From the NCBI GenBank assembly GCA_017621655.1, contig JAGASS010000027.1, positions 1,719 through 65,718 of the forward strand: a stretch of 64,000 nucleotides of DNA, given 5' to 3'. Below are positions 1 to 64,000 of the stretch, one piece after another. Each line of letters starts with the position of its first letter. Within the stretch, counting starts at the first letter, position 1. The DNA is from Clostridia bacterium. GTDB taxonomy: Bacteria; Bacillota; Clostridia; Oscillospirales; CAG-272. The translations under genes and the position numbers were made by a program. The notes below the pieces were generated by a model. It was not told the origin of the DNA. It made no database searches and saw only the letters and a list, made by a program, of their open reading frames with translations.

Positions 1-609
1 TATCTGCTGGTTTTCGAGGCGGTTGAGCTTGAGGATATTCGTCATCATATCCGCCATACGGCGCGAAGCGTCGGTCACGCCCTTTGCGTACTCGATACGC
101 TCCTCCTCGCTCAGATCCGGAGACTGCAAAAGCGTGCCGTAATTCTGCATAACGGCAAGTGGGGTTTTCATTTCGTGCGACACGTTCGCAATAAAATCGG
201 TACGCAGCGTCTCAACGCTCGAAAGCTCAGCCGCCATCGTGTTTACCGCCTCGCCGATACGGTTAAAGCCCTCCATACCCGCGCCGTGCATGTTCGGAAC
301 GCGCGCGGAAAAATCGCCCTGCATTATCTTTTCCGTCGTATCGGTGATTATCCTTGCGGGTCGGTCGACGTTTACCTTTCTTCTGATATGATCGATCGTT
401 GCGAAAATCAAAGTCAGGATCAGCACGTTAATAAACGTGATCTTTGCCGCCGAGGCAATATTCTCGGCAGTGTAGGTCAACCCCATTGAATCCCCCATGG
501 TGCTAAGAAACAGCATCATACAGCACGATACCGCAAAGCCGATCGTCAAAAAGAATACGATAAAATTGTTTATGATCCGTAAAGCTCCCTTGACTGACGT
601 TTTTTTCAT
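1..609 (-). CDS. Sensor histidine kinase, N-terminal part (gene runs off the left window edge)
   Basis: Minus-strand translation from ATG 609-607 reads MKKTSVKGALRIINNFIVFFLTIGF... (hydrophobic segments), then ...LRTDFIANVSHEMKTPLAVMQNYGTLL, an H-box with the phospho-acceptor His. There is an ATGA start/stop overlap with the response regulator. It is missing from the ORF track because no stop lies inside the window. Confidence 0.85.
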   Translation of the reverse strand, partial: MKKTSVKGALRIINNFIVFFLTIGFAVSCCMMLFLSTMGDSMGLTYTAENIASAAKITFINVLILTLIFATIDHIRRKVNVDRPARIITDTTEKIMQGDFSARVPNMHGAGMEGFNRIGEAVNTMAAELSSVETLRTDFIANVSHEMKTPLAVMQNYGTLLQSPDLSEEERIEYAKGVTDASRRMADMMTNILKLNRLENQQI

Positions 610-1277
610 TTTATCACCGCCTTGTAGCCAAGCCCGTGAACCGTCTTTATTTCGAAATCCTCGCAGCCCGAAAGCTTCGAGCGAAGCTTCGTCATATAAA
701 CGTCAACGGCTCTTGGCGCGGTCTCGGTGTCCGCATCCCAGAATTCGTCCATGAGCTGAGTGCGCGTAAAGGTCTTTTTCGGATAGGATAAAAGCTTATA
801 CAGAATGCTGAACTCCCTGTTCGTAAGCGAGACCTCCTCGTCACCGAGGTAGGCGGTATGCTCGTCGGCATCCATTACGAAGGAACCGACCTCAAGCTTG
901 CGGCTCGACGCGATCTTTGCGCGGCGAAGCAGCGCCCCGATACGCAAAAACAGCTCGTCAAGGTCTATCGGCTTGACCATATAATCGTCAACACCGATGC
1001 GGAATCCTCTCTGCTTTGAGGCAATATCGTCGCGCGCGGTCATAAAGAGGATCGGTATCTCCTGATTAAGCTCCCTCACGTTTTTTGCAAACTCAAAGCC
1101 GTCGATCCCCGGCATCATAATGTCGGAAACGATAAGGTCAAATATATTTTCATAAAGAGCGTCGTACGCCTCGTTTGCATTAAGACATCCCGTCGCCTCG
1201 TATCCGCTTTGCGAAAGGAAGGAGCAAACGGTCTTATTCAAATCTCTATCGTCCTCAACGACCAAAATCTTAAACAT
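606..1277 (-). CDS. OmpR/PhoB-family response regulator (receiver + winged-helix)
   Basis: MFKILVVEDD...DLIVSDIMMPGIDG receiver motifs and a C-terminal ...LTNREFSILYKLL...VDVYMTKLRSKL...IKTVHGLGYK winged helix. I prefer ATG 1277 (GGAGG upstream) over the track start at 1307. Confidence 0.9.
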   Translation of the reverse strand: MFKILVVEDDRDLNKTVCSFLSQSGYEATGCLNANEAYDALYENIFDLIVSDIMMPGIDGFEFAKNVRELNQEIPILFMTARDDIASKQRGFRIGVDDYMVKPIDLDELFLRIGALLRRAKIASSRKLEVGSFVMDADEHTAYLGDEEVSLTNREFSILYKLLSYPKKTFTRTQLMDEFWDADTETAPRAVDVYMTKLRSKLSGCEDFEIKTVHGLGYKAVIK

Positions 1278-1377
1278 TATCACGCCTCCGTCGGTTTTTC
1301 GGGTCATTTTATCATATTATAACACAGAAATGTTAAAGTTTTGTTTGCGTTTTTAATTTTTTTGAAATTTCACGTTG

Positions 1378-2940
1378 TCAGAGCATCGGTGCAAATATTC
1401 TTACTACCGCGCGGATAAATCTCTGAATCAGGTTAGTCTTAAGCATATCGGGAGTGACCTCTAAGGATCTCGCCATAGTCTCCTCCATATCCTTTTTCAG
1501 GTCACCTATCGACTCGCACCCGTACATCCAGACGCCGTTTTCAAAATGGTGAACGAGGGAGCGATAGTCGAGATTTATCGTGCCGATCATCGCCTGGTTG
1601 CCGTCCGATAGATAGCTCTTTGCGTGAATGAATCCCGGCTCGTATTCAAATATTCGCACCCCTGCCTTCATAAGTCGGTGATAGAAGCTCCTCGTCATAC
1701 CGAAAACGAGCTTTTTGTCGGGAATGTGCGGAACAACTATACGAACGTCAACTCCGCGAAGCGCCGCGTTTTCTATGCTTCGGCAGAGGTCGTTATCGAC
1801 TATCAGATAAGGTGTCGTCATCCACATATACTCGGACGCGCCGTTCAGCATATTCTGTATGACGCTCTTTCCGACGCGATGTTCATAAAGCGGACGCGGT
1901 CCGTCACCGAACGGGATCATATATCCGTTTTCTCTAATATCCGATTTGGGATAAAGATCGTCTCTTATATTCGGCATCTTTTTTACGTTGATACCGAAGT
2001 CGATAAGAAACAACCGAGTCAGCTCCCATACCGCCTCGCCCTCAAGTCGGATTCCCGTATCCTTCCAATGACCGAAGCGAACGACCTCGTTTATGTACTC
2101 GTCGGCGATATTTACACCGCCCGTATAGCCGACCTTACCGTCGATGATCGTTATCTTGCGGTGGCTTCGATTGTTGAATTCACTGTCGGCGTTGCCGCGC
2201 AAGCGCGAAAACGGAGTCGCTTCAATGCCGTATTCCTTCAGCGTTTTATGATAATCACCGGGAAGCGTCATCATACAGCCGATGTCGTCGTAAAGCACCT
2301 TGACCTCGACCCCGTCCCTCGCTTTTCTCTTGAGAATTTCGAGTATCGAGTTCCAGAATTTGCCTTCCTCTATAATGAAATACTCCATATAGATGAATTT
2401 TTCGGCTTTTTCAAGGTCGGCAAGCAATCGCCTGTGCATGTCCTCGCCAATCGGAAAATACTCCTGCTTCGTATTCGTAAAAAGATGTGCCTCCGAAATA
2501 CCGCAAAGCATTTTCGCCTGAGATGCGGAGAGGGGATCATCATTTTTCAGCTTGTCGAAAAGCTCGGTATCGTTCTTTTTGTAGCCGTGGCTTTTCATAG
2601 CGTTCAGCCGCTTGATAAAGCGCTTTTTTAGCGTCCTCGAATAGAACATAAAGTAGAGCATAAATCCCGCTATCGGGATTATCAGCACAAATAAAAGCCA
2701 CGGGACCTTATAATCGGGATTATCGTCCGAAGCGATTATGCGTATAACGCAAAAAATCTCCGTTGCCCACGCCGCAAGGTAAAAATACGGCACGTAATAG
2801 CACATAACGGCAACCACTCCGATCACCATAAGCACCTCAAGCAGCGTCACGAGCACCGCAATAACGTAACGCACGGGAATGTATGAATATTCGCGTTCCT
2901 TATGCTCTTGACCGTCAAAATAAGTGTATTTTCTTTTCAT
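1378..2940 (-). CDS. cls: Cardiolipin synthase (PLD superfamily)
   Basis: N-terminal TM helices and two HKD motifs (HRKITIIDGKVGYTGGVNI and HAKSYLSDGNQAMIGTINLD). Confidence 0.9.
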   Translation of the reverse strand: MKRKYTYFDGQEHKEREYSYIPVRYVIAVLVTLLEVLMVIGVVAVMCYYVPYFYLAAWATEIFCVIRIIASDDNPDYKVPWLLFVLIIPIAGFMLYFMFYSRTLKKRFIKRLNAMKSHGYKKNDTELFDKLKNDDPLSASQAKMLCGISEAHLFTNTKQEYFPIGEDMHRRLLADLEKAEKFIYMEYFIIEEGKFWNSILEILKRKARDGVEVKVLYDDIGCMMTLPGDYHKTLKEYGIEATPFSRLRGNADSEFNNRSHRKITIIDGKVGYTGGVNIADEYINEVVRFGHWKDTGIRLEGEAVWELTRLFLIDFGINVKKMPNIRDDLYPKSDIRENGYMIPFGDGPRPLYEHRVGKSVIQNMLNGASEYMWMTTPYLIVDNDLCRSIENAALRGVDVRIVVPHIPDKKLVFGMTRSFYHRLMKAGVRIFEYEPGFIHAKSYLSDGNQAMIGTINLDYRSLVHHFENGVWMYGCESIGDLKKDMEETMARSLEVTPDMLKTNLIQRFIRAVVRIFAPML

Positions 2941-2966
2941 TTTTCCATCTCTTAAAATGCCGAAAA

Positions 2967-2991
2967 GCGAGACGGCAAATTGCCGTTTCGC
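2967..2991 (-). terminator. Putative intrinsic terminator after the small K/A/E-rich gene
   Basis: GCGAGACGGCA-AAT-TGCCGTTTCGC hairpin (one imperfect pair), followed on the minus strand by TTTTCGGCATTTT. Confidence 0.5.
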
Positions 2992-3006
2992 TTGTTCGTT
3001 TTCAAT

Positions 3007-3309
3007 TTACTTCTTCTTTGCCGCCTCGTAGCGCTTGTTTGCCGCCTCGGTTCTTTCGTTCGCCGCCGCGATCTGCGCCTCGCGCTCCGCCTTCATTTTT
3101 GCGTTTCTTTCCGAGGGAGTCATGTGCGCATCGTCCCAATTCTTCTTCGCGTCTGCCTTCGCCTTTGCAAAGGTGTTACGACCTCTGTTTTCTTCGAAAT
3201 TCGCCTTGCTCTCCGCCTTGACCGCCTCAAAGTTTGCCTTGTCAACCTCGTGCTGCTGCTTTGCCGACTCCTTCATATCCTGAAATGCCTTTTTCATAAA
3301 GTTTGCCAT
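3007..3309 (-). CDS. Hypothetical small Lys/Ala/Glu-rich protein (predicted helical, no TM)
   Basis: 100-aa ORF with its own TATAAT-like box, the shared upstream motif (3366-3393) and a downstream hairpin. Its composition is coherent, unlike the three overlapping plus-strand ORFs. Confidence 0.6.
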   Translation of the reverse strand: MANFMKKAFQDMKESAKQQHEVDKANFEAVKAESKANFEENRGRNTFAKAKADAKKNWDDAHMTPSERNAKMKAEREAQIAAANERTEAANKRYEAAKKK

Positions 3310-3387
3310 CGTTATTTACCTTACCTTTCGTATTTTACGGACTCATTATATCGGTCCGATGTTTTTTTGAGAAACGTTTAAGTTTTA

Positions 3388-3819
3388 TTAAAATTCGTTT
3401 TTTTCCGAAAGCTCGTCTGTCAGCTCGAGTATTCTCGGCGCGTACTTCGCCTTTGCCTGTCTAACCATCTTTTTGTATATCGGATACGCCGCGATCATTA
3501 CCGCCGCGCCTACGATACCGACGATTATTCCGAGAATCATAAAGAGCTGACCGCTTCCGAGCACATTCATCGCCAGGCACATACCTGTGCCGAATATCAG
3601 GCATCCGATAATTCCGATGATAAGCGACAGCACCGTCCCCGATTTTTCAACTGCTCTGTCAAGGCGCTTAAGCTCATCGAGCTTGCTTTCCGATTTCGGA
3701 AGGTACTTTTTTCTTATCTCCTGCACCTCTTTTTGCTCCTTTGCGGAGTATCTGTACGTAAAGCTTGTGTTCTGTTCCATTTCTTTTTCCTCACATTCAT
3801 TTTTGATTTGTGAGCACAT
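3388..3819 (-). CDS. Hypothetical small membrane protein (soluble charged N-terminus, two TM segments)
   Basis: ...SLIIGIIGCLIFGTGMCLAMNV... and ...LFMILGIIVGIVGAAVMIAAYPI... are hydrophobic helices. The real start is probably MEQNTSF at 3780 (GAGGAAAAAG RBS), because a TATAAT box overlaps the 3819 ATG. Confidence 0.65.
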   Translation of the reverse strand: MCSQIKNECEEKEMEQNTSFTYRYSAKEQKEVQEIRKKYLPKSESKLDELKRLDRAVEKSGTVLSLIIGIIGCLIFGTGMCLAMNVLGSGQLFMILGIIVGIVGAAVMIAAYPIYKKMVRQAKAKYAPRILELTDELSEKNEF

Positions 3820-3964
3820 TATATCCCCCGCTTGTTTTCGAAATTTTTGAGAAATGTTTAAGTTTTATTAAAAATACAAAAAGCTCAATGAACACCGTCT
3901 TTTACATAATTTTCATAAAACCCGACGATAATAATTTCAATAATTTCAAGCGAAAGGGTACGTT

Positions 3965-6900
3965 ATGAAAAACCGCCGCATAAGTATAAAGCTTCTTTCC
4001 GCCTCACTATATAAAAAATACGGAAGCTCCGAGATATTCCCTCTCCTTTCTCCGTATATGGAAGACCTGAGGGGCAGGATCGCATATCCGCATTTTTTTG
4101 AAGCGATAAAAAAGACTGTTTCACCGAGCTTCACGACAGATCCTAAAAAAATAGCGAACACAGTCGGAAAAAATATACGCTATAAGCCGCTTTCGCATTT
4201 CTACACCTACGCGGTCATAAACGCGCTCGTTTCGTTAAACGAAGCACCGCCTACAGAGGATATGCTCGCGAGGACCGTCGATTATCTGAAATCGCTCCAT
4301 TCGCTCGAAACGGAAGAGCTGTATTACGAGCTTTCCGAGGCGGAGAGGATACTCTCCGAAAGCAAGTATTTCAAAAACTGCGATACCGAAACAAAAAACG
4401 AATGCCGCCGCCAGGTCATCCTCTCGTCAAGGAAGCACAAGATCAGCGAAAGCGAAGCGGCAACGCTGTTTCTTAGCCGAGATCCGTTCGAGCGCGAAAA
4501 AGGCATTGCATCTCGGCTCTATTTTCCGATCCTCGGAATAATGACGGCGGCGTTTTCTGTCGTTTCACTTATCGTAACGAAAAACCCCGCGTTCTTTTTC
4601 TTTACGCTCCTGCCGATGTCAGAGGGCGCGAAGCAACTGACCGACTATATCTTTTCGCATTTCGTAAGAACCGTCCCGATCCCGAAGAAAAAGCTCAAAA
4701 GCATTCCCGACAATGCAAAAACGCTCACGGTCATAACCTCGCTTCTGACGGGCAAGGAAAGCGACCTTGAGCTATGTAAGAAGATCCGCGACTGCGCTTA
4801 CTCGAATAAGGAGGTTAACGCATATTTCGGTCTCCTATGTGACTTAAAGGAGTCGGACGGACCGACATCCCCCTCCGACCGAGAGACGGAAAAAAGGATC
4901 GCAGACGCAATCGACGAAATGAACGAACGGTACGGCATAAATATAATCCTTTTCCTGCGCGACCGACGCTACGCGCCGAGCGAGGACAAGTATATGGGCT
5001 GGGAGCGAAAGCGCGGCGCGATAATCGAGCTTACGCGTTACCTCAAGGGAAAAGAGACCTCTATCCGCGTTCTCTGCGGTGACCCAACGCCGATCTTCGA
5101 TACGAAATATATAATCACCCTCGACTCCGACACGCGCCTTTATACGGGAGCAGTAGTTGACCTCGTCGGAACGATGCTTCATCCGTCAAATACCCCCGTT
5201 ATAAAAAACGGCAGAGTTGTAAAGGGACACGCGATACTCCAGCCGAAAATGGAAGCGTCGCTCCTCTCGACTGAAAAAACTCCCTTTACCGTACTGACCT
5301 CCGACGGTGTCGGCGATATATACGCGAGCGCATCCTACGAGACCTATCAAAGCATATTCGGTGAGGGTATCTTTTGCGGAAAAGGAATCTTCGACCTCGA
5401 CGCATATTCCGCCCTTATCGACGGCGCATTCCAGGACGGCGCTGTACTCAGCCACGATCTACTTGAAGGAAGCCGTCTGCGTGCAGGTGCCGTGACCGAT
5501 ATAACTTTGACCGACGATATACCGAAAAGTCCTCTTTCCCACCTTGACAGAAGCCACCGCTGGATAAGAGGCGATATTCAGGCACTCGCTTTCGCGGGAA
5601 AATACTGTAAGGACGAAAACGGAAGGCAGTATAAAAACCCAATTTCTCCACTGTCTGTGTATAAAATATACGACAACGTGCGCCGCGCGCTTACGCCGAT
5701 CTCCTCTTTTGCGGCGCTTCTGCTCTGCATTTTCCGCCCGAGCCACCTGTCACCGTATATATCGCTTCTCGCCCTTGCTTACCTTATAATCCCCTTTTTT
5801 CTTTCGCTCTTATCGACCCTCAAAAGCATCGGCAGACGCTTCTTTTCTCACCTTATTCCTGCCTCCCTCTCGGCAGTTCTCAATTTCATCTATTCCCTTT
5901 CCTCTCTTACTCATACCGCGTTAAGAAACGCCGACGCGATCCTGCGCGCCGGCTTCCGTATGCTCTTTTCACGCAAAAAGCTTCTTGAATGGAAGACCGC
6001 ATCTGAAAGCGACAGCATGAAGGGGCTTCCCCTCGTTCTTTATTCAATGCTACCGTCTATCGCTATAGGACTTTCGCTTCTCATCTTCTGTCCGCGTCTT
6101 CCTCTTAAGATACTCGGCGCGCTGACATTCCTTTTCCCCTTTGCCTGCCACCTACTCGGCAAGCCCTTCAAAACTCCCGAGAAAATATCGAGAAGTGATG
6201 AAAATCAGCTACTCGAATATGCGCGCGACAGCTGGAAATTCTTTTCTCAAAGGGTGAATAAGGAAGAAAACCATCTTCCGCCCGACAATATACAGTTCAC
6301 CCCAGACGAGCGTGTCGCGCACCGCACATCCCCTACAAATATAGGTCTGTATCTGCTCTCGGTCTGCGCCTCCTGCAAGCTTGAGATCATAAACGAAAAG
6401 GAAGCGCTTTCGAGAATTGACAACACATTGAACACAGTGATCCTTCTCCCGAAATGGCACGGGCATTTATATAATTGGTACGATACAGAAACGCTCTTCA
6501 TCTTGGGACAAAGCTATATTTCTACCGTCGATTCGGGAAACTTCATCACCGCGCTCGTCACGGTAAGAGAGCTTCTTCTTTCAAATTTTGAAGCCGACGA
6601 AAGACGTGAAGAGATAATAAAAAAAGCCGACAAGCTGATAGCCGACGCCGACTTTTCCTACCTCTACAATGAAAAAAAGAAGCTTATGCTTATCGGAATA
6701 AACCCCGAAAAGCCCGATCGTGATCCTCCCTGCTACGATTTCTTCACGAGTGAGGAAAGAACGACCTCCTTCTACGCGATAGCGAGGGGCGACGTTCCGC
6801 GAGAGCATTGGAAATATCTGCGCCGTATTCCGACAGTTATCGGCGGATATACCGCGCTCACCTCCTGGACGGGAACGGCGTTCGAATATCTTATGCCATC

Positions 6901-9900
6901 TCTCATCACCCCGACACTGCGCGGCTCGCTCTCCTACGAAGCGCTCTCAAGCGCGGTAAGAGAACAGAAAAGAACACTCTGTCAAGGCGTTTGGGGTCGC
7001 TCGGAAAGCGGATATTTCGACTTTGACCGCGACCTGAATTATCAGTACAAGGCGTTCGGCGTTCAGTCGCTCGCGCTCAAGAACGGAATCGATAAGGACA
7101 AGGTCGTCTCGCCCTATTCGTCCTTCCTTGCTCTGCCCTTTGACAGAGCCGCGGCGCTATCGAACCTCAAACGGCTGAAAAGAAAAGGAATGTACGGCGA
7201 ATACGGCTTCTACGAGGCGATCGATATGACACCCGAGCGCGTCGGACACGGCTACGCGGTGATAAAGAGCCAGATGGCGCATCACGTCGGAATGTCGCTT
7301 GTCGCCATAGCCAACGCCTGCCTTGACAATATCTTTGTAAAAGCATTTATGTCCGATCCGCATTGCTCCTCCGCGCTCGGACTTCTGACCGAAAAAGTAC
7401 CGAGAAAGGCGATCTCTATAAGGCGCAAAAAATCGGTAACCAAAAGATCTATAATACCCGAGCCGCTTCCGCGTCTTTTCGCTCTTGAAAAACCGCAGGA
7501 AAACGAAAAAGCAACCCTCATCTCCGAGGGCGGCGCCTCGGCTGTCATGATGGGCGATATGCTTCGCCTTTCGGCGCTCAAAAGCGAGATAACGCTCGAT
7601 CCCTTCGTCTTCGGACGAATATACCGTCCTCGGCTCATAATGTCGATAGACAACGCGACCTTCGACCTCATGCGCGGCAGACACAAGGAAGGTCACGGCA
7701 GAATATCGAGAACGCACGACACCCGCCGTTTCACCTCCGAAATGTCGCTTTCGCTCTTCCCGAACGCAAAAACGTTCGTCATAAGCATCTCGGCAGAGGG
7801 ACATTTTGAAAAGGTCACTCCGATGCTTGTCCTTTTCCCGTCGCTCTCTTCAAGCGCCGATCGGCTTTCTCATCCTGCCTACAGCGATATTATGGTCGTA
7901 TCGGAATATTGCGAGACCGAACGCGCGCTTCTATTCAGAAAACAGGAGAAAAGCGCCGAGGACGGCGAAAAGTGCCTTGCAATATCGTTTGAAAGCGGAA
8001 GCGGCGGCGAGGAATTTATAACGGGGCGCGAGTACCTGCCCGAAATGTTCGGCGAAAACGACGTTGAAGCGCTGATAAAGAAGGAATTTGATAATAAAAC
8101 AGGGACGTTTTCCGAGCCGTTCTGCGCGATAAGAAAGACATCGCAGACAAATGGAAAATATCTTTCAAATATTCTTATCACCGTCGGGCGAAGCAAGGAG
8201 GAGGTCCTTTCGCGCCTTAATCTTGCCCGAAAGCAGATAAAAAGCGGTAAAGGCAAAAACGGTGCTTATATTGCCGAGAGAGCTATAAAAGCGAAGATCG
8301 GCGGAATTCCGATCCTTGCTTCCGATCCGCGCGGAAAAACCCTTCTTTCGGAGATTCTGTCCGCTGTCCTCGTTCCGAAAAAGAGGACGCCTGTCGGCAC
8401 CTACTGCGTCGGTGATTTTTATAAGTACGGTATCTCGGGCGACAATCCGATAATGACCGTCATCCTCGGGCGCGACTTTACAAAGAATTCGCCTGCCTAC
8501 AAATGGTTAAAGCTCTTCGTGCTTTGCCATAAGCACCTGAACCTTAGTGGGATAAAGCTCGATACCGTCGTTCTCTACGACAGCGGCGGCGAATATATGT
8601 CGGTAACAAAATCTGCGCTTACAGAGGCGGTAAACGAATGTGCCGCCGGATTCTTTTTGAAGGGCGGAATATACCTCATCGACGGATGCGACCGCGACCT
8701 ATTTGAAAACACCGCGTCAGTAGTTGCGGAGCTTGATACCGCCTTCACGCTTGACGCCTTCATATCGAAAAACGCAGGCGAAGTTACCCCCGAGACCCAG
8801 CCGATAACAGCTGTGACAAGGGTAAAAAGCTATCCGCCGAAGGACGCGCTTCACGTTTGCGGCGGTTACTTTTCGGAAAACGGCTTCACGCTTCTCAAAT
8901 CGGAGCGCGGCGAGAAAAAACTCCCACATTCCTACGTCTACGCGCTCAATCATTTCGGAACGCTCGTTACCGACTGCTCGCTCGGCTACACCTGGATAGG
9001 CAACAGCCACGAAAGGAGAATAACGGCGTTCATTCCCGACCTGCGCCGTCACCTGAACGGCGAAAAGCTTATAGCGACGGTTGCCGATGCCGAATACGAC
9101 CTTATTGCCTGCTCGCATACCGTCTCCTTTAACCGCGGAGAAACGGTCTGGGAGGGCAAGGCGGGACCGATCTCGTATACCGTTACCGCAAGTATAGACA
9201 CGAAGCTTCCCTGCAAGGCGGTGACAGTCACCTATATAGGTAACGCGGATATAAAGACCGAATACCGAATAACCCCCGTTCTCGGTGACGTACCGAGGCG
9301 AAACCGTCCGATAAGAGTAGAGGAACGCGATGGTGTCACCCTATATAACGCGGCGGTCTCCGACTGCTCGGATACGGCGTTTTTGGTCAAGTATGTCTTT
9401 GACGGCACGGTCTGCTTCCTGCTCGGCGCGTTTCCAAAGGGCAGAACAAGGGTGCTTGAAACGGTAATGCAAAAATACAGAACCCGAAACGATTTCCGCC
9501 TTTGCGCCGAGGAATACGAAAAAACGCTTTCCGAGCTTTTGCCGAACCTGAAGCTTTCTACTCCCGATCGTTACCTCTCGGTAATGACCGAATATTACCT
9601 GCCATATCAGGCACTCGTCTGCCGTTTTTACGGCAGGACGGGATTTTACCAATCGGGCGGTGCTTACGGCTTCCGCGATCAGCTTCAGGACTGCCTCTCC
9701 ATAATGCTCTCGGCGCCAAAGGTCGCAAAAACGCATATACTGCGTTGCGCCTGCCGTCAGTACGAGGAGGGGGACGTCAACCATTGGTGGCACGTGATCA
9801 AGGGCGAACGCCGCGGCGTTCGTACCCGTTACAGCGACGACCTGCTCTGGCTTCCCTACGTCGCATCAAAATACGCAGCATTTACCGACGATCACGATAT

Positions 9901-11014
9901 ATTCGATATCGAGCTTCCCTATATCGTATCTCCTCCGCTTCGAGATGACGAGCGCGACCGTTACGAATGTCCGGGCAAGAGCAAATACCATTCGTCCCTG
10001 TACTTCCATTGCGTAAAGGCGATAGAACGCTCGCTTGAATTCGGTCCTCACGGGCTTCCCCTGATGGGCGGCGGCGACTGGAACGACGGAATGAACGAGG
10101 TAGGAGACTGCGGAGGCGAGAGCGTATGGCTCGGAATGTTCCTCTCGGTCGTTCTTGATTCCTTCTTGCCGATAGCGACCAAAATGGGCGACCTTTCGGG
10201 CGCCTCCAAATACCGACGCATACGCGACGGGCTTATCGCGTCAGTCGAAAAATGCTTCGACGGTCAAAAATATCTCCGCGCGTTCTTTGCGGACGGCAAG
10301 GAGGTAGGCGGTGATTCCTTTACCGATATCCTTCCGCAGGCGTTCTCGGTATTCGCAAAATGCGACGAAAAACGGTCAAAAACGGCACTTAAAACGGCGT
10401 TTAAGCGCCTGTTTTTACCCGAAAACGGCACGTTTTTGCTCCTTTCTCCGCCCTTTTCGCGCCCGTCTGAGCGCGAGGTCGGGTATATATCGTCCTACCC
10501 CTGCGGTATCCGCGAAAACGGCGGACAGTATACTCACGCCGCCGCTTGGGCGGTAATGGCTATGGCTGAGGTGAAAATGAACTCCGAGGCGATAGAGACG
10601 CTGACGGCGATAAACCCTGCGTCTATCTGCCGCACGCGCGAGGGTGCCGAGCGCTACAGAGGCGAGCCGTATTTCGTTGCAGGTGACGTGTCGGGCGCTC
10701 CCGACAGTATCGGCAGATGCGGCTGGTCACTCTATACCGGCTCTGCCGGCTGGGTCTTCAACGCGATATTCGCATCTATCCTCGGCATCGTTATCGACGG
10801 CGACACCTTCACGGTAAACCCGACCCTCTCCCCCGACCTGCCCTGCTACACTGCGATCTTCACCCACCTTTCCTCGACCTACGAAATAACCGTCCACCGA
10901 GGTGAAAAAAACAGATACTGCCTCGACGGCAAAAATGTAAACAATTTATTTCATTTTGATAAAAACTACCATTTACTTGAAATAACGGTTGAAATTTCTT
11001 CCGATTTGGAGTAA
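3965..11014 (+). CDS. Cyclic beta-1,2-glucan synthase-like multidomain protein (GT84 glycosyltransferase + glucoamylase-like/cyclization domain + GH94 phosphorylase-like domain)
   Basis: 2349 aa. The GT region has ITLDSDTRL and SHRWIRGDIQ flanked by TM helices. The middle domain has NHLPPDNIQFTPDERVAHRTSPTNIGLYLLS, STVDSGNF, FEYLMPSL and GEYGFYEAID. The C-terminal GH94 hallmarks are YQSGGAYGFRDQLQD, RYSDDLLWLPY, GGGDWNDGMN and GGQYTHAAAW. Confidence 0.85.
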   Translation: MKNRRISIKLLSASLYKKYGSSEIFPLLSPYMEDLRGRIAYPHFFEAIKKTVSPSFTTDPKKIANTVGKNIRYKPLSHFYTYAVINALVSLNEAPPTEDMLARTVDYLKSLHSLETEELYYELSEAERILSESKYFKNCDTETKNECRRQVILSSRKHKISESEAATLFLSRDPFEREKGIASRLYFPILGIMTAAFSVVSLIVTKNPAFFFFTLLPMSEGAKQLTDYIFSHFVRTVPIPKKKLKSIPDNAKTLTVITSLLTGKESDLELCKKIRDCAYSNKEVNAYFGLLCDLKESDGPTSPSDRETEKRIADAIDEMNERYGINIILFLRDRRYAPSEDKYMGWERKRGAIIELTRYLKGKETSIRVLCGDPTPIFDTKYIITLDSDTRLYTGAVVDLVGTMLHPSNTPVIKNGRVVKGHAILQPKMEASLLSTEKTPFTVLTSDGVGDIYASASYETYQSIFGEGIFCGKGIFDLDAYSALIDGAFQDGAVLSHDLLEGSRLRAGAVTDITLTDDIPKSPLSHLDRSHRWIRGDIQALAFAGKYCKDENGRQYKNPISPLSVYKIYDNVRRALTPISSFAALLLCIFRPSHLSPYISLLALAYLIIPFFLSLLSTLKSIGRRFFSHLIPASLSAVLNFIYSLSSLTHTALRNADAILRAGFRMLFSRKKLLEWKTASESDSMKGLPLVLYSMLPSIAIGLSLLIFCPRLPLKILGALTFLFPFACHLLGKPFKTPEKISRSDENQLLEYARDSWKFFSQRVNKEENHLPPDNIQFTPDERVAHRTSPTNIGLYLLSVCASCKLEIINEKEALSRIDNTLNTVILLPKWHGHLYNWYDTETLFILGQSYISTVDSGNFITALVTVRELLLSNFEADERREEIIKKADKLIADADFSYLYNEKKKLMLIGINPEKPDRDPPCYDFFTSEERTTSFYAIARGDVPREHWKYLRRIPTVIGGYTALTSWTGTAFEYLMPSLITPTLRGSLSYEALSSAVREQKRTLCQGVWGRSESGYFDFDRDLNYQYKAFGVQSLALKNGIDKDKVVSPYSSFLALPFDRAAALSNLKRLKRKGMYGEYGFYEAIDMTPERVGHGYAVIKSQMAHHVGMSLVAIANACLDNIFVKAFMSDPHCSSALGLLTEKVPRKAISIRRKKSVTKRSIIPEPLPRLFALEKPQENEKATLISEGGASAVMMGDMLRLSALKSEITLDPFVFGRIYRPRLIMSIDNATFDLMRGRHKEGHGRISRTHDTRRFTSEMSLSLFPNAKTFVISISAEGHFEKVTPMLVLFPSLSSSADRLSHPAYSDIMVVSEYCETERALLFRKQEKSAEDGEKCLAISFESGSGGEEFITGREYLPEMFGENDVEALIKKEFDNKTGTFSEPFCAIRKTSQTNGKYLSNILITVGRSKEEVLSRLNLARKQIKSGKGKNGAYIAERAIKAKIGGIPILASDPRGKTLLSEILSAVLVPKKRTPVGTYCVGDFYKYGISGDNPIMTVILGRDFTKNSPAYKWLKLFVLCHKHLNLSGIKLDTVVLYDSGGEYMSVTKSALTEAVNECAAGFFLKGGIYLIDGCDRDLFENTASVVAELDTAFTLDAFISKNAGEVTPETQPITAVTRVKSYPPKDALHVCGGYFSENGFTLLKSERGEKKLPHSYVYALNHFGTLVTDCSLGYTWIGNSHERRITAFIPDLRRHLNGEKLIATVADAEYDLIACSHTVSFNRGETVWEGKAGPISYTVTASIDTKLPCKAVTVTYIGNADIKTEYRITPVLGDVPRRNRPIRVEERDGVTLYNAAVSDCSDTAFLVKYVFDGTVCFLLGAFPKGRTRVLETVMQKYRTRNDFRLCAEEYEKTLSELLPNLKLSTPDRYLSVMTEYYLPYQALVCRFYGRTGFYQSGGAYGFRDQLQDCLSIMLSAPKVAKTHILRCACRQYEEGDVNHWWHVIKGERRGVRTRYSDDLLWLPYVASKYAAFTDDHDIFDIELPYIVSPPLRDDERDRYECPGKSKYHSSLYFHCVKAIERSLEFGPHGLPLMGGGDWNDGMNEVGDCGGESVWLGMFLSVVLDSFLPIATKMGDLSGASKYRRIRDGLIASVEKCFDGQKYLRAFFADGKEVGGDSFTDILPQAFSVFAKCDEKRSKTALKTAFKRLFLPENGTFLLLSPPFSRPSEREVGYISSYPCGIRENGGQYTHAAAWAVMAMAEVKMNSEAIETLTAINPASICRTREGAERYRGEPYFVAGDVSGAPDSIGRCGWSLYTGSAGWVFNAIFASILGIVIDGDTFTVNPTLSPDLPCYTAIFTHLSSTYEITVHRGEKNRYCLDGKNVNNLFHFDKNYHLLEITVEISSDLE

Positions 11015-11048
11015 AATAGGTGCAGTAAACTAATTGGAGTAACTATTT

Positions 11049-12344
11049 ATGCTGCCGATAAGGAAAATGATAGGCGACGGAGTCGCTCTAAATATAATAC
11101 CGACCGACAAATTCAAGACGAACTGTATAAGTGTCCGTTTCCTCTGCCCTATGGCGGAGGAGACGGCGGCGCTCAATGCACTTCTTCCGTCAGTTCTCAA
11201 AAGAGGTTGCTTCCGTTTACCGACGATGTCGGACATCGTAAAGGAGCTTCAGATGCTTTACGGCTCGGAGCTTCAGAGTAGCGTCGGACGCTTCGGAGAT
11301 ACTCAGTATCTCGGCTTTACCTCCTTTCCTCTTCGTAACGAATATACCGAGGGCATGAACGTAAGCAGCGAGATCCTTTCCCTTATGTCGGAGCTGATAA
11401 ACAAGCCGCTGCTTGAAAACGGCGTGCTTAAAGCCGAATACGTTGAAAGCGAGAAAAGAACGCTTACCGACCGCGTTAAAGCCGCGATAAACAATAAGAC
11501 CTCCTACGCTATCCGCCGCTGTGTCGAGGAAATGGGAAAGGGAGACTCCTCCTCTATTCCCGACACGGGAACGGTCGAGCAGATCGCGGCGGTCACTCCC
11601 GAGGCGCTCACGAAGCGTCTTAATGAAATTATAAATACCGCAAATATAGAGATCTGGTGCGCAGGCGTATTTGACGAAGCAGAGCTTGAAAATGACTGTG
11701 TTCGTCTCTTCGTACGTGATAACCGCGCCCCTGTTCCGAAAGCAGAGGTTGCTCCCATCGCGCCTGTTACCGAGGTCAACAACGTGACCGAGGATCAGCC
11801 CGTTAAGCAGGGCAAGCTTTCCCTCGGCTTTACGACCTCGCTCCGTCCCTCGCCCGACGCTTCGCCGTCCTTTAACCTTTTCCTCGGCGTTCTTTCAAGC
11901 TCGCCGACATCAAAGCTCTTTATGAACGTCCGCGAGAAGCTTTCGCTCTGCTACTACTGCTACGCGATCCCCGACCGTCAGAAAGGTACGATCGTCATTT
12001 CAAACGGAATCGAGGTTCAGAATAAGGACGTTGCCGAGCGCGCGATCCTTGACGAAATTGAAGCAGTAAAGAACGGAAATATCACGGAGGATGAGCTTGA
12101 GGGCGCGAGAATGTCGCTCATCAGCGGCTGGAAAAGCATCCGTGACGACGAGATGGCGATCATCAATTGGTACTTCTCGCAGATCTATTGGGGAAAATTC
12201 GTTTCCCCCGAGGAATACGCCGAAAGATGCGTTTCTCTTACCGCGTCCGACGTTGCTTACGTTGCGTCGACCTTGAAGCTTCACACGGTATATTTCCTTA
12301 ACGGAACTCTGACAGGCGAAAGTGAGGACGAGGATTATGAATAA
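11049..12344 (+). CDS. M16 (pitrilysin/insulinase) family protein, non-catalytic partner (no HxxEH)
   Basis: 431 aa with M16-like length and layout. No HxxEH motif is present. It is translationally coupled to the next M16 gene. Confidence 0.75.
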   Translation: MLPIRKMIGDGVALNIIPTDKFKTNCISVRFLCPMAEETAALNALLPSVLKRGCFRLPTMSDIVKELQMLYGSELQSSVGRFGDTQYLGFTSFPLRNEYTEGMNVSSEILSLMSELINKPLLENGVLKAEYVESEKRTLTDRVKAAINNKTSYAIRRCVEEMGKGDSSSIPDTGTVEQIAAVTPEALTKRLNEIINTANIEIWCAGVFDEAELENDCVRLFVRDNRAPVPKAEVAPIAPVTEVNNVTEDQPVKQGKLSLGFTTSLRPSPDASPSFNLFLGVLSSSPTSKLFMNVREKLSLCYYCYAIPDRQKGTIVISNGIEVQNKDVAERAILDEIEAVKNGNITEDELEGARMSLISGWKSIRDDEMAIINWYFSQIYWGKFVSPEEYAERCVSLTASDVAYVASTLKLHTVYFLNGTLTGESEDEDYE

Positions 12345-13623
12345 GCCCATAACGGTAAAAAGCGAGCTGCTCGGCGAGAGCTACACTGTCGTCACTCACA
12401 AAAGCGGCCTTAAGATATACGTTTTCCCGAAGGACCTGACGTCCTCCTACTGCCTTATCGCAACGCGATTCGGCTCGGTTGACAACACCTTCAAGGTGGG
12501 TGACGAAAAGGAATACGTGACCGTCCCCGACGGAGTTGCCCACTTCCTTGAGCACAAGCTCTTTGAAAACGAGGACGGAGAGGACACCTTTGTAAAATTC
12601 GCGCGTACCGGCGCAGATGCGAATGCCTACACGTCCTTCCGCGTTACCGCTTATCTATGCTCCTGCGTCGACGAGCTTTATCCGTCACTCGAAATACTCC
12701 TTACCTCCGTATTCTCCCCATATTTTACCGAGGAGAACGTCAAGAAGGAGCAAGGCATCATCGCTCAGGAGATAAGACAGGGCGAGGACAATCCCTCAAA
12801 TGCCGTTCAGTACGGAATGCTCGAGGGTCTGTATGAAAGAAACAGCGTCCGCATCAACATCGCAGGTACGGTTCCCTCAATAATGAAAATAACGCCCGAA
12901 ACGCTCTACCGCTGTCACAAGGCGTTCTACAATCCCTCGAATATGGCGCTCTGCGTCTGCGGTCAGGCGACGCTCGACGAGGTGCTCAAGGTTGCGGACA
13001 AGTGTTTACACGGAATCGATCCGATCCCCGTAGTAAGCCGAACTGTGACCGAGAACAAGGCGGCATTCAGAAAGCGCGTAACCAAGAAAATGCAGGTATC
13101 GAAGCCGATCGTCTGCATCGGCGTAAAGGAGGTGGGTATTTCTTCCGACCCCGAGGAAAGAGTAAAGAAGAGCATCGCCTTTGATCTCATTTCCGCTATC
13201 TGCTTTGAAAAATCGTCAGATTTCTACGCTTCTCTATACGAAGGCGGACTTATCTCCCCCTCGTTCAGCACCTGGTACGAGCATACGGAATCGTTCTCGT
13301 TCTTTTCGGTGTTCACCGATACCGACGAACCGGAGACGCTCTATAAGAAATTTGAAGAGTACACGCAAAACGGTCTATATGACGCGATAACTCCCAAAAG
13401 CTTCGAGCGTGCTCGCCGAGTGCTTTATTCGGCATTCATCAAGAGCTTCGACAGCACGGAGGACATCGCAAACGATCTCATCGTCGATTTCGCGCTTGAG
13501 GGAGCAGAAATTTTCAAATACACCGATCACGTTAAAAACATCACCGCCGACTACGTAACAGAGGTAGCCAAGGAGCTGTTCAAGCCCGAAGCGTACACGA
13601 TGTCGGTCGTTGAGCCAATATGA
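12337..13623 (+). CDS. M16 family zinc peptidase (HFLEH active-site motif)
   Basis: GVAHFLEHKLFENEDG is the inverted zincin HxxEH motif. ATG 12337 overlaps the upstream stop (TATGAATAA), so it is preferred over the track start at 12322. Confidence 0.85.
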   Translation: MNKPITVKSELLGESYTVVTHKSGLKIYVFPKDLTSSYCLIATRFGSVDNTFKVGDEKEYVTVPDGVAHFLEHKLFENEDGEDTFVKFARTGADANAYTSFRVTAYLCSCVDELYPSLEILLTSVFSPYFTEENVKKEQGIIAQEIRQGEDNPSNAVQYGMLEGLYERNSVRINIAGTVPSIMKITPETLYRCHKAFYNPSNMALCVCGQATLDEVLKVADKCLHGIDPIPVVSRTVTENKAAFRKRVTKKMQVSKPIVCIGVKEVGISSDPEERVKKSIAFDLISAICFEKSSDFYASLYEGGLISPSFSTWYEHTESFSFFSVFTDTDEPETLYKKFEEYTQNGLYDAITPKSFERARRVLYSAFIKSFDSTEDIANDLIVDFALEGAEIFKYTDHVKNITADYVTEVAKELFKPEAYTMSVVEPI

Positions 13624-13631
13624 GGTGACTT

Positions 13632-14582
13632 ATGAATAAAATATCTTTCCCCGGTCTGGGGATAAAGGAATTCAAGCTCAACCCAATTGCCTTTGAGATC
13701 TTCGGCAAGCCCGTCGCTTGGTACGGCATCATCATTTCCTTTGCCATGATACTCGCGGTTTTGTACGTTCTCTACCGTGCAAAGCAGAGCGACAGTATCA
13801 AGCAGGACGACGTTTTCGACTACGCCATCTGGGCTATACCGCTTGGAGTTATCGGAGCGCGTATTTACTACGTCGCAACGAAATTTGAGGATTACAAGGC
13901 GGATTCTATCCTTGAGACCTTCAAAAACTGCATTGCGATATGGGAAGGCGGAATTGCCATATACGGCGCAATAATCGGCGGTGCGCTCGGTCTTATCATC
14001 GCCTCGCGCATAAAGAAGATAAAGCCGCTTAAGATATTCGATATGGTAGCTCCCGCCGTTATGATCGCGCAGGCGATCGGCAGATGGGGCAACTTCTGCA
14101 ACGCCGAGGCACACGGCGGCCCTACGTCTCTACCGTGGCGCATGGGTATACGTAACGACGAAAATCCGACTGCAATTTTCGTCCATCCGACATTTCTTTA
14201 CGAGTCTCTTTGGAATATTCTCGGATTTATACTTATCAACCTATTTTATAAAAAGAAGAAATACGACGGACAGATCCTCGTTATGTACCTGACCTGGTAC
14301 GGCTTCGGCAGAATGCTTATTGAGGGTCTGCGCACCGACTCCCTTTACGTTCTCGGCTTCCGCATTTCGCAGATCGTCGGCTTCCTCTGCTTCTTTATCG
14401 GAATTTGTATCCTTACAGCGATGGAGATAATCCGTTACCTCCGCAAAAAGGACGCGTCGGCTGTGACCGAAGCGGCGGTAAATGAAGAAGCAACCGAGGT
14501 CAAGGAAGAAATTAAGGAAGAAAAGAAGGACGACGGAGTTTTTGAGATCGCCGACAGTTACAGCGACGACGATGACGAATGA
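13632..14582 (+). CDS. lgt: Prolipoprotein diacylglyceryl transferase with acidic C-terminal tail
   Basis: The [17 protein letters not shown] signature, multiple TM helices and [11 protein letters not shown]. Confidence 0.9.
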
Positions 14583-14595
14583 AAGGACAAGCATA

Positions 14596-15435
14596 ATGAA
14601 CATAATCAACGGTAAAGAAATATCGGCGTCTATCCGCGCCGAGATCAAGGCAGAAACAGAAAAAATGAGCGTCCGTCCCGGACTTGCCGTCATTCTCGTC
14701 GGCAGTGATCCCGCTTCACAGGTCTACGTTCGCAACAAGAACAAGGCGTGCGAGGAGGTCGGCTTCTACTCGGAAATGTATACGCTTCCCGAGGAAACGA
14801 GCATGGAGGAGCTTCTCGGTCTTATTGATCAGCTCAATCACAGTCCGCAGATACACGGTATCCTCGTTCAGCTTCCGCTTCCTAAGCATCTTGACGAGGA
14901 GAAGGTAATTCTCGCGATCAACCCCGAAAAGGACGTTGACGCCTTTCATCCCGTAAACGTCGGCAAGATAATGATAGGAAACCACTCCTTCCTTCCCTGC
15001 ACTCCCGCAGGCGTTATGGAGCTTCTTTCACGAAGCGGAATTGACGTAACGGGTAAGGAATGCGTCGTTATCGGACGCTCGAACATCGTAGGCAAGCCCC
15101 AGGCAATGCTTCTTCTTCACGCAAACGGTACCGTTACCGTCTGCCATTCGAGAACGAAGGATCTTGCAAAGATCTGCGCTCGCGCCGACATTCTTGTCTC
15201 GGCTATCGGAAAAGCGAAGTTCGTAACCCCCGACATGGTAAAGGAGGGCGCGGTCGTTATCGACGTCGGTATAAACCGCGACGAAAACGGCAAGCTTTGC
15301 GGTGACGTTGACTTTGAAAACGTCGCTCCCAAGACGTCATTTATCACTCCCGTGCCCGGCGGCGTCGGTCCCATGACCATCACGATGCTGATGAAAAATA
15401 CCCTCACCGCTGCCAAAAATATCGAAAACAGGTAA
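14596..15435 (+). CDS. folD: Bifunctional 5,10-methylenetetrahydrofolate dehydrogenase/cyclohydrolase
   Basis: [18 protein letters not shown]..., [42 protein letters not shown] and [10 protein letters not shown]. The track ORF start at 14482 overlaps the lgt tail and is rejected. Confidence 0.9.
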
Positions 15436-15471
15436 GTTCATAAAAAGTTTACATTTGCAGATTCAAACCTG

Positions 15472-15501
15472 TTGACAAACCGATAAATTAAATGTTATAA
15501 T
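15472..15501 (+). promoter_or_regulatory. Candidate sigma-A promoter for rplU-prp-rpmA
   Basis: TTGACA (15472-15477), an 18-nt spacer, then TATAAT (15496-15501). Confidence 0.5.
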
Positions 15502-15594
15502 GTCATTTGCCGCGTGATCTACGGGTCATAAAAAGTACTTCGTACTTACCCGTATCAGCGAGTCTGCGGTTAAAATCCGCTTAATGAAAGTGAG
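15502..15594 (+). promoter_or_regulatory. Structured 5' leader upstream of rplU (possible L21-leader type autoregulatory RNA)
   Basis: A roughly 90-nt untranslated leader with hairpins (ACGGGT...ACCCGT, GCGGTTAAAATCCGC) in the position where Firmicutes carry the L21 leader. The family assignment has not been verified. Confidence 0.35.
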
Positions 15595-15603
15595 GTGCTT
15601 TTC

Positions 15604-15915
15604 GTGTTTGCAGTTATTGAAACCGGCGGAAAGCAGTACAAAGTCTCCGAAGGCGACGTAGTTTACGTAGAAAAGCTCGACGTAAACGAAGGCGAAACTG
15701 TTACCTTTGATAAGGTTCTTGCAGTTTCGGCAAACGATTCTTTCTCCTGCGGCGCTCCCTACGTTGAGGGCGCTACCGTTACTGCCAATGTCGTTAAGAA
15801 CGGCAAGGGCAAGAAGATCCACATTCTTCGCTACAAGTCCAAGAAGAATGAGAAGAAGAAGATCGGTCACAGACAGCCTTATACTAAGGTTCAGATCACC
15901 GCTATTAACGGCTAA
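15604..15915 (+). CDS. rplU: 50S ribosomal protein L21
   Basis: (V)[24 protein letters not shown]... The GTG at 15604 lies behind a GAGGTG RBS; the track start at 15595 is an alternative. Confidence 0.9.
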
Positions 15916-15921
15916 TCTAAC

Positions 15922-16272
15922 ATGATCAAGGTCACATTCTTCAAAAGAGACGGCGTTTATTACGGCTTTCGCGAAACCGGTCATGCGGGATTCGACGATG
16001 CCGGCAAGGATATTGTCTGCGCGGCTGTGTCCGCGATGACGATGCTCGTTATAAATGCTATTGAGGTCTCTTACGAATCAAACGTTGAGTATTCTATCGA
16101 CGAAGATACCGCTGATATCGAGGTCAGAGTGCCGAGCGCACTTCCCGAGAACAGCGACGACGAAACGAAGCGTTTCGCCGTATCGGGTCTTATTGAGGCG
16201 TACTTCATGCAGCTTATTGATATGCTTGAGGATTACGACGAATATCTTGACGTAAACGAGGTCGAGGATTAA
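15922..16272 (+). CDS. prp: Ribosomal-processing cysteine protease Prp (L27 N-terminal maturation)
   Basis: MIKVTFFKRDG...GHAGFDDAGKDIVCAAVSA (His/Cys dyad context), in the canonical position between rplU and rpmA. Confidence 0.85.
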   Translation: MIKVTFFKRDGVYYGFRETGHAGFDDAGKDIVCAAVSAMTMLVINAIEVSYESNVEYSIDEDTADIEVRVPSALPENSDDETKRFAVSGLIEAYFMQLIDMLEDYDEYLDVNEVED

Positions 16273-16315
16273 ATTGTCCCGACAACCAATTAACGATTAA
16301 CGGAGGTAAGAAACG

Positions 16316-16594
16316 ATGTTGAAGCTTAATCTTCAATTCTTTGCTCATAAGAAGGGCGTTGGTTCCACTAAGAACGGCCGTGACTCTGAGTCCAAGCGTC
16401 TTGGTGCGAAGAAGGCTGACGGCCAGAGCGTAATCGCCGGCAATATCATTGTCAGACAGCGCGGAACTCACATCCACCCCGGTAAGAACGTAGGTCGCGG
16501 TAAGGACGATACCCTTTTCGCACTCACGAACGGTGTGGTCCGTTTCGAGCATATGACTAAGGATAAGAAGCGCGTCAGCGTTTACGAGGACTGA
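16316..16594 (+). CDS. rpmA: 50S ribosomal protein L27 with cleavable N-terminal extension
   Basis: [10 protein letters not shown]|[20 protein letters not shown]... Confidence 0.95.
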
Positions 16595-16605
16595 TTCACC
16601 AAATA

Positions 16606-16635
16606 AAAAGAACGCCAATGGCGTTCTTTTTTTAT
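16606..16635. terminator. Bidirectional intrinsic terminator (hairpin family AAAGAACGCC-N4-GGCGTTCTTTT, copy 1)
   Basis: AAAAAGAACGCCAATGGCGTTCTTTTTTT lies between rpmA (+) and the DUF1273 gene (-). Confidence 0.75.
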
Positions 16636-17063
16636 TCTTCAGTAATAAATATTATCTTCTTTTTCTTCCTTTTTGCCATTTCATAATATTTGAATGCGCC
16701 GCCGTAAGACCTTGTCACGTATGCGATCACATAATCGGACGAGTTTAACATATACTTATTTCTGAAATCAATTCTGAATCTCGGCAGCGCCGATTCGATT
16801 CCGTCGGGAACGACGCATATCAAGCCGTCGTCAATGCTCCCGACTTTCGTCGGTATCCGTGATAACACGACTTGAAATTCAAAATTATATAACGGCGCAA
16901 GCTCCGTTAAAACGCTCTTTACGATTCTGTCAAAACCGCCGCTGTCACCCACTAAAAACATATCGACACCGCATTGAGTAGTCAGCTCAATAACCGCTTC
17001 TTTGACTTTTTCTTTTATCTCCCAAGGCGCATCACGGTGTCCGAAAAAAGTGCAGGTAATCAT
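16632..17063 (-). CDS. DUF1273 / YpsA-like SLOG-family protein
   Basis: MITCTFFGHRDAPWEIKEKVKEAV...MFLVGDSGGFD matches the GHR...G(x)GGFD pattern of DUF1273. ATG 17063 sits behind AAGAGAGGGAAA, so it is preferred over 17096. Confidence 0.7.
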   Translation of the reverse strand: MITCTFFGHRDAPWEIKEKVKEAVIELTTQCGVDMFLVGDSGGFDRIVKSVLTELAPLYNFEFQVVLSRIPTKVGSIDDGLICVVPDGIESALPRFRIDFRNKYMLNSSDYVIAYVTRSYGGAFKYYEMAKRKKKKIIFITEE

Positions 17064-17179
17064 TTTCCCTCTCTTACCATAAATTGATTTGCTCAATTAT
17101 AGCGAATTTATCGCTAAATGTCAATAGCGGATTTCTTTCTATCATATAATTTTATCAATGATATTGATGGAGGGATACT

Positions 17180-17395
17180 ATGCCGTACTACAAGCGGATC
17201 CGCGATCTTCGTGAGGATAAAGATATAACACAGGCACAGATGGGCAAAATACTGTCTTGCAGTCAGCGTGTTTACAGCAATTACGAGCGCGGCGATATTG
17301 ATATCCCGACTTCGACACTTGTAAGAATTGCAGATTTTCATAAGGTTTCGGTTGATTATTTGCTTAACCGTACAGATAATCCGAAGATGAATTGA
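17180..17395 (+). CDS. XRE-family helix-turn-helix transcriptional regulator (71 aa)
   Basis: IRDLREDKDITQAQMGKILSCSQRVYSNYERGDIDIPTSTLVRIADFHKVSVDYLL is a classic HTH_3 domain. Confidence 0.85.
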   Translation: MPYYKRIRDLREDKDITQAQMGKILSCSQRVYSNYERGDIDIPTSTLVRIADFHKVSVDYLLNRTDNPKMN

Positions 17396-17398
17396 CAA

Positions 17399-17641
17399 AT
17401 GAAAAGAATTATTGATACCGAAAACGTAAATATTATCGGCGCAAAAATTAAAGAAGCTCGTGAAAAATCGGGAATGAGTCAAAAGCAGCTTTCGGAAAAG
17501 CTTGAACTTATGGCTGTTTATACCTGCCGCGGCTCGATCTCCAGAATTGAAAACGGCAAACGCGCTGTAACCGATATCGAGATAGACGCGATTTCAAAAA
17601 TTTTGGACGTGTCACTTAATTATCTTTTTGATAGGGAATAA
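17399..17641 (+). CDS. XRE-family helix-turn-helix transcriptional regulator (80 aa)
   Basis: IKEAREKSGMSQKQLSEKLE...ISRIENGKRAVTDIEIDAISKILDVSLNYLF. Confidence 0.8.
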   Translation: MKRIIDTENVNIIGAKIKEAREKSGMSQKQLSEKLELMAVYTCRGSISRIENGKRAVTDIEIDAISKILDVSLNYLFDRE

Positions 17642-17668
17642 AAGAACGCCCACGGGCGTTTTTTATTT
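17641..17668 (+). terminator. Intrinsic terminator (hairpin family copy 2)
   Basis: AAAAGAACGCCCACGGGCGTTTTTTATTTT immediately after the second XRE gene. Confidence 0.7.
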
Positions 17669-17679
17669 TCGGAACGTTA

Positions 17680-17902
17680 TTGTAGGGGGCGACTGCCACG
17701 CGAACCCCCCAAAGCTCATTACATTCGCTTCGGGGAACCCCTCGCCCCACGCAAAAACGATGTTGCATCACATCCGAACACCTCATCCACCGCAGACGCA
17801 GCGTCTGCGGTCCCCCTTCCCCCGCTGGGGAAGGTAGACAACGTGGCGAATCTTCGATACGTTGTTTGTAGGGGGCGACGTCCTCGACGCCCCGTTTCGT
17901 AG
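17680..17902. repeat. Intergenic repeat family A, long composite copy (TGTAGGGGGCGAC ... CGACGCCCCG ends)
   Basis: It starts TTGTAGGGGGCGACTGCCACGCGAACCCCCCAAAGCTCATTACATTCGCTTCGGGGAACCCCT, continues through CGCAAAAACGATGTTGCATCAC and a CCGCAGACGCAGCGTCTGCGG hairpin, and ends TGTAGGGGGCGACGTCCTCGACGCCCCG. Related copies are listed below. Confidence 0.75.
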
Positions 17903-17974
17903 GCAGTGTATCTTTTTTGATTGAGGGAAAGATATTTTTCATAGAGTGTCGTGTGTTATAAAATATCAAGCGTG

Positions 17975-18057
17975 GTATTGCGGGGCGTCGAGGTGAGGGG
18001 TTCCCTAAAACGAGTGAAGCGAGTTTTTGGGGTTCCCGAGGTTGTCGCCCCCTACAA
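17975..18057. repeat. Intergenic repeat family A, about 83-bp copy (inverted relative to 17680)
   Basis: GTATTGCGGGGCGTCGAGGTGAGGGGTTCCCTAAAACGAGTGAAGCGAGTTTTTGGGGTTCCCGAGGTTGTCGCCCCCTACAA, nearly identical to 50541-50622. Confidence 0.85.
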
Positions 18058-18094
18058 GATGTTGTTCAGCTTTTTGAGCGTCCAAACAGCGTGA

Positions 18095-18130
18095 TTAAAA
18101 TAAAAAGAACGCCTTTCGGCGTTCCTTTTA
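18095..18130. terminator. Intrinsic terminator (hairpin family copy 3), downstream of the M15B-like gene
   Basis: AAAAAGAACGCCTTTCGGCGTTCCTTTTATTTTTT. Confidence 0.7.
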
Positions 18131-18137
18131 TTTTTTA

Positions 18138-19259
18138 TTATTCCGCTGCCGTCGTTTCGGGAGCAGTAGTTTCAGGTGCGGGAGTTTCAAGCGGAGGACG
18201 TGTTCCGGTCTCAAGCGTGACCGTTACGATAAATCCGTTCATATTATCACCGCTTACCGTATAGGGACGGTTTTCAGGTACGGGAAGACGAAGTGTTCCC
18301 TCGTCGGGCGCTGCAACGTAATATACCATATAGGTGTTTCCGTCAGCGCATTTCAAGGTATATGCGTTAGACATTCCGACAAAGTCGGTCGAAAGCTTGG
18401 TAAGATACTCTTCAAGGCAGAGGTTATTCTTATACATATACTCTGCGTGAGGCATTCCAACGTAGCGAAGCTGCCACGGCTCTGCGTATCCGACGATCGA
18501 CTTTTTATTGTTAGGAGCGCGGAATATGAAGCCGTACTCGTGTGCGTGCGTTTTCAGCCACTGCGGCTCTTCCGCATTCGTGATATTTACCGTCTTCTGC
18601 GTCTCGGGATTATAACCCGTGAAGCGGAAGGTCGCACCGCTGTGCCAGTCACTTGCGCCGGCAGGTGTATCAGTCTGTCCCTTTTCAAAGAGGTTCTTCT
18701 GCGAATCGAAATCGTAATACGCCTTATTTATATTCAGATACGTATATCCCGTTACGAGATAGAAATCGTCCATCATATAATTGAGCGCATTTGCGGCATC
18801 GAGCTTAAGCTCGTGACCCCACTTAGAGAGCTGATATGCAGGGTACTTCGGCTGATGTTCCTTAAGAACAACGCGAAGACTGTCTTCCTTGAAGCCGTAC
18901 AGATACTGCTCGTTTATGAGCTGAAGAAGTCCGAGCTGAAGCGCATCTCTATCCTTATTTATAAAGGTGACCTTGACCTCGTTCGGATCCTCTGTGGTAT
19001 CGGTATTACCTCCGGTAGTATCGCCACCGCCTGTCGTATCTCCGCCTGTGCTCGAAGTCGGAGGATTTATATCGGTTTTTCCGCCGCCTTTTCTGTCGGC
19101 GAAAAGTCCTGTTCCCGTAACCGACATTATGAATATCACGACAAACGCGATAAGCACTGCCGTCATAACGAGCACGATCGTCGTGCGCAGCCAATCCGGC
19201 TGATTCGGTTTTTTATAGTTTCTTATCGGAGCGGAGCCGAAGCCGTTACCGTTGTTCAT
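18138..19259 (-). CDS. Membrane-anchored VanY/LdcB-like (peptidase M15B) protein with apparently substituted metal ligands
   Basis: It has an N-terminal TM helix, a GGDTTGG low-complexity linker, and C-terminal ...SDWHSGATFRF... and ...HAHEYGFIFR...GYAEPWQLRYVG. These align to the M15B SxHxxGxAxD and EPWHxRYVG motifs, but with W/R/Q at the His/Asp/His positions. Confidence 0.65.
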   Translation of the reverse strand: MNNGNGFGSAPIRNYKKPNQPDWLRTTIVLVMTAVLIAFVVIFIMSVTGTGLFADRKGGGKTDINPPTSSTGGDTTGGGDTTGGNTDTTEDPNEVKVTFINKDRDALQLGLLQLINEQYLYGFKEDSLRVVLKEHQPKYPAYQLSKWGHELKLDAANALNYMMDDFYLVTGYTYLNINKAYYDFDSQKNLFEKGQTDTPAGASDWHSGATFRFTGYNPETQKTVNITNAEEPQWLKTHAHEYGFIFRAPNNKKSIVGYAEPWQLRYVGMPHAEYMYKNNLCLEEYLTKLSTDFVGMSNAYTLKCADGNTYMVYYVAAPDEGTLRLPVPENRPYTVSGDNMNGFIVTVTLETGTRPPLETPAPETTAPETTAAE

Positions 19260-19279
19260 ATAATTTCCCTTTCAGGTGA

Positions 19280-20374
19280 TTATTTGTAGTTGGAAATGCT
19301 CTCGGAGATCTTAAGAAGCTTCTGAACCTCTTTCGTTCTCATATCGCAGAATTCCTTCATCTCTGCCTGTCTCTCGGGAGAGTAGTTCTTAAGTGCCTCG
19401 GGAGCAGACATACCGGGAGTAAAGGTGCTCTTATAGAGCTTATCGATAACGATAGCTTCCTGAATATCGGTTGCTACCATCTCGCCGTCGCGCTCGCAGA
19501 CGAACACGTTTTCCTTGCCATCAAGGAGAAAGTCAACAGCCGCAACACCCATCTTTGCCGCAAGAACGCGGTCACGGAGCGTAGGTGAGCCGCCGCGGAC
19601 GATATGTGCAAGACGCGCGAACTTGGTCTCAACACCGGTCTCGGACTGGATGCGCTTAGCAAATCCCTCTGCGTAGTTATCAACGCCCTCTGCTACGATG
19701 ACGATGAAGTTACGCTTGCCTGCCTCGCGTGCGACCTTGATCTTCTCAATTACGTTTGCTTCATTATAATTTGCGTCCTCGAGAACGACGACTGCCGTTG
19801 CGCCGAGCGCGATAGAGGTCTCAAGTGCGATATAGCCCGCGTTTCTTCCCATGACCTCTACGACGTTACATCTTGCGTGAGACTCGCAGGTGTCACGGAG
19901 ACGGTCAACCGCCTCGATTACGGTATTCATTGCCGTATCGTAGCCGATAGAGTTATCGGTACAGGTAATGTCGTTATCGATCGTTCCGGGGATACCGATA
20001 CAGGGGATACCGTGCTTACAGAGATCGGACGCGCCTCTAAAGGTGCCGTCGCCGCCGATGGTTACGATACCGTCGATGCCAAACTCGTGGCAGGTATCAA
20101 CTGCCTTCTGAATGTACTCTTCCTGCTTGAACTCAACGCAACGTGCCGAGTAAAGAACGGTACCGCCGATATTAATGATGTTCGCTACATCGTGGGGAGC
20201 GAACTTCTTGATGCTTCCCTTTCCTTCGATAAGACCCTTGTAGCCCTCGTAGATTCCGTAGACCTCAAGGCCCTTATTAAGAGCGTATCTCGTTACGGCT
20301 CTGACTGCCGCGTTCATTCCGGGAGCGTCGCCTCCGGAGGTCAGGATTCCTATTTTCTTAAACTGCTTTGCCAT
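19280..20374 (-). CDS. pfkA: ATP-dependent 6-phosphofructokinase
   Basis: IGILTSGGDAPGMNAAVRAV, IGGDGTFRGA, GIPGTIDND and MGRNAGYIAL. Confidence 0.9.
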   Translation of the reverse strand: MAKQFKKIGILTSGGDAPGMNAAVRAVTRYALNKGLEVYGIYEGYKGLIEGKGSIKKFAPHDVANIINIGGTVLYSARCVEFKQEEYIQKAVDTCHEFGIDGIVTIGGDGTFRGASDLCKHGIPCIGIPGTIDNDITCTDNSIGYDTAMNTVIEAVDRLRDTCESHARCNVVEVMGRNAGYIALETSIALGATAVVVLEDANYNEANVIEKIKVAREAGKRNFIVIVAEGVDNYAEGFAKRIQSETGVETKFARLAHIVRGGSPTLRDRVLAAKMGVAAVDFLLDGKENVFVCERDGEMVATDIQEAIVIDKLYKSTFTPGMSAPEALKNYSPERQAEMKEFCDMRTKEVQKLLKISESISNYK

Positions 20375-20610
20375 TGTTATTCTCCTTTATGCCTTCGGGC
20401 AAATAATATTATTTCCAAATCATAGATATAATAATACATTTTCTGTAAAAAATCAATATAAAATGTGTAAATAATACCTTCCAAAAGTAAAACTCCGCGG
20501 CAAACGAAAGTTTACAATATAGTATAATTACCAAATTACCCTCATTTGACCGCAATTTATTCTCAAAAAATGTGCAGTCTGCCGAAAATACAGTATAAAT
20601 GAATATCTTA

Positions 20611-20639
20611 TTGACAAAAATTAAAAAAGGTTGTAAAAT
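20611..20639 (+). promoter_or_regulatory. Candidate sigma-A promoter of the str operon
   Basis: TTGACA (20611-20616), a 17-nt spacer, then an extended -10 TGTAAAAT (TAAAAT at 20634-20639). Confidence 0.55.
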
Positions 20640-20702
20640 AGACTATGTCTGGTAAAATGCTTATCCGACGACAAACAAATACTAAAGAAAAGGAGGTGCG
20701 GT

Positions 20703-21116
20703 ATGCCAACTTTTAACCAGCTCGTTAAGCACGGCCGCTCGGAAAAGAACTACAAGTCGAAGGCCCCTGTTCTTCAGCACGGATTCAACACTCTTTCCGG
20801 AAAGCAGACCGATCTTAGCTCCCCGCAAAAGAGAGGCGTTTGCACAAAGGTAACCACCACGAGCCCTAAGAAGCCTAACTCTGCTCTTCGTAAGATAGCG
20901 AGAGTACGTCTTACCAACGGTCTCGAGGCAACGACTTATATCCCCGGTATCGGACATAACCTTCAGGAACACTCGGTTGTCCTTATCCGCGGAGGAAGAG
21001 TACGTGACCTCCCCGGTGTACGTTACCACATCATTCGCGGTGCGCTTGACGCTCAGGGCGTTGCAAACCGTAAGCAGAGCCGTTCCAAGTACGGCGCTAA
21101 GAGAGGTAAGAAGTAA
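20703..21116 (+). CDS. rpsL: 30S ribosomal protein S12
   Basis: [12 protein letters not shown]...[10 protein letters not shown]...[15 protein letters not shown]. Confidence 0.95.
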
Positions 21117-21278
21117 TTCTAACTCTCATCTCGACCGCCGAAAGGTGATATTGTTCGGCGGAGATCGTTTGTTTGTCAGTTGAGAATATATATTATTCCG
21201 ATATCTGACGAGCACAAACGAAGAAATTTATTTTCGAGTACCTGTGATATCATATTATTAATGAAGGAGGGAAGTACA

Positions 21279-21749
21279 GTGCCGAGAAGAGGTCAGATAT
21301 CAAAAAGAGACGTCCTGCCGGATCCGCTTTACAATTCCAAGCTTGTTACCAAGCTTATCAACAACGTAATGCTCGACGGTAAGAAGGGCGTTGCACAGAA
21401 GATCGTCTACGACGCATTTAAGGTTGTTGAGGAGAAGTCGGGAAAGAATGCTCTTGAAGCGTTCACTACCGCACTCGATAACATTATGCCCGTTCTTGAA
21501 GTTAAGGCAAGACGTGTAGGCGGTTCTACCTATCAGGTTCCTATGGACGTTCGCCCCGAGAGACGTCAGACTCTTGGACTCCGTTGGCTCGTAACTTATT
21601 CGAGAAGCCGCGGTGAGAAGACCATGGCAGACCGTCTTGCTGCTGAGATCGTTGATGCTATAAACGGCGTCGGCGGAGCAGTCAAGAAGCGCGAGGAAAC
21701 GCACAGAATGGCAGAAGCCAACAAGGCGTTCGCTCACTACAAGTATTGA
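21279..21749 (+). CDS. rpsG: 30S ribosomal protein S7
   Basis: (V)[35 protein letters not shown]... The GTG at 21279 sits behind a GAAGGAGGG RBS. The track extension to 21180 is rejected. Confidence 0.92.
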
Positions 21750-21797
21750 TGATTTGTTGATTCCGATAGAATTCGGAATAAGATTAAGGAGAATCAA

Positions 21798-23870
21798 ATG
21801 CCAAGAGAATACCCTTTGGAAAGAACCAGAAACATCGGTATCATGGCGCACATCGACGCAGGTAAGACTACTACCACCGAGCGTATCCTGTTCTACACAG
21901 GTAAGACCCATAAGATGGGTGAAACGCACGACGGCGGTGCTACCATGGACTGGATGGCTCAGGAGCAGGAGCGCGGAATCACCATCACCTCCGCGGCTAC
22001 CACCTGTTTCTGGAAGGACAACCGAATCAATATCATAGACACCCCCGGACACGTTGACTTCACCGTTGAAGTTGAGCGTTCGCTTCGTGTTCTTGACGGT
22101 TCGGTTACCGTTTTCTGCGCTAAGGGCGGTGTTGAGCCACAGTCCGAGACCGTTTGGCGTCAGGCCGATCAGTACGGCGTTCCCCGCATGGCGTATGTAA
22201 ACAAGATGGACGTTATGGGCGCAGACTTCTACCGTGTCGTTGACATGATGAAGACCCGCCTTAAGACAAATCCCGTTCCGATTCAGCTTCCTATAGGTTC
22301 TGAGGATACCTTCAAGGGTATCATCGACCTTATGAACATGGAAGCAGACGTATATTACGACGATATGGGTAAGGACATGCGTGTCGAGCCCATTCCGGCT
22401 GATATGCTTGATAAGGCGCAGGAATATCACGATGCAATGGTAGAAGCAATCGCTGCTACCGACGATGACCTTATGATGATGTACCTTGAGGGCGAGGAGA
22501 TCCCCGTCGAAGATCTCAAGGCAGCTCTCCGCAAGGCGACCATCGCAAACCAGCTCGTTCCCGTTTGCTGCGGAACCTCTTATAAGAATAAGGGAGTACA
22601 GAAGCTCCTCGATGCTGTCATCGACTTCATGCCCTCTCCTCTCGACATTCCCGCTATCAAGGGTGTAAACCCCGATACCGACGAGCCCGACGAGAGAAAG
22701 GCATCCGATGACGAGCCCTTCGCAGCACTCGCATTTAAGATCATGACCGACCCGTTCGTTGGAAAGCTTTGCTTCTTCCGCGTTTACTCGGGAACCCTTG
22801 AAGCAGGTATGACTGCTTACAACCCCGAGAAGAAGTCGAGAGAGCGTTTCGGCCGTATTCTTCAGATGCACGCTAACGAGCGTAAGGATATTGATAAGGT
22901 TTATGCAGGCGACATCGCAGCACTTATCGGTACCAAGAATACCACTACCGGTGACACCCTCTGTGACGAGAATCATCCTATCATTCTCGAGCAGATGGTA
23001 TTCCCCGATCCCGTTATTAACGTAGCTATCGAGCCGAAGACCAAGGCAGGTCAGGAAAAGATGGGTATCGCCCTTGCGAAGCTCGCAGAGGAAGACCCCA
23101 CGTTCCGTACCCACACTGACGAGGAAACCGGACAGACGATCATCGCAGGTATGGGCGAGCTCCACCTCGAGATCATCGTTGACCGTCTCCTTCGTGAGTT
23201 CAAGGTCGAGGCAAACGTAGGTGCGCCTCAGGTTTCCTACAAGGAGACCATCCGTCAGGAAGCTACCGTCGATACCAAGTATGCCCGTCAGTCGGGTGGT
23301 AAGGGTCAGTACGGTCACGTTAAGCTCACTATCTCCCCGAACGAGCCCGGTGCAGGCTACGTCTTTGAGAATACCGTCGTCGGCGGTGCTATTCCGAAGG
23401 AATACATCCCCGCTGTTGACGCAGGTATCCAGGGCGCTATGCAGAACGGTGTAGTTGCAGGTTATAGCGTTGTTGACGTTAAGGTTAACCTCTTCGACGG
23501 TTCTTACCACGAAGTCGACTCTTCCGAAATGGCATTCAAGATCGCCGGCTCTATGGCGTTCAAGGAAGCTATGAGAAAGGCAGACCCCGTGCTCACCGAG
23601 CCGATCATGAAGGTCGTTATCACTACTCCCGACGACTACATGGGCGACGTAATCGGCAGCGTTAACTCCCGCCGCGGTAACATCGTTTCGATGGATCCCG
23701 TTGCAGGTGCTACCCAGATCACCGCTCACGTTCCGCTTTCCGAAATGTTCGGATATGCAACCAACCTCCGCTCCATGACTCAGGGACGCGGAAACTACTC
23801 GATGGAGCCCAGCCACTTCGCAGAAGTGCCGAAGTCCATCCAGGAAAAGATCATTGCCGGCAGAAAGTAA
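21798..23870 (+). CDS. fusA: Translation elongation factor G
   Basis: [29 protein letters not shown] and NKMD, at full EF-G length. Confidence 0.95.
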
Positions 23871-23935
23871 GTCGGTTCTGATATAAAAAACAAAAACAAA
23901 AAAATTAAATTTTTATTAAACGGAGGATAATAACA

Positions 23936-25138
23936 ATGGCAAAGGCAAAATTTGAAAGAACCAAACCCCATGTTAATATCGGTACCATCGGTCACGTTGA
24001 CCATGGCAAGACCACCCTTACCGCAGCTATCACCAAGTATCTTTCTCTCGTAAACGGAGCAGAGTTCATGGCTTATGACCAGATCGACAACGCTCCCGAG
24101 GAAAGAGCTCGTGGTATCACAATCAACACCCGTCACGTTGAGTACGAGACCGCTAACCGTCACTACGCTCACGTTGACTGCCCCGGACATGCTGACTACG
24201 TTAAGAACATGATCACCGGTGCTGCTCAGATGGACGGCGCAATCCTCGTTGTTGCAGGTACTGACGGCCCTCTCGCTCAGACCCGCGAGCACGTTCTTCT
24301 CGCTCGTCAGGTTGAAGTTCCGCAGCTTGTTGTATTCATGAACAAGACCGACCTCGTTGACGACGCTGAGCTTCTCGACCTCGTTGAGATGGAAATTCGT
24401 GACCTTCTCTCTTCCTACGACTTCGACGGTGACAATGTACCGATCGTTCGTGGTTCCGCTCGTGACGCTCTTACCTCTACAAACACCGATCCTTCGGCTC
24501 CCGAGTATGCATGCATTGCTGAGCTTATGGACGCTGTTGACAGCTACATTCCTACCCCTGAGCGTGGTGCAGACCTTCCCTTCCTTATGCCTGTAGAGGA
24601 CGTATTCTCTATCTCCGGCCGTGGTACTGTTGCTACCGGTCGTGTTGAGAGAGGTACTGTTAAGGTTGGTGACGTTGTTGAGATCGTTGGTCTTTCCGAT
24701 GAGAAGAAGAACACCACCGTTACCGGTGTAGAAATGTTCCACAAGCTCATGGATCAGGCAGAAGCAGGCGACAACATCGGTGCTCTTCTCCGTGGTATCG
24801 CTAAGAACGAGATCGAAAGAGGTCAGGTTCTCTGCAAGCCCGGTACTGTTCAGCCCCACACCAAGTTCTCCGGTAACGTATACGTACTTACCGAGAAGGA
24901 AGGCGGACGTTCCAAGCCCTTCTTCCCCGGCTACCGTCCTCAGTTCTACTTCAGAACTACTGACGTTACCGGTACTATCGGCCTTCCCGCAGACGTTGAG
25001 ATGTGCCGCCCCGGCGATAACGTTGTTATGAACGTTGAGCTCATCACTCCTATCGCTATCGAAAAGGGACTTCGTTTCGCTATCCGTGAGGGTGGTAGAA
25101 CTGTTGGTTCCGGTGTCGTTACCGAGATCAACGCTTAA
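23936..25138 (+). CDS. tuf: Translation elongation factor Tu
   Basis: [36 protein letters not shown] and NKTD. Confidence 0.97.
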
Positions 25139-25165
25139 TCTTAGTTAATTTTAATTAAGACCCTT

Positions 25166-25204
25166 AAAAGCCCCAAACGCCCTTAAGGGTGTTTGGGGCT
25201 TTTG
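25166..25204 (+). terminator. Intrinsic terminator of the str operon
   Basis: AAAAGCCCCAAACGCCCTTAAGGGTGTTTGGGGCTTTT. Confidence 0.8.
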
Positions 25205-25214
25205 TATTTATTTT

Positions 25215-25535
25215 TTCGCATTTCTTTGCCCACGCAAAGAAACGCTCGCAAAGAAACGTGCCAAGGAGACAACCGATAAAAATGCGTACGCATTTTTATA
25301 CGTTTTCTCCTTTGGAAACCTCTTTCGATAGACGGTGACTCGGAAGGTTTATCAATAGAGGCATAGCGTATCAGAGCGTTTTAAACTTTTTACAACGAAG
25401 CAGATCTCCCTTTAATGAAAGGGGATTCCAAAGGGGAAAACGTGTGCAGAATTTTGCGTAGGCAAAATTCAAACCCGTTGTCTCCTTGGTGCCGTTCTTT
25501 GGTCACCTTTCTTGGGCAAGCAAGAAAGGTGAGAA
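25215..25535. repeat. About 320-bp imperfect palindrome (foldback-type intergenic element)
   Basis: The outer arms are ...GTGCCAAGGAGACAAC (to 25273) and GTTGTCTCCTTGGTGC... (from 25478). The inner arms are CGTTTTCTCCTTTGGAAACC (25301-25320) and GGATTCCAAAGGGGAAAACG (25422-25441). The centre is near 25375. Confidence 0.7.
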
Positions 25536-25541
25536 TAAAAA

Positions 25542-25700
25542 ATCTTTTTGGGGCGTGGTGAGATTCCACACCGGCGGTGACAGTCCGCGAACACTTATGT
25601 GCCGAATGGGTGAAATTCCCATACCGACGGTATAGTCCGGATGAGAAAAGAGAGCCGTGCTTTGCGTCCCCTTTTGTCGACGCGAAGCTTTTTCTTTTCG
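25542..25700 (+). promoter_or_regulatory. FMN riboswitch (RFN element) with expression platform
   Basis: GGGGCGTGGTGAGATTCCACACCGGCGGTGACAGTCCGCGA...GGGTGAAATTCCCATACCGACGGTATAGTCCGGATGAGAAAAGAGAG matches the RFN core. It lies directly upstream of ribU. Confidence 0.85.
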
Positions 25701-25717
25701 CAAGAAAGGATAAAACT

Positions 25718-26284
25718 ATGAAAAACAACAGAAAATCAAGCAAGAAAAATCCGACAAAAAAGCTTGTAGTGCTTGCACTTTTTACTGCGCTCGCGTACAT
25801 AGTCAGCTTTTTGTCGTTTCCGATATTCCCAGCCGCACCTTTTTTGAAGCTCGACTTCGGAAACGTGTTTATAATGCTTTCGGGATTTCTTTTCGGTCCG
25901 TTTGAAGCAATCGCCGTCGCGCTCGTCAAGGAATTGCTTGCGCTGATCGGAACAACGACGGGCGGCGTCGGTCAGATCGCGGATTTCCTTATGACAAGCT
26001 CGTTTGTGATCCTCCCGTCGATTCTTTACAAGTACCGAAAGGGACTGAAGAGCGTCGCCCTTTCGCTTTGCGGCGCGTGCGTTATAGGTACCGTGACTGC
26101 GGCACTTGTCAACAGATTCATTACTTTCCCACTATACATGGGACCTGCCGCGCCTGCAGTTTTCGGCTCGCTCGTCTGGTACGTCGTCGGTTTCAATATT
26201 CTGAAGACCGTGTCGATAAGCATTATAACCGTGTTGCTCTATAAGCGTCTGTCAAGGTTTTTGACCGAGTTTGGGGCGAAATAA
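25718..26284 (+). CDS. ribU: ECF-type riboflavin transporter S component
   Basis: A multi-TM protein with ...PFLKLDFGNVFIMLSGFLFGP... downstream of the FMN riboswitch. ATG 25718 is preferred; the track start at 25577 lies inside the riboswitch. Confidence 0.75.
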   Translation: MKNNRKSSKKNPTKKLVVLALFTALAYIVSFLSFPIFPAAPFLKLDFGNVFIMLSGFLFGPFEAIAVALVKELLALIGTTTGGVGQIADFLMTSSFVILPSILYKYRKGLKSVALSLCGACVIGTVTAALVNRFITFPLYMGPAAPAVFGSLVWYVVGFNILKTVSISIITVLLYKRLSRFLTEFGAK

Positions 26285-26286
26285 TT

Positions 26287-26895
26287 ATGAATGCTGAATA
26301 TAAAATAAATGGCGAGGTCATTGAGACCGATCGGCTTATTTTGCGTGCTTTTCAACAGTCCGACCTCGACGACTTTTTCGAATACGCATCGGTCGAGGGT
26401 GTCGGCGAGATGGCGGGTTGGCGTCATCACGAAAGCAAGGACAAGAGCCAAGATATTCTCAACCGTTTTATCGAGGAAGACAAGACCTTTGCCATTTGCT
26501 TAAAGGAAAGCGGTAAGGTCATCGGCTCGCTCGGCATCGAAAAATACGGAATGGAAGAAGCGCTGACCGAGTTTGACGGTTATCGCGGACGTGAGCTCGG
26601 CTACGTGCTTGCCAAGGATCATTGGGGCAAGGGTATAATGACTGAAGCCGTCAGTGCAGTCATAGACTTTCTGCTTAATGAGCTTGACCTCGATTTTCTT
26701 ACCTGCGGATATTACGATTTCAACAGCCGTTCCGCGCGCGTTCAGGAAAAATGCGGCTTCAAGCCGTACAGAAAGCTTGTTATGGAAACGCGTCTCGGCA
26801 CGAAAGAGCCGGGCGTACTGAATCTTCTGATTAATCCGAGCAAGAAGATCACTTTCAAATTTTCGCATCCCGAAACTTTGATATATGAGGGATGA
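26287..26895 (+). CDS. GNAT-family N-acetyltransferase (RimJ/RimL-like)
   Basis: TDRLILRAF...D...F, IGSLGI...GYVLAKDHWGKGIMTEA and N.RSARVQEKCGF. Confidence 0.8.
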   Translation: MNAEYKINGEVIETDRLILRAFQQSDLDDFFEYASVEGVGEMAGWRHHESKDKSQDILNRFIEEDKTFAICLKESGKVIGSLGIEKYGMEEALTEFDGYRGRELGYVLAKDHWGKGIMTEAVSAVIDFLLNELDLDFLTCGYYDFNSRSARVQEKCGFKPYRKLVMETRLGTKEPGVLNLLINPSKKITFKFSHPETLIYEG

Positions 26896-26908
26896 TTAAC
26901 TGCAGCAC

Positions 26909-27033
26909 CCGTAGGGGCGACCCTTGGGAACCCCCAAAGCTCATTGCATTCGCTTCGGGGAACCCCGATATTGGTCGCCCGCGCGAAAACGATGTAACAT
27001 CACGTCCAAACGGGGCGTCGAGGACGTCGGCAC
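26909..27033. repeat. Intergenic repeat family A copy
   Basis: CCGTAGGGGCGACCCTTGGGAACCCCCAAAGCTCATTGCATTCGCTTCGGGGAACCCC...CGCGCGAAAACGATGTAACATCACGTCCAAACGGGGCGTCGAGGACGTCGGCACC is collinear with 17680-17780. Confidence 0.8.
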
Positions 27034-27060
27034 CTATGATGAATTTTCAAGATCCATAAC

Positions 27061-27090
27061 AAAAATCCTGCCTTTCGGCAGGATTTTTTC
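27061..27090. terminator. Bidirectional intrinsic terminator
   Basis: AAAAATCCTGCCTTTCGGCAGGATTTTTTC. Confidence 0.75.
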
Positions 27091-27101
27091 CTTATCGGAA
27101 T

Positions 27102-28808
27102 TTAATTAATTTGATAGCTCAGCTCGTGGGGATCGAATGTGAGCGAAATGCTCTCATTTTCGAGCGAGCGCGTGACGGTGACGGTGTCACCATCGAGGGT
27201 GATTGAGAGAGCGCCCTCCCTAAGTGCGGGGGTGGTATTGCGGAGCGAGGCAAGGTATTTATAGTGTGCCGTCAGCTCGTCAGCATTTTCGGTCGGGCAG
27301 AAATAGCCGCGGTTAAAGGGGTCGCTTCCGCCCGTCATTCCGACCTCGTCGCCATAGTATATGCTCGGCATTCCGGGCAGGAAAAACTGTATTGTAGACG
27401 CGAGCTTAAGTGCCTTGACTGTGTCATTGATCTCTCTGCCAAGCTCTGTGAGGATTCTCGTCGTATCGTGGCTTGAGAGAAAGGTCATTGAACAGTTTAG
27501 CGCGTCGAACGGGTAATTTTCATAGAGATGCTCGATAATTGATCTGAATTCAATCGCGCAGATGCGTCCGCAGAGGAGATTGATTATTGCGTCTCTGAAC
27601 GGATAATTCATAACTCCGTCAAGCTCTCCGCCGCTGAAATACTTACGTCTTACGTCGTAGGAGATCTTATTCGACGCGTCCTCCCAAACCTCACCGATAA
27701 CGATAGCGTTCGGATCGATCTCCTTTACGCGCTTACGCAGAAGCGCGATGAAGCCGTCGGGCAGCTCGTCTGCGACGTCGAGACGGAAGCCGCTTGCACC
27801 CAGCTTGAGCCAATGCGCCACCACGCTGTCCTTATCTCTAATAATAAGGTCAAGGAAGCCGTCGCACATCTCGTTCACGCACGGAAGCGTGTCTATATCC
27901 CACCATGACGTATATTTACTCGGGTATTTTTTGAAGTCAAACCACGAACGGTATGGCGAATTTGGATCACTTACTGCTCCGCCGCCGAAAACGCCCTCGC
28001 GGTCGAAATATTTACTGTCACTTCCAACGTGCGAGAAAACGCCGTCGAGAATTATCTTGATTCCCTGCTCCTTTGCCGAACTGCAAAGCGAGACGAAGTC
28101 TTCCTCCGTACCGAGCATAGGATCAATACGCATATAGTCCGCGGTATCGTAGCGGTGATTCGAGAAAGCCATAAATATCGGGTTCAGATATATGACGCCA
28201 ACGCCGAGTGAACGTAAATACGGCAGCTTTTCCTCGATTCCGCGCAGGTTTCCGCCGTAGAAGTCGGTGTTCCAGAAGCCGTGCTCGTCGGGTCCCTTCA
28301 TTGGCGGCTCGGTAATGTCCTTATGTACCGTGAACGGCTTGAGCTTATCGGTCAGGTCGCACTCACCGCTTTTGTGGAAGCGGTCGGGGAATATCTGATA
28401 CATGACCTTACCGCCGAAGCCATCGGGAACCTTATAATCCCTCGGCAAGACGGTGAGCTGCCATTTTTCGCCGTCCTCGATATTCGTATCATGGTCACAG
28501 TAGCGGAAAAGTCGGAACGATCCGCACTCCTTACGGACTACGAAATAATAGAAATACAGCCCCTCTTCGTTCAGCGAAAAATCGCCCGAAAAGCGTCTGT
28601 ATTCATCCTCATTGCAGATAGAACCAAGGGGGACGGTCAGAGTTTGACCGCCCTCCTGTTCAATAATGATCTTTACCTCTATCGCTCCCGTGCTTTTCGG
28701 CACCGAGATCGAAACGCGGCAATTTTCATCTGCCACTATACACCCGAAGGGTGATTTGTGTTCTTTTTTTGCGCTGTCGTACAAAATGCGCAGGGGGTAA
28801 TTACTCAT
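27102..28808 (-). CDS. GH13 alpha-glycosidase (neopullulanase/cyclomaltodextrinase-like)
   Basis: GH13 regions GVIYLNPIF, GFRLDVADEL, GEVWED and FLSSHDT, with an N-terminal beta-sandwich domain. Confidence 0.85.
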   Translation of the reverse strand: MSNYPLRILYDSAKKEHKSPFGCIVADENCRVSISVPKSTGAIEVKIIIEQEGGQTLTVPLGSICNEDEYRRFSGDFSLNEEGLYFYYFVVRKECGSFRLFRYCDHDTNIEDGEKWQLTVLPRDYKVPDGFGGKVMYQIFPDRFHKSGECDLTDKLKPFTVHKDITEPPMKGPDEHGFWNTDFYGGNLRGIEEKLPYLRSLGVGVIYLNPIFMAFSNHRYDTADYMRIDPMLGTEEDFVSLCSSAKEQGIKIILDGVFSHVGSDSKYFDREGVFGGGAVSDPNSPYRSWFDFKKYPSKYTSWWDIDTLPCVNEMCDGFLDLIIRDKDSVVAHWLKLGASGFRLDVADELPDGFIALLRKRVKEIDPNAIVIGEVWEDASNKISYDVRRKYFSGGELDGVMNYPFRDAIINLLCGRICAIEFRSIIEHLYENYPFDALNCSMTFLSSHDTTRILTELGREINDTVKALKLASTIQFFLPGMPSIYYGDEVGMTGGSDPFNRGYFCPTENADELTAHYKYLASLRNTTPALREGALSITLDGDTVTVTRSLENESISLTFDPHELSYQIN

Positions 28809-31207
28809 TTAAGATACCAGATATTATCTGCGTACTCCTTGACTGCTCTGTCGGCAGAGAAGATTCCTGCCTTTGCGATATTGACAAGCGATTTCTTCGC
28901 GAACTCGCGGCGGTCGCCGTAAGCAACGGAGATGTCGTTCTGCGCTCTTACGTAGTCGCCGAAGTCTGCAAACGACATATAAGCATCTGCAGGACCGTAG
29001 TTACCGCGGAGAAGCGCGTAAACGATGTCATCGAAGCGCTCGCCGTTGATTCCGTTCATAAGGAGATCGAGCACTGCCTTAAGATCGGGGTTAGACGCAA
29101 CGTAATCCATAGGATTGTATCCGCGTCTCCAAAGCTCCTCGACCTCGTGTGCCTTAAGACCGAAGAGGAACATATTTTGTTCACCCACCTGCTCGTAGAT
29201 CTCTACGTTTGCGCCGTCGAGAGTACCGAGGGTAACTGCACCGTTGATCATAAGCTTCATGTTACCCGTTCCCGACGCTTCCTTACCTGCAATAGAGATC
29301 TGCTCGGAGATATCGGCTGCGGGAATGATTATCTCGGCAAGGGATACTCTGTAGTCCTCAATAAATACTACACGGAGACGGTCACGCGAAACGGGATCGT
29401 TCTTGAGCATTTCTGAAACCGCGCAAATGAGGCGGATAATCTGCTTCGCCATAAGGTAACCTGCAGACGCCTTTGCCGCAAACACGAAGGTGCGCGGACG
29501 GAATTCCATATTCGGATTATTCTTGAGGGTAATATACATATGAAGTATCTGCAGGACGTTAAGAAGCTGTCTCTTATACTCATGCAGACGCTTGATCTGA
29601 ATGTCAAAGATCGATGTCGGGTCGACGTTCACGCCGTTTGCCTCCGCGATATAGGAGGAGAGGCGCTTCTTATTATCGAGCTTGATAGCATTGAGGCGGT
29701 CGAGAACGCTCTCGTCGTCATAATACTTAAGAAGCTTCTCAAGGTGAACGCTATCGTGCTTGAAGCCGTCGCCGATAAGCTCGGAAAGAAGCGAAGTAAG
29801 ACCTGGGTTCGACTGGCAGAGCCAACGGCGGTATGCGATACCGTTCGTTACGTTCGTAAATCTACTCTCATCCATTACGCAGTAATCGCGGAAGAGCGAT
29901 TCCTTAAGGATCGAGGAATGGAGCTTAGAAACGCCGTTTATCTTATGGCAAGCGGCAAGGCAGAGGTTCGCCATACGAACTTCGCCGCCTGCGATAACTG
30001 CCATATAGTCAAGCTTTGCGCGGTCGTCTCCGTAGAATGCGCGGAGATTTATGAGCAGACGGCGGTTGATCTCCTGCGTTATCTGATAGATACGCGGCAT
30101 CTGCTCGGAATAGAGCTGCTCGCTCCATCTTTCAAGCGCCTCGCTCATAACGGTATGGTTAGTGTAGGAAAGGGTGCGGCAGGTGATGTCCCACGCCTTA
30201 TCCCAGTCGAGCTCGTGCTCGTCGATGAGCAATCTCATAAGCTCCGGAACACAGAGTGCGGGGTGAGTATCGTTAATATGAACTGCGACCTTTTCGGGAA
30301 GCTGCTCCAAGGTATGACCGCGGCGAAGGTGGTCGCGGATTATCGTCTGAAGCGAAGCAGACACGAAGAAGTACTGCTGACGCAGACGCAGACGCTTACC
30401 CTGAATATGGTTATCGGCAGGATAGAGGACCTTTGAAATGACCTCTGCCATTGTTTCCTGCTCGAGTGCCTTTGCGTATTCTCCTCTTGAGAAAGCGGAC
30501 ATATCGAAGCTGTTAGGCGATTTTGCTTCCCAAAGGGTAAGCTTATTTACTGCCTTGCTGTCGTATCCCGAGATATACATATCGTAAGGAATTGCCATTA
30601 CGATCTGATAATCGCGGTGGTCAACGCGGTACTTGCCGTCTGCATCTATTCGTCCGACCGCCTCGCCTCCGAAGCGCACCTGTACTGCGTCATCGGTACG
30701 GGGATTGAGCCAAACGCCGCCGTTTCCGAGCCAATCGTCGGGGAATTCCATCTGCCAGCCGCCGACTATCTTCTGACGGAAGATGCCGAATTCGTACTTG
30801 ATAGAGAATCCTGTGCAGGAAATATCGAGAGATGATGCCGCGTCCATATAGCAGGATGCAAGGCGTCCGAGACCTCCGTTACCGAGACCTGCGTCGGGCT
30901 CGATGTCGTATAGAGTCTGAATGTCCTTGCCAGCACCCTTCAGGATCTTCTTCATCTGGTCTTCAATGCCGAGGTTGAAAAGGTTATTGCGAAGCGACGT
31001 TCCGACGAGGAACTCCATCGACATATAATAGACCTTCTTGTCTTCCTTGATTCCCTTGCGGAATTCGTGATTCTTCTCGACGAGAAGCTTGCGAACAGCG
31101 ATACATACCGAGCGGTATGCCTCAATGTTCGATGCGTCAGAAAGCGACGTGCCGAAATTCTGCAGGCAAGTCTCTTCTGTCCGTTTTCTTAAAAGTTCTG
31201 TGTTCAT
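28805..31207 (-). CDS. glgP: Glycogen/maltodextrin phosphorylase
   Basis: 800 aa, with GLGNGGLGRLA and the EASGTGNMKLMINGA PLP-lysine motif. Confidence 0.92.
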   Translation of the reverse strand: MNTELLRKRTEETCLQNFGTSLSDASNIEAYRSVCIAVRKLLVEKNHEFRKGIKEDKKVYYMSMEFLVGTSLRNNLFNLGIEDQMKKILKGAGKDIQTLYDIEPDAGLGNGGLGRLASCYMDAASSLDISCTGFSIKYEFGIFRQKIVGGWQMEFPDDWLGNGGVWLNPRTDDAVQVRFGGEAVGRIDADGKYRVDHRDYQIVMAIPYDMYISGYDSKAVNKLTLWEAKSPNSFDMSAFSRGEYAKALEQETMAEVISKVLYPADNHIQGKRLRLRQQYFFVSASLQTIIRDHLRRGHTLEQLPEKVAVHINDTHPALCVPELMRLLIDEHELDWDKAWDITCRTLSYTNHTVMSEALERWSEQLYSEQMPRIYQITQEINRRLLINLRAFYGDDRAKLDYMAVIAGGEVRMANLCLAACHKINGVSKLHSSILKESLFRDYCVMDESRFTNVTNGIAYRRWLCQSNPGLTSLLSELIGDGFKHDSVHLEKLLKYYDDESVLDRLNAIKLDNKKRLSSYIAEANGVNVDPTSIFDIQIKRLHEYKRQLLNVLQILHMYITLKNNPNMEFRPRTFVFAAKASAGYLMAKQIIRLICAVSEMLKNDPVSRDRLRVVFIEDYRVSLAEIIIPAADISEQISIAGKEASGTGNMKLMINGAVTLGTLDGANVEIYEQVGEQNMFLFGLKAHEVEELWRRGYNPMDYVASNPDLKAVLDLLMNGINGERFDDIVYALLRGNYGPADAYMSFADFGDYVRAQNDISVAYGDRREFAKKSLVNIAKAGIFSADRAVKEYADNIWYLK

Positions 31208-31290
31208 TGGTTTGTGGGTTTCCTTTTACTAAAATTTGCTTATATAATATAATTCTTACATTTATTATATTACACCGTTTTATACGGGCT

Positions 31291-31385
31291 GTCGAGGGCG
31301 CCAGCCCCTACCAAGCAGCTTTTAAAAGTTTCTCGGTAGGGGTCGGCGCCTACGACGACCCGCGGCTCCCCGAAACGGGGAGCCG
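31291..31385. repeat. Hairpin repeat (family A-like variant) inside the glgA-glgP spacer
   Basis: GGGCGCCAGCCCCTACC...GGTAGGGGTCGGCGCC arms plus the GGCTCCCCGAAACGGGGAGCC hairpin. Confidence 0.6.
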
Positions 31386-31389
31386 AAAT

Positions 31390-32826
31390 TTACATCTTAT
31401 TCCTATACACCTTAAGGTACTTCTTCACCGATACGTTCCAAGAAAAATCAGTCTTCATATTCTTGCGAACAAGGCGGTCAAAGCCCTTTTTGTCGTTACG
31501 GTAGAAGTCAACGCATCTTTCGACTGCGCGGAGCATCTCGTGCGCGTTATAGTCGACGAAGGTGAATCCGCGTCCGCTGCCGTCGGTCGGATCGTAAGCG
31601 GGAACGGTGTCACGGAGACCTCCCGTTTCTCTTACTATCGGTATAGTACCGTAGCGCATTGCAACCATCTGCGATAGACCGCACGGCTCGCTCTGCGAGG
31701 GCATAAGGAATATATCGGCACCGGCATAGATCGCGTTTGCGAGCTTCGGATCGAAGCGTATCTCTGCCGCCATTCTGCCCGGATACTTCTCTGCCGTCAT
31801 TCTCATTATATTCTCGTAAGCGTATTCGCCCGTACCTAGAATTACGACCTGTACTCCGAGCGCCATTATCTCGTTTATCACGCAGGCGACGAGGTCCATT
31901 CCCTTATGGCTGACGAGTCGCGTTATCATAGCGACTATCGGCGTATCCTTCTCGGGACGAAGACCTAAGGTCTCCTGAAGGAAGAGCTTATCCTTCTGTT
32001 TATCCTTGACAGCTTCAACAGTCGGACCGTAATTTGCGTAGAGCGCCTTATCGGTCTGCGGATTGAATACGTCCATATCAATACCGTTTACGATACCGAA
32101 AAGCTTATGAGAATTCTCACGAAGGATCGGAGAGAGACCGTGAGAATAATATTCCGTCAGTATCTCGCCCGCATAGCTCTCGGAAACGGTAGTAACCGCG
32201 TCGGAGAACACGATCGCGCCCTTCATAAGATTTATGCAGTCGCCGTAGGTGAGCAACGCTGCCGTATCGCTGTCAACTCCGACAACGTCGGAAGCGAAGC
32301 TCGACGGCATTTTTCCCTGATATTCGATATTATGTATCGTAAATACCGTTCTGACCTTATTGAATTTCGGGTAGAACTTGCGGAGGAATACGGGCGTAAG
32401 CGCCGTCTGCCAGTCGTTACAGTGAAGCACGTCGGGCGTGAAGCCGATAGAGATCATCGTCTCGATTACGGCGCGCGAGAAGAAGGCATAGCGCTCTCCG
32501 TCATCACCGTGACCGTATATCGGTCCGTCGCCGCGGCGGAAGTAATACTCGTTATCAACGAATATGTATTCGGGATTTTTACCCTCTCCCTCGCGGAAGA
32601 TTCCCGTATACTGGTTTCTCCACGAAAGCGGTGTCCGGGTCTGACCGTAATAGGTCAGGCCCGACATAAGCTTTTCATTTTCCTTTATTTTTCCGTAAAG
32701 CGGAAGTACGATCTTTACCTCGTGTCCGAGAGCCGCAAGCGCCGATGGCAACGCCTGACCGACGTCACCGAGACCTCCCGTTTTAATATACGGCGCCGCC
32801 TCGGAGGCGGTAAAAAGTATTTTCAT
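31390..32826 (-). CDS. glgA: Glycogen synthase (ADP-glucose type)
   Basis: MKILFTASEAAPYIKTGGLGDVGQALPSAL..., ...PSQSEPCGLSQM... Confidence 0.92.
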   Translation of the reverse strand: MKILFTASEAAPYIKTGGLGDVGQALPSALAALGHEVKIVLPLYGKIKENEKLMSGLTYYGQTRTPLSWRNQYTGIFREGEGKNPEYIFVDNEYYFRRGDGPIYGHGDDGERYAFFSRAVIETMISIGFTPDVLHCNDWQTALTPVFLRKFYPKFNKVRTVFTIHNIEYQGKMPSSFASDVVGVDSDTAALLTYGDCINLMKGAIVFSDAVTTVSESYAGEILTEYYSHGLSPILRENSHKLFGIVNGIDMDVFNPQTDKALYANYGPTVEAVKDKQKDKLFLQETLGLRPEKDTPIVAMITRLVSHKGMDLVACVINEIMALGVQVVILGTGEYAYENIMRMTAEKYPGRMAAEIRFDPKLANAIYAGADIFLMPSQSEPCGLSQMVAMRYGTIPIVRETGGLRDTVPAYDPTDGSGRGFTFVDYNAHEMLRAVERCVDFYRNDKKGFDRLVRKNMKTDFSWNVSVKKYLKVYRNKM

Positions 32827-33935
32827 ATAATTTCTCCCTTTTGGACTATCATCGGGCTAGTCTGCGCGCCGACGATACGGCGAAGACTGGAAATCGTCGC
32901 TTCCTTGTCTATTATCGCGTTTTCAACGACCGCACCTTCCTTGATGACGCAGCTTGCCATGATAACGCAGTTGCGAACGACTGCGTTCTTCTCGATAACG
33001 ACCTTACGGAAAAGCACGCTGTTATCTACCTTACCCTCGATGTGACATCCGTCTGCAACCGTACAGTCGGTCACCTCGGAGTTTTCACCGTAATAAGTCG
33101 GAACCTCGTCTCTTACCGTCGTATAAATAGGTCTTGACGGGCGGAAGATCGCGTTACGGACCTCCTCGTTTTTCATCGAAAGAGAGTTGTTGAAGTATTC
33201 CAGAATATTGCGGTTCTTCATAATAAGACCGTCGTGACAGTAAACGCCGACCGAAAGCTCGCCCTTATTGAATTCCTGCTGGAGGAAGTCACGCTCCAGA
33301 TGATAGAAGCCGCGCGATGCGAGTGCCGAAACCTTTTCGATAAGCAGCTCACGGGAGATGATATACATACCGATAGACGTATACTGTCCCTTGCGCGCCG
33401 CGTAATTGAGGTACATAGCTTTTACCTCGTCGCCGTCCTTGTCAAAGACTAGCTCGGAGATAGTGTTCTCGTTTTCGGTCGCCTCGGATACTACGATCGT
33501 TATATCCTTACCACTCTTTTCGTGCTGTCTTATTATCTTCTTGATGTCGATATTGCATATCGTATCGGTATCGGAAAGAACGACGAACTCGTCCTCGTGC
33601 TTCGAGAGGAACGGAAGTGCTGCACGAAGCTCCTCTATCTTTCCGCGGTAGCCGCCCGAGCTGCTCGATGCGAAGGGAGGAAGGATCGTAAGACCGCCTC
33701 TCTTGCGGTTGAGATCCCAGTCCTGACAGGAGCCGAGATGGTCGATAAGCGACTGATAGTTATACTTTGTGATAACTCCGATCCTTTCGATACCCGAGTT
33801 TACCATATTCGAAAGAACGAAGTCTATCTGGCGGTATCTTCCGCCGAACGGGAGCGATGCAACCGTACGGTTTCTCGTCAGATAATCAAGACCGTCGTTA
33901 TACATTCCGGAGAAAATAATTCCTGCTGCTTTCAT
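32823..33935 (-). CDS. glgD: Glucose-1-phosphate adenylyltransferase, GlgD subunit
   Basis: GIIFSGMYNDGLDYLTRNRTVASLPFGGRYRQIDFVLSNMVNSGI, lacking the GlgC GGxGxRL loop, followed by a left-handed beta-helix C-terminus. Confidence 0.88.
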   Translation of the reverse strand: MKAAGIIFSGMYNDGLDYLTRNRTVASLPFGGRYRQIDFVLSNMVNSGIERIGVITKYNYQSLIDHLGSCQDWDLNRKRGGLTILPPFASSSSGGYRGKIEELRAALPFLSKHEDEFVVLSDTDTICNIDIKKIIRQHEKSGKDITIVVSEATENENTISELVFDKDGDEVKAMYLNYAARKGQYTSIGMYIISRELLIEKVSALASRGFYHLERDFLQQEFNKGELSVGVYCHDGLIMKNRNILEYFNNSLSMKNEEVRNAIFRPSRPIYTTVRDEVPTYYGENSEVTDCTVADGCHIEGKVDNSVLFRKVVIEKNAVVRNCVIMASCVIKEGAVVENAIIDKEATISSLRRIVGAQTSPMIVQKGEII

Positions 33936-33952
33936 ACCGCTTTATCCCCCTC

Positions 33953-35140
33953 TCAATATACTGCCTTGGCGGCGATAACTTCGCCGTCGGGTACTGTTTT
34001 ATCGCTTCCGACAACGGCAACGCCCCATTCGGGCGAATCCGTCTTTTCCGCACCAACGTGTGCGCCCTTGCCGACGGTACATCTTTCGCCGACGATAGCG
34101 TATTCTACCGTTGCGCCGCTCTTAATTACCGAGTTAGGCATTATTACAGTATCGGTAACGACTGCGCCCTCCTCAATATAGCAGCCGGTCGAGATGACGG
34201 AGTTTTCAACTCTTCCCTTGATCACGCAGCCCTCTGCAATGTGAGAGTTCTTTACCACCGATCCCTTTACAATATTGGACGGCGGCTGTGCGTAGTTACG
34301 GCTGTATATCTTGAATTTCTTAGGCGCGTTTACGTTTATCGGATGGCTCGGGTCGAGCAGGTCCATATTTGCCTGCCAGAGCGAATCGAGCGTTCCGACG
34401 TCACGCCAATAGCCGTCGAAGGTATATGCGTAAAGACCTCTGCCGTCGTTAAGAAGCGCAGGGATGACGTTTTTACCGAAGTCATTACTCGAGGTCACGT
34501 CGTTCTCGTCGTCGATAAGGTACTGACGGAGCGTCTTCCAGGTGAATATGTACACGCCCATAGATGCGAGATTACTCTTCGGCACCTTCGGCTTTTCCTC
34601 AAACTCCGTGATGCGGTCTGTCTCGTCGGTGCTCATAATTCCCATTCTCGACGCTTCCTCGATCGGAACAGTACGAACTGCGATAGTACATTCAGCGTTC
34701 TTTTCCTTATGGAAGGAGAGCATCTTCGAGTAGTCCATCTTATAGATGTGGTCACCCGAGAGGATAAGAACGTACTCCGGATTATAGCGGTCTATGAAGT
34801 GAATATTCTGATAGATCGCGTTCGCGGTTCCCTTGTACCACGAATTGTCCTTCGTCTTCATATACGGCGGGAGAACGTGAACTCCGCCAAAGTTTCGGTT
34901 TAAGTCCCAGGGCTGACCGTTTCCGATGTAGTCGTTAAGCTCAAGGGGCTGGTACTGCGTTAAGATACCGACGGTGTCGATACCCGAGTTTACGCAGTTG
35001 GAAAGCGAATAGTCGATGATTCTGTACTTTCCTCCGAAGGGTACTGCGGGCTTTGCCGTGTTCTCGGTGAGAACGTAAAGGCGGCTGCCCTGGCCTCCTG
35101 CTAGAAGCATCGCGATACATTCCTTGCTTCTTACTGGCAT
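33953..35140 (-). CDS. glgC: Glucose-1-phosphate adenylyltransferase
   Basis: [45 protein letters not shown]. Confidence 0.93.
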
Positions 35141-35223
35141 TAAATAAACCTTCTTTCTTTTCCTCGCTAAACGAGATTGTTTTATAATTTGTCCGCGCTC
35201 TCGGCGGAGATAGGTCGGTGTTT

Positions 35224-35406
35224 TGCCTCCCTCCGGGAGGGAGGTGGCATTTGCAGAGCAAATGCCGGAGGGAGCCCGCGATGTAAATCATCTTGAAGAG
35301 TTGCCCATCTCTTCCAAGGCGGCTCCATAAAAATATGTTATTGAATGTCTTTCGCCCGGTGGCTCCTTCAGTCTGCTTCGCAGACAGCTCCCTCTCGGAG
35401 GGAGCC
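35224..35406. repeat. Intergenic repeat family B (multi-hairpin element) in the glgB-glgC spacer
   Basis: GCCTCCCTCCGGGAGGGAGGTGGCATTTGCAGAGCAAATGCC...CGCCCGGTGGCTCCTTCAGTCTGCTTCGCAGACAGCTCCCTCTCGGAGGGAGCC, homologous to 58364-58570. Confidence 0.8.
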
Positions 35407-35417
35407 ATAAAGTCGAA

Positions 35418-37250
35418 TCACTTTCTTATATACGTCATCTTATAAAAGCTTGCCGACATTGGCGGAATATCGAAGGATGCCGACTGATCGTGTCCGTCAA
35501 ACGGAATATCGTCGGTCTTTATCTTCTCACTTCCTCCGCCCGTCGTGAACACCTGCTTCAAAATACACTTTTTCGGTATTCCGATGCGGTAACCGGGACG
35601 GTGAACGGGGCAGAAATTGAACACTGCGATAAGCTCGTTTCCCTTTCTGTCTATACGTCGGAAAGCAAACACGCTGTTGTCGCGGTCATCGACCTTGAGC
35701 CACGAAAAGCCGTTCCAATCGTTATCGTTTTCCCATAGCGGCGGATTATTTAGGTAGAAGTGATTGAGCGCGCGGGTGAATCTCTGCATATCCGCGTGGC
35801 TTTCATAACCGAGCAAGAACCAGTCAAGCTCGCGCTTTTCGTCCCACTCGATAAACTGCCCAAACTCGCCGCCCATAAATAAGAGCTTTTTACCCGGATG
35901 CGCCATCAGGTAGGAATAAAGCACCTTAAGCGACGCGAACTTCGTTCCGTAGTCTCCCGGCATACGCCCGATAAGCGATAGCTTACCGTGTACGACCTCG
36001 TCGTGCGAGAACGGAAGAACGTGATTCTCCGAGAACGCGTACGTCAGCGAAAAGGTTATCTTATCGTGGTCATATTTTCTATATATCGGGTCTGCCGACA
36101 TATAGTCGAGGGTGTCGTGCATCCAGCCCATATTCCACTTGAAGCCGAAGCCGAGTCCTCCGTCATAATCCGGCTTTGTTACAAGCGGGAACGACGTTGC
36201 CTCCTCCGCTATCATCATAACGGCAGGATTCGTTTTGTACGCAACCGCGTTCATATCGCGAATCAGGCGCACCGCGTCGTGATTGACCGAATCGTACGGC
36301 TTTCGCCAGCAGTCGGGATCGCGCGCGTAATCTTTATATATCATATTTGTGACGGCGTCACAGCGAATACCGTCAACGTGATATTCCTTTATCCAATATC
36401 TGATATTCGAGATAAGGAACGCCCTTACCTCGTTTCTGCCGAAGTCAAAGAGGCGCGTTCCCCATTCGGGATGCTCGCGGCGGCTCGGATCGCGGTTTTC
36501 GTAGCAACAGCTGCCGTCGAATTCGTATAAACCGCATTCGTCCTTCGGGAAGTGCGCTCCGACCCAATCGATTATCACGCCGATCCCTGCCTGATGCAGA
36601 CGGTCGACAAGATACATAAAATCGTGCGGCGTGCCGTAACGCGAGGTCGGTGCATAGTAGCCCGTAACCTGATAGCCCCACGATCCGTCAAACGGATGCT
36701 CCGCAACGGGAAGAAACTCAACGTGAGTGTATCCCATATCGGTAAGGTACGGAACTAGATCATCGGCGAGCGCGCGGTAAGAATAGAAATTTCCGTCCTC
36801 ATACTTGCGCCAGGAGCCGAGGTGCATCTCGTATATATTGACGGGGGAATTAAGCGGATTCCGCCTCTTCGCCGCCCTCATATACTTGCCGTCGCCCCAT
36901 TCATAGCCCGAGAGGTCAAATACTCTTGATGCAGTTTCGGGGCGCGTACAGGTATGGAAACCGTAGGGGTCGGCTTTCATTACAAACGAGCCGTCGGGGC
37001 GTTCTATATAATATTTATATTCGTCGAACTGACTTGCCTGAACACGGCATTCGAAAAAGCCGCCGAGGTTATTCATTACGGGGGCGTTTCTATCCCAGCC
37101 GTTAAAGCGTCCGACAACTCTTACGCTCCTCGCTTCGGGCGCCCAGACGCGGAAAACGTAGGAATCTCCGTCACGGTGACAGCCGAGATACTCGTATGCA
37201 CAGTCACAGTATCCGTCCCATATCGCTCTTTTGTATTCTTCGTGCGTCAA
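35418..37250 (-). CDS. glgB: 1,4-alpha-glucan branching enzyme
   Basis: FRVWAPEARSVRVVGRFNGWD and GH13 regions (DWVGAHF, GIRCDAV, EEATSFP, FSHDEV). Confidence 0.92.
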   Translation of the reverse strand: MTHEEYKRAIWDGYCDCAYEYLGCHRDGDSYVFRVWAPEARSVRVVGRFNGWDRNAPVMNNLGGFFECRVQASQFDEYKYYIERPDGSFVMKADPYGFHTCTRPETASRVFDLSGYEWGDGKYMRAAKRRNPLNSPVNIYEMHLGSWRKYEDGNFYSYRALADDLVPYLTDMGYTHVEFLPVAEHPFDGSWGYQVTGYYAPTSRYGTPHDFMYLVDRLHQAGIGVIIDWVGAHFPKDECGLYEFDGSCCYENRDPSRREHPEWGTRLFDFGRNEVRAFLISNIRYWIKEYHVDGIRCDAVTNMIYKDYARDPDCWRKPYDSVNHDAVRLIRDMNAVAYKTNPAVMMIAEEATSFPLVTKPDYDGGLGFGFKWNMGWMHDTLDYMSADPIYRKYDHDKITFSLTYAFSENHVLPFSHDEVVHGKLSLIGRMPGDYGTKFASLKVLYSYLMAHPGKKLLFMGGEFGQFIEWDEKRELDWFLLGYESHADMQRFTRALNHFYLNNPPLWENDNDWNGFSWLKVDDRDNSVFAFRRIDRKGNELIAVFNFCPVHRPGYRIGIPKKCILKQVFTTGGGSEKIKTDDIPFDGHDQSASFDIPPMSASFYKMTYIRK

Positions 37251-37371
37251 AATATCTCCCCCAATAGCGTTATTATGAATAAATTATAACACGTTTAAGG
37301 CAAATTGTCAAACGAATTTAACGCAAATTATGTCAATATAAGCAAAAATATACAAATTTTCGTGAATTTTC

Positions 37372-38325
37372 TTATTTTACGAGCAGTTCAAAGAGCATAA
37401 AAATCAATGGAATCGTTCCGCAGCTCATAATATGAGATATGAGCGCCATTGATGAACCGACCGACGTATCGAGATCGTACGCCTTCGGCACGACTATCGT
37501 ATTAAGTCCGAGAGGCATTGCGACCGAGCAGATAATGCAGAGCGATATTCCCTTAGGTATCGGCAAAAACATCAGCGGTACCATGAATATCATCGGAATT
37601 ACTATCAGGCGTATTACCGAAACGATATAGACTGAGAACTTTGAAAACGCCTTTCCGAGTCCCATTTCGGCAACCGTCATACCGGTAAGAAGCATCGCAA
37701 CGGGCGACATACAGCTTCCGAGGGTATTTACCGAGTCAACAATGAATTTCGGCATGTGATTTACCGCTCCGCTGATGCCGAGTATCATACCGATGAGCAT
37801 CGCAATAAACATCGGATTTATCAGCTTGCGAAGGCGCGAAAGCATACCGGTCTTTTCGCCGCCGTGCGGCATTAAAAGAGACGGTACGCCCCATACGTAT
37901 ATCAATATCCAAAGCGGGATCGTAAGGATCAGATAGTACGGAAAGACCTCGGGGAAAAGAGCATTGACAACTGCGTTGCCCATAAAGCCGAAGTTCGAAA
38001 ACGTCAGACCGTACGTATATAAATTTCTTTCATATCTGTCCTTGACTATGATCCGAGAAAAGATAATAGCAAGAACCATTGACACCGCGGTAACTACCGC
38101 TCCGCCGACAAGATACTGCCAGGACGCCGAGAGCTTTTCGAACGTAAATTCGGTCATCAGCGTTCCCATAACGAGCGCAGGGATCAGCGCGTTATTTTCG
38201 AGCTTGCTGAGGACTGACGGCGTATTGTCGGGGATCGCCTTTATCTTTTTCAGAATATAGCCGAGAGCTATAAGCAGAAAGAGAAATGCCATCTGACCAA
38301 GAGTTGTGGTAAAGACCTTCATCAT
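37372..38325 (-). CDS. AEC (auxin efflux carrier) family transporter, paralog 1
   Basis: About 10 TM helices, with ...LSKLENNALIPALV... Confidence 0.8.
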   Translation of the reverse strand: MMKVFTTTLGQMAFLFLLIALGYILKKIKAIPDNTPSVLSKLENNALIPALVMGTLMTEFTFEKLSASWQYLVGGAVVTAVSMVLAIIFSRIIVKDRYERNLYTYGLTFSNFGFMGNAVVNALFPEVFPYYLILTIPLWILIYVWGVPSLLMPHGGEKTGMLSRLRKLINPMFIAMLIGMILGISGAVNHMPKFIVDSVNTLGSCMSPVAMLLTGMTVAEMGLGKAFSKFSVYIVSVIRLIVIPMIFMVPLMFLPIPKGISLCIICSVAMPLGLNTIVVPKAYDLDTSVGSSMALISHIMSCGTIPLIFMLFELLVK

Positions 38326-38337
38326 TTTACCTTTCGG

Positions 38338-39285
38338 TTATTTTACTAAGATGTTGAAAAGCATGAATATGAACGGTATCGTAAGGCAGGCAAGAACGTG
38401 CGAAATAAGAACCATTCCCGATGCAACCGTACTGTCCTTTCCGTATGCCTTAGGAACAACGATCGAATTCATACCGAGAGGCATAGCGACAGCGCAAACC
38501 ATAAGCATTGCAACGTCCGTAGGAACCTTCAAAAGCATAAGAGCAATAATAAATGCTATCGGCATGACAATAAGTCTGATAACCGTCAAAATATACACGG
38601 GAACCGTTCCGAGTGCCTTCTTAATATCGATCTCCGCGATCGTCATTCCCGTTATCAGCATAGCGACAGGCGACATACAGCCGCCGAGAGCCGATGCTGA
38701 CTCCGCAAAGAACTTCGGCAGGGGGATCTTGGCAAAGCAAATTATTATTCCCGCAAGCATGCATATAAACTGCGGAGAAAGAAGCGATTTCAGGCGTGAC
38801 GCCATGCTCGGCTTTTCCTCGTTTGAGGGGATAAGAAGTGCGGGGAAGCCCCAAGAATACATTGCTACCGAGATCGGCGTTGTAAGTATCAGATAGCTTG
38901 CTAAAGCTTCCTTACCGTATACACCCTCAACTATCGCATTACCCATAAATCCGAAGTTTGCAAAGCATAATCCGTAGGCATATATTTTTCTTATGTAATC
39001 GTCCTTGCTGAAAAAGCGTGAAGCTATCAGTCCGACAGGTATCGCGATCGCAATGACCGCAATTCCGCCCACAAGAAACTGCCAAGAGGAGGCAAGCTCA
39101 TCAAGGGTAACGCCGGTCGCAAACGTGGAAAATGCAAGCGCGGGAATAAACGCATTGTTCTCAAGCTTGCCGAGTACGGTTGCAGTATTATCAGGCAACA
39201 CCTTGATCTTTTTCAAAACATAACCGAGGACTATAAAGCAAAACAAATAGCCCATTTTGCTTAGTGTAGGAATAAAAACGTTCAC
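38338..39285 (-). CDS. AEC family transporter, paralog 2 (tandem duplicate)
   Basis: Collinear similarity to 37372-38325 (VLGKLENNAFIPALA, GCMSPVAMLITGMTIAE). Confidence 0.8.
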   Translation of the reverse strand: MNVFIPTLSKMGYLFCFIVLGYVLKKIKVLPDNTATVLGKLENNAFIPALAFSTFATGVTLDELASSWQFLVGGIAVIAIAIPVGLIASRFFSKDDYIRKIYAYGLCFANFGFMGNAIVEGVYGKEALASYLILTTPISVAMYSWGFPALLIPSNEEKPSMASRLKSLLSPQFICMLAGIIICFAKIPLPKFFAESASALGGCMSPVAMLITGMTIAEIDIKKALGTVPVYILTVIRLIVMPIAFIIALMLLKVPTDVAMLMVCAVAMPLGMNSIVVPKAYGKDSTVASGMVLISHVLACLTIPFIFMLFNILVK

Positions 39286-39300
39286 TGGAAAAACACCTTC

Positions 39301-39741
39301 TTACTTGATACCGGTAGAGCCGAATCCGCCCTCACCGCGTTCCGTTTCGTCGAGCTCGTCAACCACCTCGTAATCCGCCTGAATTACGGGCATTATCATA
39401 AGCTGACCGATTCTTTCACCGTTTTCGACGGTCTTTGGTTCGCTGTCGTTATTGACCATAGCGAAGAAGATCTCTCCGCGATAATCGCTGTCAATAACGC
39501 CGATACCGTTAGCAAGCGCAAGTCCCTGCTTAAGAGCAAGACCGCTTCTCGCGCATACTATAGCGACGTAATCCTTGCTCGGAAGCGCGATCGCGATTCC
39601 CGTCGGTATCGGACGGCGCTCGCCTGGCTGAAGAACTATCGGCTCGGGTAGAAGTGCGTAAAGGTCACAAGCGGCGGCACCCGCTGTTCCGAGCGTCGGA
39701 ACGTGTGCGCCCTCGCGAAGAATTTTAACCTTGATATTCAT
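39301..39741 (-). CDS. dut: dUTP diphosphatase
   Basis: GAAACDLYA, RSGLALK, GVIDSDYRGEI and RGEGGFGSTG. Confidence 0.92.
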   Translation of the reverse strand: MNIKVKILREGAHVPTLGTAGAAACDLYALLPEPIVLQPGERRPIPTGIAIALPSKDYVAIVCARSGLALKQGLALANGIGVIDSDYRGEIFFAMVNNDSEPKTVENGERIGQLMIMPVIQADYEVVDELDETERGEGGFGSTGIK

Positions 39742-39751
39742 ATATTTTCCC

Positions 39752-41467
39752 TCACTTTATGCGTTTGATCGCCTCGCGCTCCTTAGGCGGAAGCTTATGC
39801 GTATATGCGTAGAGCGTTCTCATTACCTCGCCTCTGTCCTCGCCTGTGAAAATGAGGTGTCTTTCCTCAATTCCCGATGCGTCAAGGCGGTCAAGCTGGT
39901 CTGCCATATAGATATTCACGCTGTTATAAAGAACGTCTCTTCCCTCCTCGGGATAAATCGGGAACGATGCGCCCCTGTTATCGCGAAGGACCTTTTTCTC
40001 AACGGGCTTATGAAGCGTCATAAGCGGAAGCCGTCCGTAGACGATCGCGCCCTTCTTTACTCCCTCGGGAAGAACTATATCTCTTATCTGCGGAAGAATA
40101 AGCTCTGCCGAGAGAATTATACTGCTCAGGTTGCCGTTACTCTGCCAGAAGTCGGCGGAATAATTATTAAAGACGTTAAGTCGGTGGCTTCCGTGTGCAG
40201 TCAGACCAAATTCACGGACAAGCTCAAGCTGACCGATATTATGGACAAGCACGTGCTTTGCCCCTTGGTTTACGGCTCTTTCAAGCAGGCGCTTGACGTT
40301 ATCAAGCTCGCTGTCAAGAATTACGGGCGGAAGCGACACGCCGTTTGCCACGCTTCTGTATTTTGAAAGCGGCAGATAGGTTATATCGAGATCATGCTTT
40401 TCGGGTATCTGTCCCGCTTCTCTGAAGGATGCGGTAAAGACCGCCTTTTCGGTCCTTCTCTTCTGCGGAAAATCAAGCTTCGACGGAATTACGGGAGCGT
40501 TCTTTACGCTCTCCTCAACCGGCTTTATCGAGCCGCCCTTGAAGCTTCCCTCGTTACGGGTTTTCGCAATATCGTTTTCGGTACGGATACCGAGCATATT
40601 TTTGTCAATATTTCCCGTATAGTAGCCATCGGTAAAGCCGCTTCGCGAGAAGAGACGCTGAAGCTCGTTTATCTCGTCGCGGGTTGCGTTTCTACCCTCA
40701 TCAAGCAGCCGACGGTATATCTTGGTTACACCGTAAACGTACGACGGGCTTTTCATTCTTCCCTCGATCTTGAAGGAACGAACGCCCGCTTCGCAAAGCT
40801 CCGTTATATGGTTCGCCAGGCACATATCCTTCATCGAGAGGGGATATTCCCTGTTATAGCTCATACGGCAGGGCTGTGCGCACTGTCCGCGGTTTCCGCT
40901 TCTGCCTCCGAGCATCGCGCTCATCAGGCACTGTCCCGAAACGCTCACGCATATCGCGCCGTGAATGAACATCTCGATCTCCGCGCGTGACTGACAGAGC
41001 GTTCTGATATTATCTATATCCATTTCCCTTGCACCCACGACGCGGTTAAAACCAAGATCGTATAGCTTCTCTGCGCCTGCAAGGTTATGAACGGTCGCCT
41101 GCGTCGACGCGTGAAGCTCGAGATTGGGAATGTGCTTTTTGATAAGAGACGAAAGCCCCATATCCGCCGTTATCAGCGCGTCAACTCCGCTTTCATAAAG
41201 AAACGCCGCGTGATCGAGCGCGCTTTTCAGCTCGCGGTCATATATCTGAGTATTGAGGGTGACGTACGCCTTAACGCCGTTTTCGTGGCAGTATCCGACT
41301 GCCGAACGAATGTCTGCGCGGGCGAAATTCTTTGCGTTCATTCTCGCATTGAATACCGTTCCGCCGAAATATACAGCGTCAGCTCCGCCCTCGACCGCCG
41401 CGGTCAGGGCGTCAAGCGAGCCGCAGGGAGAAAGAAGCTCGGGGGTTGGCTTTTTTGTTTTTTCCAT
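39752..41467 (-). CDS. Peptidase U32 family protein
   Basis: PELLSPCGSLDALTAAVEGGADAVYFGG..., ...EMFIHGAICVSVSGQCLMS...RSGNRGQCAQPCR is the U32 signature. Confidence 0.85.
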   Translation of the reverse strand: MEKTKKPTPELLSPCGSLDALTAAVEGGADAVYFGGTVFNARMNAKNFARADIRSAVGYCHENGVKAYVTLNTQIYDRELKSALDHAAFLYESGVDALITADMGLSSLIKKHIPNLELHASTQATVHNLAGAEKLYDLGFNRVVGAREMDIDNIRTLCQSRAEIEMFIHGAICVSVSGQCLMSAMLGGRSGNRGQCAQPCRMSYNREYPLSMKDMCLANHITELCEAGVRSFKIEGRMKSPSYVYGVTKIYRRLLDEGRNATRDEINELQRLFSRSGFTDGYYTGNIDKNMLGIRTENDIAKTRNEGSFKGGSIKPVEESVKNAPVIPSKLDFPQKRRTEKAVFTASFREAGQIPEKHDLDITYLPLSKYRSVANGVSLPPVILDSELDNVKRLLERAVNQGAKHVLVHNIGQLELVREFGLTAHGSHRLNVFNNYSADFWQSNGNLSSIILSAELILPQIRDIVLPEGVKKGAIVYGRLPLMTLHKPVEKKVLRDNRGASFPIYPEEGRDVLYNSVNIYMADQLDRLDASGIEERHLIFTGEDRGEVMRTLYAYTHKLPPKEREAIKRIK

Positions 41468-41472
41468 TTCAA

Positions 41473-41577
41473 AAAATCCTTTATATGAAACTCTAAAAAT
41501 CTATATTTATAATTATATAATATTATTATACTACTTATCTTTCAATAATGGAATAGTAAAATAGAACAAAAAACCGA
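41473..41577. repeat. About 105-bp direct repeat, copy 1 (duplicate of the ygjV-like/nth divergent promoter and nth 5' end)
   Basis: AAAATCCTTTATATGAAACTCT...TTATATAATATTATTATACTACTTATCTTTCAATAATGGAATAGTAAAATAGAACAAAAAACCG aligns to 42553-42657 at roughly 85 percent identity by eye. The nth ATG is ATA in this copy. Confidence 0.8.
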
Positions 41578-41734
41578 AAAAGACACTGAAAATATTAAAT
41601 GAATGGCAAAAAAACGCTCACTTATGCGGTTTTCTTCTCACATAGACAAAAGGAGCGCAGGAATATCGACGGGTGCTAAAGGACAGTAAAAAAGCCGATA
41701 TGGATTTGATTCCGTATCGGCTCTTTTTTATAGC

Positions 41735-41995
41735 GCTATCACTTTCGGTGGTGAATAAGTGCGCTCTTCCTGATAGTTTTTAGCGATATGATTGTTGCTT
41801 CGCAACAACGTGATATTTTTGCCACCGCAAAAGTGATATTGCTCTGTAAACAGAGCAGTTATATTCTATTCGCCTCCAAAACTCGCGTAGCGAATACCAC
41901 TCGGCTGGAGCCGAATATCACTGCGAAACAATAGAACTCGCCGTAGGCGAATAGAGTTGGCGTTGTGTCCTTAGGAACACAACGCCATATCCTGC
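41735..41995. repeat. Hairpin-dense noncoding block
   Basis: Hairpins TTGTTGC-TTC-GCAACAA (41793-41809), TGCTCTG-TAAA-CAGAGCA (41840-41857) and GGCGTTGTGT...ACACAACGCC (41959-41986). There is also a direct repeat AACTCGC(C)GTAG(G)CGAATA at about 41880 and 41935. Confidence 0.6.
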
Positions 41996-42003
41996 GCTCT
42001 TTT

Positions 42004-42534
42004 TTATGCTTTTTGTTTCTTTTTTGGCTTTTCTCTGTAGCGGAAGAGACTGATGCCCGTGGATATAAGCGAGCACGAATCGCTTATAATACCTCCTATA
42101 GAGAAGACGATGATATTATAGATAAGCGTCATTGGAACAACGATCATAATGCCCTTGCGGATACTGTTCGGGTTTGAAAGGGAGAGAATATAGCATCTCA
42201 CAACGCTGTTCATGAGCTGAAGCACCGAGTACCACGCCTCCCAGGTGATGATACCTGCAACACAAGCGATAACGGCAAAGGTCACGGTACAGATCGTGCT
42301 CTTCTTTTTACTCATATTCGAGTTGTAAAAAACGACATTTCTGACGGTAGCCACTATGTTGAGCGCCATTCCAACGTACGCACCTATCATAGCATAGTGC
42401 AGAGCAAAGCAAACTGTCGAAGCTATGTTTGCGATCATAATGCCGCGTCTTGACTTGATCTGATAGGTTACGATGCCTATGATGATAGCAACGATTCCGA
42501 CCGCCTGACCTATTATATAAAGTGCCTTTTCCAT
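42004..42534 (-). CDS. YgjV-like inner membrane protein
   Basis: 176 aa with 5-6 TM helices. ...YQIKSRRGIMIANIASTVCFALHYAMIGAYVGMALNIVATVRN... resembles the YgjV family pattern. Confidence 0.6.
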   Translation of the reverse strand: MEKALYIIGQAVGIVAIIIGIVTYQIKSRRGIMIANIASTVCFALHYAMIGAYVGMALNIVATVRNVVFYNSNMSKKKSTICTVTFAVIACVAGIITWEAWYSVLQLMNSVVRCYILSLSNPNSIRKGIMIVVPMTLIYNIIVFSIGGIISDSCSLISTGISLFRYREKPKKKQKA

Positions 42535-42552
42535 ATAAATACTCCCGGAACG

Positions 42553-42657
42553 AAAATCCTTTATATAAAACTCTTGAAAAAAGTGTGCTTTTATTATATA
42601 ATGTCATTATACTACTTATCTTCCGATAATGGAATAGCAAATATGAAACAAAAAACG
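42553..42657. repeat. About 105-bp direct repeat, copy 2 (functional nth upstream region)
   Basis: See 41473-41577. This copy contains the ATG of nth (42643). Confidence 0.8.
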
Positions 42658-43335
42658 TTGAACAACGATGAAAAAACCGTAAAATTAACAAAAAAACAGC
42701 GTGCAAGCGAAGCGGTTCGGATCTTAACCGAGATATACCCCGACGCCGAGTGCGCCCTCAATTATAAGGGCGATCCTTGGAAGCTTCTCGTTATGGCGCG
42801 GCTTTCGGCACAGTGCACCGACGCAAGAGTCAATCTAGTCTGTGAAACGCTTTTTGAGCAGCTCCCTACGATGGAAGCGATGGCGAATGCCGACATTTCG
42901 CTGATCGAAGAGCTGGTTCATTCCTGCGGTCTGTACCGAATGAAAGCAAAAGACTTAAAGGAAATGTCGCGTCAGCTTATCGAGGACTTCGGCGGACAGG
43001 TGCCGAGCGATATGGATGCTCTTCTTTCCCTTTCGGGTGTCGGACGGAAGATCGCAAATCTCATTCGCGGCGATCTTTATCAGCTGCCCGCGATCGTTGC
43101 CGATACGCATTGCATACGAATCTGCGGACGGCTCGGCTTTTATCCCGAATCCTTAAAGGACCCCGTCAAGGTCGAAAGAGAATTAGTGAAAATCATCGAG
43201 CCGAGCGAGCAGTCGAACTTTTGCCACAGGATCGTCCTTTTCGGGCGCGAGACCTGTTCGGCAAGAAGCCCGAAATGCGAAATTTGTCCGCTTAATACGA
43301 TATGTAAAAAATACGCAAAGGAACATAAAATATGA
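42643..43335 (+). CDS. nth: Endonuclease III (HhH-GPD DNA glycosylase with 4Fe-4S cluster)
   Basis: LVMARLSAQCTD, LLSLSGVGRKIANL, DTH and CSARSPKCEICPLNTIC. ATG 42643 is preferred over the track start at 42574. Confidence 0.9.
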   Translation: MKQKTLNNDEKTVKLTKKQRASEAVRILTEIYPDAECALNYKGDPWKLLVMARLSAQCTDARVNLVCETLFEQLPTMEAMANADISLIEELVHSCGLYRMKAKDLKEMSRQLIEDFGGQVPSDMDALLSLSGVGRKIANLIRGDLYQLPAIVADTHCIRICGRLGFYPESLKDPVKVERELVKIIEPSEQSNFCHRIVLFGRETCSARSPKCEICPLNTICKKYAKEHKI

Positions 43336-44516
43336 AAGAAGTACTGCTCCTAAAATACGGTGAGCTTGCCCTCAAGGGGCTTAACCGAGGATATTTTGAA
43401 AAGCTGCTCAAAAGAGAGCTTGATACTCGCCTGAAGCTTGCAGGCAATTTTAAGGTAACTCTTGCTCAGAGCACGATATACGTCGAGCCGACGGACGATG
43501 ACGCCGACATAGACGAGGCGCTCCGCCTCTGCCGTAAGGTGTTCGGCATTACGACCGTTGCACGCGCGGCGGTTGCCGAAAAGGATATTGAAGACATCAA
43601 GCGCGTCGCAAAGGAATATCTCCCTACGTACCTGCACGGTCACGCGTCTTTCAAGGCGGACGCACGCCGTTCCGATAAAAAATTCCCACTCAAATCCCCC
43701 GAGATCTCGCGTCTTGTCGGCGGTGCGGTGCTTGAAGCGATGCCTTACCTCAAGGTCGATCTTCACAATCCGTCCGTTATCGTAATGACCGAGATACGCG
43801 AGGAAAACGCATACATTCACGCAGGAAGCTTCCCGGGTGCCGGCGGAATGCCTAACGGCTCAAACGGAAAGGGTCTGTTACTCCTATCGGGCGGAATTGA
43901 CTCCCCCGTTGCCGGATTTATGATGGCGAAGCGTGGCGTTACACTCGAAGCCGTACACTTTGAAAGCTACCCCTACACCTCCGAGCAGGCACGCGACAAG
44001 GTCATTCGTCTTGCCGAGATCGTCTCCGAATACTGCGGAAAGATAAAGGTTCACGTTATCTCCCTTACACATCTTCAGGAGGTCCTGCGCGACTCAGTCG
44101 ACGAGGAATACTTTACCCTGCTTCTCCGCCGTTCAATGATGCGTTTGGCGGAGCGAGTGGCTGAAAGCAACTACTGTCAGGCGCTCATTACGGGCGAGGC
44201 AGTCGGTCAGGTCGCGTCGCAGACGATGCAGGCGCTGACTGTCACCGACGCAGTTGTAAACCGTCCCGTTTTCCGTCCCTGCATCGGCATGGACAAAGAG
44301 GAGATCATCGCGATCTCGCGCCGAATCGAGACCTTTGAGACCTCGATCCTTCCCTTTGAGGACTGCTGTACGGTATTTACGCCCAAGCACCCCAAGACCC
44401 GTCCCGACATTGAAAAAGTAATTCTGCAGGAGCAGAAATACGACCACATCACACTTGAAAATGAAGCGTTCGACTCACTCTACACAGTCGAAGCAGACGC
44501 ATACGCGGAGGTATAA
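43332..44516 (+). CDS. thiI: tRNA 4-thiouridine synthase / sulfur carrier ThiI
   Basis: LLKYGELALKG...F, a THUMP region, then the LLLSGGIDSPVAGFMMAKRG PP-loop. Confidence 0.9.
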   Translation: MKEVLLLKYGELALKGLNRGYFEKLLKRELDTRLKLAGNFKVTLAQSTIYVEPTDDDADIDEALRLCRKVFGITTVARAAVAEKDIEDIKRVAKEYLPTYLHGHASFKADARRSDKKFPLKSPEISRLVGGAVLEAMPYLKVDLHNPSVIVMTEIREENAYIHAGSFPGAGGMPNGSNGKGLLLLSGGIDSPVAGFMMAKRGVTLEAVHFESYPYTSEQARDKVIRLAEIVSEYCGKIKVHVISLTHLQEVLRDSVDEEYFTLLLRRSMMRLAERVAESNYCQALITGEAVGQVASQTMQALTVTDAVVNRPVFRPCIGMDKEEIIAISRRIETFETSILPFEDCCTVFTPKHPKTRPDIEKVILQEQKYDHITLENEAFDSLYTVEADAYAEV

Positions 44517-44518
44517 TT

Positions 44519-45385
44519 ATGGATATTACGTTCTACTCTTATTTTAACAATATGCTGACAAGCGAGGGCATTGAAAAGACACTTTCCTACGCTGTTGAGC
44601 GCGGATTTACCGCAGTCGAATTTCTCGACGTTCCGACCGTAAAGAGGATTCCGAACAAGGAATACGCATACGAGCTGAAGAACGCTCTCGACCGCTACGG
44701 TCTATCCTGTGCCTGCTACTCGGTCGGCGGAAACATTCTTGCTGAAGAAGGCGGAATGTACGGCGAGAAAAACGGCGTCGACACCTTCAAGCAGTCGGCA
44801 GAGTACGCCGCAATTCTCGGCTCGCCCTATTTCCATCATACGATGACTATCGGATACAATAATAGCAAGGAAAATCCCGACACCTTCGATACCCTTTTCG
44901 ACCGTCTTGTTAAAGCCGACGAGGAGGTCGGTAAGTATGCAAATTCCCTCGGTCTTACCGTTCTTTACGAGCCGCAGGGACCGTTTGTAAACGGCATTGA
45001 GAATTTCGGACGTCTCTACAAGGAAATGGAGAGCCGCGGTCTTAAAATAGGCGTTTGCGGCGACGTCGGAAACACGCTCTTCTCGGAAACTCATCCGACC
45101 GATTTCTATAACGTATACATTTCCAAGGTCCTTCACGTTCACGTTAAGGATTACATAATCCGCGAGGGCGACGAGATCTCCGAAAAACCGCTTTGGATGT
45201 CGAACGGCGGCAAAGAGCTCGTCGAGGTCAAGCTCGGCGACGGTGTTTGCGAGGTAGCCGATTATCTGCACAAGCTGAAAGCGATCGGCTACGACGGCGG
45301 TATTTCTATAGAAACCGTCTACGACGGCTACGGTGCGAGCGACTCCGAGCGCGATATTGCTTTCGTCAAAAAGTATTTTGCATAA
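44519..45385 (+). CDS. Sugar phosphate isomerase/epimerase (xylose-isomerase-like TIM barrel)
   Basis: 288 aa with the ...VLYEPQG..., HVHVKDY and ISIE pattern typical of the AP_endonuc_2 fold. Confidence 0.7.
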   Translation: MDITFYSYFNNMLTSEGIEKTLSYAVERGFTAVEFLDVPTVKRIPNKEYAYELKNALDRYGLSCACYSVGGNILAEEGGMYGEKNGVDTFKQSAEYAAILGSPYFHHTMTIGYNNSKENPDTFDTLFDRLVKADEEVGKYANSLGLTVLYEPQGPFVNGIENFGRLYKEMESRGLKIGVCGDVGNTLFSETHPTDFYNVYISKVLHVHVKDYIIREGDEISEKPLWMSNGGKELVEVKLGDGVCEVADYLHKLKAIGYDGGISIETVYDGYGASDSERDIAFVKKYFA

Positions 45386-45390
45386 AGGTA

Positions 45391-45419
45391 AAAAAGAACG
45401 CCCATCGGCGTTCTTTTTT
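45391..45419 (+). terminator. Intrinsic terminator (hairpin family copy 4)
   Basis: AAAAAGAACGCCCATCGGCGTTCTTTTTT. Confidence 0.75.
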
Positions 45420-45456
45420 CGTTCGGTACTGTTGATTTTTTAAAATTTGTCGCAAC

Positions 45457-45540
45457 GTTGTTGTAGGGTGCGACGTCCACGACGCACCGTTTGGGAAGAA
45501 TGTAACATTGTTTTTTCGCGCGCGAACACAGTTCTCCCAT
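45457..45540. repeat. Intergenic repeat family A copy (inverted relative to 26909)
   Basis: GTTGTTGTAGGGTGCGACGTCCACGACGCACCGTTTGGGAAGAATGTAACATTGTTTTTTCGCGCGCGAAC is the reverse complement of the 26975-27033 module. Confidence 0.7.
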
Positions 45541-45623
45541 ACCGAGGGGCTTTCAAATATTTTCGAATGTTCCTAACTTAATCCGAACAATACAAATAAG
45601 GGAGGGTTTCCCCTCCCTTATTT

Positions 45624-46478
45624 TTACTGTACTGTTCCCGTTACCACGAGGACTGCTTCGCCGGGGGTGATAACGTATGCGCCTGTTAAAGGATCGACTT
45701 CAAATGTCGCGGCAGGAACCGTTATTCTGCCCGGGACGGTTGTAAACTCGCCCGTCGTTTCGTTATAGGTGTAATCCGTGCCCTCGGTCAAGGTCGCGCC
45801 GTTAAGCGTAACAGAGGTAATATCAAGGATCGGATCGAATACGTCGCTCACCGTAAGATCGTCGGTGGCTGCCGCTTCCTCGTTACCGCTATTTGTTACC
45901 GTGATAGTATAGGTCAGAGGCGCGTTCGGAGTTACCGTCGAGGGAGAGATCTCCTTCGTTATTCCGAGAAGTGCGCCGCCTTCCGCAGTTACGGTCTCGG
46001 TGACGGTAATAGGTGTAGTAATACCTGCGCCCGTTACGGTTGCGGTATTAACTACAGTACCGTCAGCTGTCGGCGGTGCGAATTCCGTTGCCGATGCGGT
46101 ATAAACGAGCACCGCGTCTCCGTTTGCGGGAACCGTGATTCCCGTAACGGTAAGCGGCTGTGTGTCGGTCACTGTTACTGCCGTCGGTACGCCGTTCACA
46201 AACAGCTCAGCCGAGCCGTCGCGGTAAACAAGCGGAAATACCGTCTGAGTACCGACTGCATATGCGCCGAGGTCATCGGTAACCGTAAGCACCGACGAGG
46301 GCGCGTCGGAATCGTTTATCAAGCTGATAACATACGTTATACTCTCGCCATCGCGGTAGGTCTCGGTCGTCGCGGTCTTTATCGCGCTGATCGCCTCAAC
46401 AAGCTCGCCCGATACGATATTCGAGCTTGCAGATCCGCCCGAGTAGGTCAGAGTTGCCTGGTTAAAAAAGGTTGCCAT
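45624..46478 (-). CDS. DUF11 / conserved-repeat-domain (beta-sandwich) protein without a recognisable signal peptide
   Basis: MATFFNQATLTYSGG... with two T/V-rich repeats (ITYVISLINDSD..., LTYTITVTNSGNE...). ATG 46478 lies behind an AGGAGGAAC RBS. Its terminator is AATAAGGGAGGGGAAACCCTCCCTTATT (minus-strand reading) at about 45595-45622. Confidence 0.7.
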   Translation of the reverse strand: MATFFNQATLTYSGGSASSNIVSGELVEAISAIKTATTETYRDGESITYVISLINDSDAPSSVLTVTDDLGAYAVGTQTVFPLVYRDGSAELFVNGVPTAVTVTDTQPLTVTGITVPANGDAVLVYTASATEFAPPTADGTVVNTATVTGAGITTPITVTETVTAEGGALLGITKEISPSTVTPNAPLTYTITVTNSGNEEAAATDDLTVSDVFDPILDITSVTLNGATLTEGTDYTYNETTGEFTTVPGRITVPAATFEVDPLTGAYVITPGEAVLVVTGTVQ

Positions 46479-46576
46479 TTTGTTCCTCCTGTGTTTTTCT
46501 GAGGAGCATTTCTCCTCAAAAGCATTATATGATAGGTGTTGGCGAAGTGACAAAACGTATTTTTTTCTGCACGCTA

Positions 46577-46605
46577 TTGAATTTGACGAAAAACCGTGAT
46601 ATAAT
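46577..46605 (+). promoter_or_regulatory. Candidate sigma-A promoter for the metF operon
   Basis: TTGAAT (46577-46582), a 17-nt spacer, then an extended -10 TGATATAAT (TATAAT at 46600-46605). Confidence 0.5.
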
Positions 46606-46636
46606 AACTTTAATATGCTAAAATGGGGTAATATTT

Positions 46637-47497
46637 ATGAAAGTTATAGATATAATCAAAGCCAATAAGCCGTCGTTCTCCTTCGAGGTATTTCCGCCGA
46701 AAACGAGCGCGAATTTCGACTCGGTCATGGCGGCGGCATCTGAAATTGCATCTCTTAAGCCGTCATACATGAGCGTCACCTACGGTGCGCTCGGAACGAC
46801 CGCTTCCTATACTGCCGAGATCGCAGAGAGAATAAGCGCGCTTGGAGTGACTCCCGTTGCGCATCTGACCTGCGTCAACGCAACGCGTGAGAGCATCGTC
46901 AGCAAGCTGACAGATCTCCGTTCTCGCGGAATTGAGAACATTCTCGCCCTCCGCGGAGACCTGCCCGACGGTATGACCCCCGATTCCCTTACCTATAAAT
47001 ACGCCTCTGACCTCGCTACCGAGATAAGTAGCTTCGGCTCGTTCTGCATCGGCGGTGCCTGCTATCCCGAATGTCACCCCGAAAGCGAAAACAGCGCACG
47101 CGATATTGAGGGACTTAAAATGAAGGTCGAAAGCGGATGCCAATATCTTACGACGCAAATGTTCTTCGATAACAATATCCTGTATAACTTTATGTACCGT
47201 CTGCTCCGCGCGGGAGTTGACGTTCCCGTCGTTGCGGGTATAATGCCCGTCACAAGTGCTTCGCAGATAAAGCGAATTTGCTCTATATCAAAGAGTGCGC
47301 TCCCACAGCGCTTCCTCCGCATCGTTGACCGTTACGGTGACGATCCGAGCGCCATGCGCCAGGCGGGAATCGCTTACGCGACCGAGCAGATAATCGACCT
47401 TTACGCTAACGGCGTGAACGCCGTTCACGTTTACTCGATGAACAAGCCCGACGTCGCACGCGAGCTTCGTGACAACGTAAGCGAAATAATCAAATGA
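46637..47497 (+). CDS. metF: 5,10-methylenetetrahydrofolate reductase
   Basis: FSFEVFPPKT..., YMSVTYGALGT, HLTC and ENILALRGD. Confidence 0.9.
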   Translation: MKVIDIIKANKPSFSFEVFPPKTSANFDSVMAAASEIASLKPSYMSVTYGALGTTASYTAEIAERISALGVTPVAHLTCVNATRESIVSKLTDLRSRGIENILALRGDLPDGMTPDSLTYKYASDLATEISSFGSFCIGGACYPECHPESENSARDIEGLKMKVESGCQYLTTQMFFDNNILYNFMYRLLRAGVDVPVVAGIMPVTSASQIKRICSISKSALPQRFLRIVDRYGDDPSAMRQAGIAYATEQIIDLYANGVNAVHVYSMNKPDVARELRDNVSEIIK

Positions 47498-48063
47498 TAA
47501 AGCATGGAATAATTCCTCTTCCCGAGGTTGACCGAAACGAGCTTCGTGCTCGGCTCGGCTGTCCTATAGAGAGCATCTCTCTCATTCCGAAGTGCTTAAA
47601 GGGGCTGAATGACTGCGTTTCGGCGAAATTTGTCAGCCGCTTTTGCGATATTATAAGGACTGAAAGCGGAATTGATCTCGGTTTTGGGGAAATAACGTCG
47701 AAGGATCTTATAAAGAATCTCGGTGAGTGTAAACGCGCGGCGGTCTTCGCCGTCACCTTGGGAAGCGACGTTGACCGACTTCTCATCAAGCTCGGAAAGC
47801 TTATGCCGTCCGAGCAGTTCGTGACCGACGCTATCGCCTCTGCTCTCTCCGAGACAGCTTGCGATGAGGCGGAAAAGCTCATTTTCGACGGACTTTCGCA
47901 CGCTCCGCGCTTCAGCCCCGGCTACGGCGATCTTCCGCTGGAGCTTCAAAAGCCGCTTCTTAACTTTCTCGATGCCGAGAAAACAGTCGGTATTACCCTT
48001 TCACCGTCGCTCTTAATGACACCGACGAAATCAATCACAGCTATCGCAGGAATAATTGAATGA
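47494..48063 (+). CDS. Stand-alone methionine synthase activation (AdoMet-binding)-like domain protein
   Basis: ...RFSPGYGDLPLELQKPLLNFLDAEKTVGITLSPSLLMTPTKSITAIAGI resembles the C-terminal reactivation domain of MetH. It is translationally coupled on both sides. Confidence 0.7.
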   Translation: MIKHGIIPLPEVDRNELRARLGCPIESISLIPKCLKGLNDCVSAKFVSRFCDIIRTESGIDLGFGEITSKDLIKNLGECKRAAVFAVTLGSDVDRLLIKLGKLMPSEQFVTDAIASALSETACDEAEKLIFDGLSHAPRFSPGYGDLPLELQKPLLNFLDAEKTVGITLSPSLLMTPTKSITAIAGIIE

Positions 48064-50411
48064 AAAATTTTAGAAACGATCTGAAAAGTAAATATCTGTT
48101 TTTCGACGGCGGCACGGGTACCGTCCTGCAGTCGCTTGGTCTGAATCCCGGCGAAGCGCCCGAAAGCTGGTCGCTCACACACCCCGACAAGATAACCGAG
48201 CTTCACCGCGCGTATCTGTCTGCCGGCGCGAATATAATAAAGGCGAACACCTTTGGGATAAACCCCCTGAAATACACTAATTACGCCGAGCTTATCTCGG
48301 CGTCGATCTCTTGCGCAAAAGAGGCACTTTCTGACTGCCCCGACGCATATCTTGCCTACGATCTCGGACCTCTCGGACGGCTTTTAAGCCCGCTTGGTGA
48401 CCTTTCATTTGAAGATGCGGTCGAGGCGTTTTCCAAATGTCTTAGCTGCGCTTCCGACCTCGGATGTGACCTGATTCTCATCGAAACGATGGCAGACAGC
48501 TACGAGACGAAAGCGGCTGTTATTGCCGCAAAAGAGACTTGTGACCTGCCGATAGTCGTAACGAACGCATACGGCTCCGACGGTAAGGTCATGACTGGCG
48601 CGGACGCCGAAGCGATGTCTGCGCTACTCGAGGGACTCGGCGTTGACGCGTTCGGCGCAAACTGCTCGTTCGGTCCCGATATGATGCTTCCGATCGCGGA
48701 AAAGCTCCTCTCGGTATCGTCGACTCCGATAGTTATGAACCCGAACGCAGGTCTTCCGACGGTCGTTGACGGCAAAACGCTCTACACGACGACGCCGACA
48801 GAATTTGCAAAATACATAAAGGAAATGGCAACAATGGGCGTGACGCTCCTCGGCGGCTGCTGCGGAACGACGCCCGAGCATATTAGAGAAGCGGTCAAGG
48901 CGGTAAATGACGTGCCGTTCAAAGCGCCGACCGAGAAAAACGACACCGTCGTTTCCTCCTATGCTAAAGCAGTAACAATCGGCAACGACCCGATACTTAT
49001 CGGCGAAAGAATAAACCCAACGGGCAAGCCGAAGCTCAAAGCCGCGCTCCGCGAAAACGACATCTCCTATCTGCTCATCGAAGCGAGCCGCGAGGAGGAA
49101 GCGGGCGCGCATATTCTCGACGTGAACGTTGGTCTGCCTGACATTAACGAAGCCGAGATGATGAAAAAGGCAGTAAAGGAGCTACAGAGCGTGACCGCGC
49201 TTCCGCTTCAGCTCGATTCCTCTGATCCGAAGGTGCTTGAGAACGCTATGCGGATATACAACGGCAAGCCGCTTGTCAATTCAGTAAACGGCGAAAAGGA
49301 AAAGATGGACGCCGTCTTCCCTCTTGTCAAAAAGTACGGCGGAACGGTAGTTGCACTCACGATGGACGAAAGCGGCATTCCGAACACCGTCGAAGGTAGA
49401 GCCGAAATTGCGCTCAAAATTGCTTCTGAAGCCGCAAAATACGGCATCAAGAAAAAGGACATTATCGTTGATCCGCTCGCCCTTTCGGTCTCCGCCGACA
49501 AGGATAGCGCCTTAGTCACTCTCGGCGCGGTCAAAAAAATAACCGAGCTTGGCTTCAGGACCGTGCTCGGCGTGTCGAATATTTCCTTCGGGCTTCCCGA
49601 GCGCGAGAAGATAAACTCGACCTTCTTCGCTCTCGCTCTCGAAAACGGGCTTTCCTGCGCGATAATGAATCCGTTTTCCGCTTCAATGCTCGACACTTAT
49701 TACGCATTCAGAGTGCTTCACGGGCTTGATAACGGATGCCTTGACTACATTTCATACGCCGACAAGGCAAAGGCGGAAAGGGCAGAAACGCCGCAAGCCG
49801 ACCTCACGCTTTCCTACTGCATTCTCAAGGGAATGGCAAAGGAAGCGATAGAGATTGCATCAAGGGTAAAAAGCGATCCTCTCGGCGTTATAAACGCAGA
49901 AATTATCCCTGCGCTTAACGAGATCGGTCAGCAGTTTGAAGATAAAAAGGCATATCTGCCACAGCTCCTTATGAGCGCAGACGCGGCAAGCGGTGCGATC
50001 TCCGAGCTTAAAAAGCTTATGCCGAGCGCGTCTGACGGCGGAAAGGGCGCCGTAATTCTTGCGACCGTCAAGGGCGATATTCACGATATAGGAAAGAACA
50101 TCGTCAAGGTGCTTCTTGAAAGCTACGGCTTCAAGGTCTACGACCTCGGGCGCGACGTTTCGCCCGAAAATGTCCTTGACGCTGTCAAAAATACCGACTG
50201 CAAGCTCGTCGGCTTAAGTGCTCTTATGACGACGACTGTACCGAGCATGGAAAAGACAGTCTCGCTTCTGCACGAATACGATCCCGATATAAAGGTAATG
50301 GTAGGCGGCGCGGTGCTCAACGAGGAATACGCCCGTAATATCGGCGCGGATAAGTATTCACCCGACGCAATGGGCGCGGTAAGGTTTGCAGAGGAATTTT
50401 ACGGAATGTGA
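48060..50411 (+). CDS. metH: Cobalamin-dependent methionine synthase lacking the activation domain (Hcy-binding + pterin-binding + B12-binding)
   Basis: FDGGTGT...GANIIKANTF...GGCCGTTPEHI (Hcy domain), a pterin-binding barrel, then ATVKGDIHDIGKNIV (DxHxxG B12 motif)...SALMTTT. Confidence 0.9.
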   Translation: MKNFRNDLKSKYLFFDGGTGTVLQSLGLNPGEAPESWSLTHPDKITELHRAYLSAGANIIKANTFGINPLKYTNYAELISASISCAKEALSDCPDAYLAYDLGPLGRLLSPLGDLSFEDAVEAFSKCLSCASDLGCDLILIETMADSYETKAAVIAAKETCDLPIVVTNAYGSDGKVMTGADAEAMSALLEGLGVDAFGANCSFGPDMMLPIAEKLLSVSSTPIVMNPNAGLPTVVDGKTLYTTTPTEFAKYIKEMATMGVTLLGGCCGTTPEHIREAVKAVNDVPFKAPTEKNDTVVSSYAKAVTIGNDPILIGERINPTGKPKLKAALRENDISYLLIEASREEEAGAHILDVNVGLPDINEAEMMKKAVKELQSVTALPLQLDSSDPKVLENAMRIYNGKPLVNSVNGEKEKMDAVFPLVKKYGGTVVALTMDESGIPNTVEGRAEIALKIASEAAKYGIKKKDIIVDPLALSVSADKDSALVTLGAVKKITELGFRTVLGVSNISFGLPEREKINSTFFALALENGLSCAIMNPFSASMLDTYYAFRVLHGLDNGCLDYISYADKAKAERAETPQADLTLSYCILKGMAKEAIEIASRVKSDPLGVINAEIIPALNEIGQQFEDKKAYLPQLLMSADAASGAISELKKLMPSASDGGKGAVILATVKGDIHDIGKNIVKVLLESYGFKVYDLGRDVSPENVLDAVKNTDCKLVGLSALMTTTVPSMEKTVSLLHEYDPDIKVMVGGAVLNEEYARNIGADKYSPDAMGAVRFAEEFYGM

Positions 50412-50429
50412 AAGCCGCTCGATCTATTC

Positions 50430-50470
50430 CTTGTAGGGCGGGGGCTTGCTCCCGCCGCCCCGTTTCAAAG
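50430..50470. repeat. Short family A-type hairpin
   Basis: CCTTGTAGGGCGGGGGCTTGCTCCCGCCGCCCCGTTTCAAAGG. Confidence 0.6.
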
Positions 50471-50540
50471 GTAATGAATCTTTGTTGCGAGAATTAAATG
50501 TCTTATGATAGAATTTTGCGTTTTACAAAATCTAATCGTT

Positions 50541-50622
50541 GTATTGCGGGGCGTCGAGGTAGGGGTTCCCGAAAACGAGCAAGGCGAGTTTTTGGGGTTC
50601 CCGAGGTTGTCGCCCCCTACAA
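50541..50622. repeat. Intergenic repeat family A, about 82-bp copy
   Basis: GTATTGCGGGGCGTCGAGGTAGGGGTTCCCGAAAACGAGCAAGGCGAGTTTTTGGGGTTCCCGAGGTTGTCGCCCCCTACAA, near-identical to 17975-18057. Confidence 0.85.
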
Positions 50623-50712
50623 AAACGTCGCACAAACTCCTTAATTAAATCAATAATCCCGCATATAATTATTCGCCTTAACATTCAAAATCAATAATCA
50701 AGGATCCATCTT

Positions 50713-51621
50713 ATGAAAATTCACGAAAACATCGTATCAACGATCGGATCGACGCCGCTTGTGCGTCTGTCGAAATTTTTTCCACAGGGAAATCTGATCG
50801 CAAAGCTTGAATATTTTAACCCCGCAGGAAGCGCGAAGGACCGCGTTGCCGCTTCGATGATAGCCGATGCCGAAAGTAAGGGGCTTCTTAAGCCCGGCTC
50901 TGTCATAATCGAGCCGACGAGCGGAAACACGGGAATAGGACTTGCCGCAGTCGGTGCTTCAAAGGGCTATAAGGTGATCCTCACGATGCCCGACACCATG
51001 AGCATCGAGCGCAGGCGTCTCCTTTCCGCTTACGGCGCGGAAATAGTCCTGACCGACGGAAAGCTCGGCATGGCAGGTGCGATAGCGGAAGCGGAGCGTC
51101 TCGCTCAAAAATACGAAAATTCCCTCATCGCAGGTCAGTTCGATAATCCGTCAAACCCCGACGCGCACTATAAAACAACAGGTCCCGAGATCTGGTCGGA
51201 TACCGACGGTAAGGTCGATATTTTCGTCAGCGGAATCGGCACGGGCGGTACCCTCTCGGGCACTGGAAAGTATCTTAAGGAAAAGAATCCGAGTATAAAG
51301 ATCGTCGGCTTCGAGCCGTTGTCCTCCCCCCTTATAACAGAGGGCAAAGCGGGCGCGCACGGCATTCAGGGAATCGGCGCGAACTTCGTGCCGAAGAATT
51401 ACGACGCATCGGTCTGCGACGAGGTCGTGACCGTTTCCGACTCCGACGCATTCGAGTGTGCTAAACAGCTCGCGAGAACCGAGGGCTTCCTCGTCGGCAT
51501 CAGCTCGGGCGCCGCGCTCTTCGCCGCGTCAAAGCTCGCACTTGAAAACCCCGATAAAACAGTCGTAGCACTCCTCCCCGACGGCGGCGAAAGATACCTT
51601 TCAACAGGAATATATGATTAA
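50713..51621 (+). CDS. cysK: Cysteine synthase A (O-acetylserine sulfhydrylase)
   Basis: GSTPLVRL, NPAGSAKDR, EPTSGNTGIGLA and GIGTGGT. Confidence 0.92.
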   Translation: MKIHENIVSTIGSTPLVRLSKFFPQGNLIAKLEYFNPAGSAKDRVAASMIADAESKGLLKPGSVIIEPTSGNTGIGLAAVGASKGYKVILTMPDTMSIERRRLLSAYGAEIVLTDGKLGMAGAIAEAERLAQKYENSLIAGQFDNPSNPDAHYKTTGPEIWSDTDGKVDIFVSGIGTGGTLSGTGKYLKEKNPSIKIVGFEPLSSPLITEGKAGAHGIQGIGANFVPKNYDASVCDEVVTVSDSDAFECAKQLARTEGFLVGISSGAALFAASKLALENPDKTVVALLPDGGERYLSTGIYD

Positions 51622-51653
51622 AATAAGCTCCGAGAACATCGTTCTCGGAGCTT
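51622..51653. repeat. 32-bp perfect direct repeat, left copy (terminator hairpin)
   Basis: AATAAGCTCCGAGAACATCGTTCTCGGAGCTT, identical to 54603-54634. Internal 13-bp stem AAGCTCCGAGAAC / GTTCTCGGAGCTT with loop ATC. Confidence 0.95.
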
Positions 51654-51656
51654 TTT

Positions 51657-54398
51657 CTATTCTTTGCTATCTTTTGGTGCTTTTCCCTTTTCAGCATTAA
51701 TTCTGTCAATCTCTTCTTGAATTAACTGACCAAATTTCTTTTCATCAACTTCAACCGCACCAGTCTCATTCTGCTCTGCAGCGACGGATTTATCAGCAAA
51801 TTCGTCAAATACCTTCTGCTTGTACTCCAACAGTTGCGTAATCCTTTCATCGATCGTATTCTCGCAAAGCAGGCGATATACAAGCACATTTCGGGATTGT
51901 CCCATTCGATAAGCTCGTGATATTGCCTGATTTTCCGTTGACGGCTTAAACTGTGGTTCGCAAATAACAACCACACTGGCGGACTGTATATTCAAACCGG
52001 TTCCGCCGGATTGTATTTGCGCCAAAAGAACAGATCCTTCCGGCGCCTTATCGAACGAATCTATTATCTCTTGTCGACGCGGTGGCGGAACTGAGCCATT
52101 AATCGGTCCGTAGCAACGTTCTCCAAGAAATCCTCCGATAGAGCGAATTGTATCCAAGAAAAACGAGAAAACCAACACTTTTCGCCCTTCTGATTTTGCC
52201 TCATCAACTATTTCGAGCAGTCTTTTTGCCTTACAGGACTTGTTTCTCAAATCATCCACGTCCCACGACAGTCTGCGAGAGGCAGCATAGTTTTTAGAAA
52301 GTACATTTTGCTCATAAGTTTCTTTTTCTTCAGGATTCAACGTGCACCATTCTCTTGTCTCTATGAGTTCGGGCAACTCCGTAAGCACATCTTCGCGCTT
52401 ACGGCGATAGTAAACAGGGGCTACTCGATTTCTAAACTGCGGTGCACTGGGCATAAAAGTCATACTTTGAACCGATGTCGCTACGTTTGGTTGAAGAATT
52501 TCTATCAATGCCACCATTTCCTCAACCTTGTTTTCCAATGCCGTGCCTGTCATAAACAGCATTCTATCTGACTTCGAGCACAAGCGCTTCACGTTTATGC
52601 TTCTTCGCGCGTCTGGGTTTTTGATATAATGAGCCTCATCAACAATAATCAAATCAATTTTTTCTATACTTTCATCCTTTATGTATGCCGTCGTTTCAAA
52701 CGTTGTAACCGCAACTCCTCCTGTTTTCACCCAAGATTTTATAGCTTGCGCTCTGCCCGCGCCGTGTATTCTCGTGACTCGTAACATACTGTGCTTTACA
52801 ACTTCGCGACACCAGTTCGTTATTACGCTTGCAGGGCAAACGACGAGAAAATGGGTAGCTCCCGTATTGCGGAGAGAAACCATCGTGGCAATTGCCTGCA
52901 CGGTTTTTCCGAGACCCATTTCGTCCCCAAGCAATACATTCTTTTGGTGCAAAATATACTTGACGCCCCATTCCTGATATCGGCGGAGAGTACACAGCAA
53001 ACCGTCAGGAAAAAGGACCTCTTCCTGTATTTCTCTCGCCAGATCCTCCGGCAATCCGTAGAGACCATCGTCGTTACCCAGCGCCCCTGGAACGATCTCT
53101 TCAAGCACAGAAATGTACTCGATATTATGCTCCTGAAAATCGGCCCATGCCGTATTGGCGGAGGGTGCCGATTTTTCAGCAAGAAGAAGATTGGCGAGTT
53201 TTTTTATCTTCTTGGCGTATTCGCCTTCGACAATCGGCTTTAGTTTTTTGTATGCATCACGTGTATCCGAACGTTGTTCGTTCGTAAAGAACAGCCAACT
53301 AAGACCGTTCCCGACCATTTCAAGCGTTTCTTCGGCATTCGAAACGATCTCTCGGTTATTTTCGATAATATCGAGTAATTCTTTTCTACTGGCGGTTTTT
53401 GTTCGATAAATGCAAATCGCTTTGACAAGCTCAGTCGCCTGTTTATTACGGTCATCTGCATTTAACTTAATTTTTACGCCTTCGCTCGCCTCCTCCAAAA
53501 ATCGTTTAGCGATCCTCTTCATGGAAAAGGCGGCATTATCACTTATTCCATATATAGACGATAACTGATATGGAGAGGCGGAGTAAATATCCGCCATTGT
53601 GTCTATACCTGCATCACGAAGTGATTTAACCCTAAATCCTCCTTTTTCACGGTTAACTTCCTCAACGGGGACGCTTTTCAGTATTTGCATAGCATTAAAA
53701 GCCATCATTTTCTCTGCGGCATTCTTTACCCGATCCTTTTCCTTTTCGGCTACAGAGTTACATTTAGAAATCTCCCCTCTCAATGAATCCAATTGTGAGA
53801 ACTGATGCTGAAACGGGCTATAACCCTTCGATTCAATTATTCCGGGGCACATTGTTTCCAACGCATCTTCAAACGACGATGGATTCATCAAAAAGGTATC
53901 CCAAGCGACCTCTGCAGATACTTGACACGCTGAATCAACGTCTGAGACAAGGTGAGGGATTACTTGACCGTAGCTCCCATTAAGAATATCTGTCAACTCT
54001 CTATACGCATTCGTGGCGTTTTCTTTCGCGCGCTTTCCGCCAAAAAGCCAAGACAGCCCCGCTAATCCCGGATTAAGAGCAGTTATGTATTGTTTAACGA
54101 TAGAAGCCACTTGATCCGTATAGTTCTGAGCAGTTTCAAATGCCGATTGAGATAGAAGATACTTATAAACGTTGCGTATCAACAAATCCGTGTCCGGCGT
54201 CCTTCTCAACTCTTCGAAAGGATGCTCAAAATAGTCAAAAATCTGTTTTTTTATTGTTGTACCTGTAATCAAGCCATTGGCGATACGTGCTGTATTCGCT
54301 TGTATCTCCGTCTCCTTGGACTTTATATTATCCAATTTCAAAAGAAGTGCTTTGTGCTTTTCAATTAATTGCTTTGCTTGCTTTATGCTGAAATCCAT
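51657..54398 (-). CDS. SNF2-family (SF2) helicase/translocase with large unassigned N-terminal region containing an HhH-like segment
   Basis: The C-terminal half has LRRYQEWGV, LGDEMGLGKTVQ (motif I), IIVDEAHYIKN (DEAH), MTGTALEN, LVFSFF, LLAQIQSGGTGLN and QAISRAYRMGQ (motif VI). ATG 54398 sits behind an AAGGAGA RBS, so it is preferred over 54425. Confidence 0.9.
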   Translation of the reverse strand: MDFSIKQAKQLIEKHKALLLKLDNIKSKETEIQANTARIANGLITGTTIKKQIFDYFEHPFEELRRTPDTDLLIRNVYKYLLSQSAFETAQNYTDQVASIVKQYITALNPGLAGLSWLFGGKRAKENATNAYRELTDILNGSYGQVIPHLVSDVDSACQVSAEVAWDTFLMNPSSFEDALETMCPGIIESKGYSPFQHQFSQLDSLRGEISKCNSVAEKEKDRVKNAAEKMMAFNAMQILKSVPVEEVNREKGGFRVKSLRDAGIDTMADIYSASPYQLSSIYGISDNAAFSMKRIAKRFLEEASEGVKIKLNADDRNKQATELVKAICIYRTKTASRKELLDIIENNREIVSNAEETLEMVGNGLSWLFFTNEQRSDTRDAYKKLKPIVEGEYAKKIKKLANLLLAEKSAPSANTAWADFQEHNIEYISVLEEIVPGALGNDDGLYGLPEDLAREIQEEVLFPDGLLCTLRRYQEWGVKYILHQKNVLLGDEMGLGKTVQAIATMVSLRNTGATHFLVVCPASVITNWCREVVKHSMLRVTRIHGAGRAQAIKSWVKTGGVAVTTFETTAYIKDESIEKIDLIIVDEAHYIKNPDARRSINVKRLCSKSDRMLFMTGTALENKVEEMVALIEILQPNVATSVQSMTFMPSAPQFRNRVAPVYYRRKREDVLTELPELIETREWCTLNPEEKETYEQNVLSKNYAASRRLSWDVDDLRNKSCKAKRLLEIVDEAKSEGRKVLVFSFFLDTIRSIGGFLGERCYGPINGSVPPPRRQEIIDSFDKAPEGSVLLAQIQSGGTGLNIQSASVVVICEPQFKPSTENQAISRAYRMGQSRNVLVYRLLCENTIDERITQLLEYKQKVFDEFADKSVAAEQNETGAVEVDEKKFGQLIQEEIDRINAEKGKAPKDSKE

Positions 54399-54602
54399 TT
54401 TAGGTATTCTCCTTATTCGATGCAAACATGCGCCTGCTTAGTGCATTTCAAAGAATCGATTTTACCCCCTCGCAGAGATCGAAAAAGCATTTATCTTTTC
54501 GCCTATTATTTTATCACAAATCATTGTAGTGTACAATACATTTTGTCAGCTTTTGTATAATGGTTTCGCCAATAATTGTTATTACAGCGTTTCAATAATA
54601 AC

Positions 54603-54634
54603 AATAAGCTCCGAGAACATCGTTCTCGGAGCTT
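54603..54634. repeat. 32-bp perfect direct repeat, right copy (terminator hairpin)
   Basis: Identical to 51622-51653. It lies 6 nt downstream of the stop of the minus-strand membrane-protein gene. Confidence 0.95.
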
Positions 54635-54640
54635 GCTTTA

Positions 54641-55018
54641 TTATAAGGTTTCCGACAGAAAGTCGAAAAATCTTTCCCACGGCTCGACCATGAAAAACGC
54701 GATAAATGCGACGGCGATAAATTGTATCCACCAAATATATTTATTGTATCCCAGCTTATCGGAGACGTTGTAATTGAACATCAAGGTCACAACAAACGCG
54801 GCAACAGACAAAATTCCCGCAATCAATGCAAGCCAATACATAACTACGGATTGACTGTCTTCGGGTACATTTGAGTCAATGTTGTGAACAGTACCGATCG
54901 TGCCTATGCACCGAAACAGACACTCTATTCCAAAGCTCAAAACCACCGCATAAACGAGAGCAAATAATATGACGAATAAAAATTTGTGTTTTTTCACTTC
55001 TTCACCTCCTTCGAGCAT
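54641..55018 (-). CDS. Hypothetical small membrane protein (4 TM)
   Basis: Hydrophobic helices (FLFVILFALVYAVVLSF, MYWLALIAGILSVAAFVVTLMF, IWWIQFIAVAFIAFFMV). The likely start is GTG 54997 behind GGAGGTG. Confidence 0.6.
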   Translation of the reverse strand: MLEGGEEVKKHKFLFVILFALVYAVVLSFGIECLFRCIGTIGTVHNIDSNVPEDSQSVVMYWLALIAGILSVAAFVVTLMFNYNVSDKLGYNKYIWWIQFIAVAFIAFFMVEPWERFFDFLSETL

Positions 55019-55077
55019 ATTGTATCACACTTTGACGCGAGATGCAATAAATAACTGCTTTTCGCCCGGCGAAAAGC

Positions 55078-55151
55078 CACCTTACCTATTACTTCTTCCC
55101 TATTACCTCTTACTTCCCAAAAGATCCCGCACTTGCGTGCGGGATCTTTTT
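55078..55151. repeat. Low-complexity TTAC/CTCTTAC arm fused to a terminator hairpin (family F)
   Basis: CACCTTACCTATTACTTCTTCCCTATTACCTCTTACTTCCC + AAAAGATCCCGCACTTGCGTGCGGGATCTTTTT, related to 62798-62915. Confidence 0.65.
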
Positions 55152-55164
55152 AATATGTTGCCGT

Positions 55165-56112
55165 TTAATTTTTATATGCCATAGTCATCATTCGCGTCAA
55201 TGCCTTGGCTTCCTTTATCGAGCATCCGGGCAGAATATTACCCATAAGGAATTGCTCGATGGGAAAAGGCAAAGAGGGCGGAACGGGAACCTCTGTTATT
55301 ATTCCGTTTGTTGCAGCTGTGCATTTTATGACACTATTGTTTTCCATACGAACGTAACCTTTTTCGCCGTAAACCTCAAGCGTAACGGGGGAATACTGCG
55401 AAACGAATCCCGTTTCGTTTACTGCGATCGCGCCGTTTGCAAAGCTCATGACGGTAACCGCATTATCCTCGACCAAATCGGCATTCTTCACCTTGACCGC
55501 TTCATTTTCGCAGCTTACCGTAAACTCGGAGCTTGCGGAAACAGGCATTCCGAGAATCCACTCAGTGAGGTACATTCCATGCGCGCCGAGATCTATCATG
55601 GCACCGCCTCCGCACTGATCGAGATCATAAAAGTGTCTCGGAAGCCAATCATATACACTACCCGAATGGCAATTTCGGAATCTCATATAATTGATCTTGC
55701 CCAGCTCGCCGCTATCAACGACGTTCTTGACAGCAAGACGTGAGCCGATATATTTTTGAACAAGTGAGATGGTAAAGGAAACGCCGTTTTCCTTTATTGC
55801 CGCCTCGATCCTATCACAATCGGCATCCGTCAAAGCAAGCACCTTTTCGGTAAAGATATTTTTCTTTGCTTTTGCGATCCTGATAATATCTTCAACGTGG
55901 TCACTTGTAGCCGAGCATACGATAACACCCTCCGCATCGCTGCTTAAAAGCTCTTCTACCGTAGCAAAACGATGTATATCGTGCGTTTTTTTGAATTCAT
56001 TTGCCAGCTCGTCATCCTTTTCGTAAAAGCCGATCACTTCGCCAAGCTCAAGCGCCTTTGACGTATAATCGGCGACGTGTACGTGCCAAACTCCTAAAAC
56101 TGCGATCTTCAT
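55165..56112 (-). CDS. Gfo/Idh/MocA family oxidoreductase
   Basis: MKIAVLGVWHVH... N-terminal Rossmann-type start, with a C-terminal alpha/beta dimerisation-type domain. Confidence 0.8.
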   Translation of the reverse strand: MKIAVLGVWHVHVADYTSKALELGEVIGFYEKDDELANEFKKTHDIHRFATVEELLSSDAEGVIVCSATSDHVEDIIRIAKAKKNIFTEKVLALTDADCDRIEAAIKENGVSFTISLVQKYIGSRLAVKNVVDSGELGKINYMRFRNCHSGSVYDWLPRHFYDLDQCGGGAMIDLGAHGMYLTEWILGMPVSASSEFTVSCENEAVKVKNADLVEDNAVTVMSFANGAIAVNETGFVSQYSPVTLEVYGEKGYVRMENNSVIKCTAATNGIITEVPVPPSLPFPIEQFLMGNILPGCSIKEAKALTRMMTMAYKN

Positions 56113-57194
56113 TCAAAATACACCGGCTTTCCCGTTTTAGACGATTCGTAGATCGCCTCAAGGATCTCCGATACAACGAGCGCCTGCTCGGGAAGGACTA
56201 TCGGATCGGTATCGTCAATAACGGACTTGATCCAGTTTGCCGCTTCAACGTCGGAAGGAGATGCGTTTCCGCCTGCATAGAATGCAACACCGCCCGCAGA
56301 GGTATCGACTGTTGTTTCGGTCTGACGGTCAAATTCTATCTTATTTATCTTAAGAACGTTATTCTTGATCTGGAGTCCCTCCTTGCTTCCGCAAAGAACA
56401 CAGCTTCCTTCCTGAATCGGCTCTGACGTATTGAGCGCCCAGCTCGTTTCGAGCATAATGGTCGCGCCGTTTTTCATACGTATGAACGCGCAAGCAGATT
56501 CTTCAAGAGGTGTCGTGCTTACTCCGTTGTCTCCCCAAATATTACCTGCTTCGGGATGCTCAAGCTTTTTGTGTGTTTTACCGATAACAAGCTCGGGCTC
56601 GTAATTGTTCATAAGATAAAGAGTAAGGTCAAGAGAGTGTGTGGCAATATCAATGATAGGACCGCCGCCCTGCGCCTCATCGTCAAGGAAAACTCCCCAG
56701 TTAGGAGTGCCGCGTCTGCGGATAGCAAGACAGTTTGCGTAATAGATCTCGCCTATAGCGCCCGACTCTATATACTGCTTTGCATAAATGCTCTCGGGCT
56801 TCTGACGGTGCTGATAGCCGATAGTCAGCTTTTTGCCCGTTGCCTTTGCCGCTTCATACATTCTCCTTGCGTCGGCAGCAGTCTTCGCCATGGGCTTTTC
56901 ACACATTACGTGCTTTCCGGCGTAAAGAGCATCGACTGTTATTTGAGCGTGCTCGCGGTTCGGCGTAAGTACGTGAACGACCTCGATTTCCGGATCCAAA
57001 AGAAGCTCCTTGTAATCTGTATAGGTTTTGGCATCCTTCGTTCCGAATTTCTCCTTTGCTTCCTCAGCGCGTTCGGGAATAATATCACAAAACGCTACTA
57101 ATTCAACATTCGGGATTCTTGAAAGCGACGGCATGTGCTTTCCGTTCGCAATGCCTCCGCAGCCGATAATGCCGACTTTAACGATTCTTTCCAT
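56109..57194 (-). CDS. Gfo/Idh/MocA family oxidoreductase
   Basis: MERIVKVGIIGCGGIANGKHMP..., VMCEKPMA. ATG 57194 sits behind an AGGAGAAAAG RBS. There is an ATGA overlap with the downstream paralog. Confidence 0.85.
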   Translation of the reverse strand: MERIVKVGIIGCGGIANGKHMPSLSRIPNVELVAFCDIIPERAEEAKEKFGTKDAKTYTDYKELLLDPEIEVVHVLTPNREHAQITVDALYAGKHVMCEKPMAKTAADARRMYEAAKATGKKLTIGYQHRQKPESIYAKQYIESGAIGEIYYANCLAIRRRGTPNWGVFLDDEAQGGGPIIDIATHSLDLTLYLMNNYEPELVIGKTHKKLEHPEAGNIWGDNGVSTTPLEESACAFIRMKNGATIMLETSWALNTSEPIQEGSCVLCGSKEGLQIKNNVLKINKIEFDRQTETTVDTSAGGVAFYAGGNASPSDVEAANWIKSVIDDTDPIVLPEQALVVSEILEAIYESSKTGKPVYFE

Positions 57195-57323
57195 AACTTT
57201 TCTCCTCATTATTTTATTTGAAAGTTTTATACAACTCTCAATTTTAGTATAGACATTTATTTTCATAAATGATATAATAGAATTGATAAAAAATATAAAA
57301 AATTTGTCCTTAAGGAAAACATA

Positions 57324-58208
57324 ATGAAATCTAATAACAAAAAGATCCTCATCGAAGCACCGCGCGGAAACGGAAATGAAGCCGAGTTTTTTATTCAGTC
57401 AAACAGCCCGAATACGGTTGCCTGTTATGCTCACGTTCATAATGCGATCGAACTGCTCTACATCAAGGAAGGCAGCTACAACGTATCGATCGATGGGTGT
57501 GAATACGAGGTCTTCGGCGGAGATCTGATCCTGTTTTGCTCAAATTCAATACACTACGTAACGGCACAAAGCCGCCCCGTTAATGAGTATTACGTAATAA
57601 AGATACCTCCCCTTTTCCTGCTCGAATTTTCGCGGCAAAAGGTCAAGGCCGAATATATTATGCGATTCGCCTTGAATCGCGACGGGCAGAAAAATATATG
57701 GAAAAAAGACGAGCTGAGAAACAGCAATATTTTATTGATCCTGAATCAGCTTATAGCGGAATACGAAGAGCAAAAATACGCAAGCGAGGTTGCCATACGT
57801 CTGAAGATCATGGAATTGCTTTTGACGATACTGCGCGAGAGCGATAACTGCACGGCTCTTATGAGTGATCAAGTGGCTGAATCAATCTATAACGCTATGC
57901 TCTGCGCAAAGAGTAACTACGCAGAGGATCTGGACGAAAGAAAATTGGCGCAAAGCATCGGAATGAGTTACAGCTATTTTACGCGCAGCTTTAAGCGCGT
58001 TGCGGGAATGACCTTCAGAAAATATTTGAATATTACGAGAATACATGCCGCCGAACAGCAGCTGTGCACGAGCGAAGATAGTATAACCGAGATCGCTACG
58101 AAATGCGGCTATAACAGTTCATCATATTTTATTAACGTCTTCCGAAGCATTACGGGAAAAACTCCTTATCAAATGCGGCAGCAATTAAAAATCAAAGAAG
58201 TTGAGTGA
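57324..58208 (+). CDS. AraC-family transcriptional regulator (cupin sensor + 2x HTH)
   Basis: An N-terminal cupin-like domain (HVHNAIELLYIKEGSY), with a C-terminus ...SIGMSYSYFTRSFKRVAGMTFRKYLNITRI...ITEIATKCGYNSSSYFINVFRSITGKTP. Confidence 0.88.
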   Translation: MKSNNKKILIEAPRGNGNEAEFFIQSNSPNTVACYAHVHNAIELLYIKEGSYNVSIDGCEYEVFGGDLILFCSNSIHYVTAQSRPVNEYYVIKIPPLFLLEFSRQKVKAEYIMRFALNRDGQKNIWKKDELRNSNILLILNQLIAEYEEQKYASEVAIRLKIMELLLTILRESDNCTALMSDQVAESIYNAMLCAKSNYAEDLDERKLAQSIGMSYSYFTRSFKRVAGMTFRKYLNITRIHAAEQQLCTSEDSITEIATKCGYNSSSYFINVFRSITGKTPYQMRQQLKIKEVE

Positions 58209-58363
58209 AATAAATAATAAATATCCACCCGCATAAGCGGGTGGTATTTCATTTTCGGGCATAGCCCTAATACTACTTGCTGCGCACAAGTGCGCCTTAA
58301 ATTGGCCTACCAGCCACGCATCGGCTACCTGCTACCCGTAAACGGGTTTAGGGACGTTTCATT

Positions 58364-58570
58364 GCCTCCCTCCGGGAGGGAGGTGGATTTTTGCGAAGCA
58401 AAAAGACGGAAGGAGCACGCGATGAAAGGGATTATAGAGCGTTGTCCTTTTCATTAGGGCGGTTCTGTAAATATCTTTTATCGAGCGTTTCCCGCCCGAT
58501 GGCTCCTTCAGTCAGCTACGCTGACAGCTCCCGTAGGTTGCGCAGCAAACTACTCCGGAGTTGGAGCCAT
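58364..58570. repeat. Intergenic repeat family B, second copy
   Basis: GCCTCCCTCCGGGAGGGAGGTGGATTTTTGCGAAGCAAAAAG...CGCCCGATGGCTCCTTCAGTCAGCTACGCTGACAGCTCCC...GGAGTTGGAGCC. Confidence 0.8.
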
Positions 58571-58710
58571 TGGCGCGAACTGCCCTTAAACCGCATTTTT
58601 TCTTCACATCATTTCTGTTCATCGGTAAACCTATATTGAACCCCGCCACTATGGCGGGGATTTCATTTACAGCAAAAGGCAGAGACCAAACTGAGGTCTC
58701 TGTCTTTTTA

Positions 58711-61440
58711 TTAATTCGGCACAAAGAAGCAGAATGCGTCAGGCGAGAATCCGCCGACGACGAGACGGTAAAACACCTTGCCGTCAGGGGAAAGCATGTC
58801 GCTCCTCTTGCCGTTTCTCCTTATCATCAGTCGGAACGGCTCTCCGCGCTTCATCGAAAGGTCGCGCATATCAAACGAGAACGCGTAAGATTCGCTGTCG
58901 TCATACTTCGTGTATTTAAGATCAAATGCCTTGCGGCGGCGCTCAAGGCGTTCGCCGAACATGGAATAGCCCGTATTCTCCTGAATTTCGAGCATTCCGC
59001 ACCACAAAAACATCGGCACGCTTCTGTGCATTACCTTGAATTCGGGATCTATACGCAACCAGTCACCGACACCGTCAAGGAGCAGCTCTACTGTATATCT
59101 GTCTCCGTTTCTCGATGCGCGGACGCGCGTTTTATCGGTTTCTTGTCCTGCGGAGTCGATAAAATCAAACCACTCTGCGTCGGAAATATCGCATTCGCGA
59201 ACGGTATATGCTCTTGCCCCCTCGTCTAGACCGAAGTAGAACGGCAAAGGAAGCTCTCCGTTTGAAATTCGGCGCTCGACCTCGGGGAATTCAGTCACAA
59301 GAAGCTTCTCAAGCTCCTCTATACGCCACTCGAGCTTCTCGGGGAATATCTTATATCCGTGCGCTTCGGAATGGTATCCTATTCGGTTATCCTCCTTCGT
59401 TATCGGGATCAGCGCGCGGCTTATCTCGATCTCGCGAAGGACGAGCTTTTTCATTTTTTCAAGCACTTCAAGCTTGTCGCAATCCTCAAGCGCGAGCTTT
59501 TCGCGCAGGGTGTAAAACTCAAAGGTGTGCACTCCGCTTTCAAATATGTAATTTGCCGCAGTTACGACCGTCAACTGCTCGCGGCGCGTCTCGGTTGAAA
59601 AATCGCCGATCGAAGAAAGATCGCGGCATCCTTCGTTCCAAAGACGTGAAAGCTCACTTGTGAGCGTTAAGATCTCGCTCGGCGTGTGGCTGTCAAGAAC
59701 GCAGTCCCAAACTCTGTCTGCGCCGACCATATCGTCAAGCGTCCAGGTCGCGGGCATAGGCAGGTCTATCGGCTCCAAGTGATACGGCGCAACGGGGCTG
59801 TCCTGCATCGGGCTGTACCATTCAAAGTCAACGCCAACGGGGAAATTACGGTAACCGCGTGCAAGCTTTTCAAATGCGTCTGCCGCCTTTGGCGCATCCT
59901 TGCCCCAATATATTCCGCAAAGGTGCAAAAGGAAATCGCGCTCCGTCGGCATAAACGGCTCAAACGCAAGCTCGCCTGCCGCGCGGCTCATAAGGCAAGG
60001 ATAGTTGCCGAAGAACCAGCACTGCATTACTCCGCGCACCGAATGCTCGTGCATATATTTGTATTTTTCGTAAAGAAGCGACGGAACGGGAACGTAAGGT
60101 ACTGTCGATATTTCGTGTGACGAGCAGACCTGAATCTTCGCCCAAGTCTCAACGCCTACCGACGAATCATATCCAATAGCGTCCTCAAAAAGCTGACCGG
60201 GGCCTGCGTATGAAAGCCAATAATCGTAGGCAAGTCGCTTCTCGCCGAGCTGATCTACGAGTCCAAGATCCTCGAAGTTGACGAGGTGTCTTACGTTCTT
60301 GTCGCGCGTTAGGCATGATTCCTTTATATCCTCTGGCTTCCAACCCCTCTGCGCGTAGGTCCAGCTAACGTATTCTGCGTTTGGCGAGACCGATTTTATA
60401 GTGTCAGATATAGTTTTTTCAACAAAAGCAAGGGTTTTGCCAAGCGTGCCGAACCTTTCGCGGCATCGCTTACAGGTAAGAGCTCCGCCCGATCCACAAT
60501 GCGATTCCGCCTCTCCCACACTCAGGTTTATATATCCCGAAAGTCCGGGTGCGCGTCTGAACAGCTCCGAATATGCTTCCTTGATATATGCAAGTCCCTT
60601 TTCCGTCGAGGGGCAAAGGTGATAGATCCATGGCGATTCCTCGTCGCTGAGCATATCGGGATGATTCTTCAGCTTTTCGTTCATATACGTCGATGCGGGA
60701 TCGACCGAGAAAAGATAAGTCTTAATTCCGTACCGACGGCATTTTTCAATGGTTCGGTTGAGCTTCGCGATTCTTCTTTCGGAATCGGCACCGTACTCGG
60801 GAACGATGTCGCTTTTAACAAGATACTGAAGCGTTGCGCCGAGCCACAGTGCGTTTACACCGTCGTGCGCGAGGCGATTAAGATACTCGTCGGGGTAATA
60901 ATCAATATCGTCGGCAAGCTCGTTTTCGCGTTCCTCAATTGCGATATGGCTCGCAGGGGTGAAATAGCAGCGCGATATTCTCTCTCTTATAAACGGGCGT
61001 CTTTTTATCTCGCCGAGCGGAAGTCTTGAGCCCGAACGGCGAAGCATTTCGTCTTCAATATAAACGAGCGCACGGCGAATACCCTCGGTATCAGCGGCGA
61101 TGACCTCACAGCCGTCGCGCTCCACGCGGATAATATACGCCTCAAAGCACTCCGTTTCTCCCTTGCGAACTACGATCTTCTTGCCGAGACCGTCAACCTT
61201 TATCTGCATAACGGATAAAAACTTCTTAAAATCGTCATATGCCGTCTCGAGCAGCTCGTCGTTGAAGCTTATGTCAAGCGTGACATGCGAGAAGTCGACC
61301 TCGTCCGAGCTCGGCTCGTCCTCGTTCCAATGCGGCGGGATCTCTTTATGATACGGGCGCGCAAGATCTTGGGCAAACGTCATCTCCGGCTGGCGGTATT
61401 TAAACGGATCTTCAAACTGCGTGAATCTCATACCTGACAC
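58711..61440 (-). CDS. Large (909 aa) cytoplasmic protein of unassigned family, possibly glycoside-hydrolase-like
   Basis: A long uninterrupted ORF with no signal peptide or TM helices. The N-terminal segment ...ECFEAYIIRVERDGCEVIAADTEGIRRALVYIEDEM resembles the GH20b/GH67N-type domain pattern. A Cys cluster HCGSGGALTCKRC is present. I recognise no diagnostic catalytic motif. Confidence 0.8.
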   Translation of the reverse strand: MSGMRFTQFEDPFKYRQPEMTFAQDLARPYHKEIPPHWNEDEPSSDEVDFSHVTLDISFNDELLETAYDDFKKFLSVMQIKVDGLGKKIVVRKGETECFEAYIIRVERDGCEVIAADTEGIRRALVYIEDEMLRRSGSRLPLGEIKRRPFIRERISRCYFTPASHIAIEERENELADDIDYYPDEYLNRLAHDGVNALWLGATLQYLVKSDIVPEYGADSERRIAKLNRTIEKCRRYGIKTYLFSVDPASTYMNEKLKNHPDMLSDEESPWIYHLCPSTEKGLAYIKEAYSELFRRAPGLSGYINLSVGEAESHCGSGGALTCKRCRERFGTLGKTLAFVEKTISDTIKSVSPNAEYVSWTYAQRGWKPEDIKESCLTRDKNVRHLVNFEDLGLVDQLGEKRLAYDYWLSYAGPGQLFEDAIGYDSSVGVETWAKIQVCSSHEISTVPYVPVPSLLYEKYKYMHEHSVRGVMQCWFFGNYPCLMSRAAGELAFEPFMPTERDFLLHLCGIYWGKDAPKAADAFEKLARGYRNFPVGVDFEWYSPMQDSPVAPYHLEPIDLPMPATWTLDDMVGADRVWDCVLDSHTPSEILTLTSELSRLWNEGCRDLSSIGDFSTETRREQLTVVTAANYIFESGVHTFEFYTLREKLALEDCDKLEVLEKMKKLVLREIEISRALIPITKEDNRIGYHSEAHGYKIFPEKLEWRIEELEKLLVTEFPEVERRISNGELPLPFYFGLDEGARAYTVRECDISDAEWFDFIDSAGQETDKTRVRASRNGDRYTVELLLDGVGDWLRIDPEFKVMHRSVPMFLWCGMLEIQENTGYSMFGERLERRRKAFDLKYTKYDDSESYAFSFDMRDLSMKRGEPFRLMIRRNGKRSDMLSPDGKVFYRLVVGGFSPDAFCFFVPN

Positions 61441-61590
61441 CTCTGAATAAAAAAAATGAATTAGCGTTTGGTTACGGTTTTATTTTATCATGTTTTAAGA
61501 CGGTTTGCAAGATGAAAAAAGCCGTGATTTCTCACAGCTTTTTTATTAATTCAGCAGAAAGATATGGAATACGGTGGGCAAAGAAAAAGA

Positions 61591-62619
61591 TCAAAACTTC
61601 GTAAAACCTAAATCGTCAAAGGAATATTCCATGTTTTCTACTTCAAGAAATCTCTCAAGGCAGCTGAGCAGATCGCAAATGCCCTGCCTGCTCATTTCCA
61701 TAAATTCGTTCTGCATATCGGTCGCGCCGGTATAACGAGAACATGGCAATGGATAATTTTTAGTAAAATCAGACGCTACTATCGTACCGGTTGCCTCGTA
61801 GCGAGATACACCGGTATCTCGGTAGTAGTATGAAGTTATGTAAGTATATTTGCCGGTGTGCGTTTTAGGAACGTATATATAGAAATTTATGCTGAATGTA
61901 TCGTTCAAAACACTGTGTAAGCAGAATTCTATTTTTTCGGTATCTGCCCAATAATACAGAGAAAAGCTTTCGGACGCGTATCCTCCGTAATTATCAGCGG
62001 TGTTTGAATAATAGCAGTGGTCTCCGTTTACTGTACCGTTTTGAATCACGAAATTTTTGAGATATCCGTATATATCCTTAGGTTTGTTTTGTGGCGGCTT
62101 CGTCGTACTTGGCGTGGTTTGCGGCGGCTTCGTCGTATTCGGCTTGGTTTGAGTCGGCTCTGTCGTATTCGGCGTGCTTTCGGGCGGTTCCGTCGTATTC
62201 GGCGTGCTTTCGGGCGGATCTGTCGTAATTATCGTTCCTCCCGGAATAGTATGAGACGGTTCGCCATTGTTTTTCGCACCGAAAATTCCAGATATCCATA
62301 GAATGAGAGCAATCACCAAAAGCAAACAGAATATTAAGCATACGACCAATATGTACTTTTTCTTATTTGAGGGTGTATCGTTTTGAGGTTTCGCTTGGGG
62401 AACGGCCACGGGCTCGGGCTCGGACTCGTCCGCAGACAGCAATTTGTCGGTAGAAACATCAAACAGTTTAGCTAAGGCGACTATATTGTCAAGAGACGGT
62501 TGTGTCTGTCCGGTCTCCCAAAGACTGATGCTTTGTCTTGTTACTTTTAATTTGTCAGCTAATTCGTCCTGTGACATGTGATTTAATTTACGGTACTTTC
62601 TAATGTTATCACTCAGCAT
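61591..62619 (-). CDS. Membrane-anchored XRE-HTH protein with Pro/Thr-rich repeat linker and unassigned extracytoplasmic domain
   Basis: MLSDNIRKYRKLNHMSQDELADKLKVTRQSISLWETGQTQPSLDNIVALAKLF (HTH_3), the TM helix YILVVCLIFCLLLVIALILWI, PPESTPNTTE repeats, and a roughly 160-aa C-terminal domain. ATG 62619 is preferred over GTG 62628. Confidence 0.8.
   Translation of the reverse strand: MLSDNIRKYRKLNHMSQDELADKLKVTRQSISLWETGQTQPSLDNIVALAKLFDVSTDKLLSADESEPEPVAVPQAKPQNDTPSNKKKYILVVCLIFCLLLVIALILWISGIFGAKNNGEPSHTIPGGTIITTDPPESTPNTTEPPESTPNTTEPTQTKPNTTKPPQTTPSTTKPPQNKPKDIYGYLKNFVIQNGTVNGDHCYYSNTADNYGGYASESFSLYYWADTEKIEFCLHSVLNDTFSINFYIYVPKTHTGKYTYITSYYYRDTGVSRYEATGTIVASDFTKNYPLPCSRYTGATDMQNEFMEMSRQGICDLLSCLERFLEVENMEYSFDDLGFTKF
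62080..62217 (-). repeat. Tandem 30-nt coding repeat (about 4.5 units) encoding PPESTPNTTE-type decapeptides
   Basis: The peptide units are PPESTPNTTE, PPESTPNTTE, PTQTKPNTTK, PPQTTPSTTK and PPQNKP. The DNA shows matching periodicity. Confidence 0.85.
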
Positions 62620-62797
62620 AAAAAACACTTCCTTTCTTCTAAATTATATCATTTCTTGATCTTGAAAACAATAAAGTTTGTTTGGAATATTGTCAAGTAA
62701 CACTTGCTTCCTTGCAAAATGTGCCCTAAAAGCCGAGAATTCGTGTTTGTACGCGCAAAATCTCGAGCGTATTATAACACAAAAGCGGCGATGCCGC

Positions 62798-62915
62798 AAC
62801 ACCTATTACCTCTTACATATTACTTATTACTTGCCAAAAAATCCTGCAATTCGAGGTAAGAGTGAAGAGATAAGAGGTAAAAAGTAAAAATCCCGCACTT
62901 TCGTGCAGGATTTTT
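62798..62915. repeat. Family F element: low-complexity inverted arms + half terminator + full terminator
   Basis: CACCTATTACCTCTTACATATTACTTATTACTTGCC | AAAAAATCCTGCA | ...GGTAAGAGTGAAGAGATAAGAGGTAAAAAGTA | AAAATCCCGCACTTTCGTGCAGGATTTTTG. Confidence 0.6.
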
Positions 62916-63136
62916 GGGAGGCGACATAACTCACCGGTCGCATAGTCGTCCGCCTTCGCCTCGATGCACTCGGCTTGGCATACTCCTTGCTTTGCGGTGT
63001 AAAGCGTTGCGAAAACGATAATCAATCGTTTTCGCTTAGCTTTCAAATTTGAACTGCCGCGCTTTCGCGCTGCAGTTCAAACCTATCGGTATCACTTTCA
63101 AAACAAAAGAGCACCCAATTGGGTGCTCTTTTGTTT

Positions 63137-63212
63137 TGGAGGCGACATCCAGATTTGAACTGGAGAATAACGGTTTTGCAGACCGTGGCCTTACCACTTG
63201 GCTATGTCGCCG
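63137..63212 (-). tRNA. tRNA-Cys (anticodon GCA), CCA encoded
   Basis: The reverse complement is GGCGACATAGCCAAGTGGTAAGGCCACGGTCTGCAAAACCGTTATTCTCCAGTTCAAATCTGGATGTCGCCTCCA. It folds as a cloverleaf with a 7-bp acceptor stem GGCGACA/TGTCGCC, anticodon loop CTGCAAA and T-loop TTCAAAT. Confidence 0.92.
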
Positions 63213-63335
63213 TATTCGGAACATGAGCATTATATCACAGTGCGAGCGTTTTGTCAATGGATTTTGAGAAATTATTTTTGCTATGGGTAGTATTATGATA
63301 TGAAGACCGACGTAAAAGGTTAAATAAGCCGCAAT

Positions 63336-63692
63336 TCATTTTGCGTTATCTTTTGCGGTGTTAATTGAAGCAACAAGAATTCTCTTTATCTCTAAACAAT
63401 CATTTAAAAGCGATTTCCCCATATCCTCATTTATATATTCGGACATCGTAAGCAGCCTCAACCAGTATTCCGTTTCAGCTGTTTCCTTCAAAGCAATATG
63501 CATTTTCGAAACAAAATCCGCTTTGCTCTGACCATAGTTGGCTTCATTTATATTTGCACCAATGCTTGTGCCGCTGCGAACTATTTGTTTAGAAATAATC
63601 GTTTCTTTTTTCGTTCTAATTAAATACTGATGAAGCTTTATGATTCGAGAAGCAAAATCAATAGATTTATCGATCAATAAATTTTCTTTCAT
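63336..63692 (-). CDS. Four-helix-bundle protein (the family often found in 23S rRNA intervening sequences)
   Basis: ...QIVRSGTSIGANINEANYGQSKADFVSKMHIALKETAETEYWLRLL is the hallmark motif of this family. Confidence 0.85.
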   Translation of the reverse strand: MKENLLIDKSIDFASRIIKLHQYLIRTKKETIISKQIVRSGTSIGANINEANYGQSKADFVSKMHIALKETAETEYWLRLLTMSEYINEDMGKSLLNDCLEIKRILVASINTAKDNAK

Positions 63693-63786
63693 AACAACTC
63701 CTCATTCTTTATGATCATTATACCCTTAATCCACATCTTTTTCAATATATAAAAATGCTTTTTGACCAACGGGAAAAAAGCTACCT

Positions 63787-63938
63787 TAATTATTCATTAT
63801 TCATTCTTCATTAGCTGTGCGACTTCATTATTCATTAAAAATCCGCTTTTATTTAATGAATAATGAATGATGAATGATGAATAGTGAATAGTGAATAATA
63901 CAAGCAAAAATCCGCCTTCTTACGAAAGCGGATTTTTG
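63787..63938. repeat. Family F-like element: ATTCATT low-complexity inverted arms + half terminator + full terminator
   Basis: TTATTCATTATTCATTCTTCATTA...CTTCATTATTCATTAAAAATCCGCTTTTATTTAATGAATAATGAATGATGAATGATGAATAGTGAATAGTGAATAAT, followed by AAAAATCCGCCTTCTTACGAAAGCGGATTTTTGC. Confidence 0.65.
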
Positions 63939-63941
63939 CTT

Positions 63942-64000
63942 GGAGCGGATTACGGGGCTCGAACCCGCCACCTCCACCTTGGCAAGGTGGCGCTCTACCA
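63942..64000 (-). tRNA. tRNA-Gly (anticodon GCC), 3' portion; the 5' end lies beyond the right window edge
   Basis: The reverse complement is ...TGGTAGAGCGCCACCTTGCCAAGGTGGAGGTGGCGGGTTCGAGCCCCGTAATCCGCTCCA, with anticodon loop TTGCCAA, T-arm GCGGGTTCGAGCCCCGT and a terminal CCA. Confidence 0.85.

Follow-up and report, generated by a model that had tools for sequence, protein, structure and literature searches.

A multi-hairpin element lies between glgB and glgC in the glycogen gene row of a ruminant-gut bacterium of the Oscillospirales (contig JAGASS010000027.1), and a second copy is found elsewhere in the window, the 64,000-nucleotide stretch of that contig that was analysed. The locus raises the question of whether the element is an RNA switch dedicated to the glycogen operon or repeat DNA that has entered it. 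The latter seems to apply, the repeat being of a selfish kind. The reading judged fairly probable is that of a non-autonomous interspersed palindromic repeat, REPIN- or BIME-like, which consists of two inverted units of ~50 nt (flavours A and B) around a variable spacer, is inserted at the DNA level, and affects the glg mRNA only secondarily.

Anatomy of the repeat in the window

Both copies reported in a preliminary description of this DNA are present where it placed them, with cores at 35226-35406 (copy 1) and 58365-58568 (copy 2) that are ~80% identical when the two are aligned. The hairpin sequences are likewise as described: hairpin 1 (CCTCCCTC-CGG-GAGGGAGG) is the same in both copies, hairpin 2 is GGCATTTGC-AGA-GCAAATGCC in copy 1 and TTTTTGC-GAA-GCAAAAA in copy 2, and hairpin 3 is GTCTGC-TTC-GCAGAC in copy 1 and GTCAGC-TAC-GCTGAC in copy 2. 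Predicted folds of copies 1 and 2 are much more stable than those of shuffled sequence: for the + strand z is -6.9 and -6.3, for the - strand it is -5.9 and -3.9.

The four hairpins are real, but they are not four separate elements: hairpins 1 and 2, and hairpins 3 and 4, constitute one ~50-nt unit in opposite orientations, and the whole element is therefore a REPIN/BIME-like doublet. The unit consists of a big GC-rich pyrimidine/purine hairpin (CTCCCTC/GAGGGAG), TG, a small hairpin of highly variable sequence and perfect pairing with a C-GNA-G loop, and a GAGGGAG purine tract. Module A (hairpins 1 and 2 plus GGAGGGAGC; consensus GCCTCCCTCCGGGAGGGAGG-TG-[small hairpin]-GAC-G-GAaGGAGCc) is the reverse complement of module B (GGCTCCTTC plus hairpins 3 and 4; consensus, as reverse complement, gGCTCCCtCcg.GgGGGAGC-TG-[small hairpin]-GAC-T-GAGGGgGc), from which it differs at only two diagnostic positions. 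Hairpins 1 and 4, like the whole units, are inverted copies of each other and so form terminal inverted repeats such as those of a MITE. The stretch GGCTCCTTC, previously taken to be conserved and single-stranded, pairs with GGA(G/A)GGAGC and is therefore not single-stranded; the pieces formerly given that status are the trailing tracts of the two units, which pair with each other.

In copy 1, unit A (35226-35276, + strand, delimited by sequence, unit definition and regex matches) comprises the big hairpin CCTCCCTC-CGG-GAGGGAGG at 35226-35244, followed by TG, the small hairpin GGCATTTGC-AGA-GCAAATGCC at 35246-35266, and the trailing purine tract GGAGGGAGCC at 35267-35276. A spacer (CGCGATG...CGCCCGGT, 35277-35360, placed by alignments), of a kind that is conserved inside the window-type subfamily and varies in length and sequence among genomes, separates it from unit B (35361-35406, - strand), the inverted unit, whose reverse complement aligns with unit A and which reads GGCTCCTTC-A-GTCTGC-TTC-GCAGAC-A-GCTCCCTC-TCG-GAGGGAGC-C on the + strand. 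In copy 2, sequence and regex matches place unit A at 58365-58416 (+ strand), with the big hairpin at 58365-58383 followed by TG, the small hairpin at 58388-58404 and the trailing tract GGAAGGAGC at 58408-58416, and sequence and alignment place unit B, with GGCTCCTTC, at 58501-58568 (- strand), its small hairpin lying at 58511-58525. The closing stem of copy 2 is expanded, as had been noted: a nested 21-nt hairpin (GTAGGTTGC-GCA-GCAAACTAC, 58533-58553) interrupts the big hairpin 4 in its loop. The same nested hairpin is present in locus L159 and absent from L124, L156 and L217; small palindromes seem to insert into the loops of pre-existing palindromes.

Copy 2 lies between the convergent AraC-family gene and the gene for a 909-aa protein, as first described. 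It is only the core of a larger composite repeat of ~465 bp (58212-58676, + strand) that bears terminator-like hairpins at its two ends only (58225-58244 and 58641-58659) and in which no promoter-like site was found. The whole 465 bp is also present in L217, L156, L159 and L124, with different flanking genes. L124 and L217 were considered as orthologues of copy 2 and rejected: BLAST homology of the flanks stops at the ends of the 465-bp repeat, and these loci are therefore paralogous copies. No empty site was found for copy 2, the corresponding intergenic DNA of relatives being unrelated or bordered by a different gene.

Other features of the window include an FMN riboswitch (25540-25656, + strand; 105.7 bits against a gathering score of 66.2) and a second repeat family (TTGTAGGGGGCGAC... 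/ ...GGGGTTCCC), which is unrelated to the first and has copies in both direct and inverted orientation at 17674-18057, 26931-27036, 45461-45481 and 50453-50628. Four to five tandem 30-nt repeats, 73-78% identical, occur at 62078-62227, overlapped by predicted ORFs on both strands. Two terminator-like palindromes (AAGCTCCGAGAACATCGTTCTCGGAGCTT; 51614-51661 and 54595-54642), 88% identical, are situated 3 kb apart, and two tRNA genes (63140-63211 and 63944-64000, - strand) are found near the end of the window, which cuts the second.

Abundance of the family and the insertion at glgB-glgC

A family of two copies had been described; both copies stand, but the family is far larger. It is very abundant in Oscillospirales gut bacteria and in phages: the exact 22-mer of hairpin 1 occurs at no fewer than 117 genome loci, nearly all in Oscillospiraceae, Eubacteriales or Clostridia MAGs (from ruminant, chicken and human guts among the matches listed), and a degenerate 25-nt pattern of module B occurs in at least 117 IMG/VR viral contigs, these counts being drawn from the matches listed and from MAG fragments and not from complete genomes. 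Over the hairpins, metagenome depth is raised 10- to 100-fold; contigs of several gut metagenomes start or end exactly at hairpin 1 (35225-35253 of the window); thus, the repeat fragments assemblies and MAGs.

The arrangements among the matches listed are A-spacer-B, compact B-linker-A, solo B units and arrays. Spacers of the A-spacer-B form measure 60-300 nt and are conserved within a genome, not between genomes, and the spacings of both A-spacer-B and B-linker-A are tightly clustered. The compact form, with the modules in opposite order, was also encountered as two short BLAST matches in human-gut records of a phage collection. One viral contig, L057, belongs to a genuine phage (it has terminase and P22-type coat genes), and units occupy nearly all of its intergenic gaps. 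High-GC contigs also carry the unit, after the capsid gene; their capsid regions are similar to capsid regions of Pseudomonas and Desulfofustis phages. Phage contigs L004, L047 and L048 share with L040, L071 and L032 the left flank and, as far as the loop of the big hairpin, a B unit, but past that loop they diverge completely; the recombination breakpoint is inside the unit.

The family has apparently not been described before. Gathering and E-value scans of Rfam 15 with the window copies, compact phage forms and seven further loci gave only chance-level microRNA matches. BLAST against a plasmid collection gave no match to the element, window-specific patterns gave none in viral contigs, Pfam recognised no family in six-frame peptides of the element, and literature searches by sequence and by keywords yielded no description of it.

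The glgB (35418-37250), glgC (33953-35140), glgD, glgA and glgP genes (NCBIfam, which also identifies the AraC-family gene upstream of copy 2) are all on the - strand, and copy 1 does lie inside this glgBCDAP row. On one side 11 nt separate it from the stop codon of glgB and on the other 85 nt from the start codon of glgC, the 11-nt gap and the present stop codon (35418-35420) together occupying 35407-35420 on the - strand. The glgB-glgC spacer is 277 nt and filled both in the window and in contigs of the same strain (L317 and L320 among them), whereas the spacers of the five closest relatives (L324-L328; GlgC 82-87% and GlgB mostly 74-82% identical to the window) are 33, 4, 65, 57 and 40 nt and lack the element. 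In more distant relatives the spacers are mostly 5-125 nt; a metagenome scan with the GlgB C-terminus returned only relatives of at most 62% identity and served as a baseline for spacer length. The orthologous site is therefore empty in the five relatives and filled in the window strain, as expected of a mobile element, and the glg copy is an insertion specific to the window lineage. The comparison of relatives had been suggested as a check on a regulatory function, and its outcome argues against a dedicated glg role.

The sequence between the element and the glgC start codon (35141-35225, - strand) is the native glgB-glgC spacer with a relic of the ancestral glgB 3' end and a small hairpin, TCCGC...GCGGA. 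Its position makes it homologous to L326-L328, with which the best BLAST segment agrees at 18 of 21 bases, the flanks being aligned by eye. These 85 nt resemble the last glgB codons and spacer of the relatives, and the positions of two small hairpins are conserved as well. On the opposite side of the element from this relic is the functional glgB end, strongly re-coded, and ~20 bp of the glgB end flank the element on both sides as a diverged duplication. Such a layout may have arisen by a long duplication of the target, by replacement of an att-like kind or as the scar of a recombination. A possible 9-bp duplication (AAAAAAGCA) flanks the element in L156; no target-site duplication was found at window copy 2, L217 or the other copies examined, and none is consistent overall.

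Two further observations concern the spacers of the glg row. In the relatives, the native glgB-glgC junction has two small hairpins at fixed positions, their sequence differing from one relative to the next (L326:1400-1500, L327:1400-1500, L328:1420-1500); one, TCCGY-loop-RCGGA, extends over the stop codon of glgB, the other is placed before the glgC ribosome-binding site, and the pair may be a conserved intercistronic signal. A lone big hairpin (GGCTCCCCGTTTCGGGGAGCC, 31364-31384, - strand) is located 5 nt past the glgA stop codon, adjoining a piece related to the second repeat family in the glgA-glgP spacer (~31290-31360); with copy 1, repeat insertions are therefore present in two spacers of the gene row.

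Stem pairing, orientation and competing explanations

Base pairs were counted by script for each hairpin instead of by alignment column, because MAFFT shifts the small hairpin of copy 1 by one column (A6) and misplaces gaps in the small hairpins (A3). Among the matches listed, hairpin 2 (88 distinct sequences) has 534 Watson-Crick pairs out of 541, with 4 G·U, 1 A·C and 2 other mismatches, and hairpin 3 has 462, with 2 G·U, 10 A·C and no other mismatch. Big hairpins that the search pattern did not fix are similarly well paired among the matches listed, both in genome B units (372 Watson-Crick, 1 G·U, 1 A·C, 1 other) and in viral A units (329 Watson-Crick, 3 G·U, no A·C, 2 other). Pairing is thus maintained despite sequence change, as the preliminary description had maintained from two copies, and among eight window-type subfamily copies, which are 80-95% identical elsewhere in the element, hairpin 3 has seven different stems.

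The RNA interpretation is nevertheless only partly supported, since a structured RNA selected for a role in the glg transcript, as further proposed, agrees poorly with the other observations. Overall, more than 3000 Watson-Crick pairs stand beside about 10 G·U and about 12 A·C; G·U is no more frequent than A·C and both are rare, so neither RNA strand is favoured, and the G·U intermediates on one strand that would be expected of a cis-regulatory structured RNA are not seen. The stems show neither G·U tolerance nor strand asymmetry, and each half is an inverted copy of the other. Between the halves, the P1 helix contains G·T or A·C in four subfamily copies out of eight. Both hairpin 3 variants of the window recur in unrelated phage copies, which fits whole-hairpin exchange or arm-to-arm correction, much as in the arm-wise gene conversion that had been named as the case against the RNA interpretation. 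The compensatory stem changes would then stem from a requirement for a perfect hairpin combined with swapping or correction of whole hairpins, not from stepwise RNA covariation.

Approximately 75% of the bacterial matches listed are clearly intergenic, and the bacterial doublets occur in every type of intergenic region, without a fixed strand or position relative to any gene class. The gene upstream of a doublet is on the same strand in 50 cases and on the opposite strand in 31, a weak bias; co-directional gene pairs account for 21 versus 12 doublets, convergent pairs for 10 and divergent pairs for 9 (all among the matches listed). In phage contigs, where an earlier ORF-based count proved too noisy and was replaced by a test for a ribosome-binding site plus start codon, the B units listed lie a median of 57 nt upstream of a same-strand ribosome-binding site and start codon, with 63 sense versus 8 antisense units in the raw matches and 43 versus 5 after clustering of the downstream proteins. 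The sense bias could come from a function of the RNA in phages, or from insertion that is specific to one strand and tied to replication.

The unit has its own polarity. Read on its own strand, the small-hairpin loop is GNA in 74 of the 139 matches listed and TNC in 3, and its closing pair is C-G in 127; the two halves being inverted copies, the GNA-loop "sense" falls on opposite strands. Mirror symmetry relates the trailing purine tract to the purine arm of the big hairpin, and both change together between subfamilies: among the matches listed, GGGAGAG tracts accompany a GAGAGGG arm in 17 of 18 cases, GGGGGAG tracts accompany GAGGGGG in 17 cases and GAGAGGG in 14, and none of 2000 permutations reached the observed number of mirror pairs. 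A tract that mirrors a purine arm has the geometry needed for an intramolecular purine-motif triplex. Speculatively, the ~50-nt unit might be a DNA-level folding device of this H-DNA-like kind, hinged on the d(C-GNA-G) mini-hairpin, that is the recognition substrate of a strand-specific enzyme when formed on single-stranded DNA; this is improbable. If true, it would explain how the unit has spread across phages of different phyla and why it is strand-biased in phage genomes.

Against the interpretation as repeat DNA stands the proposal originally made for copy 1, a cis-acting structured RNA selected in the glg transcript for internal processing, as a stability barrier or for attenuation between glgB and glgC. 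Its location in the gene row, so close to the glgB stop codon, its - strand fold of -87 kcal/mol (z = -5.9) and the pairing kept across copies are what such an RNA would display. Nevertheless, it is unlikely: the five closest relatives dispense with the element and have small spacer hairpins of their own, the family is found in either orientation and without gene association, copy 2 lacks a promoter-like site and is outside the transcription units predicted from terminator-like hairpins, the stems do not tolerate G·U, and the P1 helix has G·T or A·C in half of the subfamily copies. Nor was any terminator-like site found on the - strand of the core in the glg spacer, where the sole such match is outside the core, on the + strand and antisense to glg. 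That match also weighs against an ordinary intrinsic terminator, to which the few T residues after hairpin 4 in many copies might point, and chance palindromes would hardly give 80% identity over ~180 nt between copies, or hundreds of related copies; these two possibilities scarcely merit belief. A remnant of site-specific (att-type) integration that replaced the glgB 3' end would account for the heavy re-coding of the functional glgB end upstream of the element and for a relic downstream that is nearer to the sequence of the relatives, as at attL/attR junctions, but the insert is only ~181 nt with no integrase, the same core is found at many unrelated sites without a common target, and the relic match is short, all of which makes this origin very doubtful.

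The phage copies suggest another alternative, namely that the unit is primarily a phage expression signal acting as RNA, either a processing or stabilising hairpin pair or a modulator of translation upstream of the ribosome-binding site, from which the bacterial doublets were derived or decayed. The placement of B units before same-strand start codons, the filling of nearly all intergenic gaps of L057 and the unit after the capsid gene in the high-GC contigs are all in keeping with such a signal. It is nonetheless considered a rather poor prospect, since strand-specific insertion into single-stranded DNA coupled to replication could equally give the bias, two units of L057 have the opposite orientation, and the polarity of the loop and purine tract marks the antisense strand of B units.

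The interspersed inverted-unit repeat is therefore preferred. Copies would spread as DNA, probably through a trans-acting enzyme of the HUH/RAYT or a similar kind that recognises single-stranded hairpins, and would be homogenised by short-patch recombination between them. No transposase or other trans-acting enzyme, no autonomous version and no A...ORF...B arrangement at 0.5-3 kb spacing was seen in the material inspected (loci of up to 8 kb and MAG fragments). In the glg transcript, the insertion is predicted to place a very stable stem-loop cluster (-87 kcal/mol) from 11 nt after the glgB stop codon.

Relation to known repeats and significance

The element is best filed with the REP/BIME/REPIN-like palindromic repeats. 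Like these, the family has a short palindromic unit repeated many times between genes; two flavours alternate in inverted orientation with characteristic linkers to give mosaics, as in REPs and BIMEs; and its doublets can form one long hairpin, as in REPINs. Copy 1 also resembles REPs in its location within an operon near a stop codon. In E. coli, REPs so placed change the stability of individual mRNA segments and affect how the upstream gene is translated. By analogy, copy 1 could uncouple the glgB segment from the glgC-P segment or stabilise them differentially, as a side effect of insertion. Unlike REPs, however, the family has a longer unit (~50 nt) with two hairpins and a purine tract, perfect instead of imperfect stems, and no GTAG/CTAC tetranucleotide, the unit consensus starting with G(C/G)CTCCC and having TG after the stem. 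Its hosts are Oscillospirales and phages, and no RAYT gene was identified in the loci of up to 8 kb and MAG fragments.

Other families are similar in part. BOX elements of Streptococcus pneumoniae and Correia/NEMIS elements of Neisseria are likewise modular or miniature intergenic repeats of strong secondary structure, often co-transcribed with neighbouring genes and variable in module number, but have no sequence similarity to the family; Correia elements differ in their TA target duplication and DDE-type inverted ends, and BOX modules in not being inverted copies of one unit. PATEs, which derive from IS200/IS605, share terminal hairpins in place of classical inverted repeats, the lack of a clear target duplication and a possible strand bias, whereas the family here has mutually inverted ends, no conserved tetra- or pentanucleotide target and no associated tnpA or tnpB that was seen. 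Catalogues of candidate structured RNAs from the human microbiome and phages report ~110-nt palindromic candidates on both strands, some of which have been suggested to be REP-like (PMC8040213, PMC10690425); they are likened to the present family by description, not by sequence.

The family will keep appearing in annotation as "covarying structured RNA" or as small hypothetical ORFs, and its recognition as an inverted-unit repeat prevents false riboregulator calls. With it, a REP/BIME-like system is found in uncultured gut Clostridia, a major group, and in phages of these bacteria; its units are built differently from the enterobacterial elements. In the window organism, the insertion lengthens the glgB-glgC junction from ~90 to 277 nt and may alter the expression of branching enzyme relative to that of ADP-glucose pyrophosphorylase.

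Follow-up and report, generated by a model that had tools for sequence, protein, structure and literature searches.

A one-gene SNF2 islet probably integrated into the terminator hairpin between cysK and a membrane-protein gene of a Clostridia bacterium

Insertion with long target duplication (ILTD) has been reported for RM genes (Nobusato et al. 2000; Furuta, Abe & Kobayashi 2010, PMC2853133). RM-system ILTDs have duplications longer than 30 bp, carry no mobility gene, are low in GC, and have repeats that overlap the 3' ends of genes (PMC2853133). Integrase-less, att-flanked islets are also known, the CIMEs (reviewed in PMC5704250), as are integration hot spots set between core genes, such as the defence islands of E. 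coli (PMC10121019) and the core defence hot spots of P. aeruginosa (PMC10250203). Here we compare with these systems a locus in a stretch of 64,000 nucleotides from a Clostridia bacterium (hereafter the window), in which a single SNF2-family gene lies between two copies of a hairpin (Table 1). We conclude that the segment between the copies is probably a horizontally acquired islet, made of one SNF2 gene and its predicted promoter, that was integrated in the terminator hairpin of cysK and a membrane-protein gene, with duplication of this hairpin.

Table 1. Features of the islet and its borders, in window coordinates.
Feature	Position	Strand	Description
cysK	50713..51621	+	Cysteine synthase A, 302 aa; Pfam PALP, 262 bits; core gene, left border of the insertion site, last in the metF-metH-cysK block
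Hairpin copy 1	51622..51653	.	Stem 51625-51637 / 51641-51653, loop ATC; terminator-like on both strands, predicted bidirectional terminator for cysK (+) and SNF2 (-); dG -22.4 (+) and -25.4 (-) kcal/mol, z about -6 to -7
Inserted segment	51654..54602	-	2949 bp; one gene and its promoter region; missing from the sister species
SNF2-family ATPase gene	51657..54398	-	913 aa, ATG start; identical gene call in the independent assemblies L002 and L003
SNF2 upstream region	54399..54602	-	204 bp, inside the insert; contains the promoter-like site
Promoter-like site	54535-54530 (-35), 54513-54508 (-10)	-	Pattern match from a consensus scan: -35 TGTACA, 16-nt spacer, TG-extended -10 TAAAAT
Hairpin copy 2	54603..54634	.	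Identical to copy 1; predicted terminator of the membrane-protein gene (minus strand); dG -24.5 to -25.3 kcal/mol
Small membrane-protein gene	54641..55018	-	125 aa, in no Pfam family; forms the right edge of the insertion site

The original prediction described a perfect 32-bp direct repeat that is itself a hairpin with a 13-bp stem, and this description is exact at both places. The 32-mer AATAAGCTCCGAGAACATCGTTCTCGGAGCTT occurs twice in the 64-kb window, where no third copy was found even at 3 mismatches, and shuffled sequences give 0.00 expected chance matches. Each copy consists of a perfect stem, AAGCTCCGAGAAC / GTTCTCGGAGCTT, with 7 GC pairs among its 13 bp and a loop of 3 nt. The folding energies range from -22 to -25 kcal/mol (z = -6 to -7.6 relative to shuffles), and all four strand/copy combinations were called terminator-like. 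The copies lie 0-6 nt from three stop codons: copy 1 begins at the base directly 3' of the cysK stop (TAA, 51619-51621) and ends 3 nt from that of the SNF2 gene (51657-51659, minus strand), and copy 2 ends 6 nt from that of the membrane-protein gene (54641-54643, minus strand). T-rich tails follow copy 1 on the plus strand (TTTTTCTATT) and both copies on the minus strand. Judged by these predicted features (a GC-rich stem-loop, a U-tract and a position at the 3' end of transcription units), the hairpin qualifies as an intrinsic (Rho-independent) terminator, and copy 2 is predicted also to stop read-through before it reaches the putative SNF2 promoter. The window has other families of short dispersed repeats as well. 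The segment between the copies holds the SNF2 gene alone; integrase, transposase and terminal inverted repeats were looked for in 51654-54602 and none was found, in line with the earlier reading.

The species closest to that of the window by cysK (L008, 94% amino acid identity) has the order metH-cysK, one hairpin, membrane gene, i.e., the empty site that the original prediction called for. Window position 51661 is joined there directly to 54590 via the single hairpin, whose left junction is that of copy 1 and whose right junction (GCTTTATTATAAGG...) is that of copy 2. An NJ tree built from cysK alone, with no support values, puts the window species in a nested position with L008 as its sister; its cysK is 89-91% identical to that of the other four species. 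The order metF-metH-cysK is conserved in L008, L103, and L106. Homologues of the membrane-protein gene (47-60% amino acid identity) lie 3' of the hairpin in L008, L006, and L106, and after a beta-lactamase-family cargo in L103. The SNF2 gene was found at this site in none of five related species, and the slot after cysK is hypervariable, with six different contents in six related species: beyond the two states already described, it reads cysK-H-bla-membrane in L103, cysK-T2-ADH-aldolase-DeoR-H-membrane in L106, cysK-T2-Zn-ribbon/XRE-H-membrane in L006, and cysK-H-295aa-LRR... in L007 (H, hairpin). The cysK/membrane-gene hairpin is an integration hot spot, with different cargo on one or the other side of the hairpin.

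We compared the composition of the insert with that of its flanks by GC and GC3. The SNF2 gene has a GC of 0.437 and a GC3 of 0.426, the lowest GC3 among the 38 ORFs of the window (means 0.497 for GC and 0.577 for GC3, the latter with a standard deviation of 0.053). That the insert is more AT-rich than its surroundings, as first proposed, holds, but mainly on the cysK side (GC 0.548 and GC3 0.624 for cysK), the opposite flank (GFO, GFO, AraC) being itself rather low (GC 0.44-0.47). Homologues of the SNF2 gene have a GC of 0.38-0.45 whatever that of their flanks, which reaches 0.587 in L009.

The islet protein has the N-lobe and Helicase_C lobe of the SNF2/Swi2 ATPase family, with the motor at approximately residues 470-870. 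Pfam SNF2-rel_dom (131.6 bits) and Helicase_C (55.4 bits) score above their cut-offs, and all Pfam matches are of helicase type (SNF2-rel_dom, Helicase_C, DEAD, ResIII) and fall within residues 479-842. Profile matches in the PDB (SsoRad54, ISWI) and Foldseek matches also support an SNF2 motor, and by homology the protein is a predicted dsDNA translocase, for which a role in defence or against mobile elements is possible. The AF2 model of the protein (mdd805098ea63) has a pLDDT of 79.6, and that of the N-domain alone (mf59c6229a533) is all-helical with a pLDDT of 90.9. Residues 1-440 are modelled as an all-helical domain with no known fold: the Foldseek search against the PDB gave no match at E<=0.001 except a local one to the N-terminal HhH of Rad51/Dmc1 (probability 0.95-1.0, about 72 columns), and the predicted structure has a Rad51-N-like (HhH)2 module at about residues 240-310. 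Neither Pfam nor Foldseek detected in the protein a nuclease, HUH, DDE, tyrosine- or serine-recombinase fold or motif.

The nearest relatives of this protein are 76-82% identical, and some of them are also found in inserts. In L009 (75% amino acid identity), an insert of ~3.5 kb carries the SNF2 gene and no other; this insert is missing in L107, where the order PAP2-tRNA-Ala-terminator-DUF4129 represents the empty site. At the borders of the L009 insert, ~25 nt from the 3' end of tRNA-Ala are imperfectly duplicated, and the insert also includes 66-nt hairpin-containing repeats that are internal and not target duplications; the repeats flanking the relatives are hence a mixed set. In L101 (70%), the gene lies between tRNA-Leu and a 19/20 copy of the tRNA-Leu 3' end, 3.66 kb apart. 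Of about 44 contexts examined, 7 have a tRNA gene no more than 600 nt away. Strong flanking repeats occur in 4 of 8 contexts of the clade with at least 69% identity. Among more distant relatives, about 70 had flanks that could be used and none of them showed such repeats; the control maximum was 26 bits. We found no conserved terminal sequences or inverted repeats of the cassette across the relatives, nor a recombinase partner, circular form, or donor. The closest full-length homologue (L095/L096, 76%) faces a cysK-like 3' end tail-to-tail, with a related hairpin between them, an arrangement that fits either a target specificity or an old cysK-hairpin-SNF2 link followed by losses. The SNF2-family terminators of close relatives have the same outer stem as the window, AAGCTCCG...CGGAGCTT; past the SNF2 stop, a hairpin AAGCTC(CG)...(CG)GAGCTT is common to the window, L096, and L012, is degenerate in L009 and L010, and is present in 3 of the 67 distinct flanks downstream of SNF2 genes.

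A repeat of this length could have misled the assembly, and two contigs may in principle have been mis-joined at a common 32-nt hairpin: assemblers with short k can be confused by such a repeat, and the short k=31 Logan contigs end exactly at both hairpin copies. Such breaks are nevertheless what a real repeat of 31 nt or more would cause. Two independent metagenome assemblies from different samples (L002 and L003) have the same structure on scaffolds of 66 and 74 kb at 99.85-99.99% identity, and even a mis-join would need some other genomic site at which this hairpin flanks the SNF2 gene, which leaves an artefact a negligible chance. The repeat might instead be real and have no relation to the SNF2 gene, either as a generic dispersed repeat (a REP- or MITE-like terminator family) or as look-alike terminators that evolved independently. 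The dispersed repeat families mentioned above would suit this reading, and hairpins of the type AAAGCTCCGAG..CTCGGAGCTTT do arise in unrelated contigs of viruses, with 8 such stretches among the 2.9 million scanned. The original prediction had raised the possibility of a high-copy repeat, which is at odds with the two copies per 64 kb and with the single copy of the hairpin core in each of three related species-representative genomes. The two copies are moreover identical in loop and leader too, and the empty site has exactly one of them with both outer junctions kept. We therefore regard a generic repeat as highly improbable.

More weight is due to the possibility that the SNF2 gene is an ancestral resident, i.e., that the arrangement cysK-hairpin-SNF2-hairpin-membrane gene is old and that the sister species lost the gene by recombination between the hairpins and the others by replacement. 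The junctions of L008 are exactly as a deletion between direct repeats would give, since recombination between the two window copies would yield this very state; in L095/L096, a hairpin that has the outer stem seen in the window likewise separates the SNF2 gene from a cysK-like 3' end facing it, and several SNF2 lineages have an SNF2-linked hairpin motif in common. Such a rapid turnover of the slot also makes multiple losses not implausible and the counting of gains and losses a weak argument. Still, the nested position of the window species and its empty-site sister demand at least 3-4 independent losses against one gain, the lowest GC3 in the window is unexpected for a long-resident gene, and an earlier duplication is needed in any case to account for two hairpins. 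The loop (3 nt) and leader (4 nt) supply the 7 free bases that alone are informative on the age of the duplication; 5 of these 7 differ from L008, and 0 of 7 differ between the window copies. An ancestral gene is thus unlikely, and parsimony and composition favour a gain of SNF2. One can also imagine that the gene mobilises itself, its N-domain driving insertion into hairpin or cruciform DNA such as terminators and tRNA 3' ends. There are three independent single-gene SNF2 inserts (~3.0, 3.5, and 3.7 kb) at structured targets with no other protein, strong flanking repeats are confined to the closest clade, and the N-domain is conserved and confidently predicted while lacking a known fold. Against this, SNF2 motors move along DNA and do not cut or join it, the protein has none of the recombinase or nuclease folds searched for, the cassette lacks conserved ends, and the targets and duplications are of different kinds, the duplicated tRNA 3' end being the classic signature of an integrase. 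Self-mobilisation is accordingly very unlikely. A related and likewise very unlikely idea is that the SNF2 clade consists of minimal mobile cassettes, in which the gene and its terminator hairpin, acting as attachment site, would alternate between a two-hairpin chromosomal form and a one-hairpin circle and would land on DNA able to form hairpins or cruciforms (terminators, tRNA 3' ends), the translocase with its Rad51-N-like module aiding its own integration or excision. If so, the translocase might extrude or track cruciforms, or recruit host recombination proteins.

The acquisition of the islet by insertion or recombination through a common terminator hairpin, the core of the original prediction, is supported by the repeat, the empty site in L008, the copy number, and the composition; none of the three outcomes named there as refuting it was observed. 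Its description as recent gains little: four species have the same 26 stem bases, so the perfect identity of the copies says little on its age. The integration would have left a whole hairpin on each side, cysK and SNF2 sharing copy 1 and the membrane gene retaining copy 2, and every flanking transcription unit would still have a terminator. As the islet encodes no recombinase, the reaction was presumably done in trans. The likeliest route would be a Campbell-type or att-like event in which the hairpin in the chromosome recombined with its match on incoming DNA. The catalyst would be a recombinase, either the host's or that of an element, or else RecA, with some 30 bp of homology to act on; alternatively, staggered breaks on either side of the hairpin could have been filled in, as in ILTD. 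A further recombination between the two copies might release a one-hairpin circle with the gene and restore the empty site.

Hairpin-forming repeats around a single gene recall integron cassettes (attC) and IS200/IS605 elements, for which hairpin DNA is a recombination substrate. However, attC sites measure at least about 57 nt, whereas the hairpin here is 29-32 nt long and perfectly paired, with an inner stem (CGAGAAC / GTTCTCG) that misfits the RYYYAAC/GTTRRRY cores, and the SNF2 gene differs from a cassette in having its own putative promoter. Hairpins of an IS200/IS605-type or PATE element would leave with the element, and the empty site of L008 keeps one. RapA/HepA, the SNF2 ATPase that recycles RNA polymerase, is likewise a stand-alone bacterial SNF2 ATPase of similar size. 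A RapA/YwqA-like housekeeping role, suggested at first, gained no positive support: the NCBIfam RapA score is 50 bits against a cut-off of 576, and the foreign composition, the scattered contexts, and a presence that varies between sister species fit it poorly.

The SNF2 motor is also in common with helicases of defence systems (DISARM DrmD, Dpd DpdE, Zorya ZorD, BREX BrxH). The best PADLOC profiles are DrmD (PDLC02627, 411 bits, residues 200-885) and DpdE (PDLC02852, 406 bits), and a ZorD structure is among the Foldseek matches (rank 32). The islet protein differs in its own N-domain, in NCBIfam scores far under the curated cut-offs, and in having no system partner genes nearby. DrmD was rejected at 69 bits against 610, the neighbours being cysK and the small membrane protein; DpdE at 71 against 500, with no dpd cluster present; and ZorD at 97 against 1500, the islet protein lacking the nuclease domain that ZorD has and no zor genes being nearby. 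The proposed placement in a defence island found no support at this locus, whose slot in sister species holds beta-lactamase-family and sugar-metabolism genes, an LRR protein, and an XRE/zinc-ribbon pair. Among homologues, HsdR or GmrSD neighbours are confined to the shorter relatives (~700 aa), at 10 of 47 distinct loci, and are found at 0 of 20 long-form loci. The locus resembles the core-gene hot spots in having one slot between core genes, with cargo that varies by lineage and sometimes no identifiable means of mobilisation. It differs from them in that the cargo (beta-lactamase-family, ADH/aldolase/DeoR, LRR protein, XRE/Zn-ribbon) is mostly not related to defence and that the insertion point can be traced to one hairpin.

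The islet shares with CIMEs and tRNA-linked islands the direct repeats that duplicate the target, the lack of a recombinase inside, and a mobilisation presumed to occur in trans, and its relatives in L009 and L101 lie in inserts at the 3' ends of tRNA-Ala and tRNA-Leu. Its ends are attL/attR-like, in that the 32-nt repeat is the target hairpin and the tRNA 3' end is duplicated in relatives. An integrase-carrying genomic island or prophage was rejected, as the sole islet protein has no integrase domain or fold; no cognate integrase or parent element was identified, and a scan of 2.9 million viral contigs did not find the hairpin in its exact form. Unlike tRNA-linked islands, the window has a protein-gene terminator as target, and the hairpin arms of 13 bp with a 3-nt spacer are unlike the usual 6-8-bp overlap of tyrosine-recombinase cores. 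The likeness to ILTD (PMC2853133) extends further: inserts of less than 20 kb without a mobility gene (here 2949 bp and one gene), direct repeats of more than 30 bp, present once in a genome that lacks the insert (here 32 nt and one hairpin in L008), an insert GC lower than that of the genome, repeats overlapping gene 3' ends (with 46-bp examples in H. influenzae), and a mechanism unexplained there as here. Among the differences, the duplicated target is here exactly one whole terminator hairpin, the host is a gut anaerobe of the class Clostridia (a class not among the taxa listed in the excerpts of PMC2853133 consulted), and homologues of R and M are not in the islet, whose cargo is a lone SNF2 ATPase with no nuclease or methylase. 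The islet hence does not encode the double-strand-break activity that has been put forward as the driver of RM ILTD. It appears to behave like an ILTD, yet not as an RM insertion, and it fits a known, mechanistically unexplained way in which lone accessory genes enter genomes without integrase or transposase.

The 32-mer AATAAGCTCCGAGAACATCGTTCTCGGAGCTT is present in two exact copies, 2949 bp apart, between cysK and the convergent gene of a 125-aa membrane protein; a search of the window allowing up to 3 mismatches found no further copy, and shuffles give an expectation of zero. In each copy, 13 perfectly matched base pairs enclose a loop of 3 nt (folding energy -22 to -25 kcal/mol, z -6 to -7.6), a structure predicted to be terminator-like on either strand. 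The interval consists of the SNF2 gene and 204 bp of DNA upstream of it, in which a pattern scan detects a TG-extended promoter-like site. Neither a second gene nor terminal inverted repeats were found in these 2949 bp, and no tRNA or tRNA fragment was detected in the repeat. The identical structure occurs on two independent metagenome scaffolds (66 and 74 kb), and Logan k=31 contigs terminate exactly at both copies. Hence, the repeat is real and was not made by assembly. A 48-nt version of it (88%) was discarded because the 5/8 match in each of the 8-nt extensions carries no significance where the sequence is AT-rich.

Positions of the duplicated hairpin, the SNF2 gene, and other features in the window and in retrieved contigs (L numbers)
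Feature	Sequence	Positions	Strand	Remarks
Hairpin copy 1	window	51622-51653		starts at base 1 past the cysK stop; ends 3 nt short of the SNF2 stop
SNF2 gene	window	51657-54398	minus	913 aa from ATG; identical gene call in independent assemblies
Hairpin copy 2	window	54603-54634		ends 6 nt short of the membrane-protein gene stop
GFO/IDH/MocA oxidoreductase pair	window; L007	55119-57161; 5958-8000		95.7% identical
Strain-level polymorphism	window; L003	58663-61573; 4356
906-aa gene	window	58711-61431		no Pfam, NCBIfam, or PADLOC match
Weak 34-nt direct repeat	window	58705-58738, 61540-61573		79%; brackets the 906-aa gene
GGGGTTCCC / GGGGAACCCC repeats	window	17968-18057, 50534-50622		94% over 62 nt
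Same repeat family	window	17706-17741, 26931-26966		97%
Intergenic ~170-nt element	window	35223-35392, 58362-58532		79-93% identical; palindrome CCTCCCTCCGGGAGGGAGG inside
AT-rich ~100-nt duplication	window	41473-41576, 42553-42657		83-89% identical; 1.08 kb apart, around a 176-aa ORF
Tandem 30-nt repeats	window	62078-62227		in or beside a 342-aa HTH-family gene region; at least 4 overlapping 60-nt copies, 73-78% identity
FMN riboswitch	window	25540-25656		105.7 bits; upstream of 188- and 202-aa ORFs at 25718-26895
~90-nt block	L009; L012	7155-7244; 7675-7763
Hairpin + ~115-nt units	L101	5440-5782, 8830-9045		tandem/dispersed; flank SNF2 beside tRNA-Leu
Tyrosine-integrase element	L010	1-6908		HTH, MobC/NikA, AlpA, AAA_25, integrase; adjoins the SNF2 homologue, abuts tRNA-Ala
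Short-form SNF2 loci with defence-type neighbours	L036	6084-9245
	L055	4066-5112
	L017	6101-7912
	L084	6138-7190

The original prediction was that a relative should carry cysK, one hairpin, and the membrane-protein gene in direct succession. This empty site is present in L008, the sister species by cysK, where the order is metH (90% nt) - cysK (89% nt) - TAA - TAAAAGCTCCGAGAAC-TAA-GTTCTCGGAGCTT-GCTTTATTATAAGG - membrane gene, and the single hairpin has the same right junction as window copy 2. The left flank of copy 2 matches the region of the L008 cysK stop at 10/12 positions, which may be a coincidence or the outcome of selection for a T-tract. When one genome per species was scanned, the hairpin core turned up in three other Eubacteriales MAG species, L008 among them, in one copy each; viral contigs lack its exact form. 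These counts in relatives and viral contigs speak against a generic high-copy repeat.

The direction of the change can be addressed with the phylogeny of CysK. The tree of 27 proteins, rooted on a 75% homologue, nests the window species inside the group with the empty-site species as its sister; the window protein is 94% identical (aa) to that of L008 and 89-91% identical to those of the other related species L006, L007, L103, and L106. All five lack SNF2 at the cysK site. If the gene had been ancestral there and lost elsewhere, recombination between the two hairpin copies would recreate the state of L008. This scenario requires three or four losses against one gain, which is more parsimonious, and the foreign composition of the gene points in the same direction; we regard ancestral presence as unlikely. 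Of the 7 positions in the loop and the 4-nt leader, 5 differ between the window and L008 and none between copy 1 and copy 2. The stem, with the same 26 bases in four species, is uninformative for dating.

The SNF2 gene has a GC of 0.437 and a GC3 of 0.426, the lowest GC3 among the 38 window ORFs of at least 150 aa (mean 0.577, sd 0.053). The insert had been described as clearly more AT-rich than the flanking genes. This holds for cysK (GC3 0.624) and less so for the right-hand flank (GFO, GFO, AraC), which is itself somewhat low (0.49-0.53).

The slot after cysK is a hot spot. It is empty in L008 and contains SNF2 in the window, a beta-lactamase-family gene between hairpin and membrane gene in L103, and a 295-aa protein, an LRR protein, and others after the hairpin in L007, leading to the GFO genes. 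In L106 (ADH, aldolase, DeoR) and L006 (zinc-ribbon and XRE genes), the cargo lies between a different hairpin that follows cysK, T2 in both species, and the hairpin preceding the membrane gene. The same hairpin thus receives cargo to its left or to its right, and among the compared species only the window has it on both sides. A possible SNF2 remnant in L006, where the end of the XRE gene resembles that of SNF2, was rejected as too short (7 codons) and of low complexity. The neighbouring genes are metabolic or of no known function, and we therefore abandon the reading of this locus as a defence island. The GFO/IDH/MocA pair is far more similar between the window and L007 than cysK, at only 84.7%, which points to a recent exchange of this block between the two species.

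Other parts of the window vary or are repeated as well. L003, from the same species, is 99.85% identical up to 58663 and then diverges, with transketolase genes in place of the 906-aa gene; in L103, the two ends of this gene lie close together. One copy of the GGGGTTCCC / GGGGAACCCC repeats, a dispersed family of short repeats rich in these motifs, falls in the metH-cysK intergenic region, and related sequence is found in L103 upstream of the metF-metH-cysK block; Rfam gives no family at gathering score for them. The ~100-nt duplication resembles a promoter or leader region in two copies.

The SNF2 protein matches only helicase-type Pfam families (SNF2-rel_dom, Helicase_C, DEAD, ResIII), all within residues 479-842. 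Scores for the curated NCBIfam models (DrmD, DpdE, ZorD, RapA, and others) are far under their cut-offs, and the defining features of RapA were searched for and not found, so that the RapA-like role once suggested is not retained. PADLOC sub-profiles of DrmD and DpdE reach ~410 bits over residues 200-885. None of the partner genes of these systems is present, and the defining features of DISARM, Dpd, and Zorya are missing. The AlphaFold model of the N-terminal domain (pLDDT 90.9, pTM 0.74) is all-helical over residues 1-440, and several of the helices are 30-45 residues long. Foldseek found no match to it in the PDB at E<=0.001; the sole consistent local match is the Rad51/Dmc1 N-terminal (HhH)2 DNA-binding domain, at about residues 240-310 (probability 0.95-1.0, ~72 columns). 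The protein shows no nuclease, HUH, DDE, or recombinase fold, which makes it very improbable that it cuts and joins its own gene. Relatives of ~700-730 aa lack the first ~200 residues, and this short form has a type I HsdR gene directly downstream in 9/47 distinct loci, and GmrSD or RhuM in single loci each. Such neighbours occur in 0/20 loci of the long form. By gene context, the short-form sub-family is defence-linked and the long form is not, and a defence role for the wider SNF2 family is a reasonable guess.

Full-length relatives number in the hundreds and grade from 82% to 47% identity. We compared the upstream with the downstream DNA of each homologue, using shuffled partners as a control (maximum 26 bits). 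Strong flanking repeats (60-242 bits) occur only in the window, L009 (75% aa), L010 (73%), and L101 (70%), and the idea that such hairpin repeats are common to all relatives was rejected. Of the more distant loci (47-61% identity), ~70 had flanks suited to this comparison, and none of these exceeds the control range except L029, whose "repeat" (15-33 / 4196-4214) is the Nextera transposase adapter AGATGTGTATAAGAGACAG at both contig ends, a false inverted repeat. The L009 insert is apparent from L107, a related species without it (82% aa by the adjacent DUF4129 protein) in which PAP2, tRNA-Ala(cgc), a terminator, and DUF4129 succeed each other in 362 bp. L009 has ~3.5 kb extra after tRNA-Ala, with SNF2 as the only gene, bounded by an imperfect ~25-nt duplication of the tRNA 3' end; the 66-nt hairpin repeats of L009 are internal to the insert rather than target duplications. 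In L101, tRNA-Leu(cag) lies on one side of SNF2 and a 19/20 copy of the 3' end of this tRNA on the other, 3.66 kb away. The gene is poorer in GC than its surroundings in both L009 (0.447 vs 0.587) and L101 (0.381 vs 0.476), and it lies at most 600 nt from a tRNA gene in 7 of ~44 contexts examined. The inserts in the window, L009, and L101 thus show SNF2 travelling on repeated occasions as the only gene in integrase-less stretches of ~3-3.7 kb. On plasmids and phages no match exceeds 60% identity, the best being a 57% short form on a faecal "phage" fragment of 7.7 kb that has no annotation.

These loci have further peculiarities. The ~90-nt block, TACTTTT.GTC...CAACTTAC.CTACTTTT.GTC followed by a terminator hairpin, is downstream of SNF2 in L009, L010, and L102 and upstream in L012; a circularly permuted cassette would fit this switch. 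The L101 units start with GCGGACGAAGGG and end with CCCTTCGTCCGCACCA on the minus strand, resembling a tRNA acceptor stem, and are not called by ARAGORN or Rfam. Further left, L010 encodes another SNF2-related protein, which is larger and has a YAcAr domain.

A hairpin directly follows the SNF2 stop in the window (AAAAAGCTCCGAGAAC...GTTCTCGGAGCTT), in a 76% homologue, L096 (AAGCTCCG...CGGAGCTT, then a convergent cysK-like 3' end), and in L012 (AAGCTCTGCC...GGCGGAGCTT), with a decayed AAAAAGCTCC version in L009 and L010; the related motif is present in only 3/67 distinct downstream flanks of the family. The same hairpin also stands at the cysK/membrane site of species without SNF2. The simplest reconciliation would be integration by recombination between like hairpins of the incoming DNA and the chromosome, which would automatically leave one hairpin on each side. 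The cassette could exit by the reverse reaction, taking one hairpin along. Staggered breaks flanking the hairpin, followed by fill-in, would give the same product as recombination between hairpins. The exact hairpin, as a possible attP, is absent from phage and virus contigs, and relaxed matches there with a 10-bp stem are unrelated terminators.

Empty site, copy number, and composition together support the structural interpretation of an insert in a duplicated terminator hairpin. Lone accessory genes framed by long target duplications have been on record since 2000, with no mechanism to account for them, and the event described here is of this known but mechanistically unexplained kind. Three features are new: a terminator hairpin duplicated exactly, a SNF2 cargo that lacks a nuclease, and single-gene inserts of this family that recur at structured targets. 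Here the duplication covers one whole terminator hairpin with sharp bounds, the sister species has an empty site, and the same gene family has made similar single-gene inserts elsewhere, which renders the question of mechanism testable. The locus further illustrates how insertion between two convergent genes can leave neither them nor the newcomer without a terminator. It draws attention to an uncharacterised, widespread SNF2 family of gut Clostridia, whose N-terminal domain, modelled with confidence, matches no known fold. The interest would be high only if the cassette or its protein directs its own movement.

Several known systems do not account for the insert. The hairpin is too short and too perfectly paired for an integron attC and lacks the core sites. 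An 11+7+11 reading could mimic the core of a Xer/dif-like site; there is no Xer-module architecture, and the hairpin has no similarity to the Firmicutes dif sequence. At most, a recombinase acting in trans may be involved. IS200/IS605, PATE, Helitron/IS91-type elements, and group IIC introns are excluded because the empty site retains a hairpin and because neither a HUH or RT gene nor conserved ends are seen. The insert resembles the integrase-less, att-flanked islets known as CIMEs (PMC5704250), and its site resembles the hot spots between core genes without identifiable mobilisation (PMC10121019). The closest match is insertion with long target duplication (ILTD), described for restriction-modification (RM) genes by Furuta et al. 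(2010; PMC2853133): inserts below 20 kb, low in GC and without a mobility gene, with direct repeats above 30 bp that overlap gene 3' ends and are single-copy in the empty genome, and a proposed involvement of double-strand breaks by the RM enzyme. The insert in the window shares with ILTD its small size, the lack of a mobility gene, and direct repeats above 30 bp that correspond to one copy at the empty site, and differs in having no RM cargo; the repeat has no third copy within the 64 kb of the window and occurs once in each of three related genomes.
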